Shown piece after piece: positions 1-64,000 of a DNA stretch of 64,000 nt. Numbering within the stretch: the first letter of the stretch is position 1; each line of letters begins with the position of its first letter. The notes below the pieces were generated by a model. That model saw only the letters and a program-made list of their open reading frames with translations, searched no databases and had not been told where the DNA came from. The stretch is from Mobula hypostoma (Eukaryota). The stretch covers positions 24,118,001 through 24,182,000 of the forward strand of contig NC_086109.1 of NCBI RefSeq assembly GCF_963921235.1, written 5' to 3'. A program made the translations under genes and the position numbers.

Positions 1-605
1 GGATGTAATGCCGAGGCTTTATAAGAAATTAGCCAGACCACGTTTGGAGCAATGTGAGCCGTTTATGGCCCATATCAAAGAAAGGATGTGCTGGCATTGG
101 AGAGCGTGCAGCGGAGGTTCACACGAGTAATCCTAGGAACGAGCATTTGATCGCTGTGTGTCTGTACTCAATGGAGTTTAGAAGAATGGTGGGGTGGGGG
201 GGGGGAAATCTCATTGAAACGCATAGAATATTGAAAGGACTCGATTCAGAGGGCATGAAGAAGACACTTCAGATAATAGGGGAGTTTAGGCCTAGAGGGC
301 ATAGCCTCAGAATAGAAGAACATCTCTTTAGAACAAAGATGAAGAAGAATTTCTTTAACCAGAATGTGTTGGACTATGGAATTCATTGCCACAGACAGCT
401 GTGGAGGCCAAGTCATTGGGTATACTTAAGGTGGAGTTTGATCGGTTCTTGATTAGTAAGGGCATCAAAAGTTACAGGGAGAAGGCAGGAGTATGGGATT
501 GAAGGGGATAATAAATCAGCCATGACGGAATGGCAAAGCAGACTCGATGGGCCGAAAAACTTAATTGTGCTCCTCTGTCTCATGGACTTACAATGATATG
601 GTCTC
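1..605 (+). mobile_element. CR1 LINE 3' end
   Basis: Degenerate RT C-terminus (DVMPRLYK..RPRLE; NLIETHRILKGLD; RGHSLRI) and a 3' UTR matching 56150-56725. Confidence 0.85.
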
Positions 606-2410
606 ATAAGGACAACTTCCAATTATTACTACCCCTTTAAATGTGTTGAAACTTTCTAATGTGCTTCATAGGTGCGTGACCAACTTAAACTCTAAATCAA
701 TCAAAACTGACACCCTAAGCCATGTAAATTGCTGGAATCAAAACTGAAAATGCTGGAGAAACTTAAGAAATCAGGCAGTATCAGTGGAAGGAGAAACAGT
801 TTATATTTTATCAGATCCTTAATCAAAACTCTGAAGCATTACTTGTATTGCCCCTTGTACCACCACAATGCAATGTTATAATGAAATGATCTGTATGACA
901 GGCGAGCAAAGTAAAGTGTTTCACTGTATTTTGAAACCCAGTATTTTGAATCACAAACCAATTTACCAGTTTCTTTTTCCACAGGTGCTCCCTGACTTCT
1001 TAAGTCTTTCCAACATTTTCTGTTTTGATTTCATATTTCCAGCATCTGCAGGTTTTTTCTTATTTTCATTTAAGTAGATATTGGATCAACGCTTGTTCAA
1101 AGATGTGGGCATTATGCAGAATCCTCGAGGAGGAGAAGGAGGGATGAAGGAAAGAATTCCCGAGTTAAGGACTATTCCAGCTGAGGGCATAGTGGACAAT
1201 TACGGAGCAATTAAAATCAGAACCAAGCAAAACAAAAAAAGCAAAATTGGACGAAGTTCTCTAAGTGTTGATTTGTACAGGGAATAATATGACATTTGAC
1301 AGCCAGGAAAGGCTTCGGAGGAAGGGTCAACAATACCCTTCTTCATCTTTCTTTTGACTGATCTAAAGAGAGGACATTTATTGAAAAAAGATAGGAATTT
1401 CCTGTGGAGATTGTAACATAAGCAATGAGACTTGAGGTTGATGCCATCTCATGACAGAACTGGCCATCTACTGAACATCTACTTTGCTTCTTTCTTAGGT
1501 GATCTATTACCCTAATCCAGGGCAAAGTGGAGCGGAAAATCTTGCCTGCCTCGGCATTTCACTCTCCCAACCATCCACCTACTTGTCTTTTTCTCCAGTC
1601 TTATGTTTTATTAAAAGAAAAACAAGATTTCACCAGGGAAAGAAAGATAAGCAGAAGAGGAAAATACGAGTGGGAGGGTAAAAAAAGATCCCATTAAACT
1701 AAAACATTGAAAAAAAAGTGTTTGTTCAAAGTTTAAACATAAGAAAGAAACAGTTCATATTTCCCTGGTTCTGACCTAACTAAAACAAACAATCTGGTAT
1801 TCAGGGCCTGAGCTGTGCAGTACTGAGCAGAGAGTAGATTAATAAAAACATGGCCCTTGTAAAACGAAGGGTTCTGTGCTGTCAAGTTGCTATTTTCAGA
1901 GTTCACTCAGCCTTATCAGGCTCTGTACACTGGGATTACTTGTTGACAGCTCACAGACAAATGAATGCCTTGTGTTCGATCTGTGCCCAAGGTATGGAAA
2001 GTTCAAATAGAAAATGCAACAACTCCCTTTCCACTGCATTAAAGAACTTCAAATTATTTGTTTCATAGATCTTTTGGTTATTGAAAAGTAAGCATTTTTC
2101 TTGGAAATCACTTTAAGTTTTTACTTAAATGATATACAAATGCATCCCTCCCCTTTGCTCTATGTGCACAGAATTCCATTTCTGAAACAACCTGACAAGT
2201 GGCCGTACTTTCCACCAATCCCATCATCCACCACGTCATAGATTCTACCCATCAATTTAATTTCTTGCACAGGTTGCTACATCATAGATTTAACTGGCCC
2301 ATTCAATTTCCTACCACAATGTTGGGGTTACTCGATCCACTTCATCTACAGAAAAAAAAGACTATGAACTTTCTCTGATTCCTAAAGATAATTCAGATTT
2401 TAGAGTGTCT

Positions 2411-2692
2411 GGGGTGCCTCGGTAGTATAGTGGTTAGTATCACGCTTTATAGTACCAGCGACCCAGGTTCAATTCCTACTGCTGTCTGAAAAGAGTTTGT
2501 ACTTTCTCCCCAGGACCGCACGGGTTTCCTCTGGGTGCTCCAGTTTCCTCCCACAGTCCAAAGTCCTAGCAGTTGGTAGGTTAATTGGCATTTGTAAATT
2601 GTCCTGTGGTTAGGTTAGGATTAAATTGGGGTGGTGCAGCTCTAAGGGCTGGAAAGGCCCATTCCATCCTGTGTCTCAAACAATCAATAAAT
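2411..2692 (+). mobile_element. tRNA-derived V-SINE
   Basis: A/B boxes (tagtatagtgg, ggttcaattcc) and the V domain gggtttcctctgggtgctccagtttcctcccaca. Confidence 0.85.
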
Positions 2693-3654
2693 AAGGGAAA
2701 GATTCTTTGTGCTTTGTGATGATATTGAAAGCATTCACGTGCCACCCTGTGTGATCCTGGCACTGTGTGCTAGAAACGGTGAGGAGTGCCCCAATTAAAA
2801 GCAGACTGAGGGAGAAGAAGAGTTCCAGAATGATTGTAAAGAGAGGGGCTCCAAAGTGACAGTGCAGAGGCATTCCACAACAAAGTGCCATTTCAGAAGG
2901 GTGTGACATTTCTTATCGAACTGCACTGCGAGGCAGGTGAGGAGTTTTGCAGTGAAGAGCAGCGCCAAGGGAGAGGGTGGGTGAGATGATACACATTGAA
3001 GAGCAGAATGGGGAGACAAGATATTCCACAATGAGAAGGTAAGGTGAAATGTTGGGGCGCGGGGCACGCTGAAGAGCAGAGTGAGAGAGGGGAGGGCTTC
3101 CTCACAGAAGAATGGTGTGAGGGGGCCCACATACTGAGAAGCAGATTGAGGGGATAAGGGTTCAGACATTGAAGAGCAGAGTAAGTGGATTGAAGTAGTG
3201 AGGTGTTCTACGGTAAGGAACAGGGTGAGTAGGTCGCAGGGTTACACAATAAAGAGCAGAATGAGAAAGGTAATACATTCCATACCGGAGTTCAAAGCAA
3301 AGAGGCTAGACGAAGACCTTGCACATGAAGAAAAGATGGAGAGAAAGAAATATAACAGGTTTTAACTTCAGTGAAGCTGTCATAATTTCAGTACAGAGTG
3401 GAAGGGGTGGTGCTTGTAAAGTGTTAGATAATTGTGGCATTCCTTACTACTATCAGACTTCTGAACCAATCTCCTCTTTCACACCCCCGTCCAGGTGATG
3501 TTGCCGCGGTCTCAGACTCTCGAATTCTATCTTTCTCGGTTATTTTGTTATTACCATTTCAGCATTTCTATTTTCACTCCTTCAGTTTGCACAGTCTCTG
3601 CAGCATTCTGTTGTTTTGCTTCTTCGCTGCATATGCTACTGTAGTTGCTGTATA

Positions 3655-4520
3655 TAAAGTTGAAAGTTCAAAGTAAAATTATTACCGAAGTGCATATATG
3701 CCACCATATACGAACCTGAGATCCATTTTCTTGTGGGCATATTCAACAAAGCCATAATAGAATAATAACCATAATAGCATCAATGAAAGATTGCACCAAC
3801 TTGAATGTTTAACCAGTGTGCAAAAGACAACAAACAGTGCAAATATGAAAAAAAACAATAAATATTGAGAACATAAGATAACAACACTTTGAAAGTGAGT
3901 GCACATACTGTGGGAACATCTCAATGTTGGGGCAAGTGAAACCGACTAAAGTTATCCCCTTTGGTTGGAGAGCCTGATGGTTGGGGAGTAATAACTGTTC
4001 CTGAACCTGGTGGTATGAGTGCTGAGGCTCCTGTACCTTCTTCCTGATGGCAGTAGAGAGATACTGAATATAAAGCAAATGATTTCATTGCATCCTGGTA
4101 TATATGGCACGAATCTGAATCTGGAAGAGTTAATGGATTTGAGATGAGCATACACCAAAAACATAAAAGAGAACCAGAATGGTTCTAGCTGAAGGGAATT
4201 AGGGGTAGGAGGTAATGGATATCTGATAAGGCTAGAATAGAACCTCTGAGCGGTTGTCAGAATTACAGAATCAGGTTTATTATCACTGACATATGTTGTG
4301 AAATTTGTTGTTTTGTGGCGGCAGCTCAGTGCAATATATACAAATTACTTTAAGTTACAGTATGAAGTATAAAAATAAGTAAGTCATGCAAAAAAGCAGC
4401 AAAACTTAAGGTAGTGCTCATGGGTTCATGGTTGATTCAGAAATCTGATGGCGGATAGGAAGAAGCTGTTTCTAAAGCACTGAGTGTGCATTTTCACTCC
4501 TGTAGATCCTCACTGATGGT
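3655..4520 (-). mobile_element. Two Rex1/Babar-type 3' fragments
   Basis: LLPSGRRYRSLSTHTTRFRNSY (ORF 3952-4164); 3' UTR homologous to 35400-35827. Confidence 0.8.
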
Positions 4521-4560
4521 TCTCTTAAATATGTCCGGTCCTTACCATTAATGAGTTACG

Positions 4561-4641
4561 GTAGGGGTTCCCACCATTTTCTATGCCAGGGACCAATACC
4601 ATTAAGCAAGGGTTCTGTGGATCCCAAGTTGGGAACCCTTG
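4561..4641. mobile_element. ~80-bp MITE with hAT-like TIRs
   Basis: taggggttccca.. and ..ttgggaacccttg are imperfect inverted repeats; no clear TSD. Confidence 0.5.
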
Positions 4642-5102
4642 GATTAGGGGATGACTGGGAAATGAGGAAGGAGAGCACAGATTGGAATTCTTGGCAAAAC
4701 CTCAAGTCCCAGAAGTGACATCAGACCTACCCACACTCTCAACATCCATCAGATCTGTATGACGGAATAGTTACTGATATTAACTACATAGACACATAGA
4801 GCAGTTATAACTCAGCACAGACCCAAAACATCATAACGAAGAAGCGGTGGTAAATTGTTACCAAAAAGAAACTTGCTGATGCCAGTGGTCTCATTTCAGG
4901 AGACCTTAGTAAAAATAGGCTGTTTGTTTGCGGAGGAATCAATATGGACTAAAAACAGAAAATACTTGAAATAATCAGTGGGCCCAGCAGTATCTGCAGA
5001 GAGGAACAGGGCTAATTTTTGGTAACAGACAGAAAATGCTGGAGGAGCCCAGCAGGTCAGGCTACATCTGTGGAAACAAATGAACAGTCCCCATGTACAC
5101 CA

Positions 5103-5395
5103 GTGTGGCATGTGGCCAAGTGGTTAGGGCGTTGGGCTCACAATCTGAAGGTCGTGGGTTCAAGTCTCGGCCAAGGCAGTGTGTTGCGTCTTTGAGCAAG
5201 GCACTTAATCAGACACTTCTCCAGTCTACCCAGCTGAAAATGGGTACCGGCAAATTCTGGGGGTTAACCTCGCGATAGACTGGCGTCCTGTTCGGTTGGC
5301 GGGGGGGGGTAGTCTCGTACTCTCAGTCGCTTCAAGCCACAGAAATCGGCATAAGCACCGGCCTGATGGGCCACGAGGCTCAGGACAGACTTTAA
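5103..5395 (+). mobile_element. tRNA-derived SINE (non-V family)
   Basis: tRNA-like head (tggccaagtggttag..ggttcaagtc), cttgagcaaggcacttaa block and cccagctgaaaatgggtacc core. Confidence 0.8.
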
Positions 5396-6919
5396 AGTAC
5401 GCCTGCAGAAAAATAATCTCAGGGTTGTATGTGGTGACATGTATGGACTCTGACAGTAATTTAACTTTGAACAGTCAATGTTATGGGCCTACACCTTTCT
5501 TCAGGACTGAGAAGGAAAGGGGAAGACACCAGAGTAAGTGGGTGGAGGGGGGAGGGGAAGGTGGCTAGTTGGAAGGTGATAGGTGAAGCCAGACGGGTGA
5601 GAAAGGTCAAGGCAATGAATAAGAAATCTGATACGAGAGAAGAGTGAACCATAGGAAAAAGGAAAGGAGGAAGGGATTAATTCTTTCCAACTAATGCCCC
5701 TTCGTCAGAACTAGGAGGCATTAGAAATAAGTGTTTGCTCAGATTTTTATATAAACTGCCCTTACAGAAAGAGGCTAGAGTAAAAACAATCTGGATATTC
5801 AGAAATCACCTTTTGGAGTTGCCTCTCATTTCTGCACTCTCCTCTTTCCCAGGAACTCCCTTGTGTTGTGCTTACGAGGTGTGGCATCCACACCACTTGG
5901 TTAAATATTCCCTAATTACAGCACCACTTTGCTGCTGGTGTTGGGATTCACATGCATAATTCAGGAAGATGCAGCGGCTGCTTAATTCTTCAAAAGGCCT
6001 CTTTAATTGATAATCCCCTATGAATCCATCTCAAGATTTTGTAGGGAATAGCTTTCAGGATTGCAGTGGCTGACCTTGAATAAAAAAGACTTCTGACAAT
6101 CTGCCAGCACAGTCCAAACTGTGCCCCGGAAGAAAAACCTCCAATTATGATTGGAATTCATTCTATTTCTGCAAAGAAATGTCCCTCCCCCTACAATTGT
6201 CCAGCAGTCAATTCAGACAACTCAGTACATCACTAAGGTGTACAAAACTCTTCTAACTTTAATGCTCTGCTCTGAGTTGTTGAGATGGTATAGTGTTCAA
6301 TCAAACATAAATCTTTGCAATGTAATGGGCCAGAAAGGTAAAATACTGCAAAACAAAATGGTGTTTGCCCTGAGCTTGCTGGATCAGAAAATAGATCTGA
6401 GATTCCCTGGGATGAAACTGCATGATGCTACAGTTTGGTCATCTGATAGTGACACTGGTTTCCCAGATCCATTCTTCTGCTCCACCTGGTCTATAAGCAA
6501 GACCCATTTATTTTCCAAGTACAAGTTTATTTTCCCAAGTACAAGCTTGTTGTCTTTCAACTGTACACATAGATACAGGAAAACAAAATGACCTTCCTTG
6601 GGACCAAGTTGCAAAATTCAGTTTATTTATCACATACAGCACATAAAATAATATTAACACAATAGTATTAGCAGCTAATAAAAAATCTGTAGGTATACAA
6701 GTTGACATTAATTGCATTTATGACATTTAGTTAAATATACAACAGTATAATACTGCTGACACTGTCATAAATATTGCGCACGGTTGGTAGCAGGGCGTTC
6801 AGAAGTCTCACAGACATATTATTTTAAAGAAAAGCCTATCTTTTCCTGTTTCTTCATTAAGGCTTTTGTGTTCAATTATTTCTTCCTATTGAGATTAACT
6901 AATTCTAAGTAAATAGGGG

Positions 6920-7310
6920 TTTAGAGTTAGGAACGTAGAAGATTGAGAGGAGATTTGATGGAGGTATACAAAATTATGAGGGGTATAGATAGAATAAATC
7001 TATACTTATCTATATAAAAGGCTTTTTTTCCACTGAGGTTTGGTTGGGACTACAACCAGAGGGTTAAGGGTGAAAGGTGCAAAGTTTAAGGGGAACATGA
7101 GGGGCAACTTCTTCACTCAGAAGGTCATGAAAGTGTGGAATGAGCTGCCAGCACAAGTGGTGCATGCAAACTCAATTTTTCTGCTTAAGAGGAGTTTGGA
7201 TAGGTACATGGATGGTAGGGGCATGGAGGTCTATGGTCCCGGTGCAGGTTGATAGAAGTAGGAAGCTTAAATGGCTCAGCACTGACTTGATGGACCTGTT
7301 TCTGACTCTA
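6920..7310 (+). mobile_element. CR1 LINE 3' end
   Basis: RRLRGDLMEVYKIMRG..RGNFFTQKVMKVWNELP..LDRYMD. Confidence 0.85.
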
Positions 7311-7337
7311 TAACAATGTCTTCACTTTTTCTCAGTG

Positions 7338-7880
7338 GGCCAGGCAGCATCTACAGAAAAGAGTAAAGAGCCGATGTTTTGGACTGAGATCCTTCATCAG
7401 GACTGGTAAAAAAGATGAGTTCAGAGTCAGAAGGTGGGGAGAGGGGAGGAAGAATTACAAAGTGGTAGATGGTAGGTGAAACTGGGAGTGAGGGAGGAGG
7501 GGTGAATTAAAGAGTTGGGAAGTTGACTGGTGGAAGAGAAAAAAGGGCAGGAGAAGGGGGAGTCTGATAGGAGAGGATCACAGAGCGTGGAAAAAGAAGA
7601 GGAGGAGCACCAGAGGGAGGTGATGACAGGTGAGAGGAGGAAACAGGAATGGGAATGGTGCAGGAGTGTGGGGCGAGGCAAATGCTGGAAGTTCAAGAAA
7701 TTGATGTTCATTCCATCAACTTTAAAAAGTAACAGATAAATACTCTGTTAATAAAAGAGATCTGCAGATGCTGGAAATCCACAACACACAACAAAATGCT
7801 GGAGGAAATCAGCAAGTCAGGCATCATCTATGGAGGGGAATAAACAGTTGACTTTTTGGTCCGAGACCCTTCAATAGAAT
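7338..7880 (-). mobile_element. Penelope-like 3' fragments
   Basis: End of the GIY-YIG ORF (GMNINFLNF), UTR, degenerate hammerhead 7369-7405, and a second terminal repeat 7755-7875. Confidence 0.75.
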
Positions 7881-7939
7881 TAATATTTTGTTAGGTTGCC
7901 TTTGATACTACTGGTCTGAGACTGAAGACTGGGCTAATG

Positions 7940-8125
7940 TGTTCACAGGGAATTTCCCTGCTTGTCTTTCACTTGGAGCTGTGGGATCGTTGATGGTCAA
8001 ATGTAAGCACAGACAGGACTTTCATGCCTCATCTGAAAGACGATGCATCCAACAGCACAGGAGTTGTCTTGGCACTGGAATTATTAGCGCAGGTTACATA
8101 CTCAAGTGTCATGCGTGGGATAATA
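7940..8125 (-). mobile_element. Ancient DeuSINE (SacSINE1/AmnSINE1-like) core remnant
   Basis: gggatc..cagacag..ctcatctgaaagacg..gcactggaa..ctcaagtgtc resembles the Deu domain in reverse. A similar remnant lies at ~48460-48580. Confidence 0.5.
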
Positions 8126-8325
8126 TTTATCACTCGGCAACATCGTGAAAGCACACTAGTTAGTTATTACTTTACTCCTGTTTGTGGGATATTATGTATG
8201 TAGAATGCTGCCCTACATCACAACAGTGACAGCATGTCCAAAGTACCTGATGGTGCGGTAGTTCAAATAGCTTGCAAAACTTACTAAATAAATGCAGATC
8301 TTCAATGACTTCTTTATAAAATGGC

Positions 8326-8745
8326 ATAGAAACATAGAAAACCTGCAGCACAATCAAGGCCCTTCAGCCCACAAAGCTCTGCCGAACATGTCCTTACCTT
8401 AAAAATTACCTAGTAGCCCTCTATTTTTCTGAGCTCCATGTACCTATCCAGGAGTCTCTCAAAAGACCCTATTGTATCCGCCTTCACCAACATTGCCGGC
8501 AGCCCATTCCACGCACTCACCACCCTCAGCGTAAAAAAATTACCCCTGACATCTCCTCTGTACCTACTTCCAAGCACATTAAAACTGTGCCCTCTCATGT
8601 TAACCATTTCAGCCCTGGGAAAAAGCCTCTGACTATCCACACGATCAATGCCTCTCATCATCTAATACACCTCTATCAGGTTACCTCTCATCCTTCGTCG
8701 CTCCAAGGAGAAAAGACCTAGTTCACTCAACCTGTTCTCGTAAGG
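8326..8745 (-). mobile_element. CR1 LINE 3' end
   Basis: ORF 8410-8661 (MRGIDRVDSQRLFP..FFTLRVVSAWNGLP) and a (ttctatgt)n tail. Confidence 0.88.
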
Positions 8746-8951
8746 ATTCTCATGCTCATGTGGCAACTCTTCACTTCCTCTGCATTGAAACTAACTTGCT
8801 TTTTATACTCTTTCCCAGTTCTAACCAAATGTCTCAGACCTGAAACTATATTTCTCTTTCCACAGATGCTGCCCGAACATTTCTTTTGAGGAAATGTTGA
8901 GCGAGCTAGGACTTTTCTTACTGGAGCAAAGGAGGATGAGAGGCAACTTGA

Positions 8952-9560
8952 TTTAGATTAGATTATGAGGACACTCAGTCCTCGTTTATTGTCATTTAGA
9001 AATGCATGCATTAAAAAATGATACAATGTTCCTCCGGTATGATATTACTGAAGCACAAGACAGACCGAGACTAAAACTGACAAAAACCACATAATTATAA
9101 CATATAGTTACAACAGTGCAAAGCAATACCATAATTTGATAAGAGCAGACCATGGGCATGGTAAAAAAAAAGTCTCAAAGTCCCGATAGCCCCAACATCT
9201 CACGCAGACGGTTGAAGGAAGAAACTCTTCCTGCCATGAGCTTCCTGCGCCGCAAACTTGCCGATGCAGCATCCTGGAAGCACCCGACCACAGTCCGACT
9301 CTGAGTCTGTCCGAAAACTTCAAGCCTCCGACCTGCTCTCTGACACCGAGCACCGAGCACCATCTCTGCCGAGCGCTTCGACCCCGACCCCGGCTGCCAA
9401 GCAACAGGCAAAACTGAGGATTCGGGGCCTTCCCCTCCAGAGATTTCGGATCACACAGTAGCAGCGGCAGCAAAGGAGGCATTTCGGAAGTTTCACCAGA
9501 TGTTCCTACATGCTCTCACGTCTGTCTCCATCAAATCAGAATTGTGCACGGCCTCCTACT
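8952..9560 (-). mobile_element. Second copy of the 59555-60190 element
   Basis: The spurious ORFs 9108-9482 and 59567-60034 align (LPLLLCD..LIKL.YCFALL). Confidence 0.8.
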
Positions 9561-9950
9561 TGATAGAGGTGTATGAGATGATAAGACCAAGTGGACACCT
9601 CTTTTTTTCCCAGGGCAGCAATGGTAATACAAGAGGACATACTTTTATTTATTTAGTAATTTATTAAGATAAAGCACAGAATACTCCATTCTGGCTCTTT
9701 GAGCTGCGCCAACCAGCAACCCCCAATTTAACCCGAGCCTAGTCACGGGACAAATTACAATGAGCAGTTAACCTCCAAACTGGTACAGTGAGAGGAAATT
9801 GGAGACTGGAGGAAACTCGCATGGTCATAGGGAGAACGTACAAACTCCTTGCAGTGTTGGGGAATGATTCCAGATCACTGGTACTGTAACGCATTATGCT
9901 AACCACTAGGCTAGCATTCTGCATGTGTAAGATGACTGAAGGAAAGTTTA

Positions 9951-10171
9951 CACGGGGAATTCTGCAGATGCTGGAAATTCACGCAACACACATCAAAGTT
10001 GCTGGTGAACGCAGCAGGCCGGGCAGCATCTCTAGGAAGAGGTACAGTCCTTGTTTCGGGCCGAGATCCTTAGTCCTGACGAAGGGTCTCGGCCCGAAAT
10101 GTCGACTGTACCTCTTCCTATAGATGCTGCCCGGCCTGCTGCGTTCACCAGCAACTTTGATGTGTGTTGCG
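9951..10171. mobile_element. Fold-back (inverted) Penelope-terminal element with 14-bp target-site duplication
   Basis: Arms 9978-10071 and 10082-10175 are near-perfect reverse complements. Direct repeat tgaaggaaagttta at 9937-9950 and 10172-10185. Confidence 0.85.
10071..10108 (+). ncRNA. Minimal type I hammerhead ribozyme motif inside a fold-back element
   Basis: Identical to the 32153 copy (tagtcCTGACGAagggtctcggcccGAAAtGTCgactg). Predicted cleavage after C10103. Confidence 0.7.
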
Positions 10172-11939
10172 TGAAGGAAAGTTTATGTAGTTTTTCTTAC
10201 ACAGTGAGCGATAGGTGACGGAACATACTGCTGAGGGTGGTGGTAGAGGCCAATTTAAGAGGGATGTTTAAGAGCTTCTTAGATAGGAACATGGATGAAA
10301 TAAAAATAGAGGATTATTGTGTAGGAGGAAAAGGTTAGGTAGATCTTGCATTACTCTGAAAGGTCGGCACAACATCGTGGGCTGAAGGTCCCACACTGAG
10401 CTATACTGTTCTGTGTTCTCTGTTCTGTGACCTACTGAATACTTCCAGCATTTTTGCTTTTTTATTTCTGGTTTCTAGCATTCTGTTTTGATTTTCATTG
10501 GGAATCTTTGCTATTTTGCCATGACTGTAGCTTTCATATCTACACCTTTCTGGTCTTTAAACAAAGCCCTGGCTGTTTGACTAATACAGGTGTCCATTGA
10601 ACAACCTCCTCCTTTTGCCAGAACAGTTGACGCACAGGGTTCATTCCCCTGGTCACACAATAATAGCCACTTGCTACAGGCTCTTGGAGCCCCAAAACCA
10701 ACTTCCAATAACATCTATGCAGTTCAACCTATTGATTATAGAATGATAGATCAGTTCAATTCTGTACTACAAGCCAACCATTTTAAATGGATTGACCAGT
10801 ATACACACCTGGATATTAGGACCTAGCATTTCGAATTCAAACCAACAAAAGGCATTTCTCAACAATTTGGCACAATATCAGTGCAGAGAGCAACAAAAGC
10901 AGCAGGGAATATCCAATAGGTGGGCGTGAATCTTTAGTTTCAGTGGGCATCTCTTAGATTTTCATTAGTATTTTGCAAAATCAAATATTTTCAGTTATTA
11001 AAACACTCAAGAAACTCTCAATGAATCTAATTCAATAATAATAACAATTACTGGCTAGTTTAGTCTTTAACTTGATTATTTCGCTGTCAAAATATTAATT
11101 TCCTTTCAAGCAATTGTGAGCATTATATTTAACTACATTTCCAACCACAAATTTGCCCTTTGGCATTTTACCTTATTCTCATATCACTGGTCAGAGCACC
11201 CCAAAAACTAATGGAATTGGTCAACAATCTGCATAAGCAATTACAAAGATGGGAGCAGCATTTTTAAAAGAAATTACTGAGGATGAAAATTCTGCATCTA
11301 ATGCTGGCACATAGATTTATTGATGAAAAAAGTCATTTTTCATGTAGGTTTCAGCTCTTAATTGGATAAATCTTAAAATTTCATTTCCTACCCACAGTAT
11401 AGACTTACTATAAAGCAAAATACACACTGTCATTGAGTTATATCTATGCCTAACTTCTGAACACCTCTACATATAAATGACCTGCCATAATAACATGCAG
11501 TTTAAAAATCAGAAATACGTACAATACTATAAATGACAGAACTAGTTTCCTCTCTCCACTTTAAGTAAGTGTTTATTCTTATCACTCTTATGTGCTTTTG
11601 ATGCCATTCAGTACAATACTGTGGAGGTATGGTGACCATATTGTATGTTTTTTGTGCATTTTCTGAACTTAAGGACAAAATCAATTTACAGACATCTGGA
11701 AAAACTGGACTTACTTGTTTGTTGGGCATGGCCCGCAGAAGCAATGGCTTGAGCAAGGGCAGATACTCTGTACGGAACCCACAGCTTGCATCCCTACACG
11801 TCGGCCAGCAATAAGACGGCCTGGAAAGCTCACAAATTATTGAATAGGTGCTGGAAGTCAGAAACTGTTAGGCTATTGTTACAAACACAAAATATATTGG
11901 AAATATGTGACAGGTCCCATTAGGAATCCTCTAAAAGGA

Positions 11940-12320
11940 CCACAACTTTGTTGTGGTTTGGAGGCTTGCGTACCTCAGTGACCTGGAGAGCTCTGTTGGC
12001 TGGAGTCAGGGCTTTATGCTTTGGCTCTTGGTAGGGTCATCAATGCCAAACAGGTCAAAGGATAGAGGCCAGACTAAGAGCGGTCCACCAGTCCTCCAGG
12101 TTCGGGGGTTCAGCTCACAACTATGACTGGTAAAAAAAATTGTTACAGGAACAGCAATGAAGTGTCCTTCTACATCTGAGTGCGATGGTATTCCTGAGTC
12201 TCCATCCAGGACTTGCATGATTGACAGTAGAGAAAGCTGAGAGCAAGCCTTGGACATGGTGAAGGAAGCCCTGCACACTGCCGGAGATGGAGAACCATAA
12301 ACGTCAGCGGCAGAACAGGC
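11940..12320 (+). mobile_element. RTE-type 5'-leader-derived element; further copies at ~60190-60580 and a relative at ~12770-13370
   Basis: ggaggcttgcgtacctcagtgac..gagct..ggtagggtca..caaacaggtc..cagactaagagcggtccac resembles RTE/Expander/BovB 5' ends. Confidence 0.65.
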
Positions 12321-13857
12321 AATAAACAGAAAAAAAAATTAGGAATGGGAAACTAAGGCAAGCCTACATTTCAGATGCCTGCTGGGTGTTTCCCAAATTT
12401 TATATCCTTGTTGTACATTTGAAGAACTTGTATTTCCTTTAACCTAGGTTTTCTTTCTATCTAAATGCAGGAATCTGCATAAAACTGTTAGGAAGTAGTG
12501 ACAGGTCAACAAGCACAATTTTTTCAACACAGCGGTAGCACAACCAAATACAAATGTCAGTATTGCATGCACTCCTGAGTGAACTCTGTTGAATGCACAC
12601 TCTTACCTTTGCAAAGATCTGCACACAAGCTCAGTATTCTGCGTGCAAGTCACTGGACAGTGACCAGGAACAGGAAATCTTGCTGTTTCTTTCCCCTTTC
12701 TAACCATAGAGACAAGGGACTATTTGCTGCCTCTCCCACTGCCAGTCCTCAGACTAGCCTTCTCCGAGGATTGGCACCTTGTCATGGTGGAGAGCTCCTG
12801 AGAAATCAAGGCTAATGGCGCCTGGCTTTTAGCCACCTAGTGCTTAGCTCCTGGTAGGGTCACCCACGGAGGTCAGGTCAAGGGGGAGCTTCCAGACAAA
12901 AAGCGATACATCAGTGCAGCTGCTGGAAGATGATGACAGGACACAAAAGCAGTGAAGGCGGAGGAAGAGGAAGGCTGCAGCAATGAAGGGTCCCTATTTG
13001 CCCTGTATTCCAAACCACTGAACTCTGACCCCAATTTGCCAAGGATTGTGTGGTGGCTGCCTGTGCATCTGCCTTCCCATGTTAAGGAAAGTCATACACA
13101 GTCATCCTCCATTAAGGGAATCCACCCCAAAATCGCAGATTAGGTCCTGTGGCGATCAGCAAGTGGTGAAAGGGGACAGGATTGTGGGATCTGGAAGCCC
13201 TTCACAATACGTGGACCCCAGATCGCCCTCTATAGCCACTTTAAGACCCACCAATAGACAACCCCTTAGGAGGACATCATACTTTACTCGAGAGATTGCA
13301 CGACTGAGATCTGTGCAAGCAAGATTTGATCCAGCGTCAGGGCGCCTCCTTAATGCTCAATGCTAACCAAATCATCTGGGGAGCAACTGCACTGTTTTAT
13401 TTCTGTGCAAAGCAATGTGTGTTGTATTAAGTTTTTAAGCTATAGCCTGATGTCAAAGCAAGAGCAAGAGAATCAATTATTGCTCTGGTTCTTGCTCACA
13501 CAACAAGGAATCCGATTTTAACCGATGAGGCCTGGGACACGGTGGTCCTTGATTGTCAGATTAGTAAATGTTATGCATCCATTTAAACCACATCTAGCTT
13601 TACAATCATAACCACAAACCACTGAATACATCAACCACTAATTACATTTGTAATCTCAGCTCCCTTCTTACACTATACTATACTAACCAGCATAATTCAC
13701 TGGTACATTTCTCTAATCACAGTCTCAGCCACTATCCCATCATGCAACACGCACTACTAACCACCACAGAGCAAAGTGATTAACCCTGGAATAGGCTTCA
13801 CAGATTCAAAGTAATCTCCCATTATAAATTCTCCCTACCCAGTGTCAACTGCAAAGT

Positions 13858-14460
13858 AACACAAACAAAACACTGGAGGAACTCAGCAGGTCAGGCAGCA
13901 TCTATGGAAAGGAATAAACAGTCAACATTTCAGGCCGAGACCTTTCATTAGGACTGGAAAGGAAGGGGAAAGAAGCCAGAAATAGGAGATTTGGTAGGAG
14001 GGAGGATGGCAGAGGGGAAGAAGTACAAGCTAGAAGGTAATAGATAAGCCAGTTGAAGGGGAAAGTTAGGTGGGAGAAGGAGATTGGGGGGATGAAGTGA
14101 GAAACTTGCAGGTGATAGGTGGAAAAGTAAAGGGCTGATGAAGAAGGAGTTTGATAGGATAGGAGAGTCGACCATGGGAGAAAGGGAAGGAGGAGGGCCA
14201 CCAGGGGGAGGTTAAAGGCGGGTGAGGAGAAAAAGAGGCTTGAACTAACTGTAAAGGTTCAAATATAACCCAATAAAACTGCACCAACTCCAATACGCAT
14301 AGAATTCATAGATGCAACAGATTCTGCAGATACCGGATATCTTGAGCAACACACATAAAATTCTGCAGAAACTCAGCATAAACATCAACAGTTTATTTCC
14401 CTCCATAGATGTTGCAAGACCTGCTGATTCCTCCACCATTTTGTTTGCGTTACCCCTAGA
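13858..14460 (-). mobile_element. Penelope-like terminal/UTR copy followed by a short fold-back copy
   Basis: ctggaggaactcagcaggtcaggcagcatc terminal motif; damaged hammerhead 13919-13956; inverted pair ~14320-14450. Confidence 0.75.
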
Positions 14461-15212
14461 TTCATTTGCTGTCCAGTGCTCAGAATTTAAAGTGTTGCTC
14501 AATGCTCTGGAATCAATGTGCTGTTAACATCAGTACTGTACTTCCCCGTGCTCAGAGAGTAAATGCATCATTATTGCTTGGGGTGGGTAGGGGGAAGGAA
14601 CACAGTGTAAAATGTCCAGGAATGAAATGCGCTGCCCTATCAGGACAGCAATTGAAACTGGGAAGGCAGAATTCGTGAGTTTGGCGATAGGAGGTTTAGG
14701 AATGTGAGAGAAAGGAGATGGTGTGGGGAGAAAAGTGAAATGGCAAAGGATTAGATGGGCATAGAGAAATGAGGCTGGCAGAGATTGGGAATTAAGTATT
14801 ATGAGTGACATTGGGTTTGGGAAATGTGGTGGGTGAGGTTATCGGTAAGCATTTAATATTGCAGAGGAGGGTAAATGAACAGGATTATACCTGTTAAGGT
14901 GTAAATGATACCACAATTCCAATTAGCTGTCGGTGTGGATGGCCAACCGTGGCCTATTAGAAGCAATAAATTTTACTAGGTTAGAGTTTAAAAGTTAGTG
15001 GTGAAAAGGTGAAGTTATGGTAGTGGAACTAATGAAATGAGCAGCAGGTTGAATGGTCTTTCTTCTCCTTGTATTCTAACATGCCTAGATTTAAAAAAAA
15101 AGATGAAAGAAAACAAAATGGAATAATGATCATTGCTTTCGAATAACAGGGACTTAATTTCACTTTGTTCACATTTCCTGACAACACTCTAGAACATAAG
15201 TATCCATGTACG

Positions 15213-15497
15213 CGGCACGGTAGCGTAGTGGTCAGCATAACACTTTCCAATACAATCGACCCCGGTTCAATTCCCACTGCCGCCTATAAGGAGTTTGTAC
15301 ATTCTCTATGTGCCTGCGTGGGTTTCCTCCAGGCGCTCTGGTTTCCTCCCACAGTCCAGAGACATACCAGTTGGTAAGTAAATTGGTTATTGTAAATTGT
15401 CCCGTGATTAGGCTAGGATTAAATCGGGGGTTGCCGGGTGACACAGCTCGAAAGGCCAGAAGGGCCTATTCCGAGCTGTATCTCAAAAAACAAATAA
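15213..15497 (+). mobile_element. tRNA-derived V-SINE
   Basis: Full-length homologue of 2411-2692. Confidence 0.85.
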
Positions 15498-16723
15498 CTT
15501 CATTAGTTAATAAAGGAACATTGTAAAAGAGTCACAGAGTAGTTATAACACCCAGCCGGTGAGAGTGCTACAACACCACTATTGTGGAGTATAATTATAT
15601 CTTGACATGTTTGCCTAGCCAGTTAGAAATAGAGGCACAGAAGTGTATCAAGAAATGTTGATAAAATGCTAAACCCTTATACGGAATGTAAATTACACAC
15701 CTGTGGCTCCAATTAAGTAATCTCTAACCTAATGATACCTTGGATTTAGTGGTGAGGGTATGTAGATGGGTGTGGCAATATTTCTTCAGTCAACTTGGCC
15801 AATATTATTCAAAAATATCCATTAATTGAAGCCTCTAACTAACAGCGATTCCTATTTGACACTTCATCAACCTGTGTCTGTTTTAGACAAGAGTTTAGCT
15901 GTAATGTACCATTTTGGTTTCTATTAGCTCCTTTGGACCCTGCTGTAACTTTGGAAGAAGGAGCTCCACCCATTGATGTCAGGGATCAGGCAGCCAATGT
16001 TCAACAAGAGAAGGCTACTAAAAACAGATGTGGGGAGATCATCTTTATTAATGACTTGATACTGATGCAGTGTTTCCACAGCCATGTTACATATATGAAA
16101 TATGTGGAAAAGTAGGTCATTTGGTCCTTCTAGATTGCTCTGCCATCTTAAGAGTTGACCTAATTGTTGGACTCTTTAAAGCCTTCAACTTAAGCTGCAT
16201 ACTGCCTTGACAATTAAGGCAAACCAGATTTGCAAAAGGAGACTCAAACAAGGATTGGTTGTACTTTTGAATGTTTCAATATAAGCCTTGGGTATCTCAT
16301 CTCCAGTCTTTACAATGTGGCATGCACTTGTCTTCCAGGAAATACTGAGCGCTTGCTGCTCATTATATTGTGTCATTTCTTCTCCTCAATTATTTCAGGG
16401 TCCTAGATCATGGTAGTCTCAAGGCCTTGATTGGTGGAAAAAAGGTTTGCCCTGACTAGACCAGAACCTTCATTTCAGTGCAAATTTCTCCATGGGCTTG
16501 GTCCTTTGAGCAAGTTCTCTGTTGTGAGTTGTGGACCACACAGCTTGCAAACAGTTGGTTGAAAACTCAAGACCCACAACTTCCTGCAGTCTAGTAATTC
16601 CTTCAGGTGTGACACAATCATTTCTAAACGGTGACACCCACAGATGTCCAGCGCACAACGGAACTCATGGTCACTACTGGTGGATGGAACTCACTTTCAT
16701 CTGCAGGACGACGCGCTGCCATG

Positions 16724-17095
16724 TTCAAAGTTCAAAGTTGTAAGTAAATTTATTATCAAAGTGCATACACGTTATAATATACAACTCAAGTTCATTTTCA
16801 TTTTCTAGTGGACACACTGAATAAATCTATAGAATAATAACCATAACAGAATCAATGAAAGAGCACTCAACTAGGGCATTCAACCAGAGTGCAGGAAACA
16901 ACAAACTGCAAATACAAAAAGAAGAAACCATAATAATAAATAAATAAGCAATAAATATCGATAACATGAGATAAAGGGTCCTCGAAAATTTGACAAACAG
17001 CTTATAGAAATTTGTCAAAGTTTTAGATGCCATGCTGAACCTCCTCAAACTCCTAAGGAAGTAGAGGTGCTGCTGTGTTTCCTTCATAGTTGAGA
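16724..17095 (-). mobile_element. Rex1/Babar-type fragment
   Basis: QQHLYFLRSLRRFSMASKTLTNFY plus the same 3' UTR and tail. Confidence 0.75.
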
Positions 17096-17639
17096 CAGTT
17101 CCTCCAAATAACACATGTTGCTATTGAGCTGCATAGGATTGAACAGGGGCGGGTCTACCAACAAACCCAGTGTCTCATTTGCACCAGATCTAAGGCACGT
17201 GGAGAGTCAAAACCTTTCACTTCTGATTTCTACCCAGTGACTTCCACATGACAATATGAATCTCAAGGTCCTGGATTCTCGTCTATCTGTTTTCAAAGAA
17301 ACACAAAGCATCATTCATCCATCACTCTCATCTTGGCTGACCTGTATTTGCTCCATATTGAGCAATATTGTAATTCCCATGCTTGTTTTTTTTTCAATTC
17401 TCTCTATAACCTCACCACTCCCTTTCTCTGAAATCCTCTCCGGCCACATAATCCTCTGAGATCTCATTACTCCTCTAGTTCTGACCTCTTGTAATATCCC
17501 TGTTCCCTCCTATTCATATTAGCCCCTGCACTTTTGGCTGGCCGGGTCAGCTCTGAAATTTCCTCCCAACCTCTCTACTTCTCAATTGCCTTAAAAATGC
17601 AACTTAAAACCTTCTTTTTGACCAAGCTTTTGGTCACTG

Positions 17640-18120
17640 ATTCTTGAGCAACACTCAAAAAATGTTGGAGGAACGAAGTAAGTCAAGCAGCATCTGTGGG
17701 GGAATGTAAACAGCCAATGTTTCGGGCCGAGATCCTTAATCAGGACTGGAAAGGAAGGTGGCAGAAGCCTTTGGGGGAAGGAGTAGGAGTACAAGCTGGC
17801 AGGTGATAGGTAAGACCAGGTGAGAAGAAGGTAGGTGGGTAGGAGTGGGGATAAAGTCAGAAGCTGGGAAGGGACAGGTGAAAGAGGGAAAGGGCTAAAG
17901 AAGAGAGAAAATAATAGGGGAGTTCCATGAATTAAAGGGAACGGGAGGGGAATAAGAGGGAGGTGAGGAGAAGGGATAAGAGGGTAACCAGAAAGGGGAA
18001 AGGAAAAAGAGAGGAGGAAGGGGAGGGAAAAATTACTGCTCATGCTATCAAGTTGGCGCCTACCCAAATGGAACATGAGGCATTCTTGTTTCCGCCTGGG
18101 TTTGGCGTCTTCGTGGAGGT
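17640..18120 (-). mobile_element. Penelope-like 3' fragment
   Basis: Terminal motif, damaged hammerhead 17711-17748, purine-rich UTR and GIY-YIG remnant. Confidence 0.7.
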
Positions 18121-19194
18121 AAAGTTACTGATTTTTGTCTCTTTTTGTGTCACTGTTAAATTTTGTTCAGTTATAAATCCCACAAGGTGCATTAGGATGC
18201 TGTACTATACTAAATGCATTGCAAAAGTGCAAATTGTTTCTAAATTTCCAAAGTAAGAATGCATCTCCCTCTCAAACATCATTTGTTCAGAGTGATGCAA
18301 TACTGTTCAAAGAGAACTATAAGCACAAATGAAAAGCTCTGGGAGAAAGGGGTTTTGGGACACATTGAGGATCTCATGAAAGAAGCAATTTGTGTAAAAG
18401 CCTTTCCTTCAGTGCTTCAGGACAGTGACCGTGAAGTGAATGGCCAAGTGCAATTACACATTAATAGACTGAGGGAAAGAAGTGACTCTGAACCCATCAC
18501 CACTTTCCCCTCCTCTTTGTCCATTGCTATATTATATTGGCACCAAACACCTTTTGAATACTTAGACCCAATGTTCATACTTCACACAGTTAAATTGTCG
18601 GCAGGCTACTTGGCCACATTGAGAATTCTGCAACATCTCTTCCCATTGTCATTGCCTTAGATCACATGCTGCTTAAACATACGTCGATGTGTCTGACTAT
18701 GGCAATGATCCGTGCTCTGAGATGTGTACAAGTTAGGGGCAGGAGTAGGCCACCTGGCCCCTCTAATCTGTTTCACAATTCAATGAATTCACAGTTGATC
18801 TGATTGTACTATCTACTCAGCACTCCCACCTAAGCCTCATAAACTTCCCTTGCTTATTATGTATTTTTCTACCTTTGCCTAAAAAATACTCCAAAACTCT
18901 TCTTTCATTACTTTTCAGAGAGGGAGATCCGAGACTCCAAAGCATCAGAGGGAAAAGATTGTGCTTGTCTTTGTCTTAAATTGATCAACTCATCCTTTTT
19001 AAACAGTGACACTTTGTACATTGCGAACTTAATCTAACCCAAAACTCCACTTCTGTGCTCTGGGTCGTACCAAGACATTTTCACTCATCACAAAATTTAA
19101 TATCAAAATGCATTATGATGACCAAAACAGGAAGGTTTATTGGAAGAGTTTAAGAGGAGTGAAAGGTAGTTAAGTTGAAAGAACTTTAGCAGAT

Positions 19195-20145
19195 AGTGCA
19201 ACACTCTTACAGCTTGGGGCATTCTGAGAACAGAGTTCAATTCCGGCACTATTCACGTTCTCCCCATGAACTATGTGGGTTTCCTCTGGGTGCTCTGATT
19301 TCCTCCCATAGTCCAAAGATGTACTGGTTAGTAGGTTCATTGGTCATTGTAAATTGTCCTGTGATTAGGCTAGGGAAGGAATCAAAAATGGCAGCAGAGG
19401 GTGACTTCAAGTTCATCTGCAAAACAGTTTAAATTCTTCTTTTTTAATGTTTCTTCTTTCATTTTCAAGGTGGCTGGGGTTCTGTTGGCGTCCATGATCT
19501 ACAGCTACACTCAAACAGCAGATCTTCACAACGATGGGTTCCTGCTCTCGGAGCTTGCTGGGCAGCCTGAAGTTTTCGCTGTCTCCAAAAGCGGCGCGGA
19601 ATACGTGCGCCTTCAGGGTGGACAACCAGATTTCTCGCCAGTATCGCTGACTGAAGCATCGAGGGAGATCAGAACATCAAGACAGTGCGTGCGGCTGTCC
19701 AAGGCCTCTGCACTCAAGTGATCTCTCTCTTGTTCTTTCTCTCTTTCTCAACGTGAGTGAGAGTTTGTTGCGGGTTCACAAGTCGAAGGAACTCCAAAGC
19801 GACACCGCAGACTATAACATTGAAATAGTAAGCATTTGGCCTCCCCTCTCGTTGTGGCTGGAGTGATACGTCTCTCTCCCTTGTTAGTGAGAAAGAGAGC
19901 CTGCGGGATGTCAAAGTGTTGGGATGAATGGGATCGACTTTTTTCTCTCAGTTATACTTTTGGGTTTTTTTTTCCTGTTTCGTGGATGTCTACAAAGAGT
20001 AAGATTTCAGGTTGTATCCTGTATATATTCTCTGATATTAAATGGAACCACTGAACTATTAAAATGGGTTAAAAAAGTGGGTTGCTGGGCAGTGTGGCTC
20101 GCTGGACCGGAAGGCCCTGTTCCATGCTGTATCTTTAAGTAAAGA
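19195..20145 (+). mobile_element. V-SINE split by a ~680-bp nested non-autonomous element (~19376-20058)
   Basis: The SINE stops at gtgattaggctaggg and resumes at ttaaaatggg..ggaccggaaggccctg. The insert begins aaaatggcagc and ends in a LINE-like tail. Confidence 0.7.
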
Positions 20146-21204
20146 TAAAGTAAATTTAACAGTTTTAGAGTTCAGGTACTCAGCTGTATAAGGACATAGA
20201 CAGCACTGGTCAAACAGTAAAAGTACGTAGAAGGAAGCCAGTATAGTTGGAAAAGCACATAGGGAGTGAAGGAAGGTGGTGTGTGTGAAGTGTGGCAGTG
20301 GTGGTGTGGGGAGGAAAGGTGAGTGAGAGATACTTACAAATGCTAAAGAATTTAATTTTGGCAGTGGCACATAAGAAGGATTAAAGCAAATAGGGATAAT
20401 AACAATCCTGGAGAGCGTCAGGGTGCAGGCCTGAAAGCGTGGAACAAGCTGATGTCAGAACGATTTAAGTGTAGGGCCAGATTGAAAAGATTGGGGAGTT
20501 GGGGCCAGAGATGAGGAACGGGTTAGTGTTCAGCTCGCTGGTCCGTGAGGTTTACTCGTCTCTGCACTGAACTGAGACTGTGGCCTGCAACTAACGGGCT
20601 CATGGACCAACTGTAGCAATGAACTGGCTTCATGGCTGTGGACTCACTTTAGTGAACTTTAGTTCTGTGTGTGTTTTTGTTTATTTTTTGTTGTTTGTTT
20701 GCACGATTTGTTCTTTTTTTCACACATTGTGTGTTTGACGGTCTTTTTTAGTGAGTTCTATTGGGTTTCTTTGGTTTTGTGCCTGCCCTTAAGAAGATGA
20801 ATTTCAAGGTTGTACATAATATACATATTTTGATAATAAATGTACTTTGAACTTTGGTAATAGCAGAGGAGAACCGAATAACTTATAATGGATTATTGTG
20901 CAATGTTTGGATTGTATATTGGAAAGGTGTATAATGGGAGGGTGTGTAATGACAGCAGAATCAGGTTTAATATGCTGTCTTAAATGTACAGTATTAAATA
21001 TTAAATATATGGTATTAAAGGGGTAAATGTAAAATTGTTAGGTTGATTTTTAAGGCCTTCGTCCAAGTGCACCAATTTAACATGCTTTTTTGTTTTTAAA
21101 TAATTTTATTTATAATATTAAAATGGCAATGATACACTCCAGCCTTTGTGGTGCTTACTGACCCCAGAAGACGTCCAGTGAGCCTGTGGCCGAGTGGTAT
21201 AGAA

Positions 21205-22520
21205 GATAGAGCATATCGCAACAGATGCAGACTCCTTGGCCCACCATGTACATGAAAATTCAAACTAAACCCATCTGTCTATCCCTTCATTAACTGCACG
21301 TTCAAGTGCCTACCTAAATGCCTCATAAAAGCTGCTTGTGTGTTTGCGTCCAATATTCCCCTGTCGACCTGCCCTAGGTACCCACCACTCAATTGTATGC
21401 TTGTCTCATAATCTTCTTAAAACTCCACCCCCACCCCCCACCTCAACTTAATACTATGCCTGCCACCCTGGAAAAAATGACTCTATCTGTGCCTCTCATC
21501 ATTTCATAAACCTATCAGACACTCCTTCTGATGGTCTGAGAGAAAAATCTACGCTTGTCCAACCTCTCCTTAGAGCTAATACTCTCTAGTCCAGGCAACA
21601 TTCTGATGAATCTCTTCAGCATCCTCTCCAAAGCTTCTATATCCTTCCTGTAATATGGTGATCAGAACTGCACACAATACTCCAAACATGGCCTAAGCAA
21701 AGCTTTATACATCTGCCACATACCTTGCTATATGCCATCTTCCCCATACTGTCTACTCCTGTTGCCATTTTTACGGAGAAATGGACTTGCAACACAACAT
21801 CTCTTTGTATATCAATGATTGTAAGGCTCCTGCCATTTACTGTATATATTTCTCTTGCACTTGGCCTACCAAAGTACAACAACTCAGTGTTGTCTGGATT
21901 AGCATCTGCTATTTCTCTGACCACTTATCCAACTGGTGAATATCATGCTGAATCCTTTGACAACCCTCCTCCCTACCGACAAACCTCTTAATTTTTGTGT
22001 CATTTGCAATCTTGCTAATCAGCCCACCTACATTTTCATCCAACTGATATACAAGGTCCCATTGCTGATCCTTGCAGAGAATTACTGTTCAGAGTCAGAA
22101 TAATTTCCCTTCACAATTATTCTCTGCCTTCTATTGCCAAGCCAGTTTTGATTCCAGTCTAACAAATCTTCATGTCTTTGTGTCTCCCGAAGACTGGAAG
22201 GTGGCTAATATTTCTCTATTGTTTCAAACAGGTGACAAGGACAAGTCAAGGAAGTAGAGGTTTGTCAGTCTGTCATCTGTAAGTGGGGAAGTTACTGGAG
22301 GGAATTCTGAGGGACAGGATCCACAAATCTGTTTAGATACACAAATTCTGGTTGGGAGGAGTTAGGTTGGCTTTGCGCTTGGGAAGTCATGCTTGACAAA
22401 TGTTTATTTTTTTTTGAAGAGGACACCAGAAAGGTAGATGAGGGTAGAGCAGTGGATATTGTCTATTCGGACTTTAGTAAAACATTCATCAAGGCCCTGC
22501 ATGGTAGACTGGTCTGGTAG
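21205..22520 (-). mobile_element. CR1 LINE with inverted 5' segment
   Basis: Minus part ~21205-22170 runs from DWNQNWL to the 3' end. Plus part ~22185-22520 encodes the preceding PEDWKVANI..GKSCLTN..DFSK..HGRL region. Confidence 0.8.
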
Positions 22521-23096
22521 ACCTCCCAGGATCACATGCCAATCCTTCCCTTCGGCTTTACTTGACCTAAACTCTACCTTCAATTCCATCCCTCCACCTG
22601 CCGACCTGGAGCTTTAATTCCCACTCTCTGTGTCACAGTTTAAACATTGTAAAATCCCTCCCCAAACACGGGCAGAAAACCTCACAGGATGAGCAGGGAT
22701 CGACTTCCTGACAGCCAAACATCAGGAGCATGGTGTTGAAGTGCAACCTGAACTTCAGCAGGTCTGCAATCTCTCACATTCCAAACACATATGGAAAATG
22801 GATTAAAGTAGGGACATCTATATAATGAAAGAGAACTAGATACAGATTACATTTTCTTCCAAGCTTTCTGTCACGTTTTCTCAGGAGAGGGCAGCAACGA
22901 TTGGGTGCAGAGGTCCCCAAAATAAAAGATACAGGTAAGTTGAAAAAAATGTTGAATGCATGACAGGATATAAAATGGGAGAACTTTTTGAATGGATGGA
23001 TGTCCCAAGATGCAGTGTGCAAACAGGCAAGTTTACAACAGGTGATAATGTCATGGATTGTGAGTATAAATGCTCGCGTAACACACAAATAAATGA

Positions 23097-23397
23097 ATAG
23101 GCATCCATTAGTCTCGTGAGACCATGGATTTGTGCTTTGGAAGGTCTCCAGGGTGCAGAGCTGGGCAAGGTTGTGTGGAAGACCGGCAGTTGCCCATGCT
23201 GCAAATCTCCCCTCTCCACGCCGCCGATGTTGTTCAAGGGAAGGGCACTAGGGCCGATACAGCTTGGCACTGGTGTCGTCCCAGAGCAATGTGTGGTTAA
23301 GTGCTTTGCTCAAGGACACAACACACTGCCTCAGCTGAGGCTCGAACTAGCGACCTTCAGATCACTAGACCGATGCCTTAACCACTTGGCCATGTGG
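23097..23397 (-). mobile_element. tRNA-derived SINE with the same head as 5103 but a different tail
   Basis: Head shared with 5103-5215; tail shared with the partial copy at ~53010-53180. Confidence 0.8.
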
Positions 23398-23799
23398 CAA
23401 CACACAAAATGCTGGAGGAACCCAGCAGGTCAGGCAGCATCCATGAAAAAGGGTAAAGACTCAACGTTTCAGGCCGTAACATCCACTTTTACTCTTTTCC
23501 ATAGATGCTGCCTGAGCCGCCGTGTTCTTCCGTCATTTTATGTGTTTCTTTGAATTTCCAGCATCTGCAGATTATCTTATATTTATAAATACTCACATGA
23601 TGGATTTGATGTACATCGGAGATTTATAGTGGGTGAAATGCGCAACAGGTTGATGCATTAGTAAGCAAAAAAGAACAATGACTGGGTTCAGTATAGATTG
23701 AAACTGGAGTCTGTATATGTGGCTGATGCACTACAGGTTTTTCCCCTTCAGTCAGAACCTCAATTCTGCAAAGGCAATGATGAGACATGCTGTAATCCA

Positions 23800-25420
23800 C
23801 AATCAAAACTGCCCGTTCGAGGTCGTCATGAGGTGCAGAGGTTCGGACAGTTGGAGAGTAATCTGAGCGCCACTAAACAGCGGAGAAAGATAGAAACATC
23901 GTGACGATGGTCTGTAGTGGCAGAACATTCCAAAGAAACTAAAAGCACTAGGTACAAAAAAAGTCTTCGGAAGGGAACGGAGCGCAATCGATCCGTTCCG
24001 CCCGACTCCGACAGTAGCTGAAAACAGCCACGTGTCACAACTTTGTGTAGTTAATTTCCCCACGAAAGCCAAACCACGAACGGTTGACTCTCGAATCACT
24101 GCAGAGGGCAGTGTTTGGCCCGAAACAATAGTCTCTTTATAACACTTACACTGCCGACGTAGCGAGCTGTTGGGACTCAAATAAAAACTTACATTTAAGA
24201 AGAAAAAAGTTCAAACTTGATTGAGTGTGAGAGAGAGGCGAAAGCGACAAAAATGGCTAAGCAACAGGTACTCGGGGTGGGGGGGGGCTTTAACATTTTC
24301 CCCACATATAAACTTATGACATTTTAAAATACAAGTCAATAAAAGGCCGGAGGTCGACTCTCACACCCAGGCGAAGGACAATAGGAATCTGGGCTGCCAG
24401 TTTTGCCTTTTTATTAAATTTAGCGCTTGTTTTCTTTATAAATTTCAGTCTGTCGATTGGAACTCGCCGCGCCTTTCACGCATAACAGGGCTGCCTCGCT
24501 CCTGTCCTAATCTGCCCTTTCACGACGTCAACTAAAAATCTGATGGTCTTGCGGCAGACCCCTCCCGACATCTACATGGCACCCTTAACAAAACTTGCAG
24601 AAAAACCGCAGAGAGAGAGTTAGAGATAGAGAGCGAGAGTGAGAGAGAGAGAGAGAGAGTGAGAGAGAGAGAGAGAGAGAGGGAAGAGAGAGGGAGGGAG
24701 GGGAAGAGAGGGGGAGGGAGGGGAAGAGAGAGGGAGGAAGGGGGAAGAGGGAGGGAAGGGGAAGAGGGAGGGAGGGGGAAGAGAGAGGGAGGGGGAAGAG
24801 GGAGGGGNNNNNNNNNNNNNNNNNNNNNNNNNNNNNNNNNNNNNNNNNNNNNNNNNNNNNNNNNNNNNNNNNNNNNNNNNNNNNNNNNNNNNNNNNNNNN
24901 NNNNNNNNNNNNNNNNNNNNNNNNNNNNNNNNNNNNNNNNNNNNNNNNNNNNNNNNNNNNNGAGAGAGGGAGGGGAAGAGAGAAGGAGGGAGGGGAAGAG
25001 AGAGGGGAGGGAGGGGGAGGAGAGAGACAGACAGAAAAGGATGAGTGAGTAGATGTTTTCTCTCTGTAGCATGAAAAAGTAGGCAATATGGAAGGCACTA
25101 CTGTGGGGAGTTGGGATGGATGCAAACATGCATTTCACGTGAAGCTCGATGAGTACACTAGGAACAGAAGGGTACGTCGAGGAAGATGTATATAAAGAGA
25201 GTCATGGGGCAAAGTCAATTAGTGCAAGTGCAAAAGGAAAGCAGACCCTGGAGCCAAGCAATTATGATTGAGTTGGTAACAACCTCGCCTTTTGCTTCAG
25301 AAGATGGTGCGCTCAGTTTCCATTCCCGTGATAAACAATACAAAAATCTCGACGACTGAGGCTCGGAGCACTGCGTGTCGGAGCCGCTGAGGGATATATA
25401 AAATGGAAGCTCTTTCCAAT
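23800..25420 (-). promoter_or_regulatory. CpG-enriched intronic island, candidate internal promoter with non-coding first exon
   Basis: Local CpG excess in unique sequence; CRE-like GACGTCA 24524-24530; ATTGG ~24456-24460; CACGTG ~25136-25141; long GA/CT tract; strong minus-strand donor AAAT|gtaagt with last exon base 24193. Confidence 0.55.
24609..25040 (+). repeat. GA/polypurine tract containing a 154-nt assembly gap (24808-24961)
   Basis: (GA)n and GGGGAAGAGAG-type units seen directly; run of N. Confidence 0.95.
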
Positions 25421-26319
25421 TGGATTCAAGAGATTCCATGGCATTGTTCTGAAGGGGGAAAAAACAGAACTGCACCTGATGTCCTGACCATTATTTATCT
25501 CTCATTCAACAGCATAACAGAGTACCTGATCGCTTCATATGGAAGCATGCTACCTGAAATTGGTGATTGTATTTCCTTTGTTACATGAGTAATTATGTTA
25601 AAGGTCCTGTACTTCGTTGACTTTGACTTTAAATGTTAGGGATGGAGAGAAAGGCACTACAGGTCTTTTAATTCTGTGTTACTTGGTTAAATATGTCACT
25701 TATGGCAAGGATGTAAATAGGGAACAAATGTCAAGCAATGAAAAAATTGGGTGGGGGAATTTTGGAGATGTCGGTGCAATGTTAGAAATCTTGGTAGGAC
25801 TCCCTACAGTGCAGCCAAAGAGGTTTACAGACACTTTAATTTAAAAAAAAACAAGGATCTGGTAAGCTTGGAGGGTTCAAGGAGGATTTCACCAGTGTAC
25901 AGCTAGCCAAAAACTCTTTTACCATAGGAAAGCTGGTGATTGACAAGAGATCAGGTGTTAAGGATCATATGTGGGCTTGGAAAAGTTGAAGATGGATGAG
26001 ATTGAATTTACCAAGCTAAAGGATAGACTGGGAGTTTCGGGGAATGAGAGCTTATTCTACAGAAGGAAAAGCCAGAGAAAATATCTTTTTTTTTCTTTCA
26101 GTGGTGAGATGTGTGTGTCTCTGGCAAGTCCAAATTAATAGCTCTTGAGAAGGCAGTGGTGAGCCACCTTATTAAACCGCTGTGGTTCTTGTGTGAAGGT
26201 ACTCTTGATACTGTTAGGTATGGATTTCCAGGATTTTAACTCTGTGATAAGGAAGGAATGGTGATACAGTACATTTCTAAATCAGCACAGCATGCATCTT
26301 ATATTGGAATTGGTTTGTT

Positions 26320-27130
26320 ACAAACACGAGAAAAGTCTGCAGATGCTGGAAATCCAAAGCAATGCTCACAAAATGCTAAAGGGACTGAGCAGGTCAGGCA
26401 GTCTCTATGGCAATGAACAAACAGTCCATGTTTCAGACTGAGACCTTCTTCAGGACTGGAGAGGAAGGGGGGAAGACGTTCGGAAGAAAAAGGTGAAGGA
26501 GGTGGAAGGAGGCTATCTTGAAGGTGATATGTGAAGTCAGGTGGGTGGGAAAGATAAAGGGCTGGAGAGGAAGGAAGGAGAGTGGACCACAGGAGAAAGG
26601 AGCCCTGGGTGGAGTGATAGGCAGATGAGAAGAGGTAGGAGGCCAGAGTAGAAAACAGGAGAGTAGAAAAGGGGGAGGGAAATGTTTTTTTACTGGACGG
26701 AGAAGTCGATATTCATGCCATCAGGTTGGATGGTAGCCAGATGGAATATAAGATGTTTCTCCTCCATCCTGAGTGTGGCCTCATCTTGGCACAAGAGGAG
26801 GCCATGGACTGACATGTGGGAATTAGGAATGGAGTTGGAATTAAAATGCTTAGCCATCAGGAAGTTCTGCTTTTGGCGGAGGGAGCGGAGGTGCTTGGTG
26901 AAGTGGTCCCCCAATTTATGATGGGTCTCGCTAATGCAGAGGAGGCCGCATCGGGAGCACCGGACTCAATACTAGATTTGCAGGTGAATTGCTGCATCAG
27001 CTGGAAGGACTGCTAGGGGCCCTGAATGGAGGTGAGGGAGGAGGTGAATGGGCAGGTGTGACACGTTGGCCACTTGCAGGGACATGTGCCGGGAGGGAGA
27101 TTAATGGCAAGGTATGAATATACATGGGAA
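26320..27130 (-). mobile_element. Penelope-like retroelement 3' fragment with degenerate GIY-YIG endonuclease and terminal repeat
   Basis: ORF 26690-26914 (GDHFTKHLRS..MAKHFNS..EEKHLIFHLATIQPDGMNIDF) is a typical Penelope GIY-YIG C-terminus. A Cys-rich linker lies upstream and a damaged hammerhead at 26422-26458. Confidence 0.85.
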
Positions 27131-29359
27131 TCATGGGGGTGGGGTATAAATTTGAGTCACTTGCCTTGGTTTATTATAGTCATATGTACAAAGATGCAGT
27201 GAAAAGCTTGTCTTGTGTACTGCTCGTGCAAATCAATTCATTATACAGTGTATTAAGGAAGTAAAGAGTAAAACAATAACTGAATACAGAATACAGTATA
27301 ACAGCTACAGCATTAGCACAATGCAGGTAGTCAATAAGGTGTGAGTTCTTAAAAAGTTAGTCTGTGAAGTCAAGAATCCATCTTAAAGGGGAATCTAGAA
27401 CTTTTAGCATACTCAAGATCCAAGTGCCGTTGTCCTTCTGGATAGTAGAGGTGGCAGGTAATGTCAAAACATAATTTGCTGCGGTTTTTTAAAAATATAA
27501 ATGGTACACAGCACTATCATGCACTCTCACCTTTGTCATCCAGATGGACACCAGCAGTTGGGCATTTTTTATGCTAAAATTTCCAAGTTCCCCTCCTGAC
27601 TTCATTATCAGAGTTAAAACCCCGGAAATCCACACCCTAACATCATCAAGGGTAATTTCACACAAGGTTCACTGCTGGTGGAGGAATGGAGAAGTTGGGG
27701 TGAGGGATAAAGTTGTAATGCAGTGATATGGATCTTCAGTATGGTATTGAAACTTAAGGGTGGTTGGAGCTACAGAACGTGTATTCAGCCAAATTCCATC
27801 ACCTTTCTGATGAGCCCTGTAGAGTTTGTGGAAAGGTTTTGGAGGCATGAAATGAGTCACTTGCCTTGGGAAACCACTGTCTAATCTGCTGAATCACATA
27901 TTGGTCCAGTTAAATTCCTGGCTGGGATTTGGCAATGATAATGACTTAGGATATCAAATGGAGATCATCACTGTTTAGCATAATAATCACGGCATTGCTT
28001 TTGTTCATACTCCACAGCACATTTCTCTATTCTAGAGAGAAAATATCATAGCTGGGGAAAGATGTCTTAGTGATTGGACAGGGCTGGGGATTTGAGTTTC
28101 TACCAATCCCATAGCCGACTATGATCTTTATGGAACACCTGGTTACTCGGGATGTTCTGAAACGGTCGCTTCCTTAGCTTCATCACTGATAGACATGCTA
28201 CGGTCACCTGCACCCAAGTCATAGAATTCCAATAGTTCAAGTGAAATTGCCAGTCTCTGAAAGATTAGGCAACCAGATAGGAGCAGTGTAATTGCCAGTG
28301 TGACAATATTACAACAATATTATTACAAAGAAGTGGATGTAAATAGATCTTTCTCAGTAAAAGAAGTACAGCCTGACCCAAAAATCCCACTAGACAAAGC
28401 TCACAGAGCCTCTTGTTTTGAACTCTCAATTATTAACCACCTCCCTCCCAGTGGTTTTGAGGCCTGTACTGGACAGTCTAATAACATCACGTACATTAAC
28501 TAGTAACTTATTCAGAAATTTGTGACAAGATGGGAAGATTGCACGTTGCCAGAACTGCTGTAGAATTGCTTCCAGTAACCTAACAAACTACTCATTATGG
28601 GGGTACCTAATAAAGTGGCCACTGAGTTCATCTTTAAATGTTAATTATTAAACTTTTTTTCTTAGTCTTTCTTATTATTTCCCTCGTTTTCAATGTTTAT
28701 AGAGTATTAATGAAATTTATGCTACAAAAAAGGCCACATAAACCAACAAGTCTAAGTAAGTATTTATGCCCCAATAAACCAGCTGCTTTTGATAATTTAG
28801 TTCTAGAGGTATGCACAGCATATGACTTGGAACTGTACATTTAAAAGATGCATTTCATCATATACAGATAGACAAGTGTCCGTTTTGTGCTTTTAGTGGC
28901 TGGGTAGCTGTGTTCTTCTGGTCCCACCCCAGTGCATGTCCGTGTCTTGTTCAACCCCTTTTATCTCCCTTCCAGTCCTGATTTGAGTTTATTTACATTT
29001 TAACCCCTCATATCCTTTTTTTAATTTTACCCAGCCATTCAATGGCATTGTTAATGAAGATACTCCATGAGTCGCCAAGGTCCCAACAACGTTGGTTTGC
29101 ATTTCTACCAAGATACAGGGCAAAGAAAATTTAAGCGGAAGTGGATAGGGGAACACCAGATAAAGTTTATTGCAACTGGAGTAATTGAGTTGTACAACAG
29201 GAACATCAACTTTCTTCATTTTAAAAAAAAAGCACATATGTTATTGAGTGCCAAACTAAATCCTCTGTAGGTAGTTTAATTAATAAGGTGCAAATCCCCC
29301 AATTTTATGTGACTTGTAATAAGAATGAGGGCAAGCTGCTATGGTGTTGTGGGAGCCTT

Positions 29360-29675
29360 AGATTCCACACCAGCAGGTTCAGGAACAGTTGTTACCCTTC
29401 AACCCTCTGCTTCTGAACCAGTGTGAATAACTTTACTCACCTCAGCTCTGAACAGACTCCACAACCTGTAGACTCACTTTCAAGGACTCTACAACTCACT
29501 TTCTCTGTATTATTTATTTATATATTTTATTTGCGCAGTTTGTCTTCTTTAGCACATTCGATTCTATTGAATTTCTCTGTTCTACCGTGAATGCCTGCAA
29601 GAAAATGAATCTCATGCTGGGACATAATAACATATACATACTTTGGTAATAAATTTACTTTGACCTTTCAGACTT
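29360..29675 (+). mobile_element. Rex1/Babar-type 3' end
   Basis: cacaccagcaggttcaggaacag..aataaatttactttgacctttc, homologous to 35440-35827. Confidence 0.75.
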
Positions 29676-31348
29676 TGATTTTCATGAGGCTGGCAGTGGA
29701 GCAGAGCAAACTACCTCATAATCTGCAGTCTTTCATTATTTATAGAATAGAGAGTGAAACCAGGCCTTTCAGCCCATTTTGTCCGTGCCTATCTATACAA
29801 ATCCCTCTTCCCAGCACTCAGCCCGCAGTCCTCTGTGGTTTGCACTTCAAGCGCACATCTAAATATTTCTTAAATTTTTGCAAGTACCTGCCTCCCCCAC
29901 CCTGTCAGCAATCCCTAAGACTACTAAATGAACTGTTGCAGGACATCTATACTGTCAACAGGCTCAGAATGTGGTGCTCACTGGGTGAGGTGTTCTCACC
30001 ATTGGTCTTCCTTGTTTAGTGTGCTGAATCCTGAGAAGTTTATCAAGTGTACACACAACATGTGGTTGTCCACTGCTGATTCCCTAATTTTGGACATTCC
30101 CCTTTAAGCATTTACACCAAATGAGTTCAGAGGATTACAACATTCGTTTGGTTTTATTTTTATTTGTTTTAACTGGAAATCTTTGGCTTTTCTGTTTTTT
30201 TAAAACTTTACAGACAGTGACAGCACTTCCTTCCTGAGCTAACTGTGGAAAACATGCTTAACAAGCAAGTCTCTGACTAATTCCAGTCCCCAGAGAACCT
30301 CTTCTAAAGAGAAAGGCAGACTAGAAAAGTGAATGCAATATTGTGAAAAGGAGGGCCTTATTTCTTTTCCTTGTAGCCGTTCATTTTTTTTTATTCTGTA
30401 GAGTTATTACTTCAAAATTTGAATGTTCTTTATGCAATTGTTGTCCTTCAAGAGTTAATAATAACTGGTTTGATTAATCAGTTAAACTTCGTCTGAGAGA
30501 CACTTGTGATTTATCTTTTGAAAGCTGAGTGTTATTTTTAAGTAGAGAAAGGCAAAGAGGTGCTGTCTACATCTGGTCCTCCCCAGTTTAATGTTTTCTT
30601 CTCTTGAAAGTGCTGACACACAGGGCTTGAATAACAAGGAGGCCAACAGCCTAGCAAGACCCCACAGGAATTGTGGCTTTCCATGCGTGATCCCAGTCAG
30701 TGAATTTGGGTAAGGTATTCACTCTGTGGAGACAACATTGATCTGGCTGAACTTCTTTCTCCACACTCACTCACGCTCACTATACAGACGCAGGAGCACA
30801 TGTGCACGCAGATGCAGAATAATAAACATGCAGACATATGCGTGAAGCTACAGAGAATCAGGTTTATCATCACTGAACATATGTTGTGAATTGTATAGCT
30901 CTGTAGCAGCAGTACAGTGCAGGACACAAAAATCACTATGTTAGAATAAAAATACACAAATAATCAGTGCAGAAGAGGTATCGGGAGGATCACTGACATC
31001 CATGCATCTATATGCAGGTAAACTTGCGGAAAATGCACATACAAATAATAAAAAAGCAGGACATATTCACACTCTGACACCTCAGCAGGACTCACTTAGA
31101 GGCAATTAAGAGCAGGAACCCAGTTCCCATCTCTTACCCAGATTCAGTATGGCCACGGCACCACCCTATTGATCCTACCTAGATTCACAGTCTGGGAGGC
31201 TATTGAAACTGCAAGATATCAACAAGCTGAGAAACAGGGTGCTGAGTGTGTAAAATTAAATATTATTAGACCTACAATTTGGAAGCCTGCTGTTAACCAG
31301 AACTTAACCAGCTGATGATCCCATGTAGAGTCAGATCCAGGCCAGGAT

Positions 31349-31862
31349 CATAGAAACATAGAAATCTACAGCATTTTACCAACCCTTCGGTCCATAATGT
31401 TGTGCTGATCATGTAACCTTCTTTAGAAACTGCCTAGAATTTCCCTACCGCATAGCCCTCTATTTTTCTAAGCTCCGTGTACCTATCTAAGAGTCTCTTA
31501 AAAGACCCTATTGTATCTGCCTCTACCACCTTCACTGGCAGTGCAATCCATTTCTCTGTGTGAAAATCTTACCTCTGACATTCCTCTTGTACCCACTTCC
31601 AAGCAGCTTAAAACTATGCCCCCTTGTCAGCCATTTCAATCCTGGGAAAAAGCCTCTGACTATCCACACGATCAATGTCTCTCATCATCTTATACACCTC
31701 TATCAGGTCATCCCTCTTCCTCTGTCGCTCAAACTATTCTCATAAGGCATGCTCTCCAATCCAGGCAACATCCTCGTAAGTCTCCTCTACACTCTCTCTA
31801 TAGTATCCACATCCTTCCTGTAATGAGGTGACCAGAATTGAACACAGTACTCCAAGTGGGGT
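31349..31862 (-). mobile_element. CR1 LINE 3' end, same subfamily as 8326-8745
   Basis: High similarity to 8326-8745; catagaaacatagaaa tail. Confidence 0.85.
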
Positions 31863-31952
31863 CATATATCTTATAGGATCAATATCATTCATCTCTTCAC
31901 AACATGTTAACAGCTTCAAACCAGTAACATCTCAATATTTCCTAGTGAAGAC

Positions 31953-32287
31953 ATGCCCGCCCATCCTCTGGGCTTCCCCCCTCCCCTTGTTCTTTCTCCC
32001 TAGGCCTCCTGTCCCATGATCCTCTCATATCCCTTTTGCCAATCACCTGTCCAGCTCTTGGCTCCATCCCTCCCCCTCCTGTCTTCTCCTATCATTTTGG
32101 ATCTCCCCCTCCCCCTCCCACTTTCAAATCTCTTCCTAGCTCTTCTTTCAGTTAGTCCTGACGAAGGGTCTCGGCCCGAAATGTCGACTGTCCTTCTTCC
32201 TAGAGATGCTGCCTGGCCTGCTGCGTTCACCAGCAACTTTTATGTGTGTTGTTTGAAATTCCAGCATCTGCAGATTTCCTCGTGTTT
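31953..32287 (+). mobile_element. Penelope-like 3' UTR/terminal repeat, young copy
   Basis: Pyrimidine-rich UTR, hammerhead, then the gatgctgcctggcctgctgcgttcaccagc..ccagcatctgcag tail shared with the 26.3-27.1 kb element. Confidence 0.8.
32153..32190 (+). ncRNA. Minimal type I hammerhead ribozyme motif (Penelope-associated)
   Basis: tagtc-CTGACGA-a-ggg tctcgg ccc-GAAAT-GTC-gactg: 5-bp stem I and intact core, with U-G replacing C-G in stem III. Predicted cleavage after C32185. Confidence 0.7.
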
Positions 32288-32479
32288 GCCATTTAATTGA
32301 TTATTCTATGCTTAGTCAATGGAATTTGTCTTCCTTCAAAGTAGAGAGGAAAAATTGGATATCAGCCTGAGTTATAGTGTGATTAGGATACAGTGAAAAC
32401 AAAGTTTGATACCTCATCAGGATGAAGATGGTAAAAAAAAATCCCACCAGATGGAATGCACTACAAAGACTTTGAGTTA

Positions 32480-33320
32480 AACGTGTACACAGAAGAAGGG
32501 AGATCAAAAGGGGAGGGAGGGAGAGGATTTGTGGGGGAGCAAAGGGTAGAGAGAGAGCTGGGAAAGGGAAGAATGTGAGGGATGAAGGGAAAGGTAGGAG
32601 GGATGGACGGAAGAGGGAGAGGAAGTGGGGTTGGAGTGAGAGGAAGAAATGGAGAGGAGAAGTGGAAAAGGATGGGTTTGGGGATGGAGAGAGAGGGAAG
32701 ACTTGGGTAAGAAAGAAAAGGCAGGAGTTGGCAAGATGGTGTGGAATAAGTGGCAGGGTGTTGGGGAGAGGGTTGGTTTGGATTTGGACAGCAGGGTTGT
32801 GGGAGAAATGATGTAAGATGGAGAGACTGAGGAGTGGAATGAGGAATGAGATAAAAGGCGATGTGGATTGAAAAGGCTGAGTAAAAAGGAAGCAGAGAAT
32901 GAAAACTGTAAGACTGATGAGAGGATGAAGGAGAAGGAATGAGAGAGGAGAGAGATAAGCAGAAAAGAAAAGAAAAAATAAGAAGAGGCAAAGAGAGGGA
33001 CTGAATAGGCTAGATAAAGAATTGGACAGCACTGTGGTGAAGATGGGTTAAGAACCAAAAAGAGAGCTATGGTGAGATTCACCTATATGAGGGAGGAAGC
33101 AGATGAAAGGGAAAAAGGGCATATTAAAGAAAGGAAAAGAGACTGAACAAGATAGAGTAGAGGAGGAACTGGAGGTGAAAGCTTGAGCTGTATGAGGGTG
33201 GCAGGGTAAAGGGCAACAGTAATAAATACTATGAGAAAAGGAGGAGAAAGCTCAGGAAGAAAACATGAGTGGTAGGGAGGTAATGTGGCAGAGGAAAGCG
33301 TAGAGAACGAGAGAGACAGT
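32480..33320 (+). repeat. Degenerate purine-rich low-complexity region
   Basis: GA-rich; produces the long spurious L/S/P/F-rich minus-strand ORFs. Confidence 0.8.
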
Positions 33321-33471
33321 GAGAGCCATCAGTTTATTTAGTCTGCACTGAATGTAAACCATAATCCTGGAAATGAAAGTAATTTGTAATAAACAGCAGG
33401 CACACACGTCCTTCTGGGGAATCAACTCTTAACCTGTTGAGTCATGGAATTCTTGCTTCTCAAATTTATGT

Positions 33472-33478
<7 letters not shown>

Positions 33479-33512
<34 letters not shown>
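33479..33512 (+). repeat. (GT)17 microsatellite
   Basis: Seen directly. Confidence 0.95.
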
Positions 33513-33514
<2 letters not shown>

Positions 33515-34199
33515 ACGTGTAGATGAGTGGATGAGAGAGAAAGATCACTCCATACATGTGGGAATTCCTCTCCCAGTTTTTGGCCTCTGCGTCACCCAAT
33601 TTCCCATCTCTAAATCTGTCATTAAACTGTGGATTCCTAGCACTGACTCACAGACACAGTCAAAAGCCTAATCTGTATCCTAGACAGACTGTAATCCCCC
33701 CCCCTCAAGTTGATCTACTCTTCTTTCTTTTATTTCATACAATTATAGCTTTTCTCTACTATTGTCTTGCATGTCAATCCTCCTTCACATCTGCCACTGA
33801 TTGTCCTCTGGCTCTGACCTGCCCTCTCAGTAAGGATGGAGGCAGGTGTTAGAGATCATCTGGTTACTTGTCTTCATTGGGGTTACGGAATTGAGATGGG
33901 ACACAGATACCCAGGAATCCACTATATTTAGTTCCAAGAATTGGGCTATTTATGAACATTACTGGGTGTATGGAGCAAGTTCTGTGTTATGCAGTAGTGT
34001 GAGTGCACAGTTGAAGTCTGCAACCGGAGATTGAAAGTGATCAGGAGCATTTGAACTGTAGTCCCAAGTATCGCTGGCGTGGTCTAATTAAATGGTAGGC
34101 CAGCCTTGAGGTCTTGAGCAACCTCCACATGTTCTTTTGTTCCTCTGACAGCATCGGAGGCAAGTGAAAAGGTGTTCAACTTATTTTCAGGGCAATAGG

Positions 34200-35827
34200 T
34201 TCATTGCCTTCTATACACACGCTGGCTGTCAAAACATGGAGGAAACATCACAATCTCCCACAGCTCCCGATGACCCTGAGAATTCAGATCTCTGAGGCTG
34301 ACATGACAGCACCCTTCAGGAGAGTGAATCATGAAAAGCACCCGGCCCATATGGAGTACCTGGCTAAGTGCGAAAGACCTGGACTTTTCAACTGGCTGCA
34401 AAGTTCACCGAGATCCGTAACCTCTCGCTTCAGCAGTCTGAGGTACCCACCTGCTTCAAACAAGCTTCAATTATACCAGTGCCTCAGAAGAACATGGTAA
34501 CCTGTCTCAACGACTATCATCCAGTAGCACTTACATCCAAGGTGATGAAACATAACAGTTCCTGCCTGAGAAGAGATTTGGTTTCATTCCAGTTTGTCTA
34601 CTGGCACAACAGGCCCACAGCAGATGCCACTTCATTGTCTCTTCACTTAACCCTGAATCATCTGGACAGCAAAGAATCATACATCAAAATGTTCCTTATC
34701 AACTACAACTCAACATTCAATACTATCATCCCATCAGAATGAATGAATAAGCTTCAAGACCTTGGCCTCAATGCCTCCTTGTGCAATTGGATCCTCAATC
34801 TCATCCTTTGCAAACCCCAGTCAGTTTAGATTGGCAACATCACCTCCTCCACAATCTCCATCACCAAGGCTGTGTGCTTAGCCCTCTGCTCTACTCACTT
34901 TACACTTGGATTGTGTGGCTAAGCACAGCTCCAATGCCACATTTAAGTTTGCTGACAACACTACTGTCATTGGCCAAATCAAAGGTGGTGAAAAGTCAGC
35001 ACATAGGAGGTAGATTGAAAATCTGGCTGAGTAGTGCCACAACAACATCCTTTACTCAATGTCAGCAAGACCGGGGAGCCAATTACTGATTTCAGGAGGA
35101 GGAAACTGGAGGTCCCTGAGACAGTCCTCATCGGCAGATCAGAGGTGGAAAGGGACAGCAACTTTAAGTTCCTTAGTGTTATTACCAAGGCCCAGCACGT
35201 GAGTGCAATTACAAATGAACCTCAGCAGCACCTCCATTAGAAGTTTGGGAAAATTCGGCATGACATCTAAAACTTTGACAAACTTCTATAGATGTGTGGT
35301 GGGATTTCCTCCCCACCATTGAGAAAATCTACATGGAGCATTGTCACAGGAAAGCAGAATCCATCATCAGCGACACCCTCTACCCAGGCCGTGATGTCTT
35401 CCCACTGCTGCCGTCAGGAAGAAAATTCAGGAGTCTCAGGACTCACACCACCAGTTTCAGGAACAGTTATTGCCCCTCAACCATCAGGCACTTGAACCAG
35501 AGGGAATAACTTCACTCAAATTCGCTTGTCTTATCACTGTACTGTTCCCAGAGCCCATGGACTCATTTTCAAGCACTCTTTATCTCATGTTCTCAATATT
35601 TGTTGTTTATTTATTTATATAATATTATTACTTCATTTTTTCATTTGTATCTGCATATTTTGTTGTCCTTTGCAAACTCGTTACGCTCATCTGGTGCGGT
35701 CCCTCATTGATCCTATTGCAGTTATTGGATTTACTGAGTATGCCCGCAAGAAAATGAATCTCAGGGTTGTATATGGGGACATAAATATGCACTTTGATAC
35801 AAAATTTACTTTGAGTTTTGAACTTTG
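34200..35827 (+). mobile_element. Rex1/Babar-type non-LTR retrotransposon, degenerate RT plus 3' UTR
   Basis: NLSLQQSEVPTCFKQASIIPVP..CLNDYHPVALTS; QGCVLSPLLYSLYT; LLPSGRKFRSLRTHTTSFRNS; (ctttgaa)n tail. Confidence 0.85.
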
Positions 35828-35914
35828 AAAGTGCTGAATTTTTACCTGAAGAAAAAACAGTAAAGCTATATTTCCATGAAATATGGAGGATCTTTTGCAA
35901 GACTGTAGTCATTG

Positions 35915-36625
35915 GATGACACAGTGGCCTAGCGAGCAGAGCTGCTGCCCCCAGCTCCAGAAATGGCAGGTTCAGTCCTGGCCTCGGGTCAGAAACTGCT
36001 GCCTGTGTGCAGTTCCTGCATTCCCCCCGTGGCCCTGTAGGTTTTCTCTGACATCTCAAAAACATAGAAATGGGAGGTTAATTGGCCACTGTAAATTGCC
36101 CCTTATGGATATGGGTGGGGGCGGCACGATAGCGCAGTGCTTAGCACAACGTTCTAAAGTACATGCGACCAGGGTTCAATTCCTGCCACTGCCTGTAAGG
36201 ACTTTGTACGTTCTCCCCGTGACCATGTGGAATCCCTCTGGGTGCTCCGGTTTCTTCCCACAGTCCAAAAACATACCAGTCGGTAAGTTAATTGGTAATT
36301 GTAAATTGTCCTGTGATTAGGCCAGGATTAAATCCAGGGAATGTTGAATGGCATGGCTCAAAAGGCCAGAAGGGCCTATACCACACTTTAACTCAATAAA
36401 GATGAAATAAAAAATGTGGGGAGAATAGGTTACAAGGAAAATTAATTTTCTACTAACCTCTATGTTTTTGTGATCATGGGGGTAACTAGGGCACTGGCAG
36501 GAAATCCTACGGTCACAGCGAAAACGTGCAAACTCCACACAGCAGCCCCTAAGGTCAGGATCAAATCCGGGTGCCCGTCGCTGTGAGGTGACAGCTGTAC
36601 CCGCGGCACCACTGTGCCGTCCATC
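35915..36625. mobile_element. Cluster of three V-SINEs (two plus, one minus)
   Basis: Copies at ~35915-36100 (+), ~36117-36410 (+) and ~36470-36622 (-). Confidence 0.75.
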
Positions 36626-37577
36626 CCTCTGAGGACATGCAGGAACTGTAAGCCGTAAGCTTGCTTGTATGAATGACAAGCATCTGTGTGGAAATGCTTT
36701 TCTGCATCCTGGTGGAGCATAGCAAGCTAACTAGTTTTACAAATTCCACTTTTGGCCCGCTTCCCAGACATTGTGGGATTGGGCCCAATGCACATTAAAA
36801 AGATCTTAAGTCTCCCCAGGGACACTCGGACAATTGGCATCAGCAACTCTCTTTTTACACGGTGCTGCCAAAATATTGGCCCAGGAAACAAAGTCATTGA
36901 TCAGTTGGCAGCCATGATGCTTACACCCATGAATTTTACGGATGGGTTTGGGCCCATTTCAGAACACAGAGGCAGAAAATCGAGACTGCTGGTCCTAAAG
37001 TAGGACATCATCTGAAGTCCCTTCTGCCCTTTGGATATAAAGGAGCATAAAGAAAAACAGACTTTCTCCATGTTGCCCTAACCAATATCTATCCCCTCAT
37101 CTAATGCCTTGAAAACAGGTTATCCCATTAACCTTCCTAGCCATTGCTTTACCTACATTGCAACAGTGGACATCAATGCATCTTTCATATTGTCAACTGA
37201 TCTCATAATGAAGTATTCCAATGGGGTTTTGAGAGGGTGGAGCATTGTTGGAGGAGCCACATTTCATCTAAAGATGAAAGAAGATTGATTGATTTCCCTT
37301 TGTGAGATTTTTTTTTCCTTCTTTCCATTCCCGCAACTGCCGAGGACAGGGTCGGAGGATACAATCTCAGGTGCCAGTGCCTTGGAAAAATCAGAGTAGG
37401 ATTGGGGGATGCTGTGGTACATTCACCCCACTCTGTATCCTTTCCTACACATCCAACCCTAAACATGCACATCAAAATGGTGCTGTCAATCCAGACCCTG
37501 GCATTGACGCTGCCTCCACATTGGTGGTGAATCCTAACTCAGAATGGCATGATCTGTTCATATCAGCAACTCGAGGC

Positions 37578-37591
37578 GTTACCATGGAAAC
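37578..37591. promoter_or_regulatory. RFX X-box motif
   Basis: GTTACCATGGAAAC fits the palindromic GTTNCCATGGNAAC consensus and lies in unique sequence. Confidence 0.55.
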
Positions 37592-38555
37592 CCTCAGCCT
37601 TGAACTTATTGATTGCTGCAATCACATATTTAATTGGGTGTGTGAGGTTATAGCCCACGCTTTTGATTAAATCAGTTTTAGTATCCATTTTATCCCACCC
37701 TTTGTTCTGTGCATTCCTGAGGACTGTTTCTGTTATGCTGTCCCTGACTCTGCTCTGTGACCTTGCGAGTATGTTGCTGGGAGCTTCAATTGGACCAATA
37801 ATGTGCTGAAATTTTAAAAGTTCATTTTTATTTCTCAAAAATGAAATAATTATATCAAAACTGTCATTAATTTTGCTGCCAAATTGCTCACACAAATCCT
37901 CAGAAGGTTAACAAAACAGTACTGGGTGGAGAGCTGCACCTGTCCAAACACAACTAATATTCTGGCAGCTGCCAGAGGTGCTGGCCTACTGTGGAGTATC
38001 AGGTTCACTCCATGTCTTTATGGGGGGGGGCAACAGAGAAGGGGGCACGCGTTGGGATGTAGAGGATGCAAGGGAGAGAGAAGCAGAAAATGAGGGAAAG
38101 GGAATACAAAAATAGCAAGGGTAGCAGGAAGACAGAGGCAGACAGCCAGAAATGGAACAGGGAGAGAGAAACACATGCACAGAAAGGGAGGCAGACACGC
38201 ATAAAAAGACAGACAAATACTGAGAAATGAGACCGGGAAAGGCAGAGAAAGAGCAAAGTTCTGTTTTCATAGTGAGCGCAGTAATTTGACAGAGTGGAGC
38301 GTAGGAATCATCCTACTTGCATTTAATTGATTTACACTGAATGAAAATCAGGCAATCCACTTTTCTAAGTTACTGCCCATGTGGTTTAAATGAAAATTTA
38401 TCTCGGAGTGAGAAGCAATTGGGAGAGACAGACAGCCCAGTGGAGCATGGGGGTGGGGGAGGGGGAGAAAATAAGGGAGCGAAAGGGAGGATGGGAGAAA
38501 TGGAGATAGAGCCAAAGTTGAAAAATGGAAGTAAAAGGTGACAAATTTAAAATAA

Positions 38556-38679
38556 GATGTCCTGACGAAGGGTCTCGGCCTGAAACGTCGACTGCACCTC
38601 TTCCTAGAGATGCTGCGTTCACCAGCAACTTTGATGTGTGTTGCTTGAATTTCCAGCATCTGCAGAATTCCTGTTGTTT
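38556..38679 (+). mobile_element. 124-bp Penelope-terminal insertion (hammerhead plus 3' end) with 13-bp TSD
   Basis: aaatttaaaataa at 38543-38555 and 38680-38692. Body closely matches 32155-32287. Confidence 0.85.
38559..38592 (+). ncRNA. Minimal type I hammerhead ribozyme motif (Penelope-associated) with canonical core
   Basis: gtc-CTGACGA-agg gtctcgg cct-GAAAC-GTC-gac: stem I gtc/gac, full conserved core, stem II, loop-less palindromic stem III (ACGT). Predicted cleavage after C38589. Confidence 0.75.
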
Positions 38680-40269
38680 AAATTTAAAATAAACTCATCT
38701 GTGGCATTGCTGGCGATTAATGTCACTGGCACTTTCTGCGTACCACTTCCCAGTCTAACACTGGAAAGATCATGAACTAAAATACTGAGATCTATAAGGG
38801 GGATTTGGACAGCTGATTAAAAGCTGAGTCAGAATATTCTGAAGAAAAAGGAGTGAGAGGTAGAGAGAATTGGGAGAGAATATCATGCAGCAGAATGCAC
38901 ATCCACCAGTATTGACGTCGGAAGACTGAGGAATCACAAGAACAGGATAGGAGTCTTTAATATATTAAAGGCACCACTTAAGTGCAAGTTGTTGTCATTG
39001 TTGGAATATTTAATTGGCAGAAGTTCATTTCAGTACTGAGGTCATTGAGTCGCAGCATCATACGCTTGGCCTATTGTTGATCACTTTGCCACTCTCTGTG
39101 AATCCCATTTGCTCAGATTGGGTCTGTACTTTATTCAAGATGGTGGAGCTTTCAGATGCAGTGACCATTTCATTTCTGGCCGTAACCATCTTTGCCTTGC
39201 TCATGAAGCACCAATTTTAACGCCTCTTAAACAAAGTGATTGTATTAGATTCTATCTCTTCTGTAACCTTGTGATCTTAGACAACGTTCCTCACCACCAC
39301 GCTTTTTGCCACCTGCAAGCTTACTAATCATACATTTCAATCCTATTTGTTAACTTATATCATAAACAACAAAGGTACCAACATTGATATCTGTAGCCCA
39401 TTTTTATGAGATGAGTGGTTTGAACATGAACTGTGTAATCTGAATGGGGTGTTAGTTAATTCATGGGAAATGCTTCTCCCCAGTTATTCAAGTAAAATAA
39501 ATGGGAATTGAACCATATTAGATTGCTTGCGAGAATGTGGCAAGTGGGCATGTGGCCAATTTGCACGGTAAATTGACTAGGCCTCCTATGCGCAGAGGGC
39601 ACCCTCTTATGGCTCGGGCCATTGACTGCAGGGTGGGCCCAGATCATCACCCCCACTGTACATTGCCCAACATGTACTGTATCTAACATAACTCAGTAAA
39701 AACATTTAGTCATATTACTCCATTGTCCTATTGCTCTGCGCGCAAGTAACAAGAATGAAAACAGTCTTTAAGCACAGATGACTAGATTTCATACAATGTC
39801 TTCCTGTCCTCCGCACTCATACTCCTCAATGAAGGTCTAACCTTTTAATGACGGGACATGATTCTGAAATTAAATTTAATCAAACTCACCAAAGCCTGTA
39901 CCCTCAGCTAACACACAACTCTACACAGAACAAGGATAGGATAAGACGCACCCAGGAACACTCATGAAGAGGGGTCTGAAGTACACCAGTACTAATCAGG
40001 GAATGTTGTTAGATTCATAAATTTGCTTAAAATGTAGTCCATTTCAGAAGTTCCAAGAGTTGGGAACTATCAATGAGAGGAAGAGGAGAATCTATGCGGG
40101 ATTCTGTCACTATTCAAGGAGCAAGTGTAAGGTAGCTAGTGAATAATGGAAAAATAGTCTGCGCTGAATATCTCGTCTGCAGATGGGATAATGGTGTTCT
40201 GCACTTTTACTAACTTGCTGTCCCTTTTAGTAGGAGACATTTTGCAGAAGCGTCTTAACCTCCTTATTT

Positions 40270-40740
40270 TCTAGCATGTCAGTATCCACCACCAGACCAA
40301 CATCCTCAACATCAAGTCCCTAATTACAACTCGTTTGCTTCAATGGGTGGGCCACATCGTTTGCATGCCCATCACTGGACATTCCATTCTGAGTGCTGTC
40401 GTGGCAAGGGCAACATTTTGGAAGCGTCCGTCTCAGGGTGATGGTCACTTCTTGTTTAATGCTATATCTCCTTTACAGAGTGGAATATCCCTTCTGACTC
40501 ATGGGAACTGCTGGCCTATGATTGATCCACGTAGAGAAGGAGCATCCAGGGTGGAAAGGAAAAGCTTCTTACATTGGGAGTGCAGAGAATCCCCCTGAAA
40601 ACAGCAGAAGCAGAACGCCCCATTCCGTACTACGTACCTCCCTACCCCATCTGTGGTAGAGGTAACACCTCCAACACACACCTCGTCAACCACTTCAGAA
40701 CTTGCAGACTAGAATGGAAGCAAGTTGTCTCTGACCTGAG
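40270..40740 (+). mobile_element. Degenerate RTE LINE 3' region
   Basis: LQWVGHIVCMP resembles the RTE RT C-terminal LRWAGHxxRMP motif; Cys/His remnant near 40640-40700. Confidence 0.55.
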
Positions 40741-41499
40741 TGACCATTTACAAAGTAATAAGGCAGGATATTTAGATGCAACTAGAAATGATGTAAGTTC
40801 TCTCAAAATTGATTTGCAATTATTTTTTGCTAAATTAATTTCCATAATTAATTTGAGTTTTTGAGCCGGTATGGTGTGCAGTGTAATGGAATTCAGTAAT
40901 TTCTTCATGTTTCTTTCTATTAGAAGGTATTTCTTGATATATGTAAGTGTGTCAGCTTGGTGAACTTTTCGTAAAATGAGCAAAATGTGTTCTTTACAAA
41001 ATGACACACACAAAATGCTGGAACTGAACTCAGCAATTCCTCTAGCATTTTGTGTGTGTTGCTTGGATTTCCATCATCTGCAGATTTTCTCTTGTTTGTC
41101 ATTACAAAAGAAGTATTTTTATTCAATGTCTGCTCCAACAACTAATTGAAATTTATTGAAAATAATTTTGGAAAATTAGACTGAATCATTTATTGGTATA
41201 CTCTAATTAGTAAATGAAATACTTCTTTAAAATGTAAAATCTATAAAAGCTGTATTAAAAAAACAAAAGCAAATTGAAATGCTATAGCGGTCAGAAACTC
41301 CATCACGTTTTCATTAAATTCATCTATATCAAGTGCGGCCACTTTACCACAAGGCTTAGTCTGTAATTTTAGCTCCTTCTCAAAACATAAAACCTCTGAA
41401 ATGGAGAACATAACTATTGATGTTCCAAATCAGTTTATAACACAGATGAGGAAAATGGCACACTACAAACTAATGGCTTAATACATACTTGGGGCCATG

Positions 41500-42135
41500 T
41501 TTAGGAGGTACACCTGCTTATTAACGCAAATATCTAATCAGGCAATCATATGGCAGCAACTCAATTCATAAAAGCATGCAGACATGGTCAAGAGGTTCAG
41601 TTGTTGTTTAGACCAAACATCAGACTGGGGAAGAAATGTGATCTAAGTGACTTTGACCATGGAATGATTGTTGGTGTCAGACAGATAGTTTGAGTATTTT
41701 AGAAACTCCTGGGATTTTCACACAAAACAGTCTCTGGAATTTACAGAGAGTAGCGCCAAAAAAACAAACAAAAAAATAAAATCCAGTCGGTGGCAGTTTT
41801 GTGGGCGTAAATGCCTTGTTGATGAGGAAATACAGAGGAGAATAGCCATACTGGTTTAAGCTTACAGAAAGGCAACTATAACTCAAATAATCATGTGTTA
41901 CAACAGTGGTGTGCAGAAGAGCATCTCTGAACCCACAACACATCGAACCTTGAAATGTTTGATTTACAGCAGAAGACCACGAATGTAACCTCCCATACCA
42001 AATAGTGGCAACTGAGAGTATTTTTGCCCTGGAGACAGGAAGCTGTATTGCTCTTCAAATAGCATTAGGGTACTCATGGAGAACCCATCAGTAAACCACA
42101 AACAGGAGGTACATAATAAAGTGGTCACTGAGTGT
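41500..42135 (+). mobile_element. Tc1/mariner DNA transposon relic (transposase N-terminus plus right TIR)
   Basis: GKKCDLSDFDHGMIVG..; QFCGRKCLVDE; QITxCYNSGVQKSISE. TIR-like taataaagtggtcactgagtgt ~42114-42135. An isolated copy of this TIR lies at ~28603-28627. Confidence 0.85.
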
Positions 42136-43385
42136 GGAATCGTACAGTGTGGAAGCAGGCGTTTCAGCTATCAAGTCCAAGCTGGCCTTCAACGCCCATT
42201 TCAACGAATCTCATTTTCTCCTATTCCATTATTCTCCTCTGCACTAGGCACAACTTACAGTAGCCAACTAACTGAACAACCTGGATGTCTTTGGCTTGTG
42301 GGAGGAAACCCACACAGCCACCGGGCAAACTCTAAGCAGACAGCACCTGAGGTCAGGACTGAAATCAGGTCCTGGGAGCTGTGAAACAACAGCCCGACTT
42401 GCTGCAACTCTCTGTTGCCCTACTCTGTCATCTCCTGTTGGTAATGCTCAATGTTCTCCTGTGGAAAGTAGAAACGGATATATTGATAAGGTAATTCTTA
42501 ACAACCGAGGATTTCTTTGGAAGTGCATTTAGTAAACAAATAGGTTCACCTTACATTGTCTAATTTCCATTAACGAAGAGAAGATATTGATTAGAATACC
42601 TCCGAGTGAAATTGAGTACGGCTGTTTTCTGCCAATCTCCAGTATTTTATTTCTGCTACTTATTCCTCAGAGACCTATGAGTCACAGTCACATTCTTAAG
42701 AATGCCTATAGTAAGCTAATTGAATTCAAGATTTGAGAAGTGTGTGTGTGATGTTGAACTGCATGGTACAACTCCGGGGCAAGGACCTAATTTTCCAGAG
42801 AACAAGATTCATGCACACAGTATTTGACATGTTTCACTCACACATATACTTAGCATTAAATTCCATTCAGAAATCTTTACTTCAATTCTATTTTCTTCAT
42901 TCATGTGATTCAGCATTAACTCCTGGGCCATGCAAAGAATACAGAGCAAAGATAGTACCTGAATCATTGAAGTTTCATTAAATTGAAATGTTATTTGTGT
43001 TTCTCTCTATAAAGACGCTGTCTGACAGCTGAGTATTTCTGGCATCTATAAACCTTGATTTACTTTTTTCTCTCTTTCAGTACCATGTTGCTTATGCCTG
43101 TCGCAGGGTCAGTCTACAGTAATTAGTGGGTTAAAGGAAATTATTTTCACTTCCACCTGTAAATCTATTGTCTATATGTGTGCCATTAGCGGCTTCCTGA
43201 ATAGTAAGCTATAGTTAAAAGGAAATGATTTACTCTAATTTGGTACCCCCCCCCACTCTTGTGTTGCTCAAAATTGGCACCTGAATGCACCCAACTCCTA
43301 TGTCCGATAGACTCCTGATGTGGTCTCAGCTCGTGTGTGTTGCACTGATCAGATCTGTTTACCGTTTATGTTGTATTGTACGGAC

Positions 43386-43475
43386 CTGGACTGTTTGCTG
43401 CTGCTTCTCATTCGTAGTCGGAGAGTTGAGGCCCGTTGCCTGATGAAGTAAAAGCTGTCTCGCTGCTTGAAGGGC
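43386..43475 (-). CDS. FOXP4: Internal 90-nt phase-0 coding exon of a FOXP-subfamily forkhead transcription factor, most like FOXP4 (N-terminal region before the Q-rich domain)
   Basis: Translates to ALQAARQLLLHQATGLNSPTTNEKQQQTVQ, matching the conserved FOXP exon ALQ(A/V)ARQ(L/F)LL..GL.SP..KQ..(L/V)Q that precedes VPVSVAMM. Strong acceptor (ttttctcatttctcttctttcactgcag|GCC) and donor CAG|gtccgt. QATGLNSP and the terminal VQ resemble FOXP4 more than FOXP1/2 (GLKSPK..LQ). Family call is very secure; paralogue call is less so. Confidence 0.88.
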
Positions 43476-43602
43476 CTGCAGTGAAAGAAGAGAAATGAGA
43501 AAAAAAAATCTGTTGATCCGCAACTTTTCATTCCGCAGCCCTAGAAAGATTGGGACGCTCAAGTTATAATCAGGAGATTGCAGTCAACACTTCTGCAGGC
43601 AT

Positions 43603-43696
43603 TCTGACCAGTCACATCTGTGTCTGACCATTCACATCTGGCATCTCTGATCATTCACATCTGCATCTGGCCATCCACATCTGGCAAATATGACCA
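43603..43696 (+). repeat. ~20-bp-unit minisatellite (ctgaccattcacatctg) with five CATCTG E-boxes
   Basis: CATCTG at 43615, 43635, 43658, 43664 and 43678. Confidence 0.8.
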
Positions 43697-44617
43697 CTGT
43701 ACTGCTGTTTCTGGAATGCTGCCACTTCACAGTAGCACAGGAAAAGTATCACAAAATGCAACTCACACTTTTTTATTAAGATACGATCTATGATAATATT
43801 TGGCAAATTAGGCATCCAACTCAGCAGCCAGCGCTGACTGCCACAACATAATGAATTTTGCCGGAATGCCTCAGTTTTGTAGTATGTTATCAAAAATAGA
43901 AACAAATGACTTCAGGTAGAACCCTTCGTCTCCCACTGTGGGCAGAATATGATACCCCCGGGTTCCAAACTTCTTTAGAGTTGCTGAGACCAGCTCTGGA
44001 CATGGGTGACAAGAAGTTATCTTTGGAAGGGACAGTGAGAAAAATCCACCAGTGATCCATCCCTACTTTTGTAGGAAACCAATATCTAACACTCAAAGAA
44101 CCATTAAATTAATATCCGTATGCCAATAACAACAACTTGGACTTCAATAGTTCCTTTAATGCACTGAAAGAAAAACAGCCTTAAGAAAGTTAATGCTTGG
44201 GGTTTAATCAGACAGAACGGACATCCTGCCTGAGGAGATGGTAGTAGGAGACATTTGTACAGATCTAGTGTGAAAGGTAGATCCTAAATAGGTAAAAGGA
44301 TGTGAAGAGAAAGGGGAATTCCTGAATAAACTAGAAATAGTTATCTGGAGCAAACCTGAGAAGAATAAATCAAATTTTTGAGGAAATGAAACTGATGGTA
44401 ATAAAAAAGTATGGGTCAGTGCCAAGTTGGTGATAATTCCTGTTCCAGGTGAGGTTAATTTAATGTAACAGCAACAATTTTCCAAGTATGTGGCACCTTT
44501 GACATAGCAGCAACATCCCAAGTTGTTTCAGTTTATAAACAACTTACACCAAGTCAATTAAGGGTACATTAGGACTATTGACCAATAAGTGAAATTTCAG
44601 GAGTGGGACTTAATCAA

Positions 44618-44905
44618 TTAAAAAAATATATTATTGAGATACAGTGCAGAACAGACCTTTCCAGCCCAACAAACTGCACCACCTAGCATCTCACCTACTT
44701 AGCCCTAGCCTAACCACAGGACAATTCACAATGACTAATTGACCTACCAATTGCTCAATCTTTGGACCGTGGGAAGAAACTGAAACACATAGAGAAAACC
44801 CAAATGGTCACAGGGAGACTGCTCCTTACAGGCAGCAGTGGGAAGTGAACCCAGGACACTAGTTCTGTAAAGTGTTGTGCTAACCACTATACTACCATGG
44901 CACCC
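44618..44905 (-). mobile_element. tRNA-derived V-SINE
   Basis: Reverse complement of the 2411/15213 family. Similar minus copies lie at ~9660-9910 and ~42280-42420. Confidence 0.8.
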
Positions 44906-45697
44906 TAAAGGGGGACAGACAGATAGTGAAATACATGGGAATGGAATTCTAAGCTTAGGACCTTTACAGCTGAAGGAGATTATTAGGACTGTATTAGAGA
45001 AGAGCAAATCTCTTGTCTGAGGCTAATTACACACATGAAAAGGGCTAAGGCCATGAAAAGATTCAAACCACACAAACATTTTTAAATCAAGGTATGGCTT
45101 AAACAGGAGCCAATCCGGGTCATCAGGGACAGAGGTAATCAGTGAAAAAGACTCAGCGCAAGTTCAGATACAGCTGGTAGGTTATTTCTTTGCCTGGCTC
45201 TACTTGCATTATCTTCTCCATCAGGCTCAGATAAAAGAGTCTTGAAGAAAACATGTCAGATTAAAGAGCTGTCAGGTCAGTCAGAGTATGACAAAGACAG
45301 CAATTCATTTTGAAATCAATTACAATCTGATGGTGCTTCAATATAGTGGGGCTTGCCACATTCTACATACAACTTGAAACATAACTTGAAAATTGTTACT
45401 TGTTGTATTGGCCTGCTTATGTCACAGCATTCAAAGATTCCGTTGGCCTTTTTCTAAGTAGGTTTGGAGGTTCCAAGGTGATTGGGATATCAAGTTTTGC
45501 ACACTAGAGCTATTGGTCGTTGGAGTACAGATAGAATACAGCTTTCTACCATGTTACAGGCACATTCTAGAGGATTAGACCAATATAGTAAGGATTGATA
45601 AACGATGGTGATACCCTGGTGATGTCATAGAGGACGATACACAGTCCTGGTTCCAATTTATGAATAGATGCAAAGGTAGTGTAGAGGATAGAAACTA

Positions 45698-46875
45698 GAG
45701 TCATAGAGAAGTATAGCACAGAAAAAGGCAGTTCTGCCCATCTAGTCCATTTAAACTCCCATTGACCAGCACAGTGCCATAGCCCTCCATACCTCTACCA
45801 TCCGTATAACCATATAAACTTCTCTTACATGTTGAAATCGAGCTCTCATGCACCATTAATGTCACATTCTCATGACTCTCTGAGTGAAGAAGTTTCTCCT
45901 CAAGTTCCCCTTAGCCATTTCACCTTTCACCCTTAACCCGTGGCCTCTGGCTGTAGTTCCACCCAACCTCAGTGGAAAAAGCCTGCTTGCATTTACCCTG
46001 TCTATACTCCTCATAATTCTGTATACCTTTATCAAATTTTCTCTCAAACTTCTAAGTTCTAAAGAATACTGTCATAACCTATTCAATCTTTCCTTATAAC
46101 TCAGGTCCTCCAGACCCAGCAAAATCTTTGCAAATTTTCTCTGTACTCCTTCAACCTTGTTTACATCTTTCCCGTACGTAGGTGACAAAACTACATGCAA
46201 TACTCCAAATTAGGCCTCACCAACGCCCTGTACAAATTCAACATAGCATATCATCTCCTGTACTCAATACATTGATTTATGAAGGCCAGTGTGCCGAAAG
46301 CTTTCTTTACAATCCTATCTACCTGTGAGGCCACTTTCAACAAATGATGGACCTGTATCCCCAGAATCTACCATACTCTTCAGTGCCCTACCATTCACTG
46401 TGTAAGACCTACCTTGGTTGGTCCTACCAAAGTGCAAAACATCACACTTGTCTGCATTACATTCCATCTGCCATTTTTCCAGCTGATGCAGATCTCTATG
46501 CAAGCCATGATAGCCTTCCTCACTGTCCACTACACGCCCAATCTTGGTGACATCTTCAAATTTGCTGATCCAGTTAACTACATTATCATCCAGATCACTG
46601 ATATAGATGACAAACAACAAAGGATCCAGCACCAATCCCTGTGGCAGACCAGTAGTCACAGGCCTCCAGTCAGAGAGACAGTCATATACTACCACTCTCT
46701 GGCTTCTCTCACAAAGCCAATGTCTAACCCAATGTACTATCTCAACCTGAATACTGAGCGACTGAACCATCTTGACCAGTCTCCCATGCGGTGCCATGTC
46801 AAATGCCTTGCTAAAGTCCATGTAGACAACATCCACCTCCTTGCCTTCATCCACTTTCCCTTCATCCACTTTCCC
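45698..46875 (-). mobile_element. CR1 LINE RT fragment plus 3' end
   Basis: ORF 46315-46869 (VDVVYMDFSKAFD..GLPQGLVLDPLLFVIYISDLD..WQMECNADKC) and ORF 45862-46047. Confidence 0.92.
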
Positions 46876-47940
46876 GGTAACTTTCCTAGATTTGCAAAAC
46901 CAGTTCTAACAATTAGAAAGGCTTACCAGGTTGGGATAATTTTCTTGAGAAAAGAGATAGTCAAAGGACAATCAATTAAGGACCTTTAAAGATATGTAAG
47001 TAGAGATGATAATTCCATGTGTAGGAGTTCAAATCTAGAGATCATAAATGCAAGGTAGTAACAAGCAAGGAGAAGTTGAAGCAAAGAACACAGATGCTTT
47101 GAAGAGAAAGTTGAATAATTACTAGTAAAAAACGAAGATTGTTTGAGATAATGTGGGAGGACACTATTGTGAAGCTTACTGAATAGAACTAACCAGTTCT
47201 GCCTCTTATTTGCTTTTGTGCTTAAAGTTTCATGTAGCTTTAGTGGAAGATTCAGACCCGTAAGTAGACTTATGCATGTAAGTCAAAGCCCGCCCCACAT
47301 CACTGGACCCCCTTCAGCATCGTTCCAGAGATTCACCTCATCCATTAGCTTTAAAGAAAAGATTTGTGAAAGGAGGAGATAATTCCTGCAGTGGGCAGTG
47401 TGTAGAGTGAAAGCCAGTGGCACACTTAAAACTGCTTGCTCCGCCAGGATTTATCTGGAGGAATACTAGAGTGTGGGTCTGCTGCACGATGTACAAACAC
47501 AGCAGCATGACAACAGAGCATTTATCAGTAGCTACAATACTTGGCCTGTCAAATCACTCAGCCAGTTGGTAATGGCTACATGTTATAATCATTGTCAGTA
47601 AAAGCACCTTGATCTCAAATAAAGAATAAAGACTTGGACTAATTTGGTGTCTTTCATAAATTTCATACATCTCAAAGTCCTTTACAGCCAATGAAGGAGT
47701 TTAAAAATTTTAAAAACTTTGTAACATAGCCAGATGTCACATGTTCCCCGCAAACAGTAACACGAGAGATTCTGCAGGTAATGCAAATCCAGAGCAGGAC
47801 ATCACAAAATGTCCGAGGAACTCAGGAAATCAAACAGCATTTATGGAGGGAAATAAAGAGTCAATGTTTTTGGACTAAGATGTGGCCCGACTTGCAGAGT
47901 TCTTCCAGCATTTTGTGTGTGTCCCATGAACAGTAACACG

Positions 47941-48397
47941 TATCGGACCACAAAGCACTCCAGCGTGTGGTGAAAACTGCCCAGCGGATTATCGGCACCC
48001 AATTGCCCACCATTGAGAACATCTACCATAAACGCTGCCTGGGGAGGGCGAAAAGCATCATCAGGGATGCATCTCACCCTAACCACGGACTTTTTACTCT
48101 CCTCCCATCCAGTAGGCGCTACAGGAGCCTCCGCTCCCGCACCAGCAGGCACAGGAAGAGCTTCTTCCCTGAGCCTGTGACACTGCTGAACCTCTCATCA
48201 CAGCACTAAGCAGTATTGCATCCATATTGTACTGTCCCAGTACTTTCATATTTGTGTGCTGTAGCACTTTTTTTATTCGCAATTATTTTGTAAATAACAC
48301 TATTCTTTGCATTTCTGGTCAGATGCTAAATGCATTTCATTGGCTTTGTATCTGTACTCAGCACAATGACAATAAAGTTGAATCTAATCTAATCTAA
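47941..48397 (+). mobile_element. Rex1/Babar-type 3' end, young subfamily
   Basis: ORF 47967-48209 (VKTAQRIIG..IIRDASHPNHGLFTLLPSSRRYRSLRSRTSR); CpGs retained; (aatct)n tail. Confidence 0.85.
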
Positions 48398-51214
48398 TGA
48401 TTTAGTAACCAGATAATCGGTGGTTATGATGGGGAAAAAAATATTAGGAGTAGGATATCTGGTGAAGGTTCCTGGTCTTCCACAATGGATACCTATTGGA
48501 TCTTTCACCTTCATGTGAAGAGCAGATGAGACCTAGAGCCATCTTCTTTCTGCATTAAGGTCTCAGCAATCCAGTGTAATTTGGTGACATTCGTGGTTGT
48601 TGCTAAATTTGAGAAAACTTATTTGTTGATGCTGGATAAAAGTCATCAGAAGGTTCCACAGGAAATCTAATTGGCAGAATTGATGCAATTCATTAGAAGT
48701 ATGTGCAAAGTTTAACACAGTATAAGAATAAAATGTATTTGGTAAATGATGCTGAACCAATTAGCAGAAAGGCTGAGAGAGATCTGGATGTGATAGTTGG
48801 TTTCACACCTTCAGTTATTGTGGATTCATGATTAATAAGGGCAAAAAGGAAAGAGGGAAAACACTTGCATTCATGTAGCACCTTACATGGCCTGAGGTCA
48901 TTCCTCAGCACTTTACAGCCAATTAAGTAGCTTTGAATTGTAATGATGGAAAACAGCTGAGCTCGTACAGTAGCGTACTGATCTGCAGTTGCTAAACCAT
49001 AGTTGTGTTCTGATCAGGTTCAATTTAGAATACTGTGTTAACATTTTGTGACTGAAACACTGAGATAAAGTTCAACCCCCTGCGATACAAAGGGCCTGAC
49101 GCAGTGATGACGATCCCTACCATCGGGAAGGAGGTACAGAAACATCAGGACTAGGACTGTCGGACTGGGTAACAACTTCTTCTCTCAGACTGTGAAATTA
49201 ATGAATACCTTGCCCCTACTGAGGTCTCATCATGAGGATAGTGAATTGCTTATTGTTTACTGTTTATTATTTACCTGTGTTGGGCACTAAATGCATTTAA
49301 AATTTTTTTTTAAATTTGTGGTAGTATTTTGTTTTATGTGTTTTAGGTGATACCTGTATTGTGGGCGCACCATGGTCTGGAGGAATGTTGTTTTGCTTGG
49401 TTGTATGTATACACAGTCAGATGACGAAAAGCAAGCTTGAGTGAGTACCACAAGACTTATCTCAAGCCTTGTCTTATCTTTGCAAAATTACACATTGCTC
49501 AATGTTCTCTATGTTTTAAGATTATAAGGAGGCAACCCCATTTCAGAAAGAGTCTGTAACTTGGTGACTGCAGCAAGACAGACTTACCCCTGTAAATCAG
49601 AAACTCTTAAAAACCAGAGATGTGTGAATGTTTACAACATCAAAGACTTTCTCCCTGTCTCTCACAGGGTCCGTGAAGTCAGCAATAAAAGGCAAACCTT
49701 TAAAATGATTTGTTCAAATGTGGCTCCAAGAAGTAGATAATAAAAAAAAAGGGTTTGGGACACACTAACTGAAATAAAACTCCCAGCATTCTACCAAGCT
49801 CAAGTTTAATTGTCATTTGGCTATACATGAATACAGCCAAATGAAACAGTGTTACCTGGGGGCCAAGATGCATAACACAATATCAACAGTCATACAAAGC
49901 CAAGGGACACATAGCACAAATGCGACGGGAGTAGTCATACACACAAAACAAAAATCCAAATCCTTGAATCCATGAACGTTGCAGCAGTCCACAATCTTTT
50001 GAACATAAGATTGACAACCTGATGATCATAAGATTGATAATCTTATGGTCTCCCATCTTCCCACTCATTTTAAATTTCAATTTGTACTTTAATGGTCTCT
50101 GATTTATTCCATCTCTCTGCACTCACTCTTCCACCTCACCTCTTCTGTCTCTCTCAGTACAGTGGGTGAGCCCAGAACTTCCAGTACCATACAGATACAT
50201 CCATTCCCCATGCTCCAACAATGCTAACAGTTACCAGCACATGTGTTTTCTATCATACTCTGCCTAGTACCTAATCCACTCAAAACCCCAATCCCGAATG
50301 TCAAATCTCTAACCCAGCTTGAATCTAATCATTAATATCAGCTGAAATGGTTATGTTACAACATTAATTTAATTGTTAAATCTGAACCCTAAATATAACA
50401 CTCCTACTTTTTGCCTGAAGACTTAAAATTAACAGCTAATTAAGACCTGACAACTTTAATCGTAGAACCTGTCTATTGAATTTACCATAAACAACTGCTA
50501 GTCCTAAAATTGTAGTCTCCTGTAGCACTTACTCAATTGCTATTCCTAAAACTAAAATGTCATCAATTTGCAAACCTAATCATTAACACCATTTTATAAA
50601 TTTTTAACTTCCTAACCTTAATGCAGTCTTTTCTCCTATTGTTGACCCAAACTGTAAAGCACGAAGCCTAATTCTGACATCCTAGCCCTAACAACCAAAG
50701 TGCAGATCAGCCATGGGCATCTCAAAGGGCTCAAAGGCTACGTCCTGTTCTGTTTCCTCCATTCAGTGCCAGCCCAGAGTTTGGCAGTACTGGGTGCTGG
50801 AACATTGCCGAGACTGTGCTACTGCTGCTGCAAGAGCCAGCAACCACCCAAAGGAATTGTAATTACAGTGATCTTCAAGAGGCACAAGTGCTGCCAGTAG
50901 TTGAGGTGAAGTGAGCTGTTCAATGCCACCCATCATCAATTTTGTCCTGAGCTTGCAGCCCATTCATTCTGCCCAGCAATGTGGTTATTGGATTGCTTAC
51001 ACGTTTGTAACTCTGGGAAAAGCTTGCAAACTGGCAAATGGAATTCACCTGCAGAGATCTAAAATATTATTCCTCAAAAATGAGATATATATTCTCTTAC
51101 TTCATAATTGATGTGTATAAATTACTTGGAATATACAAATATATATTTTTGGCCTTTCCTGTTTGCTTACTCAGCTGGCAAGGACAAATTTCAAAGAATT
51201 TATTCTGTTCAAAC

Positions 51215-53660
51215 TTCCTCATTTGATAACCTACTCTTTTCGAAAACTTATTATTAAATTTTGTCTTTACAGTCGTGGAGTAAAAATGGAGACCTAAACT
51301 GTGCAATGCATCAGGTGCAGGGCCATTAAAGACCTGCCAAGTGTATTCCATTCCCTTTGAATTTAAGAACAAACTCATATTTCTCTTCTTAGGTGTTTGC
51401 TGTATCTGCATGCTAACTTTCTGTGTTCGTTCCATGCGGTCTTTAAGAGAAGCTGTGTCAAGCTGTAGTCTTGCACTGGTGTAATTATGCTCTCCTTTTC
51501 TGTTCTTCCAAAGTGGATAACTTCACACTTTACCTCAGAGTACTGCACTGTCGGTCATCGGTATGCCCAATCACTTAACCTCCTTATGTTTCTTTGCCTT
51601 TCAGAGAAGTTACCTTGAACCAATTTTTTGTGCTGGTAGCTCAGATGGATACATGACCTTCAGTCCCTTCACACATTTCATAATTATAAATGGCAAACAC
51701 CCAAGACCCCCGCAGTGATCCTGTTTGGCACATCACTAACAAATTTTAAAATGACTTGTTTATTCTTACCCCTTCTTTTCGATACAATAACCAGTCTTCT
51801 ATCCACAGCAATGATCTCTTCAAGTCGTGAACCCTGATCTTGTTCAGTAATCTTTCATCTGTCACTTTCTCAAATGCCCTTTGAAATTCTAAATTCACTA
51901 TATCCATTGCCTCCCTGTTTGATGATTGCATTCTCAGAAAACTCAAATAAATTTATTAAATGTGATTTATTTTTAATAAATCCATGCTGTTTCTGACTAA
52001 TCATATTATGATTTTCTCAGTGCTCTATTATCTCCTCATTAGTGATGGATTGCTGCATTTTCCTAACAAATGATACGACACCGGCTGGTATTTACTTCCT
52101 TCCTTTCTTAAAGAGCACTGTTACATTTATGTTTCCCAATCCACTGGAAGTTTTTCAGAATCTAGAGAATTCTGGAAAATGTAACGTTGTATCCATTATC
52201 TGTTTAAGAGCCTTGTTGACAGTTCCAAAATACAGCTCATTAAATTCTGGGAAGTGATCATCACACAGTCCCATCATTTGTTAAATTAATTTTCTCCAGT
52301 GTCATGGATTTTTTTTTAAATTCTCCACTCTTTTTCTCTTGATTATTTCTATTTTTGGTGTATCTCTCTCCTTTTTTTTTAGCATCTTTTACGTTTATGT
52401 CTCTGTCATTTCCTCATTTGGCGTCACTAATTCCAGGAGATGAGTGTTTACTTATGATACTCTCTTCAACTTAGAGTACTTGCAAACGCTATTACAACAT
52501 GCTTTATTCTATTAGTCCATATTCCCTTGCGTAAAACAAATTCTTTGTCATCTTTTGCAGGTTGCTGAAAATTTTCCCACTTGTCAGACCTATTTGTACT
52601 TGTGCATTCATGAACCTTGCTTGTAACCATTCCTTCCTCCAGCTGCCCATGGATGGATTTCTTTTCCCATGGGATCTTTGTTTCACAATGGAAAATGGAT
52701 GAGTTGAGAATTATGGATACACCAACGGATGCCACTGAGCCTTGACCATTCTCACTTGATTTCCCACTGACCAGTGAAAGTATCAATTATGGCTTTGTAG
52801 TCACTTCATTAAAGACATATATTCGCAACCTGCTTATCACTCTCAAGTAGAATGGGTGGGCTAGATTGCTCTCATTCTGTGACCAAACCAAAATATTGCA
52901 GCCACCTGGTTCCTGAATTCCCTGCTTGCTGATGATTAAAGACATTTGGAAATAAATGAAATAAAAAGAAGAAGAAATTAAAGAAAAACAACGTTTATAA
53001 TGTTAAGTTAAGGCACCTGTTGGTCTTGCGAGACCATGGATCTGCGCCTGGAAAGTCTTCACTCTCCAGGGCGCAAGCCTGCCCGAGGTTGTATGGAAGA
53101 CCGGCAGTTGCCCATGCTGCGAGTCTCTCCTCTCCACGACACCGACGTTCTCCAAGGGAAGGGCAAGGGCCGATACAGCATTTAAATTAATTTATTAAAA
53201 CTTAAAATTAGATTAAAAAGTTTAAAAATGAAGGCCGATGAATTCATTTAGAAGAATAGGCTATGCTAGATGCAATGGTTAGCTCTGGCTTAAAGTTGAG
53301 AGACTAAAATGATGTGTCATAGATCATGCCCTTGAGTGCACGGATAGGGGAAAAAATCAAGTGTGCACGTATTTGACCTCCATTATGTTTCTACCTTGTG
53401 TCCTGCATTGGGTGTGCATGGACGCTTGTCTTGTGTTATCATGCCATCTGGAAGTAGCAGGCACTTCTCAGCAGACCCAGCAGCATTTGCAATTATATTA
53501 TGATCACTCTTTCCCAGAGAATCATGTACCACTGAATGAATTATTGATCCAGTTCCATTACATATGACTGCATCAAAAATAATCTGTTCCTTAATTTGAT
53601 CCACAATATTCTGTATGAGGAAATCATCCTAAACTCATTTCTTAGTCTCATCCTCAAGCA
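51215..53660 (-). mobile_element. Older, fragmented CR1 LINE interrupted by other repeats
   Basis: ORF 51746-51946 (MDIVNLEFQRAFEKV..RLLNKIRVH..LLWIEDWL) and the LGKSDHNII endonuclease motif in ORF 53383-53604. Confidence 0.7.
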
Positions 53661-53839
53661 AAATTAATTTGCCTAGACCTCATGCACGTTAAAGGTCGCA
53701 AGACAACAATTTTCATGACATTTGTAAGTGATATTAAACCTGATTTTGATTCTATGATTATTTCACAATTGTTGCACACCCTTCATACATGATGGTATAG
53801 CAATTGTTATTCAAAAGGGCAAGGCAGTCAGTTAGCTTA

Positions 53840-54035
53840 AACATGAGAAAATATGCAGATGCTGGAAATCCAAAACCAACACACACAAAATGCTGGAGGA
53901 ACTCAGCAGGTCAGGCAGCATCTATGAGTTTTGAGTAAACAGTCAATGTTTCGGGCCGAGACCCTTCATCAGGTCCTGTCCTGAAGGAGGGTCTTGGCCT
54001 GAAATGCCAACTGTTTACTCTTTTCCATACACATT
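53840..54035. mobile_element. Penelope-terminal fold-back with two back-to-back degenerate hammerhead motifs
   Basis: Minus copy 53940-53975 (CTGATGA..GAAAC ATT) abuts plus copy 53978-54013 (CTGAAGG..GAAAT GCC). Confidence 0.75.
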
Positions 54036-54084
54036 TCTGGGCTGAACGAAGATCATAGTTGGGAAATTTAACATCCAAGGATAG

Positions 54085-56725
54085 GCACTGTATCAAAAGG
54101 ATAAGCAGGTAATCTGAGGTGATGGTGTGGTTCTGTCGGTAAAAAAAATGAAACCAAATCCTTAGAAAGAGGTGACATATGATTGGAAGATATAGAATCC
54201 TGGAGGGTAGAGTGAAGAAAATGCAAGAGTAAAAAGACCCTGACTGGAGTTATATGCAAGCATCTGAACAGTTGCCAGGATGTGCACTACAAATTATAAT
54301 GGAAGATTGAAAATGCATGTCAAAAGGCCAATGTTATGATAGTCATGCAGGATTTCAATATGCAGGTAGTTTTGGAAAATCAGGTTTGTTCTGGATCCCA
54401 AGAGAGAGAACTTGTAGAATGCCTAAGGGGTGACTTTTTTAGAGCAGCTTGTGGTTGAGCCCTCTACGAGAAAAGGCTATTCTGGACTGGGTTTTGTGAA
54501 ATTAAACCAGATTTGATTACGGAGCTTAATGTAAAGGAACCCTTAGGAGACAGTGATCATATGATAGACTTCATCCTGCAATTGAGAAGGAGAAGCTAAA
54601 TTCCGATGATTCAGTACTAAAGTGGAGTAAGGGAATTATAGAGGCACGAGAGAGGAGCTGGCCAATGTGAATGGAAGGGTCACTCGCAGGCTGATGGCAA
54701 AACAGCAATGGCTGGAGTTTCTGGGAGATATTCTAAAGACTCATGATAGATACATGCCAAAGAAGTATTCTAAAGACAGGATGGCACAACAGTGGCTGTC
54801 AAGCAAAGTCAAAATCAATATAAAAACAAAAAGGAGAGGAAAAATTAGTGGCGGGGTAGAGGATTGGAAAGGTTTTAAAAAACAACAGAAGGCAACTAAA
54901 AATACCATAAGGAGGGAAAAGGTAAGATAGCCAATTATATCAAAAGGATACCCAAAGTTTACTCTGATAAATAAGAGCAAAAGAGAGGCAAGAATAGATG
55001 TCAAACCACTGGAAAATGATGCTGGAGAGGTAGTAATGGAGGACAAGGAAATGGTGGATGAACTAAATAAAATTTTGTATCCTACTTCACTGTGGAAGTC
55101 ACTAACAGTATGCCAGAAGTTTGAGAGTGTCAGGGGAAAGAAGTGAGTGAAATTGTTATTACCAGGGAGAAGGTACCTGGGAAGTTGAAAGATGTGAAGG
55201 TATATAAGTCATACAGACCAGATGGACTACACCACAGGATTCTGAAAGAGGTGGCTGAGGAGATTGTGGAGGCATCAGTAATGATCTTTCAAGAATTGTA
55301 GGACTGGAAAATTGCAAATGTAGTTCCACTCTTCAAGAAGAGAGGGAGGAGGATGAAAGGAAACTATGGGCCAGTTAGCCTGACCTCAGTGGTTGGGAAG
55401 ATGTTGGAGTTGATTGTTAAGGATAAGGTTTCAGGGCACTTGGAAGCACATGATAAAATAGGTCAAGTCAGAACAAGTTCCTTATGGGAAAATCTTGCCT
55501 GACAAATCTGTTAGAATTTTTTGAGGAACTAACAAGCACGATAGACAAATGAGAATTGGTGGATGTCAGTTCTTGGATTTTCGGAAGGCCTTCGACAAGG
55601 TGCTGCTCATGAGGCTGCTTAACAGGATAAGAATCCATGGTTTAACGGGAAAGATACCAGCATAGATAGAAGATTGGCTGATTGTCAGGAAGCAAACAGT
55701 GTGAATAAAGGGAGCCTTTTGTGGTTGGCTGCCGGTAAGTCATGGTATTCCGCAGGGGTTGGTGTGGGACAACTTCATTTTATGTTTAATATCAATGAAT
55801 AATTGATGATTTTGTGGCCAAGTTTGCAGGCGATACAGAGGTAGGTTAAGGGCAGGTAGTACTGAGCAAGAAGGGAAGCTGTAAAAGGACTGAGACAGAT
55901 TAGGAGAATGGGCAAAGAAGTGGCAGATGGAACACAGTGTTGGAAAGTGTATGACCGTGCACTTTGGTAGACTGAGCAAAAACATAGCCTATTTTCTAGC
56001 CGGGCAGAAAATTCAAAAATCAGAGGTGCAAGAGGACTTGGGAGTCCTTGTGCAGGATTCCCTAAAGGTTAACTTTCAGGTTGAGTCAGTGGTGAGGAAG
56101 GCAAATGCAACATTCGCATTCATTTCATGCGGACTAGAATATAAAAGTGAGGATGTAATGCTGAGGCTTTCTAACGCACTGGAGGGTGCTCACTTGAAGT
56201 AATGTGAGCGGTTTTGGGCTCCCTACCTAAGAAAGGATGATCTGACATTGGACAGGGCTCGGAGGAGGTTCATGAGAATGATTCCGGAATGAAAGGTTTA
56301 TTGTATGAGGAGTGTTTGATGGCTCTGAGCCTAAACTTGCTGGAATTTAGAAGAATGAGGGGGGATCTTATTGAAACCTATTGAATATTGATAGATAGAG
56401 TAGATGCGGAGAGGATATTTCCTATAGTCTAGGATCAGAGGGCACAGCCTCAGAATAGAGGGATGTCCATTTAGAATGGAGATGAAGAGTAATTTCTTTA
56501 GCCAGAGGGTGGTGAATCAATGGAATTCATTTCCACAGACATCTTTAGAGGCCAGGTTATTGGGTATATTTAAGGTGGAGGTTGATACATTCTTAATTGG
56601 TCAGGTGTGAAGTGTTAGGGGAGGAGAATGAAGCTGAGAGGGAAAATAGATCAGCTATGATGAAACAGCAGAGCAGACTCAATGGTCCAAATGGCCTAAT
56701 TGTTCTCCTTTGCCTTATGGTCTTA
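54085..56725 (+). mobile_element. CR1 LINE ORF2 (endonuclease plus RT), 5'-truncated and frameshifted
   Basis: Motifs DFN, SDH, DWKIANVVPLFK, GKSCLTNLLEFFE, DFRKAFDKV, WAKKWQME, DLGVLVQDSLKV; CR1 3' tail. Confidence 0.92.
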
Positions 56726-57839
56726 TGCTACATTGCTATTGTTATATTTGCTGGTCATCCCCGTCACACTTCTGTTCAGCAAGTCCCACTGTGTTAATAC
56801 CTTCCCCTTTCACTTTTAATTTCCCAATTTCCCCTCACCCGAACTCTCCCCTAGGTATATCTTGCGTGTAGCCTATCCTAAAAGAAAAATTGCTTCTCTT
56901 ACATGCTGCTACCCGTACACCAAGAATCAAAATCTTTTTTCTCACACACCACTATCTGACCACACATTCAAATAGCTGAGACGCTTGACCCTACGTAAGT
57001 TTGCATGTGGCTCTCGCGGTGGTCTCGATATTATTACCTCTGCTTATTAATTTACTGAATCCCTCTGCAGAATTTTCTTCAGTCTACCTCTGTTGATGTT
57101 ACTTATGTGGATCACGACAACTGGATTCCTTAACAATGGCAACAGACAACTTTTAGGTTTCTCATTGACAGCTGCAGAGAACAATATACATCTCTGTGAC
57201 TATACTGTTCCCTGCAGCTGCAGTTCTCAATTTCACTTACCCCTCTTGAATGATCTTGAAACCCATGGTGATCTGGTCAGATTGCACATCCTTCATATTG
57301 CCTTTGTTTATATTTATGCAGGCAGAGCTATTGTTCTACTCGTCAGACAGCATCAAAGGCCGAGTCTCGGGTGCTGCAACTCCAGAACCGTGCTTGTCTG
57401 TTACTGCCTGACGTGCAGGCACCTCTCCCTGTGATCACTGCACAATGCATGTCACAAGCAACTTTCCAATGATTTTCTTCCCCTCACCCAAAGTTCTCTG
57501 ACTAATCTTGGTGATAGAAATAACACAATAGGATTTGCTTGAGGTATAGTTGGGATTTCAGTTTAATAGGTGATCCCAAAGAGGGTAATTCCAACAGTGT
57601 AGCATGCCCCCTGTATGGCACTGGCTCTTAAAACCAATTACAATAACTTATATTTATATTCTATCCATAATGGAATAGCAACTTCAAATCTGATGAGAAA
57701 AGCATTTTCATTAAAGAAAAATTGCTATAAGAAACTACATGTTCAGCATGACGCGTCTTCAGGGTAAAAGCAATGCATTACTGACAACTCAAACCGAGTG
57801 TGGAGTCAGTCTTTATACCCTGACTGCCCCCAGTTTAAC

Positions 57840-59060
57840 CCCCACTGAAAAAGCAAAAAAAAATAGCAAGTTTGAACCACCCCCGTCCTACTATGGGGGA
57901 ATTTACATTAAAAGTAATGTTTTGGCATACTTAGATAAAAAGATAATTCAATTCTGGTGAAACACATTGCAGATTTATGAAAAGGCTGGATTGTGTCAAA
58001 CCAGAAGTTGATATTTTTGCAAGAAGAATTAAAAAAATTCTTCTACTTTAGACAAACAAGAGAGATAGTGTTTCCTTAACAGCCGAGCCTTTTCAAATGC
58101 TAACTCCAATTGCTGCTCTCTCAAGATGAAAACCATCTGTCTCATAAGTGCACTTTACTCTCACTGCGCAATAAAACCCCACAACCTGCCTGCCGTCTGT
58201 GATTGACTCTCAACGGCGATTTCACTTCAATGCCACATTGCCAACAAAAAATGTTTCTTTTTTTTTCTTTAAACAGGCGCAGCTACAGAAGTTTGGTCTC
58301 AGTGCCAACATAAGCAGGGAGCCCAACAAGGAGTGCGAGACTAGGACTATGACTCGAAAGCCTCTTCCTCTTTGAAAAGAGAAAGCTATTCATTTTTCCC
58401 CTCTGCTCAAACAAAATAACCATTGTTGTCCTGTGACTCTGACAGGTTTTATTAGGTCTGAGTTCTGGCTTGAAAGAGAGAGAGAGGGAGAGAGGGAGAA
58501 GGAGGGAGAGATAGATAGAGAGAGAGGGGGGGGTTTGGAGAGAGAAAAAGAAAGGGGAAGGGAGAGGGAGAGGGAGAAAGAAGGGGAGAGAAAAAGAGAG
58601 GGAGGGAGAGAGGGATAGAAAGAGAGAGAGAGGGAAAGAGGAAGCGAGGGAGAGAGGGACAGAAATTGAGGGAGAGAGAAAAAGAGAGAGGGAGAGATGG
58701 AGAAAGACAGGGAGAGAGGGACAGAAAGATAGAGGAAGATTGAGCAATGGGGGGGAGAGAGAGAGAGAGCGCGCGTAGTGTATGTGTGTGTGTTGGGGTA
58801 GTGTACAGGGAGAGAGGGGTCACCAGAGTGAAACTAAGCCTCTAAGTCTGGCACTACAGCTGACAGCATGCTTTTGGTCCTTTGTAACGTCAATAACCAG
58901 GGGTGTAAATATGAAGTGGGAATCAGAATAGATTAGCCAAGATATTGCTGCCCCTCTGCGATTAAAAAAAACTTCTCCGTAGACAGCTTTCCATCTAATT
59001 CTAGACCTTCGCTTAAAATTCTCCGACCTCTTGTGATTTGTAGTTCTTCCTGTTTCTGTA
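57840..59060 (-). promoter_or_regulatory. Candidate second internal promoter or conserved non-coding block
   Basis: Transposon-free sequence with retained CpGs (gcgcgcg ~58769), a GA/CT tract, ACGTCA 58887-58892 and a possible donor CTAA|gtatgc near 57930. Same layout as the 24-25 kb island. Confidence 0.4.
58472..58770 (+). repeat. GA/polypurine tract
   Basis: Seen directly. Confidence 0.95.
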
Positions 59061-59554
59061 TTCTCCACACACCCTGACTGAATAAAAAGATAAAAACACA
59101 AAATCCAATGGTGAGAAATTAGAAATTCAAGGTAATTCTCAAATATTATTTCTCTGATTAATTTCCTGCTGTTCCCCCCATTTCTTCTGGAAGACCTGAA
59201 CCTCTCCCAAGCATATTACCAAAATGACTATGTGGGAACTTCAGAAGTGAGTTTTAGCCAAGGATTGGGTATGAGCCTAACCCTGATAATAGGCAAGCCC
59301 TTTAACTAGCCAGTGAGGTAATTTCTTTCTCCAAAAGCTACAATATGCTCAGACAAATTGCCTGAGTACAAAAGAGGTATTAACTTATAACACATCAGGA
59401 GTATAAATAGTTTTATCGAAAACCAGGTATGTTATCCTGTTATGCAATTGCCCATTATGCTATCATGGTCTGAATAGGTTAGACATTCCACTGATGATTA
59501 AATAGCTCTTGCTTCAGAGTTTTATTCCTCCAAGACAACCACAACCTCCTCACA

Positions 59555-60190
59555 AGGGAGGAGAAGATGGCAGCCTGCACGGCCGTTCCGAATGAATATC
59601 ATATTTGTGAAGTAGGATGCCGTGCACAATCCGGATTTGATGGAGACAGCTGTGAGAAGCGCAGAGGAACATCTGGAGTAACTTCTGAAATGCCTGCTTC
59701 GCTGCCACTGCTACTGTGCGATCGAGAATCTCCGGAGACGAAGGACCCAAATCCTTGGCTTTGCCTATTGCCTGTTGCCGGGGCCCGGGTCGAAGCGCTG
59801 GGCAGAGATGGTGCTCAGCGCTCAGTGTCGAAGAGGTGGTCGGAGGCTCTGAGTTTTCGGATGGACTCAGAGTCGGACTGTGGTCGGATACTTCCAGGAT
59901 GCTGCAACGGCAAATTGGCGGTGCTGGAGGTTTACAGTCTACGTGAGATGATGAGACTTTCGAGAGACTTTGAGACTTTTACTGTGCCATGGTCTGTTCT
60001 TATCAAACTACGGTATTGCTTTGCACTGTTGTAACTATATGTTATAATTATGTGGTTTTTGTTAGTCTTTAAGTCGGTTTGTCACGTGTTTTCGTGATAT
60101 CATTCTGGAAAAACATTGTATCATTTCTTAATGCATGCATTACTAAATGACAATAAAAGGGGCCTGTGTGTCCTCATAATCATAATAATA
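59555..60190 (+). mobile_element. ~630-bp non-autonomous retroposon starting aagatggc
   Basis: Closely homologous, in reverse complement, to ~8952-9560; ends tgacaataaa..cctcataat plus a short repeat tail. Confidence 0.8.
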
Positions 60191-63100
60191 ACCTTGTCAT
60201 CGTTAGGAGGCTTGAGTGCCTCAATGATCCGGAGAGCTATGTTGGCAGGAGTCAGGGCATTATGCTTTTGCTCTTGGTAGGGTCAACCATGCCAAATAGG
60301 TCAAAGGGTAGAGGTACAGTGTGGCCCACCAGTCTCCAAGTTTGGGGTTTCAGCTCAGGGCTAACAAACGTGACCAGTAAAACAAAGTCTTTAAGGAAAC
60401 AGCAATGAAGAATTCTTCTCCATCTGAGTGCAACAGTATTCCTGAGTCTCCAACCAGAACTTGTATGACTGACAGTAGTGAAAACCGAGAGGAAGCTACT
60501 GACATGGTGAAGGAAGCCTTGAACACCACCAGAGATGGAGGACCTTCATTGCTTCCCTCACCACCAGTGGTATAACAGGCAGATGCTTCCCAGTTTTATT
60601 GGGAACAATTATTTTTCAGAAAGGACGTTAGTGTGTTTACATCTCATACTCCATGCATTATTGGATTGTTTGTTTGTTATGTGCCCTGTTGTATGATGTA
60701 GGAGATCATGGTCTTTCCATCATCATGATTGTTCTTGGCAAATTTTTCTACAGAACTGGTCTGCCATTGCCTTCTTCTTGACAGTGCCTTTACAAAGTGG
60801 GTGACCCTAGACATTATCAATACTTCAGAGGTTTTGCCTGGCATCAGTGGTCACATAACCAGAATTTGTGTTATACACCAGCTTATTGGTATAGGAAGAT
60901 AAATGCTCTGACAAAAAACCTCAGTTTTTTTAAATTCACTCAGTGTAAATCCACTGACTAGCTTAAAGAACAACATTTAAACAATTCCTCAGAGAAACTC
61001 AGATGTCAACTGCAGATGGTGAATTCGATGATAAAGGTGAGCTTCAAGTAGAGCCAATGTGTACTTAGTGACAGATCCAACCGTCCAGTCCTTAGTTCTG
61101 ATCTACTGCATCATCTGCGGATGAAGCTCAATCACTTCAGGAGCAGAGTGGTTGGATGTGCTGCCAGTGATTATAAGTGGGCCCTTTTTAGCAGTACTTA
61201 TTGATGTTGTGTCAGTTAGACGTTTTTGGCCCTGGATTTGGAAGCTCCACCCATTGACATCGGCTGCCTTGATCCAAACAGACCTACGTAATGCCCTTAA
61301 CTCAGCTAATGAATGATTGGAACATAACACAACACTTAACAGTCTATTTTACTCATAAAGTCTTGTCCTTTCCACATATAGCTATTTGGCTTAAAGTTAG
61401 GAGACCACAAACTATACTGAAGGCAAAAATGTTCCCAGGCCTGAAACAAATGCAAGAAGGCTCAAATTTCATGCTTCTTCCCAAAATCACTTAACAAAAA
61501 CTATGCATCCCAGAAGCAAAACAGGGTCAGATAATATTTAAAAGGCCCCTTCCTTGTATGTTTAGAGGCCCGAACACAATCTCCAGGCCCAATCTCTGAA
61601 ACTGGTCAAATTTAGATTGATTTAGCTGGATTTCATTTTTCTTAAAATGACTTGTGCCAATAGATTCTCCAAGGACTTAACAGAGAATGAGTAAGGAATT
61701 TACAAAAACAATATTGCACAATGGTGAATGTAAAGAAGTTGATCAAAAGCTCTCCCTTAACATTCCAGAAACTTCTATATTTTGTAATGCTGTGCACCTG
61801 TTCATTGCCAATTTAGAACAAATCAGTGTGAGTAATATAAGCACAACCATTAACCACAAGGAGAAGCAAAGACAGGGAGAAACAAATACAGGCAGAGAGA
61901 CAGAGAGCCACAGACACTGAGACACTGAGCAGGGAGGAAGGGAAAGATGGAGGGAAAGTACAGAGATTTTGAGGAAGGTAGATGGAGAGGATGGGGAAGA
62001 CAACAATATAGGCAGGGAAAAGGACAAAAAGGAAAAAAACAAGAATGTGGGAAAACCAAAACAAAAGCTTTGATCTTAAGTCTGCAGAGTATTTGGCTGT
62101 CTATATGGTGATGTATGCAGGAAACTCACCCACTGTAAGAGAAATCAGGCCCCATTAAGATTTGACTCCTGGGCCTCATTAACTTGTTAACCCTCTGGCC
62201 TAACATTCCATCAGGAATGCTTTGGGGAATGAGGGGCATTGCTTAGTGGCCTGTGAAAATCATGATCTTCCTTGGTCAGAGGGATATTGAAGATAGGAAA
62301 TTTTTAAATAATAATTGGATGTGGGCTTTGGTAGAAAGGAAAATATTTACCACCCATCTCTTTTTGATCTTAAGGAGCTGATAGTGAACTGTTGTTTTTC
62401 TTCTAGTGAATTGGGGTGGGAATCCGAAGATATAGCCGCGGCAGCAAAGAAGGAACAGCAATCTGTTTCCAACTCTGAGTAAGTAGAAACTGCAGGTGGC
62501 AGTGCATCCTTTGCCCTCGTCCTTCTTGGTTGCAGCCATTACTGTTCAGGATACAGTATGTCACCAAAGTAGCCTTGGAGAGTGGTTGCCCCTATAGTCA
62601 TTGGAATGCATGTTTCAGGCGAAGAATGAAGTAGGCTACTTCATCCTGGATAAAATTGGAATGATTTTCATGGAGACAAGTTGAGAGCAGTTTATCACAC
62701 ACCCGACATGCCTTGTAGATGGTGGAAAAGCACTCACCACAGGTTGCTCATCCTCTGACATTCCCATAAGGCTGCAGTATATTTGTGGCTAGTCTGGTTA
62801 ATATCTGATCAGTAGTGACTCCAAGGACATTAATGGGAGCGCGCTTAGTAATGGTAATATCACCAGTGCCAAGGTCAGTTGGTTAGATTGTCTCTCTAGA
62901 TGCAGTCAACTTTCTGCACACACAGCAGTCCACGTCGGAACATGTCCTAGGTCTTACTGTCTATAGGATGATAATCACCTTCCGCGGTGTTACATTTGTC
63001 ACTGAACGTTGAGCAATTATCTCTCGCTATCAGGACATCTGACCTTGTGAATGAAGGAAAGATATTGATGGAAGGTTGGCTGCATCAAGATTGCTGCCCT

Positions 63101-64000
63101 AAGGATGTTAGAGCATAGAACATAGAACATTATAGCACAGTACAGGCCCCCTTTGGCCCACGATGTTGTGCCGACTTTTTAAACTACTCTAAGATCAATC
63201 TAACACTTCCCTCTTACAAAGCTCTCCATTTTTCTCTCATCCATGTGCCTATGTAAGATTTTCTTAAATGTCCCTAAAGTATCCTCTTCTTCCACCGTCC
63301 CTAGCACGGTATTTCACCCTGAAGGGTTTCAGCCTGAAACGTCGACTGTTTACTCTTTTCCATAGATGCTGCCTGGCCTGCTGAGTTCCTCCAGCATTTT
63401 GTGTATGTTACTTTGATTTCCAGCATCTGCAGATTCTCTTGTCTGCTCCTTGATTCGATTGGCTTAAATTTTAGGAGAGTTCTTGTGCAACACTCAGTCA
63501 AATGCGATCTTGATGTTAAGAGCAGTCATTCTAATTTTATTTAAGGAACTTGGTGCTTTTGCCTATCCTTGGACCAAAGTTTGGGCCAAGTGATCCATCT
63601 AGTGAAAACTAAAACTGATCCTTACTGAACAGATTATTGAGGAGTAAATGCTGCTTGTTAGCACAGCAGGCAACATCTTCCATCTCTTCACTGATTAACA
63701 AGAACAATGTGACTGATTTTAACAGACCACTTGGTCTTTGCTAGGTGGCAAGATTAGTGTCCTCCAAAATTTTAGAGTGAAAGAGAAAGCACAAGACATG
63801 GAGATGGAGAAACGTAGTAATGAAGTATGTATCCAACTGTGGAAATAGCAACACACTCAAAATACTGGAGCAACTCAGCAGGTCAGGCAGCATTCGTGGA
63901 AAAGAATAAACAGTTGGTGATTCGGACCGAGACCCTTCACCAGGACTGACAAGGTAGTGGGAAGATGCCAGACTAAAAAGGTAGGGGGTGGGGAAGGAAG

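What the first reader, a model, noticed from the sequence alone, without database searches (positions are those of the whole stretch)
38543..38692. Ribozyme-only mobile unit: 124-bp insertion made of a minimal hammerhead plus Penelope 3' end, with a perfect 13-bp TSD
Seen: aaatttaaaataa flanks a 124-bp insert that starts 6 nt before CTGACGA and has the full hammerhead core gtc-CUGACGA-agg(gucucgg)ccu-GAAAC-GUC-gac. Established: Penelope-like elements carry minimal type I hammerheads whose palindromic stem III works through dimers, and hammerhead-bearing non-autonomous retroelements (retrozymes) exist. Inference: this ubiquitous repeat in the genome is a hammerhead-bearing family, and this copy is a recent, non-coding retroposed unit. 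It could be a SINE-like or retrozyme-like family, or an extreme 5' truncation.
Basis: partly seen in the sequence, partly recalled or inferred. Interest (0 to 1): 0.85.

Follow-up and report, generated by a model that had tools for sequence, protein, structure and literature searches.

The report
Solo Penelope terminal repeat with hammerhead
This 124-base insert is a real, recent jump of only the short terminal repeat of a Penelope-like retrotransposon, hammerhead motif included; it is a by-product of a known element, not a new ribozyme-only mobile family.

Summary
A 124-bp insert (38556-38679) lies between two perfect copies of AAATTTAAAATAA. Contigs of three related organisms carry the exact empty site with one copy of the 13-mer, so it is a lineage-specific retro-insertion.

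The insert has every core base of a minimal type I hammerhead. It keeps only 3 of the family's 5 helix I pairs and has a G-U at 10.1-11.1. Rfam does not recognise it.

It is not a separate family. Longer copies in the window run upstream through about 330 nt of C/T-rich 3' UTR into a GIY-YIG endonuclease C-terminus, so the family is the 3' end of a Penelope-like element (PLE).

The 5' end is not a random truncation. At least four other insertion events in this window start within 2 nt of the same base. The window also shows two alternative 3' ends 36 nt apart (the PLE "tail") and head-to-head pairs with the tail on one arm only.

The best reading is a solo pseudo-LTR. The PLE reverse transcriptase starts at its internal entry site and runs off the 5' end of the RNA, and the copy is probably dead on arrival.

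This is a new member of a known kind. First-stage readers flagged the same pattern in other windows of this genome.

The parts
38543..38555 (+). Left copy of the 13-bp target-site duplication AAATTTAAAATAA
   Evidence: Present once in the empty sites of organisms B, D and F.
38556..38558 (+). GAT: three bases that match neither the family consensus (CCA at this place) nor the target. Filler, or a very short snap-back.
   Evidence: side-by-side comparison with long copies.
38559..38592 (+). Minimal type I hammerhead motif. Helix I 5' strand GTC 38559-61; CUGACGA 38562-68; unpaired A 38569; helix II GGGU-CUCG-GCCU 38570-81 (G10.1-U11.1 wobble); GAAA 38582-85; C15.2-G16.2 38586-87; U16.1 38588; C17 38589 (predicted cut after it); helix I 3' strand GAC 38590-92.
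   Evidence: Features compared with the PLE min-HHR description in PMC4209133. No Rfam hit.
38593..38643 (+). Body of the pseudo-LTR up to the place where tail-less copies end (the proximal RT start site). It carries a 12-bp deletion relative to relatives, somewhere within 38611-38616, between GCTGC repeats.
   Evidence: Loose ends behind 32251 mark the matching proximal 3' end in the long copy.
38644..38679 (+). 36-nt 'tail' ending at the distal, canonical 3' end of the family (...CTGCAGAATTCCTGTTGTTT). No poly(A).
   Evidence: The tail of 30-40 bp is described in PMC8557442, PMC3846280 and PMC11167929.
38680..38692 (+). Right copy of the 13-bp target-site duplication
31853..32287 (+). Long copy of the same subfamily. 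It has C/T-rich 3' UTR, then the same hammerhead (32155-32190), body and tail, and shows that the 124-mer is the end of a longer element.
26328..26965 (-). Long copy of the sister subfamily reaching into the GIY-YIG endonuclease C-terminus (26693-26965), followed by 3' UTR, hammerhead and tail.
   Evidence: Atlas look-alikes are GIY-YIG clusters, score 0.95. Pfam found nothing.
9951..10171 (.). Head-to-head pair of the same unit with a 14-bp TSD (TGAAGGAAAGTTTA). Both arms meet at the unit's first bases. The minus arm has the tail and the plus arm ends near the proximal site.
7267..7877 (-). Partial tandem: a complete short unit (7877-7755) starting at the same first base, followed by a 5'-truncated longer copy (7748-7267).

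Best explanation
The insert is a solo pseudo-LTR of an endonuclease-bearing Penelope-like element. It was made in one step by target-primed reverse transcription. The PLE endonuclease made nicks staggered by 13 bp in an A/T-rich target. The reverse transcriptase began at its internal entry site on a PLE transcript, here the distal of two start sites, so the copy carries the 36-nt tail. It then copied about 120 nt and ran off the 5' end of the RNA, which lies at the first base of hammerhead helix I (family position A459/G460). Three unmatched bases (GAT) closed the 5' junction. The hammerhead is carried along because it forms the first 35 nt of the pseudo-LTR; nothing suggests it caused this insertion. 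The copy has no ORF and lacks whatever lies 3' of the RT entry site in the RNA. Its helix I is shortened and helix II weakened, so it is most likely an inert by-product. Shown: the insertion, the TSD, membership of the PLE 3' end, the recurrent 5' and 3' end points, and the one-arm tail rule. Inferred: that the fixed 5' end is the RNA's 5' end (probably the transcription start), and that the copy is immobile and non-cleaving.
For: 1. Empty site. Contigs of organisms B, D and F skip exactly 137 bases with 13 ambiguous letters.

2. PLE identity. Six long copies continue upstream of the hammerhead through C/T-rich sequence. One reaches a reading frame ending ...CSRCGLLCISET...EEKHLIFHLATIQPDGMNIDFS*, whose nearest Atlas clusters are GIY-YIG.

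3. Fixed 5' end. The ref, the plus arm at 10070, both arms at 53973/53978, the unit at 7873 and the copy at 825 all start at A459/G460 within 2 nt, with unrelated sequence upstream. No copy ends between model positions 170 and 457. Four of 11 other short events fall within 2 nt of the ref's end, binomial p=0.005. In contigs of A, B and F, 3' ends are joined directly to that same first base (joints 32286->32154, 32248->32154, 32257->32156).

4. Two 3' ends 36 nt apart. Copies end either at ...CTCGTGTTT or at ...GTGTGTTG(C). In one search, 447 contigs diverge into random A/T-rich flank behind 32251.

5. Tail on one arm. In 4 of 4 resolvable inverted pairs one arm has the tail and the other does not.

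6. Agreement with published PLE biology. Reverse transcription starts internally at two adjacent sites that define the tail, both DNA strands are cut and extended, the target is A/T-rich, and HHR mutants still insert (PMC11167929). Pseudo-LTRs have fixed length, with an adjacent inverted pLTR, a 31-bp tail on one of them, a palindrome at the pLTR 5' end, an Inr-like motif and solo pLTRs (PMC3846280). min-HHRs are mostly single dispersed motifs from truncated PLEs, with some pairs on opposite strands (PMC4209133).

7. No PLE sequence in the flanks.
Against: - The genome-wide test was inconclusive. Only Logan contigs were available. Summed contig depth shows no sharp step at the hammerhead start in DNA (1.2-2.5 fold), so most copies by that crude measure extend upstream. 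The share of solo units could not be measured.
- The sample of end points comes from one 64-kb window (about 19 events).
- The RNA 5' end was never observed. The only RNA-like run shows a 5.8-fold excess of the unit over the upstream UTR against 1.2-fold in DNA of the same organism, but its RNA label is a guess and the tool warns that this depth is a poor measure.
- A full-length insertion later reduced by pLTR-pLTR recombination would leave the same solo unit and TSD.
- No full-length element with both pseudo-LTRs is in the window, so the 137-bp pLTR is defined indirectly.
Confidence: 0.7

Rival explanations
1. Ordinary random 5' truncation of a PLE copy. The reverse transcriptase simply fell off 121 nt from its start, and the coincidence with the hammerhead edge means nothing.
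For: PLEs show a high degree of 5' truncation (PMC8557442). The window also holds copies truncated at model positions 473-526 and 81-166. Contig depth in DNA shows no large step at the hammerhead start.
Against: Four or more other independent events in the same window end within 2 nt of the same base (p=0.005). None end in the 290 nt upstream of it. 3' ends are joined to exactly that base in contigs of three organisms. First-stage notes from other windows report the same clustering (unverified).
Confidence: 0.1
2. Solo pseudo-LTR left by recombination. A longer pLTR-body-pLTR element inserted here, and unequal recombination between its two 137-bp repeats then removed the body, as happens with solo LTRs.
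For: It would leave the same TSD and the same fixed 5' end. Solo pLTRs ascribed to recombination or deletion are reported in Adineta vaga (PMC3846280). A pLTR-body-pLTR copy exists in the window at 7267-7877.
Against: - The insertion is young: it is absent from an organism only about 1.5% diverged.
- The repeats are short.
- Most PLE copies here have only the 3' repeat.
- Hairpin-like pairs made of pLTRs alone with their own TSDs (9951-10171 and 47765-47928) cannot arise that way and show that pLTR-only insertion happens.
- The in vitro PLE reaction makes just such short products.
Confidence: 0.1
3. A true non-autonomous mini-element (retrozyme-like or SINE-like). The 137-nt unit is its own transcription unit, mobilised in trans by PLE enzymes, with the hammerhead processing tandem transcripts.
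For: - The consensus around the first base, CCAGTCC, fits the initiator pattern YYANWYY with A459 as +1 (sequence; my reading).
- D. virilis Penelope has a TATA-less internal promoter with Inr (PMC2377424), and A. vaga pLTRs have Inr-like motifs.
- Tandem joints of period about 133 occur in contigs of three organisms.
- The unit is over-represented in the RNA-like run.
- Non-LTR retrozymes are proposed to be PLE pLTR derivatives with dispersed monomers (bioRxiv 10.64898/2026.07.22.740005).
Against: - At this locus there is one unit, not a tandem.
- In the Anolis PLE the RNA must extend about 55 nt beyond the RT start site to be used, and an inserted unit lacks that part.
- No distinct diagnostic sequence separates short units from the ends of long copies.
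- No Pol III-type head was found; Rfam found no tRNA, 7SL or 5S.
- Transcription start and cleavage are untested.
Confidence: 0.1

Closest known systems
Pseudo-LTR (pLTR) of endonuclease-containing Penelope-like elements, including solo and inverted pLTRs (Arkhipova et al. 2013, PMC3846280; Craig et al. 2021, PMC8557442)
   Same: A short terminal unit of fixed length, with an optional 30-40-bp tail present at one end only. An inverted 5' copy abuts head-to-head at a short palindrome. Partial tandems and short TSDs occur, and there is no poly(A). The hammerhead lies inside the unit.
   Different: The unit here is shorter (about 137 bp with tail, about 101 without) than the 181-218 bp of Adineta vaga. 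TSDs are 12-14 bp here against 8-10 bp there. This solo unit has a perfect TSD and a documented empty site, which shows de novo insertion of the pLTR alone.
Minimal type I hammerheads of PLEs (Cervera & de la Pena 2014, PMC4209133)
   Same: CUGANGA and GAAA boxes, an unpaired base between 9 and 10.1, G10.1-C11.1 in the family consensus, a palindromic ACGU in place of helix III (implying dimers), and a helix I of 4-5 bp. The motifs are thousands of mostly single dispersed copies, some paired on opposite strands.
   Different: This copy has a 3-bp helix I and G10.1-U11.1. Helix II is 4 bp with a tetraloop rather than the 6-8 bp reported for several families. Activity is untested.
In vitro insertion products of the Anolis Poseidon element PAc (Frangieh et al. 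2024, PMC11167929)
   Same: Reverse transcription starts internally, roughly 70-105 nt 3' of the hammerhead cut site, at two neighbouring sites. cDNA runs to the 5' end of a short RNA. Targets are A/T-rich and both strands can be extended. Hammerhead cleavage is not needed.
   Different: Those are test-tube products of another clade in a lizard, whereas this is a fixed genomic copy. In PAc the ORF start overlaps the hammerhead; here no ORF start could be placed in the unit.
Non-LTR retrozymes of animals (Li, Clavereau & Pollet 2026 preprint, 10.64898/2026.07.22.740005)
   Same: Short non-coding, hammerhead-bearing units related to PLE pLTRs. Dispersed monomers are regarded as dead-end offspring.
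   Different: Retrozymes are defined by tandem arrays that yield circular RNA. This locus is a single unit, and the tandem joints seen in contigs were not examined further.

Membership tests
Penelope-like element (EN+ PLE) copy | The family encodes RT fused to a C-terminal GIY-YIG endonuclease | tested here: inconclusive
   Long copies run into a decayed frame with a CGLL-ISET...LIFHL...QPDGMN C-terminus. Atlas look-alikes are GIY-YIG clusters, score 0.95, but Pfam gives no hit. No PLE RT is linked to a copy in this window.
Penelope-like element (EN+ PLE) copy | Optional 30-40-bp tail, present at only one end of inverted units; two adjacent 3' end points | tested here: met
   3' ends lie 36 nt apart. 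In 4 of 4 resolvable inverted pairs the tail is on one arm only.
Penelope-like element (EN+ PLE) copy | Head-to-head inverted 5'-truncated copies and partial tandems | tested here: met
   Five inverted pairs and one partial tandem lie in 64 kb. Two pairs are flanked by TSDs of 14 and 12 bp.
Penelope-like element (EN+ PLE) copy | Hammerhead motif inside the terminal repeat | tested here: met
Penelope-like element (EN+ PLE) copy | Insertion with a short TSD, no poly(A), A/T-rich target | tested here: met
   The TSD is 13 bp and the empty site is documented. 3' flanks of other copies in the contigs are A/T-rich.
Minimal type I hammerhead (PLE min-HHR) | Core C3-A9 (CUGANGA), G12-A14, A15.1-U16.1 and H17 | tested here: met
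   All are present in the ref.
Minimal type I hammerhead (PLE min-HHR) | Unpaired base between 9 and 10.1; G10.1-C11.1; palindromic 15.2-16.2 | tested here: inconclusive
   The unpaired A and C15.2-G16.2 are present. 10.1-11.1 is G-U in the ref and G-C in the family consensus.
Minimal type I hammerhead (PLE min-HHR) | Helix I of 4-5 bp | tested here: not met
   The ref has 3 contiguous pairs because the copy starts inside the 5' strand. Long copies have 5.
Minimal type I hammerhead (PLE min-HHR) | Covariation in helices I and II | tested here: inconclusive
   In 11 decaying copies, 3 pairs have one double change each, and 17-34 of 500 shuffles reach the observed values.
Minimal type I hammerhead (PLE min-HHR) | Self-cleavage after C17, as a dimer or with protein | not testable with these tools
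   Folding shows helices I and II in the 45-nt segment but not in the 124-nt MFE. No Rfam hit.
Non-LTR retrozyme | Tandem repeats of a hammerhead-bearing unit | tested here: not met
   There is a single unit at this locus and no hammerhead tandem in the window. Tandem joints exist elsewhere in contigs.
SINE | Pol III head derived from tRNA, 7SL or 5S | tested here: not met
   The Rfam gathering search of the whole window found nothing. The local E<=10 search gave only chance snoRNA matches.

The most novel reading that the evidence does not exclude
The 137-nt pseudo-LTR is a self-contained unit. Its first bases (CCAGTCC) would act as an initiator, so every transcript begins with the hammerhead. 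PLE enzymes would copy such unit-length RNAs in trans. The short palindromes of the hammerhead (GTC..GAC, GGCC, ACGT/GTCGAC) would then be the places where two like-stranded cDNAs pair to give the head-to-head inserts. In that case the ribozyme region doubles as core promoter and as a joining site, and the solo units are a genuine mini-retroelement rather than debris.
Probability: 0.15. Interest if true: 0.65.

Novelty: new member of a known kind. Interest (0 to 1): 0.35.

Why it matters
It gives a clean natural example of a Penelope-like element inserting nothing but its terminal repeat, with a perfect TSD and the empty site preserved in three relatives. Its end points match what the 2024 in vitro work predicts: an internal RT start, two start sites, and a tail on one arm. 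The sharp common 5' end at the first base of the hammerhead suggests where PLE RNAs begin. That makes the long-unclear role of the PLE hammerhead more testable. For annotation, it warns that the many short hammerhead hits in this genome are PLE pseudo-LTRs, not a new ribozyme family.

Tried and rejected
- **Rfam.** No hammerhead hit at gathering score on the window or at E<=10 on the locus. This is expected for helix III-less motifs and is not taken as evidence against the motif.
- **Pfam on the endonuclease fragment.** No hit. The RVT_1 fragment at 46315-46869 was not linked to this family.
- **Genome-wide 5'-end census by laying reads on the long copy.** Only contigs were available. Loose ends at 32154 mix true ends with alignment breaks, because this copy differs from the consensus just upstream. 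Depth is dominated by subfamily breakpoints, so no usable fraction came out.
- **Splice-acceptor reading of ...CCTTTCCAG|TCC**, by analogy with the D. virilis intron that ends at helix I. Rejected because short copies keep A459/G460, share no upstream exon sequence, and no recurrent spliced joint appeared.
- **Hammerhead cleavage as the source of the 5' end.** Rejected because the cut is after position 490, 31 nt inside the unit, and only one copy (5090-5022) starts near there.
- **An older antisense PLE copy in the G/A-rich left flank.** No homology.
- **Thermodynamic folding and cofolding and covariation.** Neither supports nor refutes catalysis.
- **An ORF start inside the unit.** An open frame from the ATG in CATAGATGCTG exists in the sister subfamily but is stopped in the ref's subfamily, so no claim is made.
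Full report
**Observation**

The window reads AAATTTAAAATAA at 38543-38555 and again at 38680-38692. The neighbouring bases differ, so the repeat is exactly 13 bp and encloses 124 bp, 38556-38679.

The insert starts GATGTC, followed by:
- CTGACGA
- A
- GGGTCTCGGCCT
- GAAA
- CG
- TC
- GAC

These are all the core bases of a type I hammerhead without helix III.

Rfam's hammerhead models do not see it, either at gathering score over the window or at E<=10 over the locus. That is expected for the helix III-less PLE motifs, which were found with RNAMotif descriptors (PMC4209133).

The family motif occurs 11 times in the window against 0.05 expected.

**The insertion is real and young**

I laid contigs of four runs from other organisms on 37800-39400. 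They gave a joint 38542->38680 that skips 137 bases, with 13 letters fitting either side. It appears in organism B (one 3125-nt contig, 22 differences over about 1460 flanking bases), organism D and organism F (a 4117-nt contig). This is the empty target with one copy of the 13-mer.

Organism E had no bridging contig.

The flanks carry no PLE homology.

**What family it is**

BLAST and an nhmmer model built from window copies find 26 pieces of the repeat in 64 kb.

Six copies continue upstream of the hammerhead through about 330 nt of C/T-rich sequence. The copy at 26328-26965 (minus strand) reaches a decayed frame...VRCSRCGLLCISETHHKLGDHF...EEKHLIFHLATIQPDGMNIDFSVQ*, that stops there. Pfam finds nothing in these 91 residues. 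Their nearest ESM Atlas clusters are eukaryotic GIY-YIG proteins, score 0.95 with 197 shared features.

Together with the structural hallmarks below, this identifies the 3' end of an endonuclease-bearing Penelope-like element. The clade was not resolved.

The ref is 91-94% identical to three same-subfamily copies: 31853-32287 and the two arms at 9951-10171. It lacks 12 bp between GCTGC repeats.

The family is enormous in all organisms tested, with 11,000-151,000 contigs laid.

**The ends are not random**

In model coordinates the hammerhead box CTGATGA is 463-469, the cut is after 490, and the canonical 3' end is about 596.

*5' ends.*
- Sharp 5' ends at A459/G460, with unrelated sequence upstream, are seen in the ref, the plus arm at 10070, both arms at 53973/53978, the unit at 7873 and the copy at 825.
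- The copy at 63320 is ambiguous.
- Seven other short events end between 473 and 526.
- Three long ones end at 81-166, and the rest run beyond the model or the window.
- None end between 170 and 457.
- Taking the ref's end as the prior hypothesis, 4 of 11 other short events within 2 nt gives p=0.005.
- Contigs of organisms A, B and F contain joints in which a 3' end (32286, 32248 or 32257) is followed directly by 32154-32156, the same first base.

*3' ends.* Copies stop either at ...CTCGTGTTT or about 36 nt earlier at ...GTGTGTTG(C). In one search, 447 contigs of organism A diverge into random A/T-rich flank behind 32251, the proximal site.

*Inverted pairs.* Five head-to-head pairs occur in the window. 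Two have their own TSDs, 14 bp at 9937/10172 and 12 bp at 47753/47929. In all four resolvable pairs one arm carries the 36-nt tail and the other ends at the proximal site. The junctions fall on short palindromes of the hammerhead region: GTC-CT-GAC at 10070-10080 and GGCC at 23466-23476.

**Comparison with what is known**

Each of these features is already described for PLEs.

- High 5' truncation, partial tandems forming pseudo-LTRs, an inverted 5'-truncated copy abutting the 5' end, and a 30-40-bp tail at one end only (PMC8557442).
- In Adineta vaga: pLTRs of fixed length (181-218 bp), an inverted pLTR overlapping the direct one at a palindrome, a 31-bp tail on one of the inverted pLTRs, Inr-like motifs in the pLTR, solo pLTRs, TSDs of 8-10 bp and an empty-site proof (PMC3846280).
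- In the Anolis element PAc, in vitro: cutting and extension of both strands, A/T-rich targets, reverse transcription starting internally at two adjacent sites that delimit the tail about 85-92 nt 3' of the hammerhead cut, cDNA running to the 5' end of short template RNAs, and no need for hammerhead cleavage (PMC11167929).
- Cervera and de la Pena reported that PLE min-HHRs are mostly single, dispersed motifs 'probably related to truncated PLEs', with some pairs on opposite strands. They listed an unpaired base after A9, G10.1-C11.1, a palindromic 15.2-16.2 and a 4-5-bp helix I as recurring traits.

The family consensus here shows all of these traits.

**Most likely mechanism**

The 124-mer is the pseudo-LTR alone: hammerhead (35 nt), RT-entry body (about 50 nt) and tail (36 nt).

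The simplest route has four steps:
1. Nicks staggered by 13 bp in the target.
2. Priming at the distal RT start site of a PLE RNA.
3. Synthesis to the RNA's 5' end at A459/G460.
4. Three filler bases at the junction.

[quoted passage not shown] The consensus CCAGTCC fits the initiator pattern with A459 as +1. This is my reading and has not been tested. Penelope of D. virilis has a TATA-less, Inr-type internal promoter in its repeat (PMC2377424).

One weak hint comes from a run guessed to be RNA. There the unit is 5.8 times better represented than the upstream UTR, against 1.2 times in DNA of the same organism. The tool warns against reading depth this way.

Hammerhead cleavage cannot set the 5' end, because the cut lies 31 nt inside the unit.

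The ref is the only copy in the window that keeps a complete core with ACGU. However, its helix I is 3 bp and its 10.1-11.1 pair is G-U. Monomeric min-HHRs were inactive in vitro. The inserted unit also lacks the RNA segment 3' of the RT start that PAc requires. I therefore expect this copy neither to cleave nor to move again.

**Rivals**

- Random truncation, about 0.1. The clustering argues against it.
- Recombination between the two repeats of a full insertion, about 0.1. It cannot be excluded at this locus, but it is unnecessary, since pLTR-only hairpin inserts with TSDs exist.
- A genuine non-autonomous mini-element, about 0.1. It is supported only by the Inr-like motif, the tandem joints of period about 133 and the RNA-like depth.

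**What stayed open**

- The genome-wide share of solo units could not be measured. Only contigs were available, and DNA depth shows at most a 1.2-2.5-fold step at the hammerhead start.
- Covariation in 11 decaying copies is weak.
- Folding is uninformative.

**Earlier notes from this scan**

First-stage readers flagged the same pattern in other windows of this genome: breakpoints clustering on the hammerhead, asymmetric tail-out palindromes and 13-16-bp TSDs. I used these only as leads and checked the pattern in this window.

**Verdict**

This is a new member of a known kind, and a tidy natural counterpart of the in vitro PLE product. Interest is 0.35.

Noticed in passing
window 9937-10185: A head-to-head pair of the same unit is flanked by a 14-bp TSD (TGAAGGAAAGTTTA). 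The arms meet at GTC-CT-GAC. The minus arm has the 36-nt tail, and the plus arm stops 6 nt past the proximal site. Arm differences are mostly at CpG.
   Followed up: partly
window 47753-47940: A second inverted pair has a 12-bp TSD (AACAGTAACACG). Its junction is inside the unit (model 481|510), so the 5' part of the hammerhead is missing. The tail is on the minus arm only.
   Followed up: partly
contigs of organisms D, E, F laid on window 38559-38594 (table 5c): Direct 'goes back' joints run from 38592 or 38594 to 38559 with an A between. These are tandem repeats of the bare hammerhead with a period of about 35-37 nt. None is present in this window.
   Followed up: no
window 31724-31867: A different, very high-copy repeat lies just upstream of the long PLE copy. 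It has sharp boundaries at 31806 and 31863 in all organisms laid. It was not identified.
   Followed up: no
window 46315-46869 (-): An ORF fragment carries a reverse-transcriptase domain (RVT_1, E=5.8e-11). Whether it is a PLE or a LINE was not determined.
   Followed up: no
window 24610-24806 and 58472-58734: Long G/A-rich imperfect microsatellite tracts (AGAG/GAGG units).
   Followed up: no
window 23400-23579 and 14315-14453: Two more head-to-head pairs without detectable TSDs. The first joins at the GGCC palindrome of helix II.
   Followed up: partly
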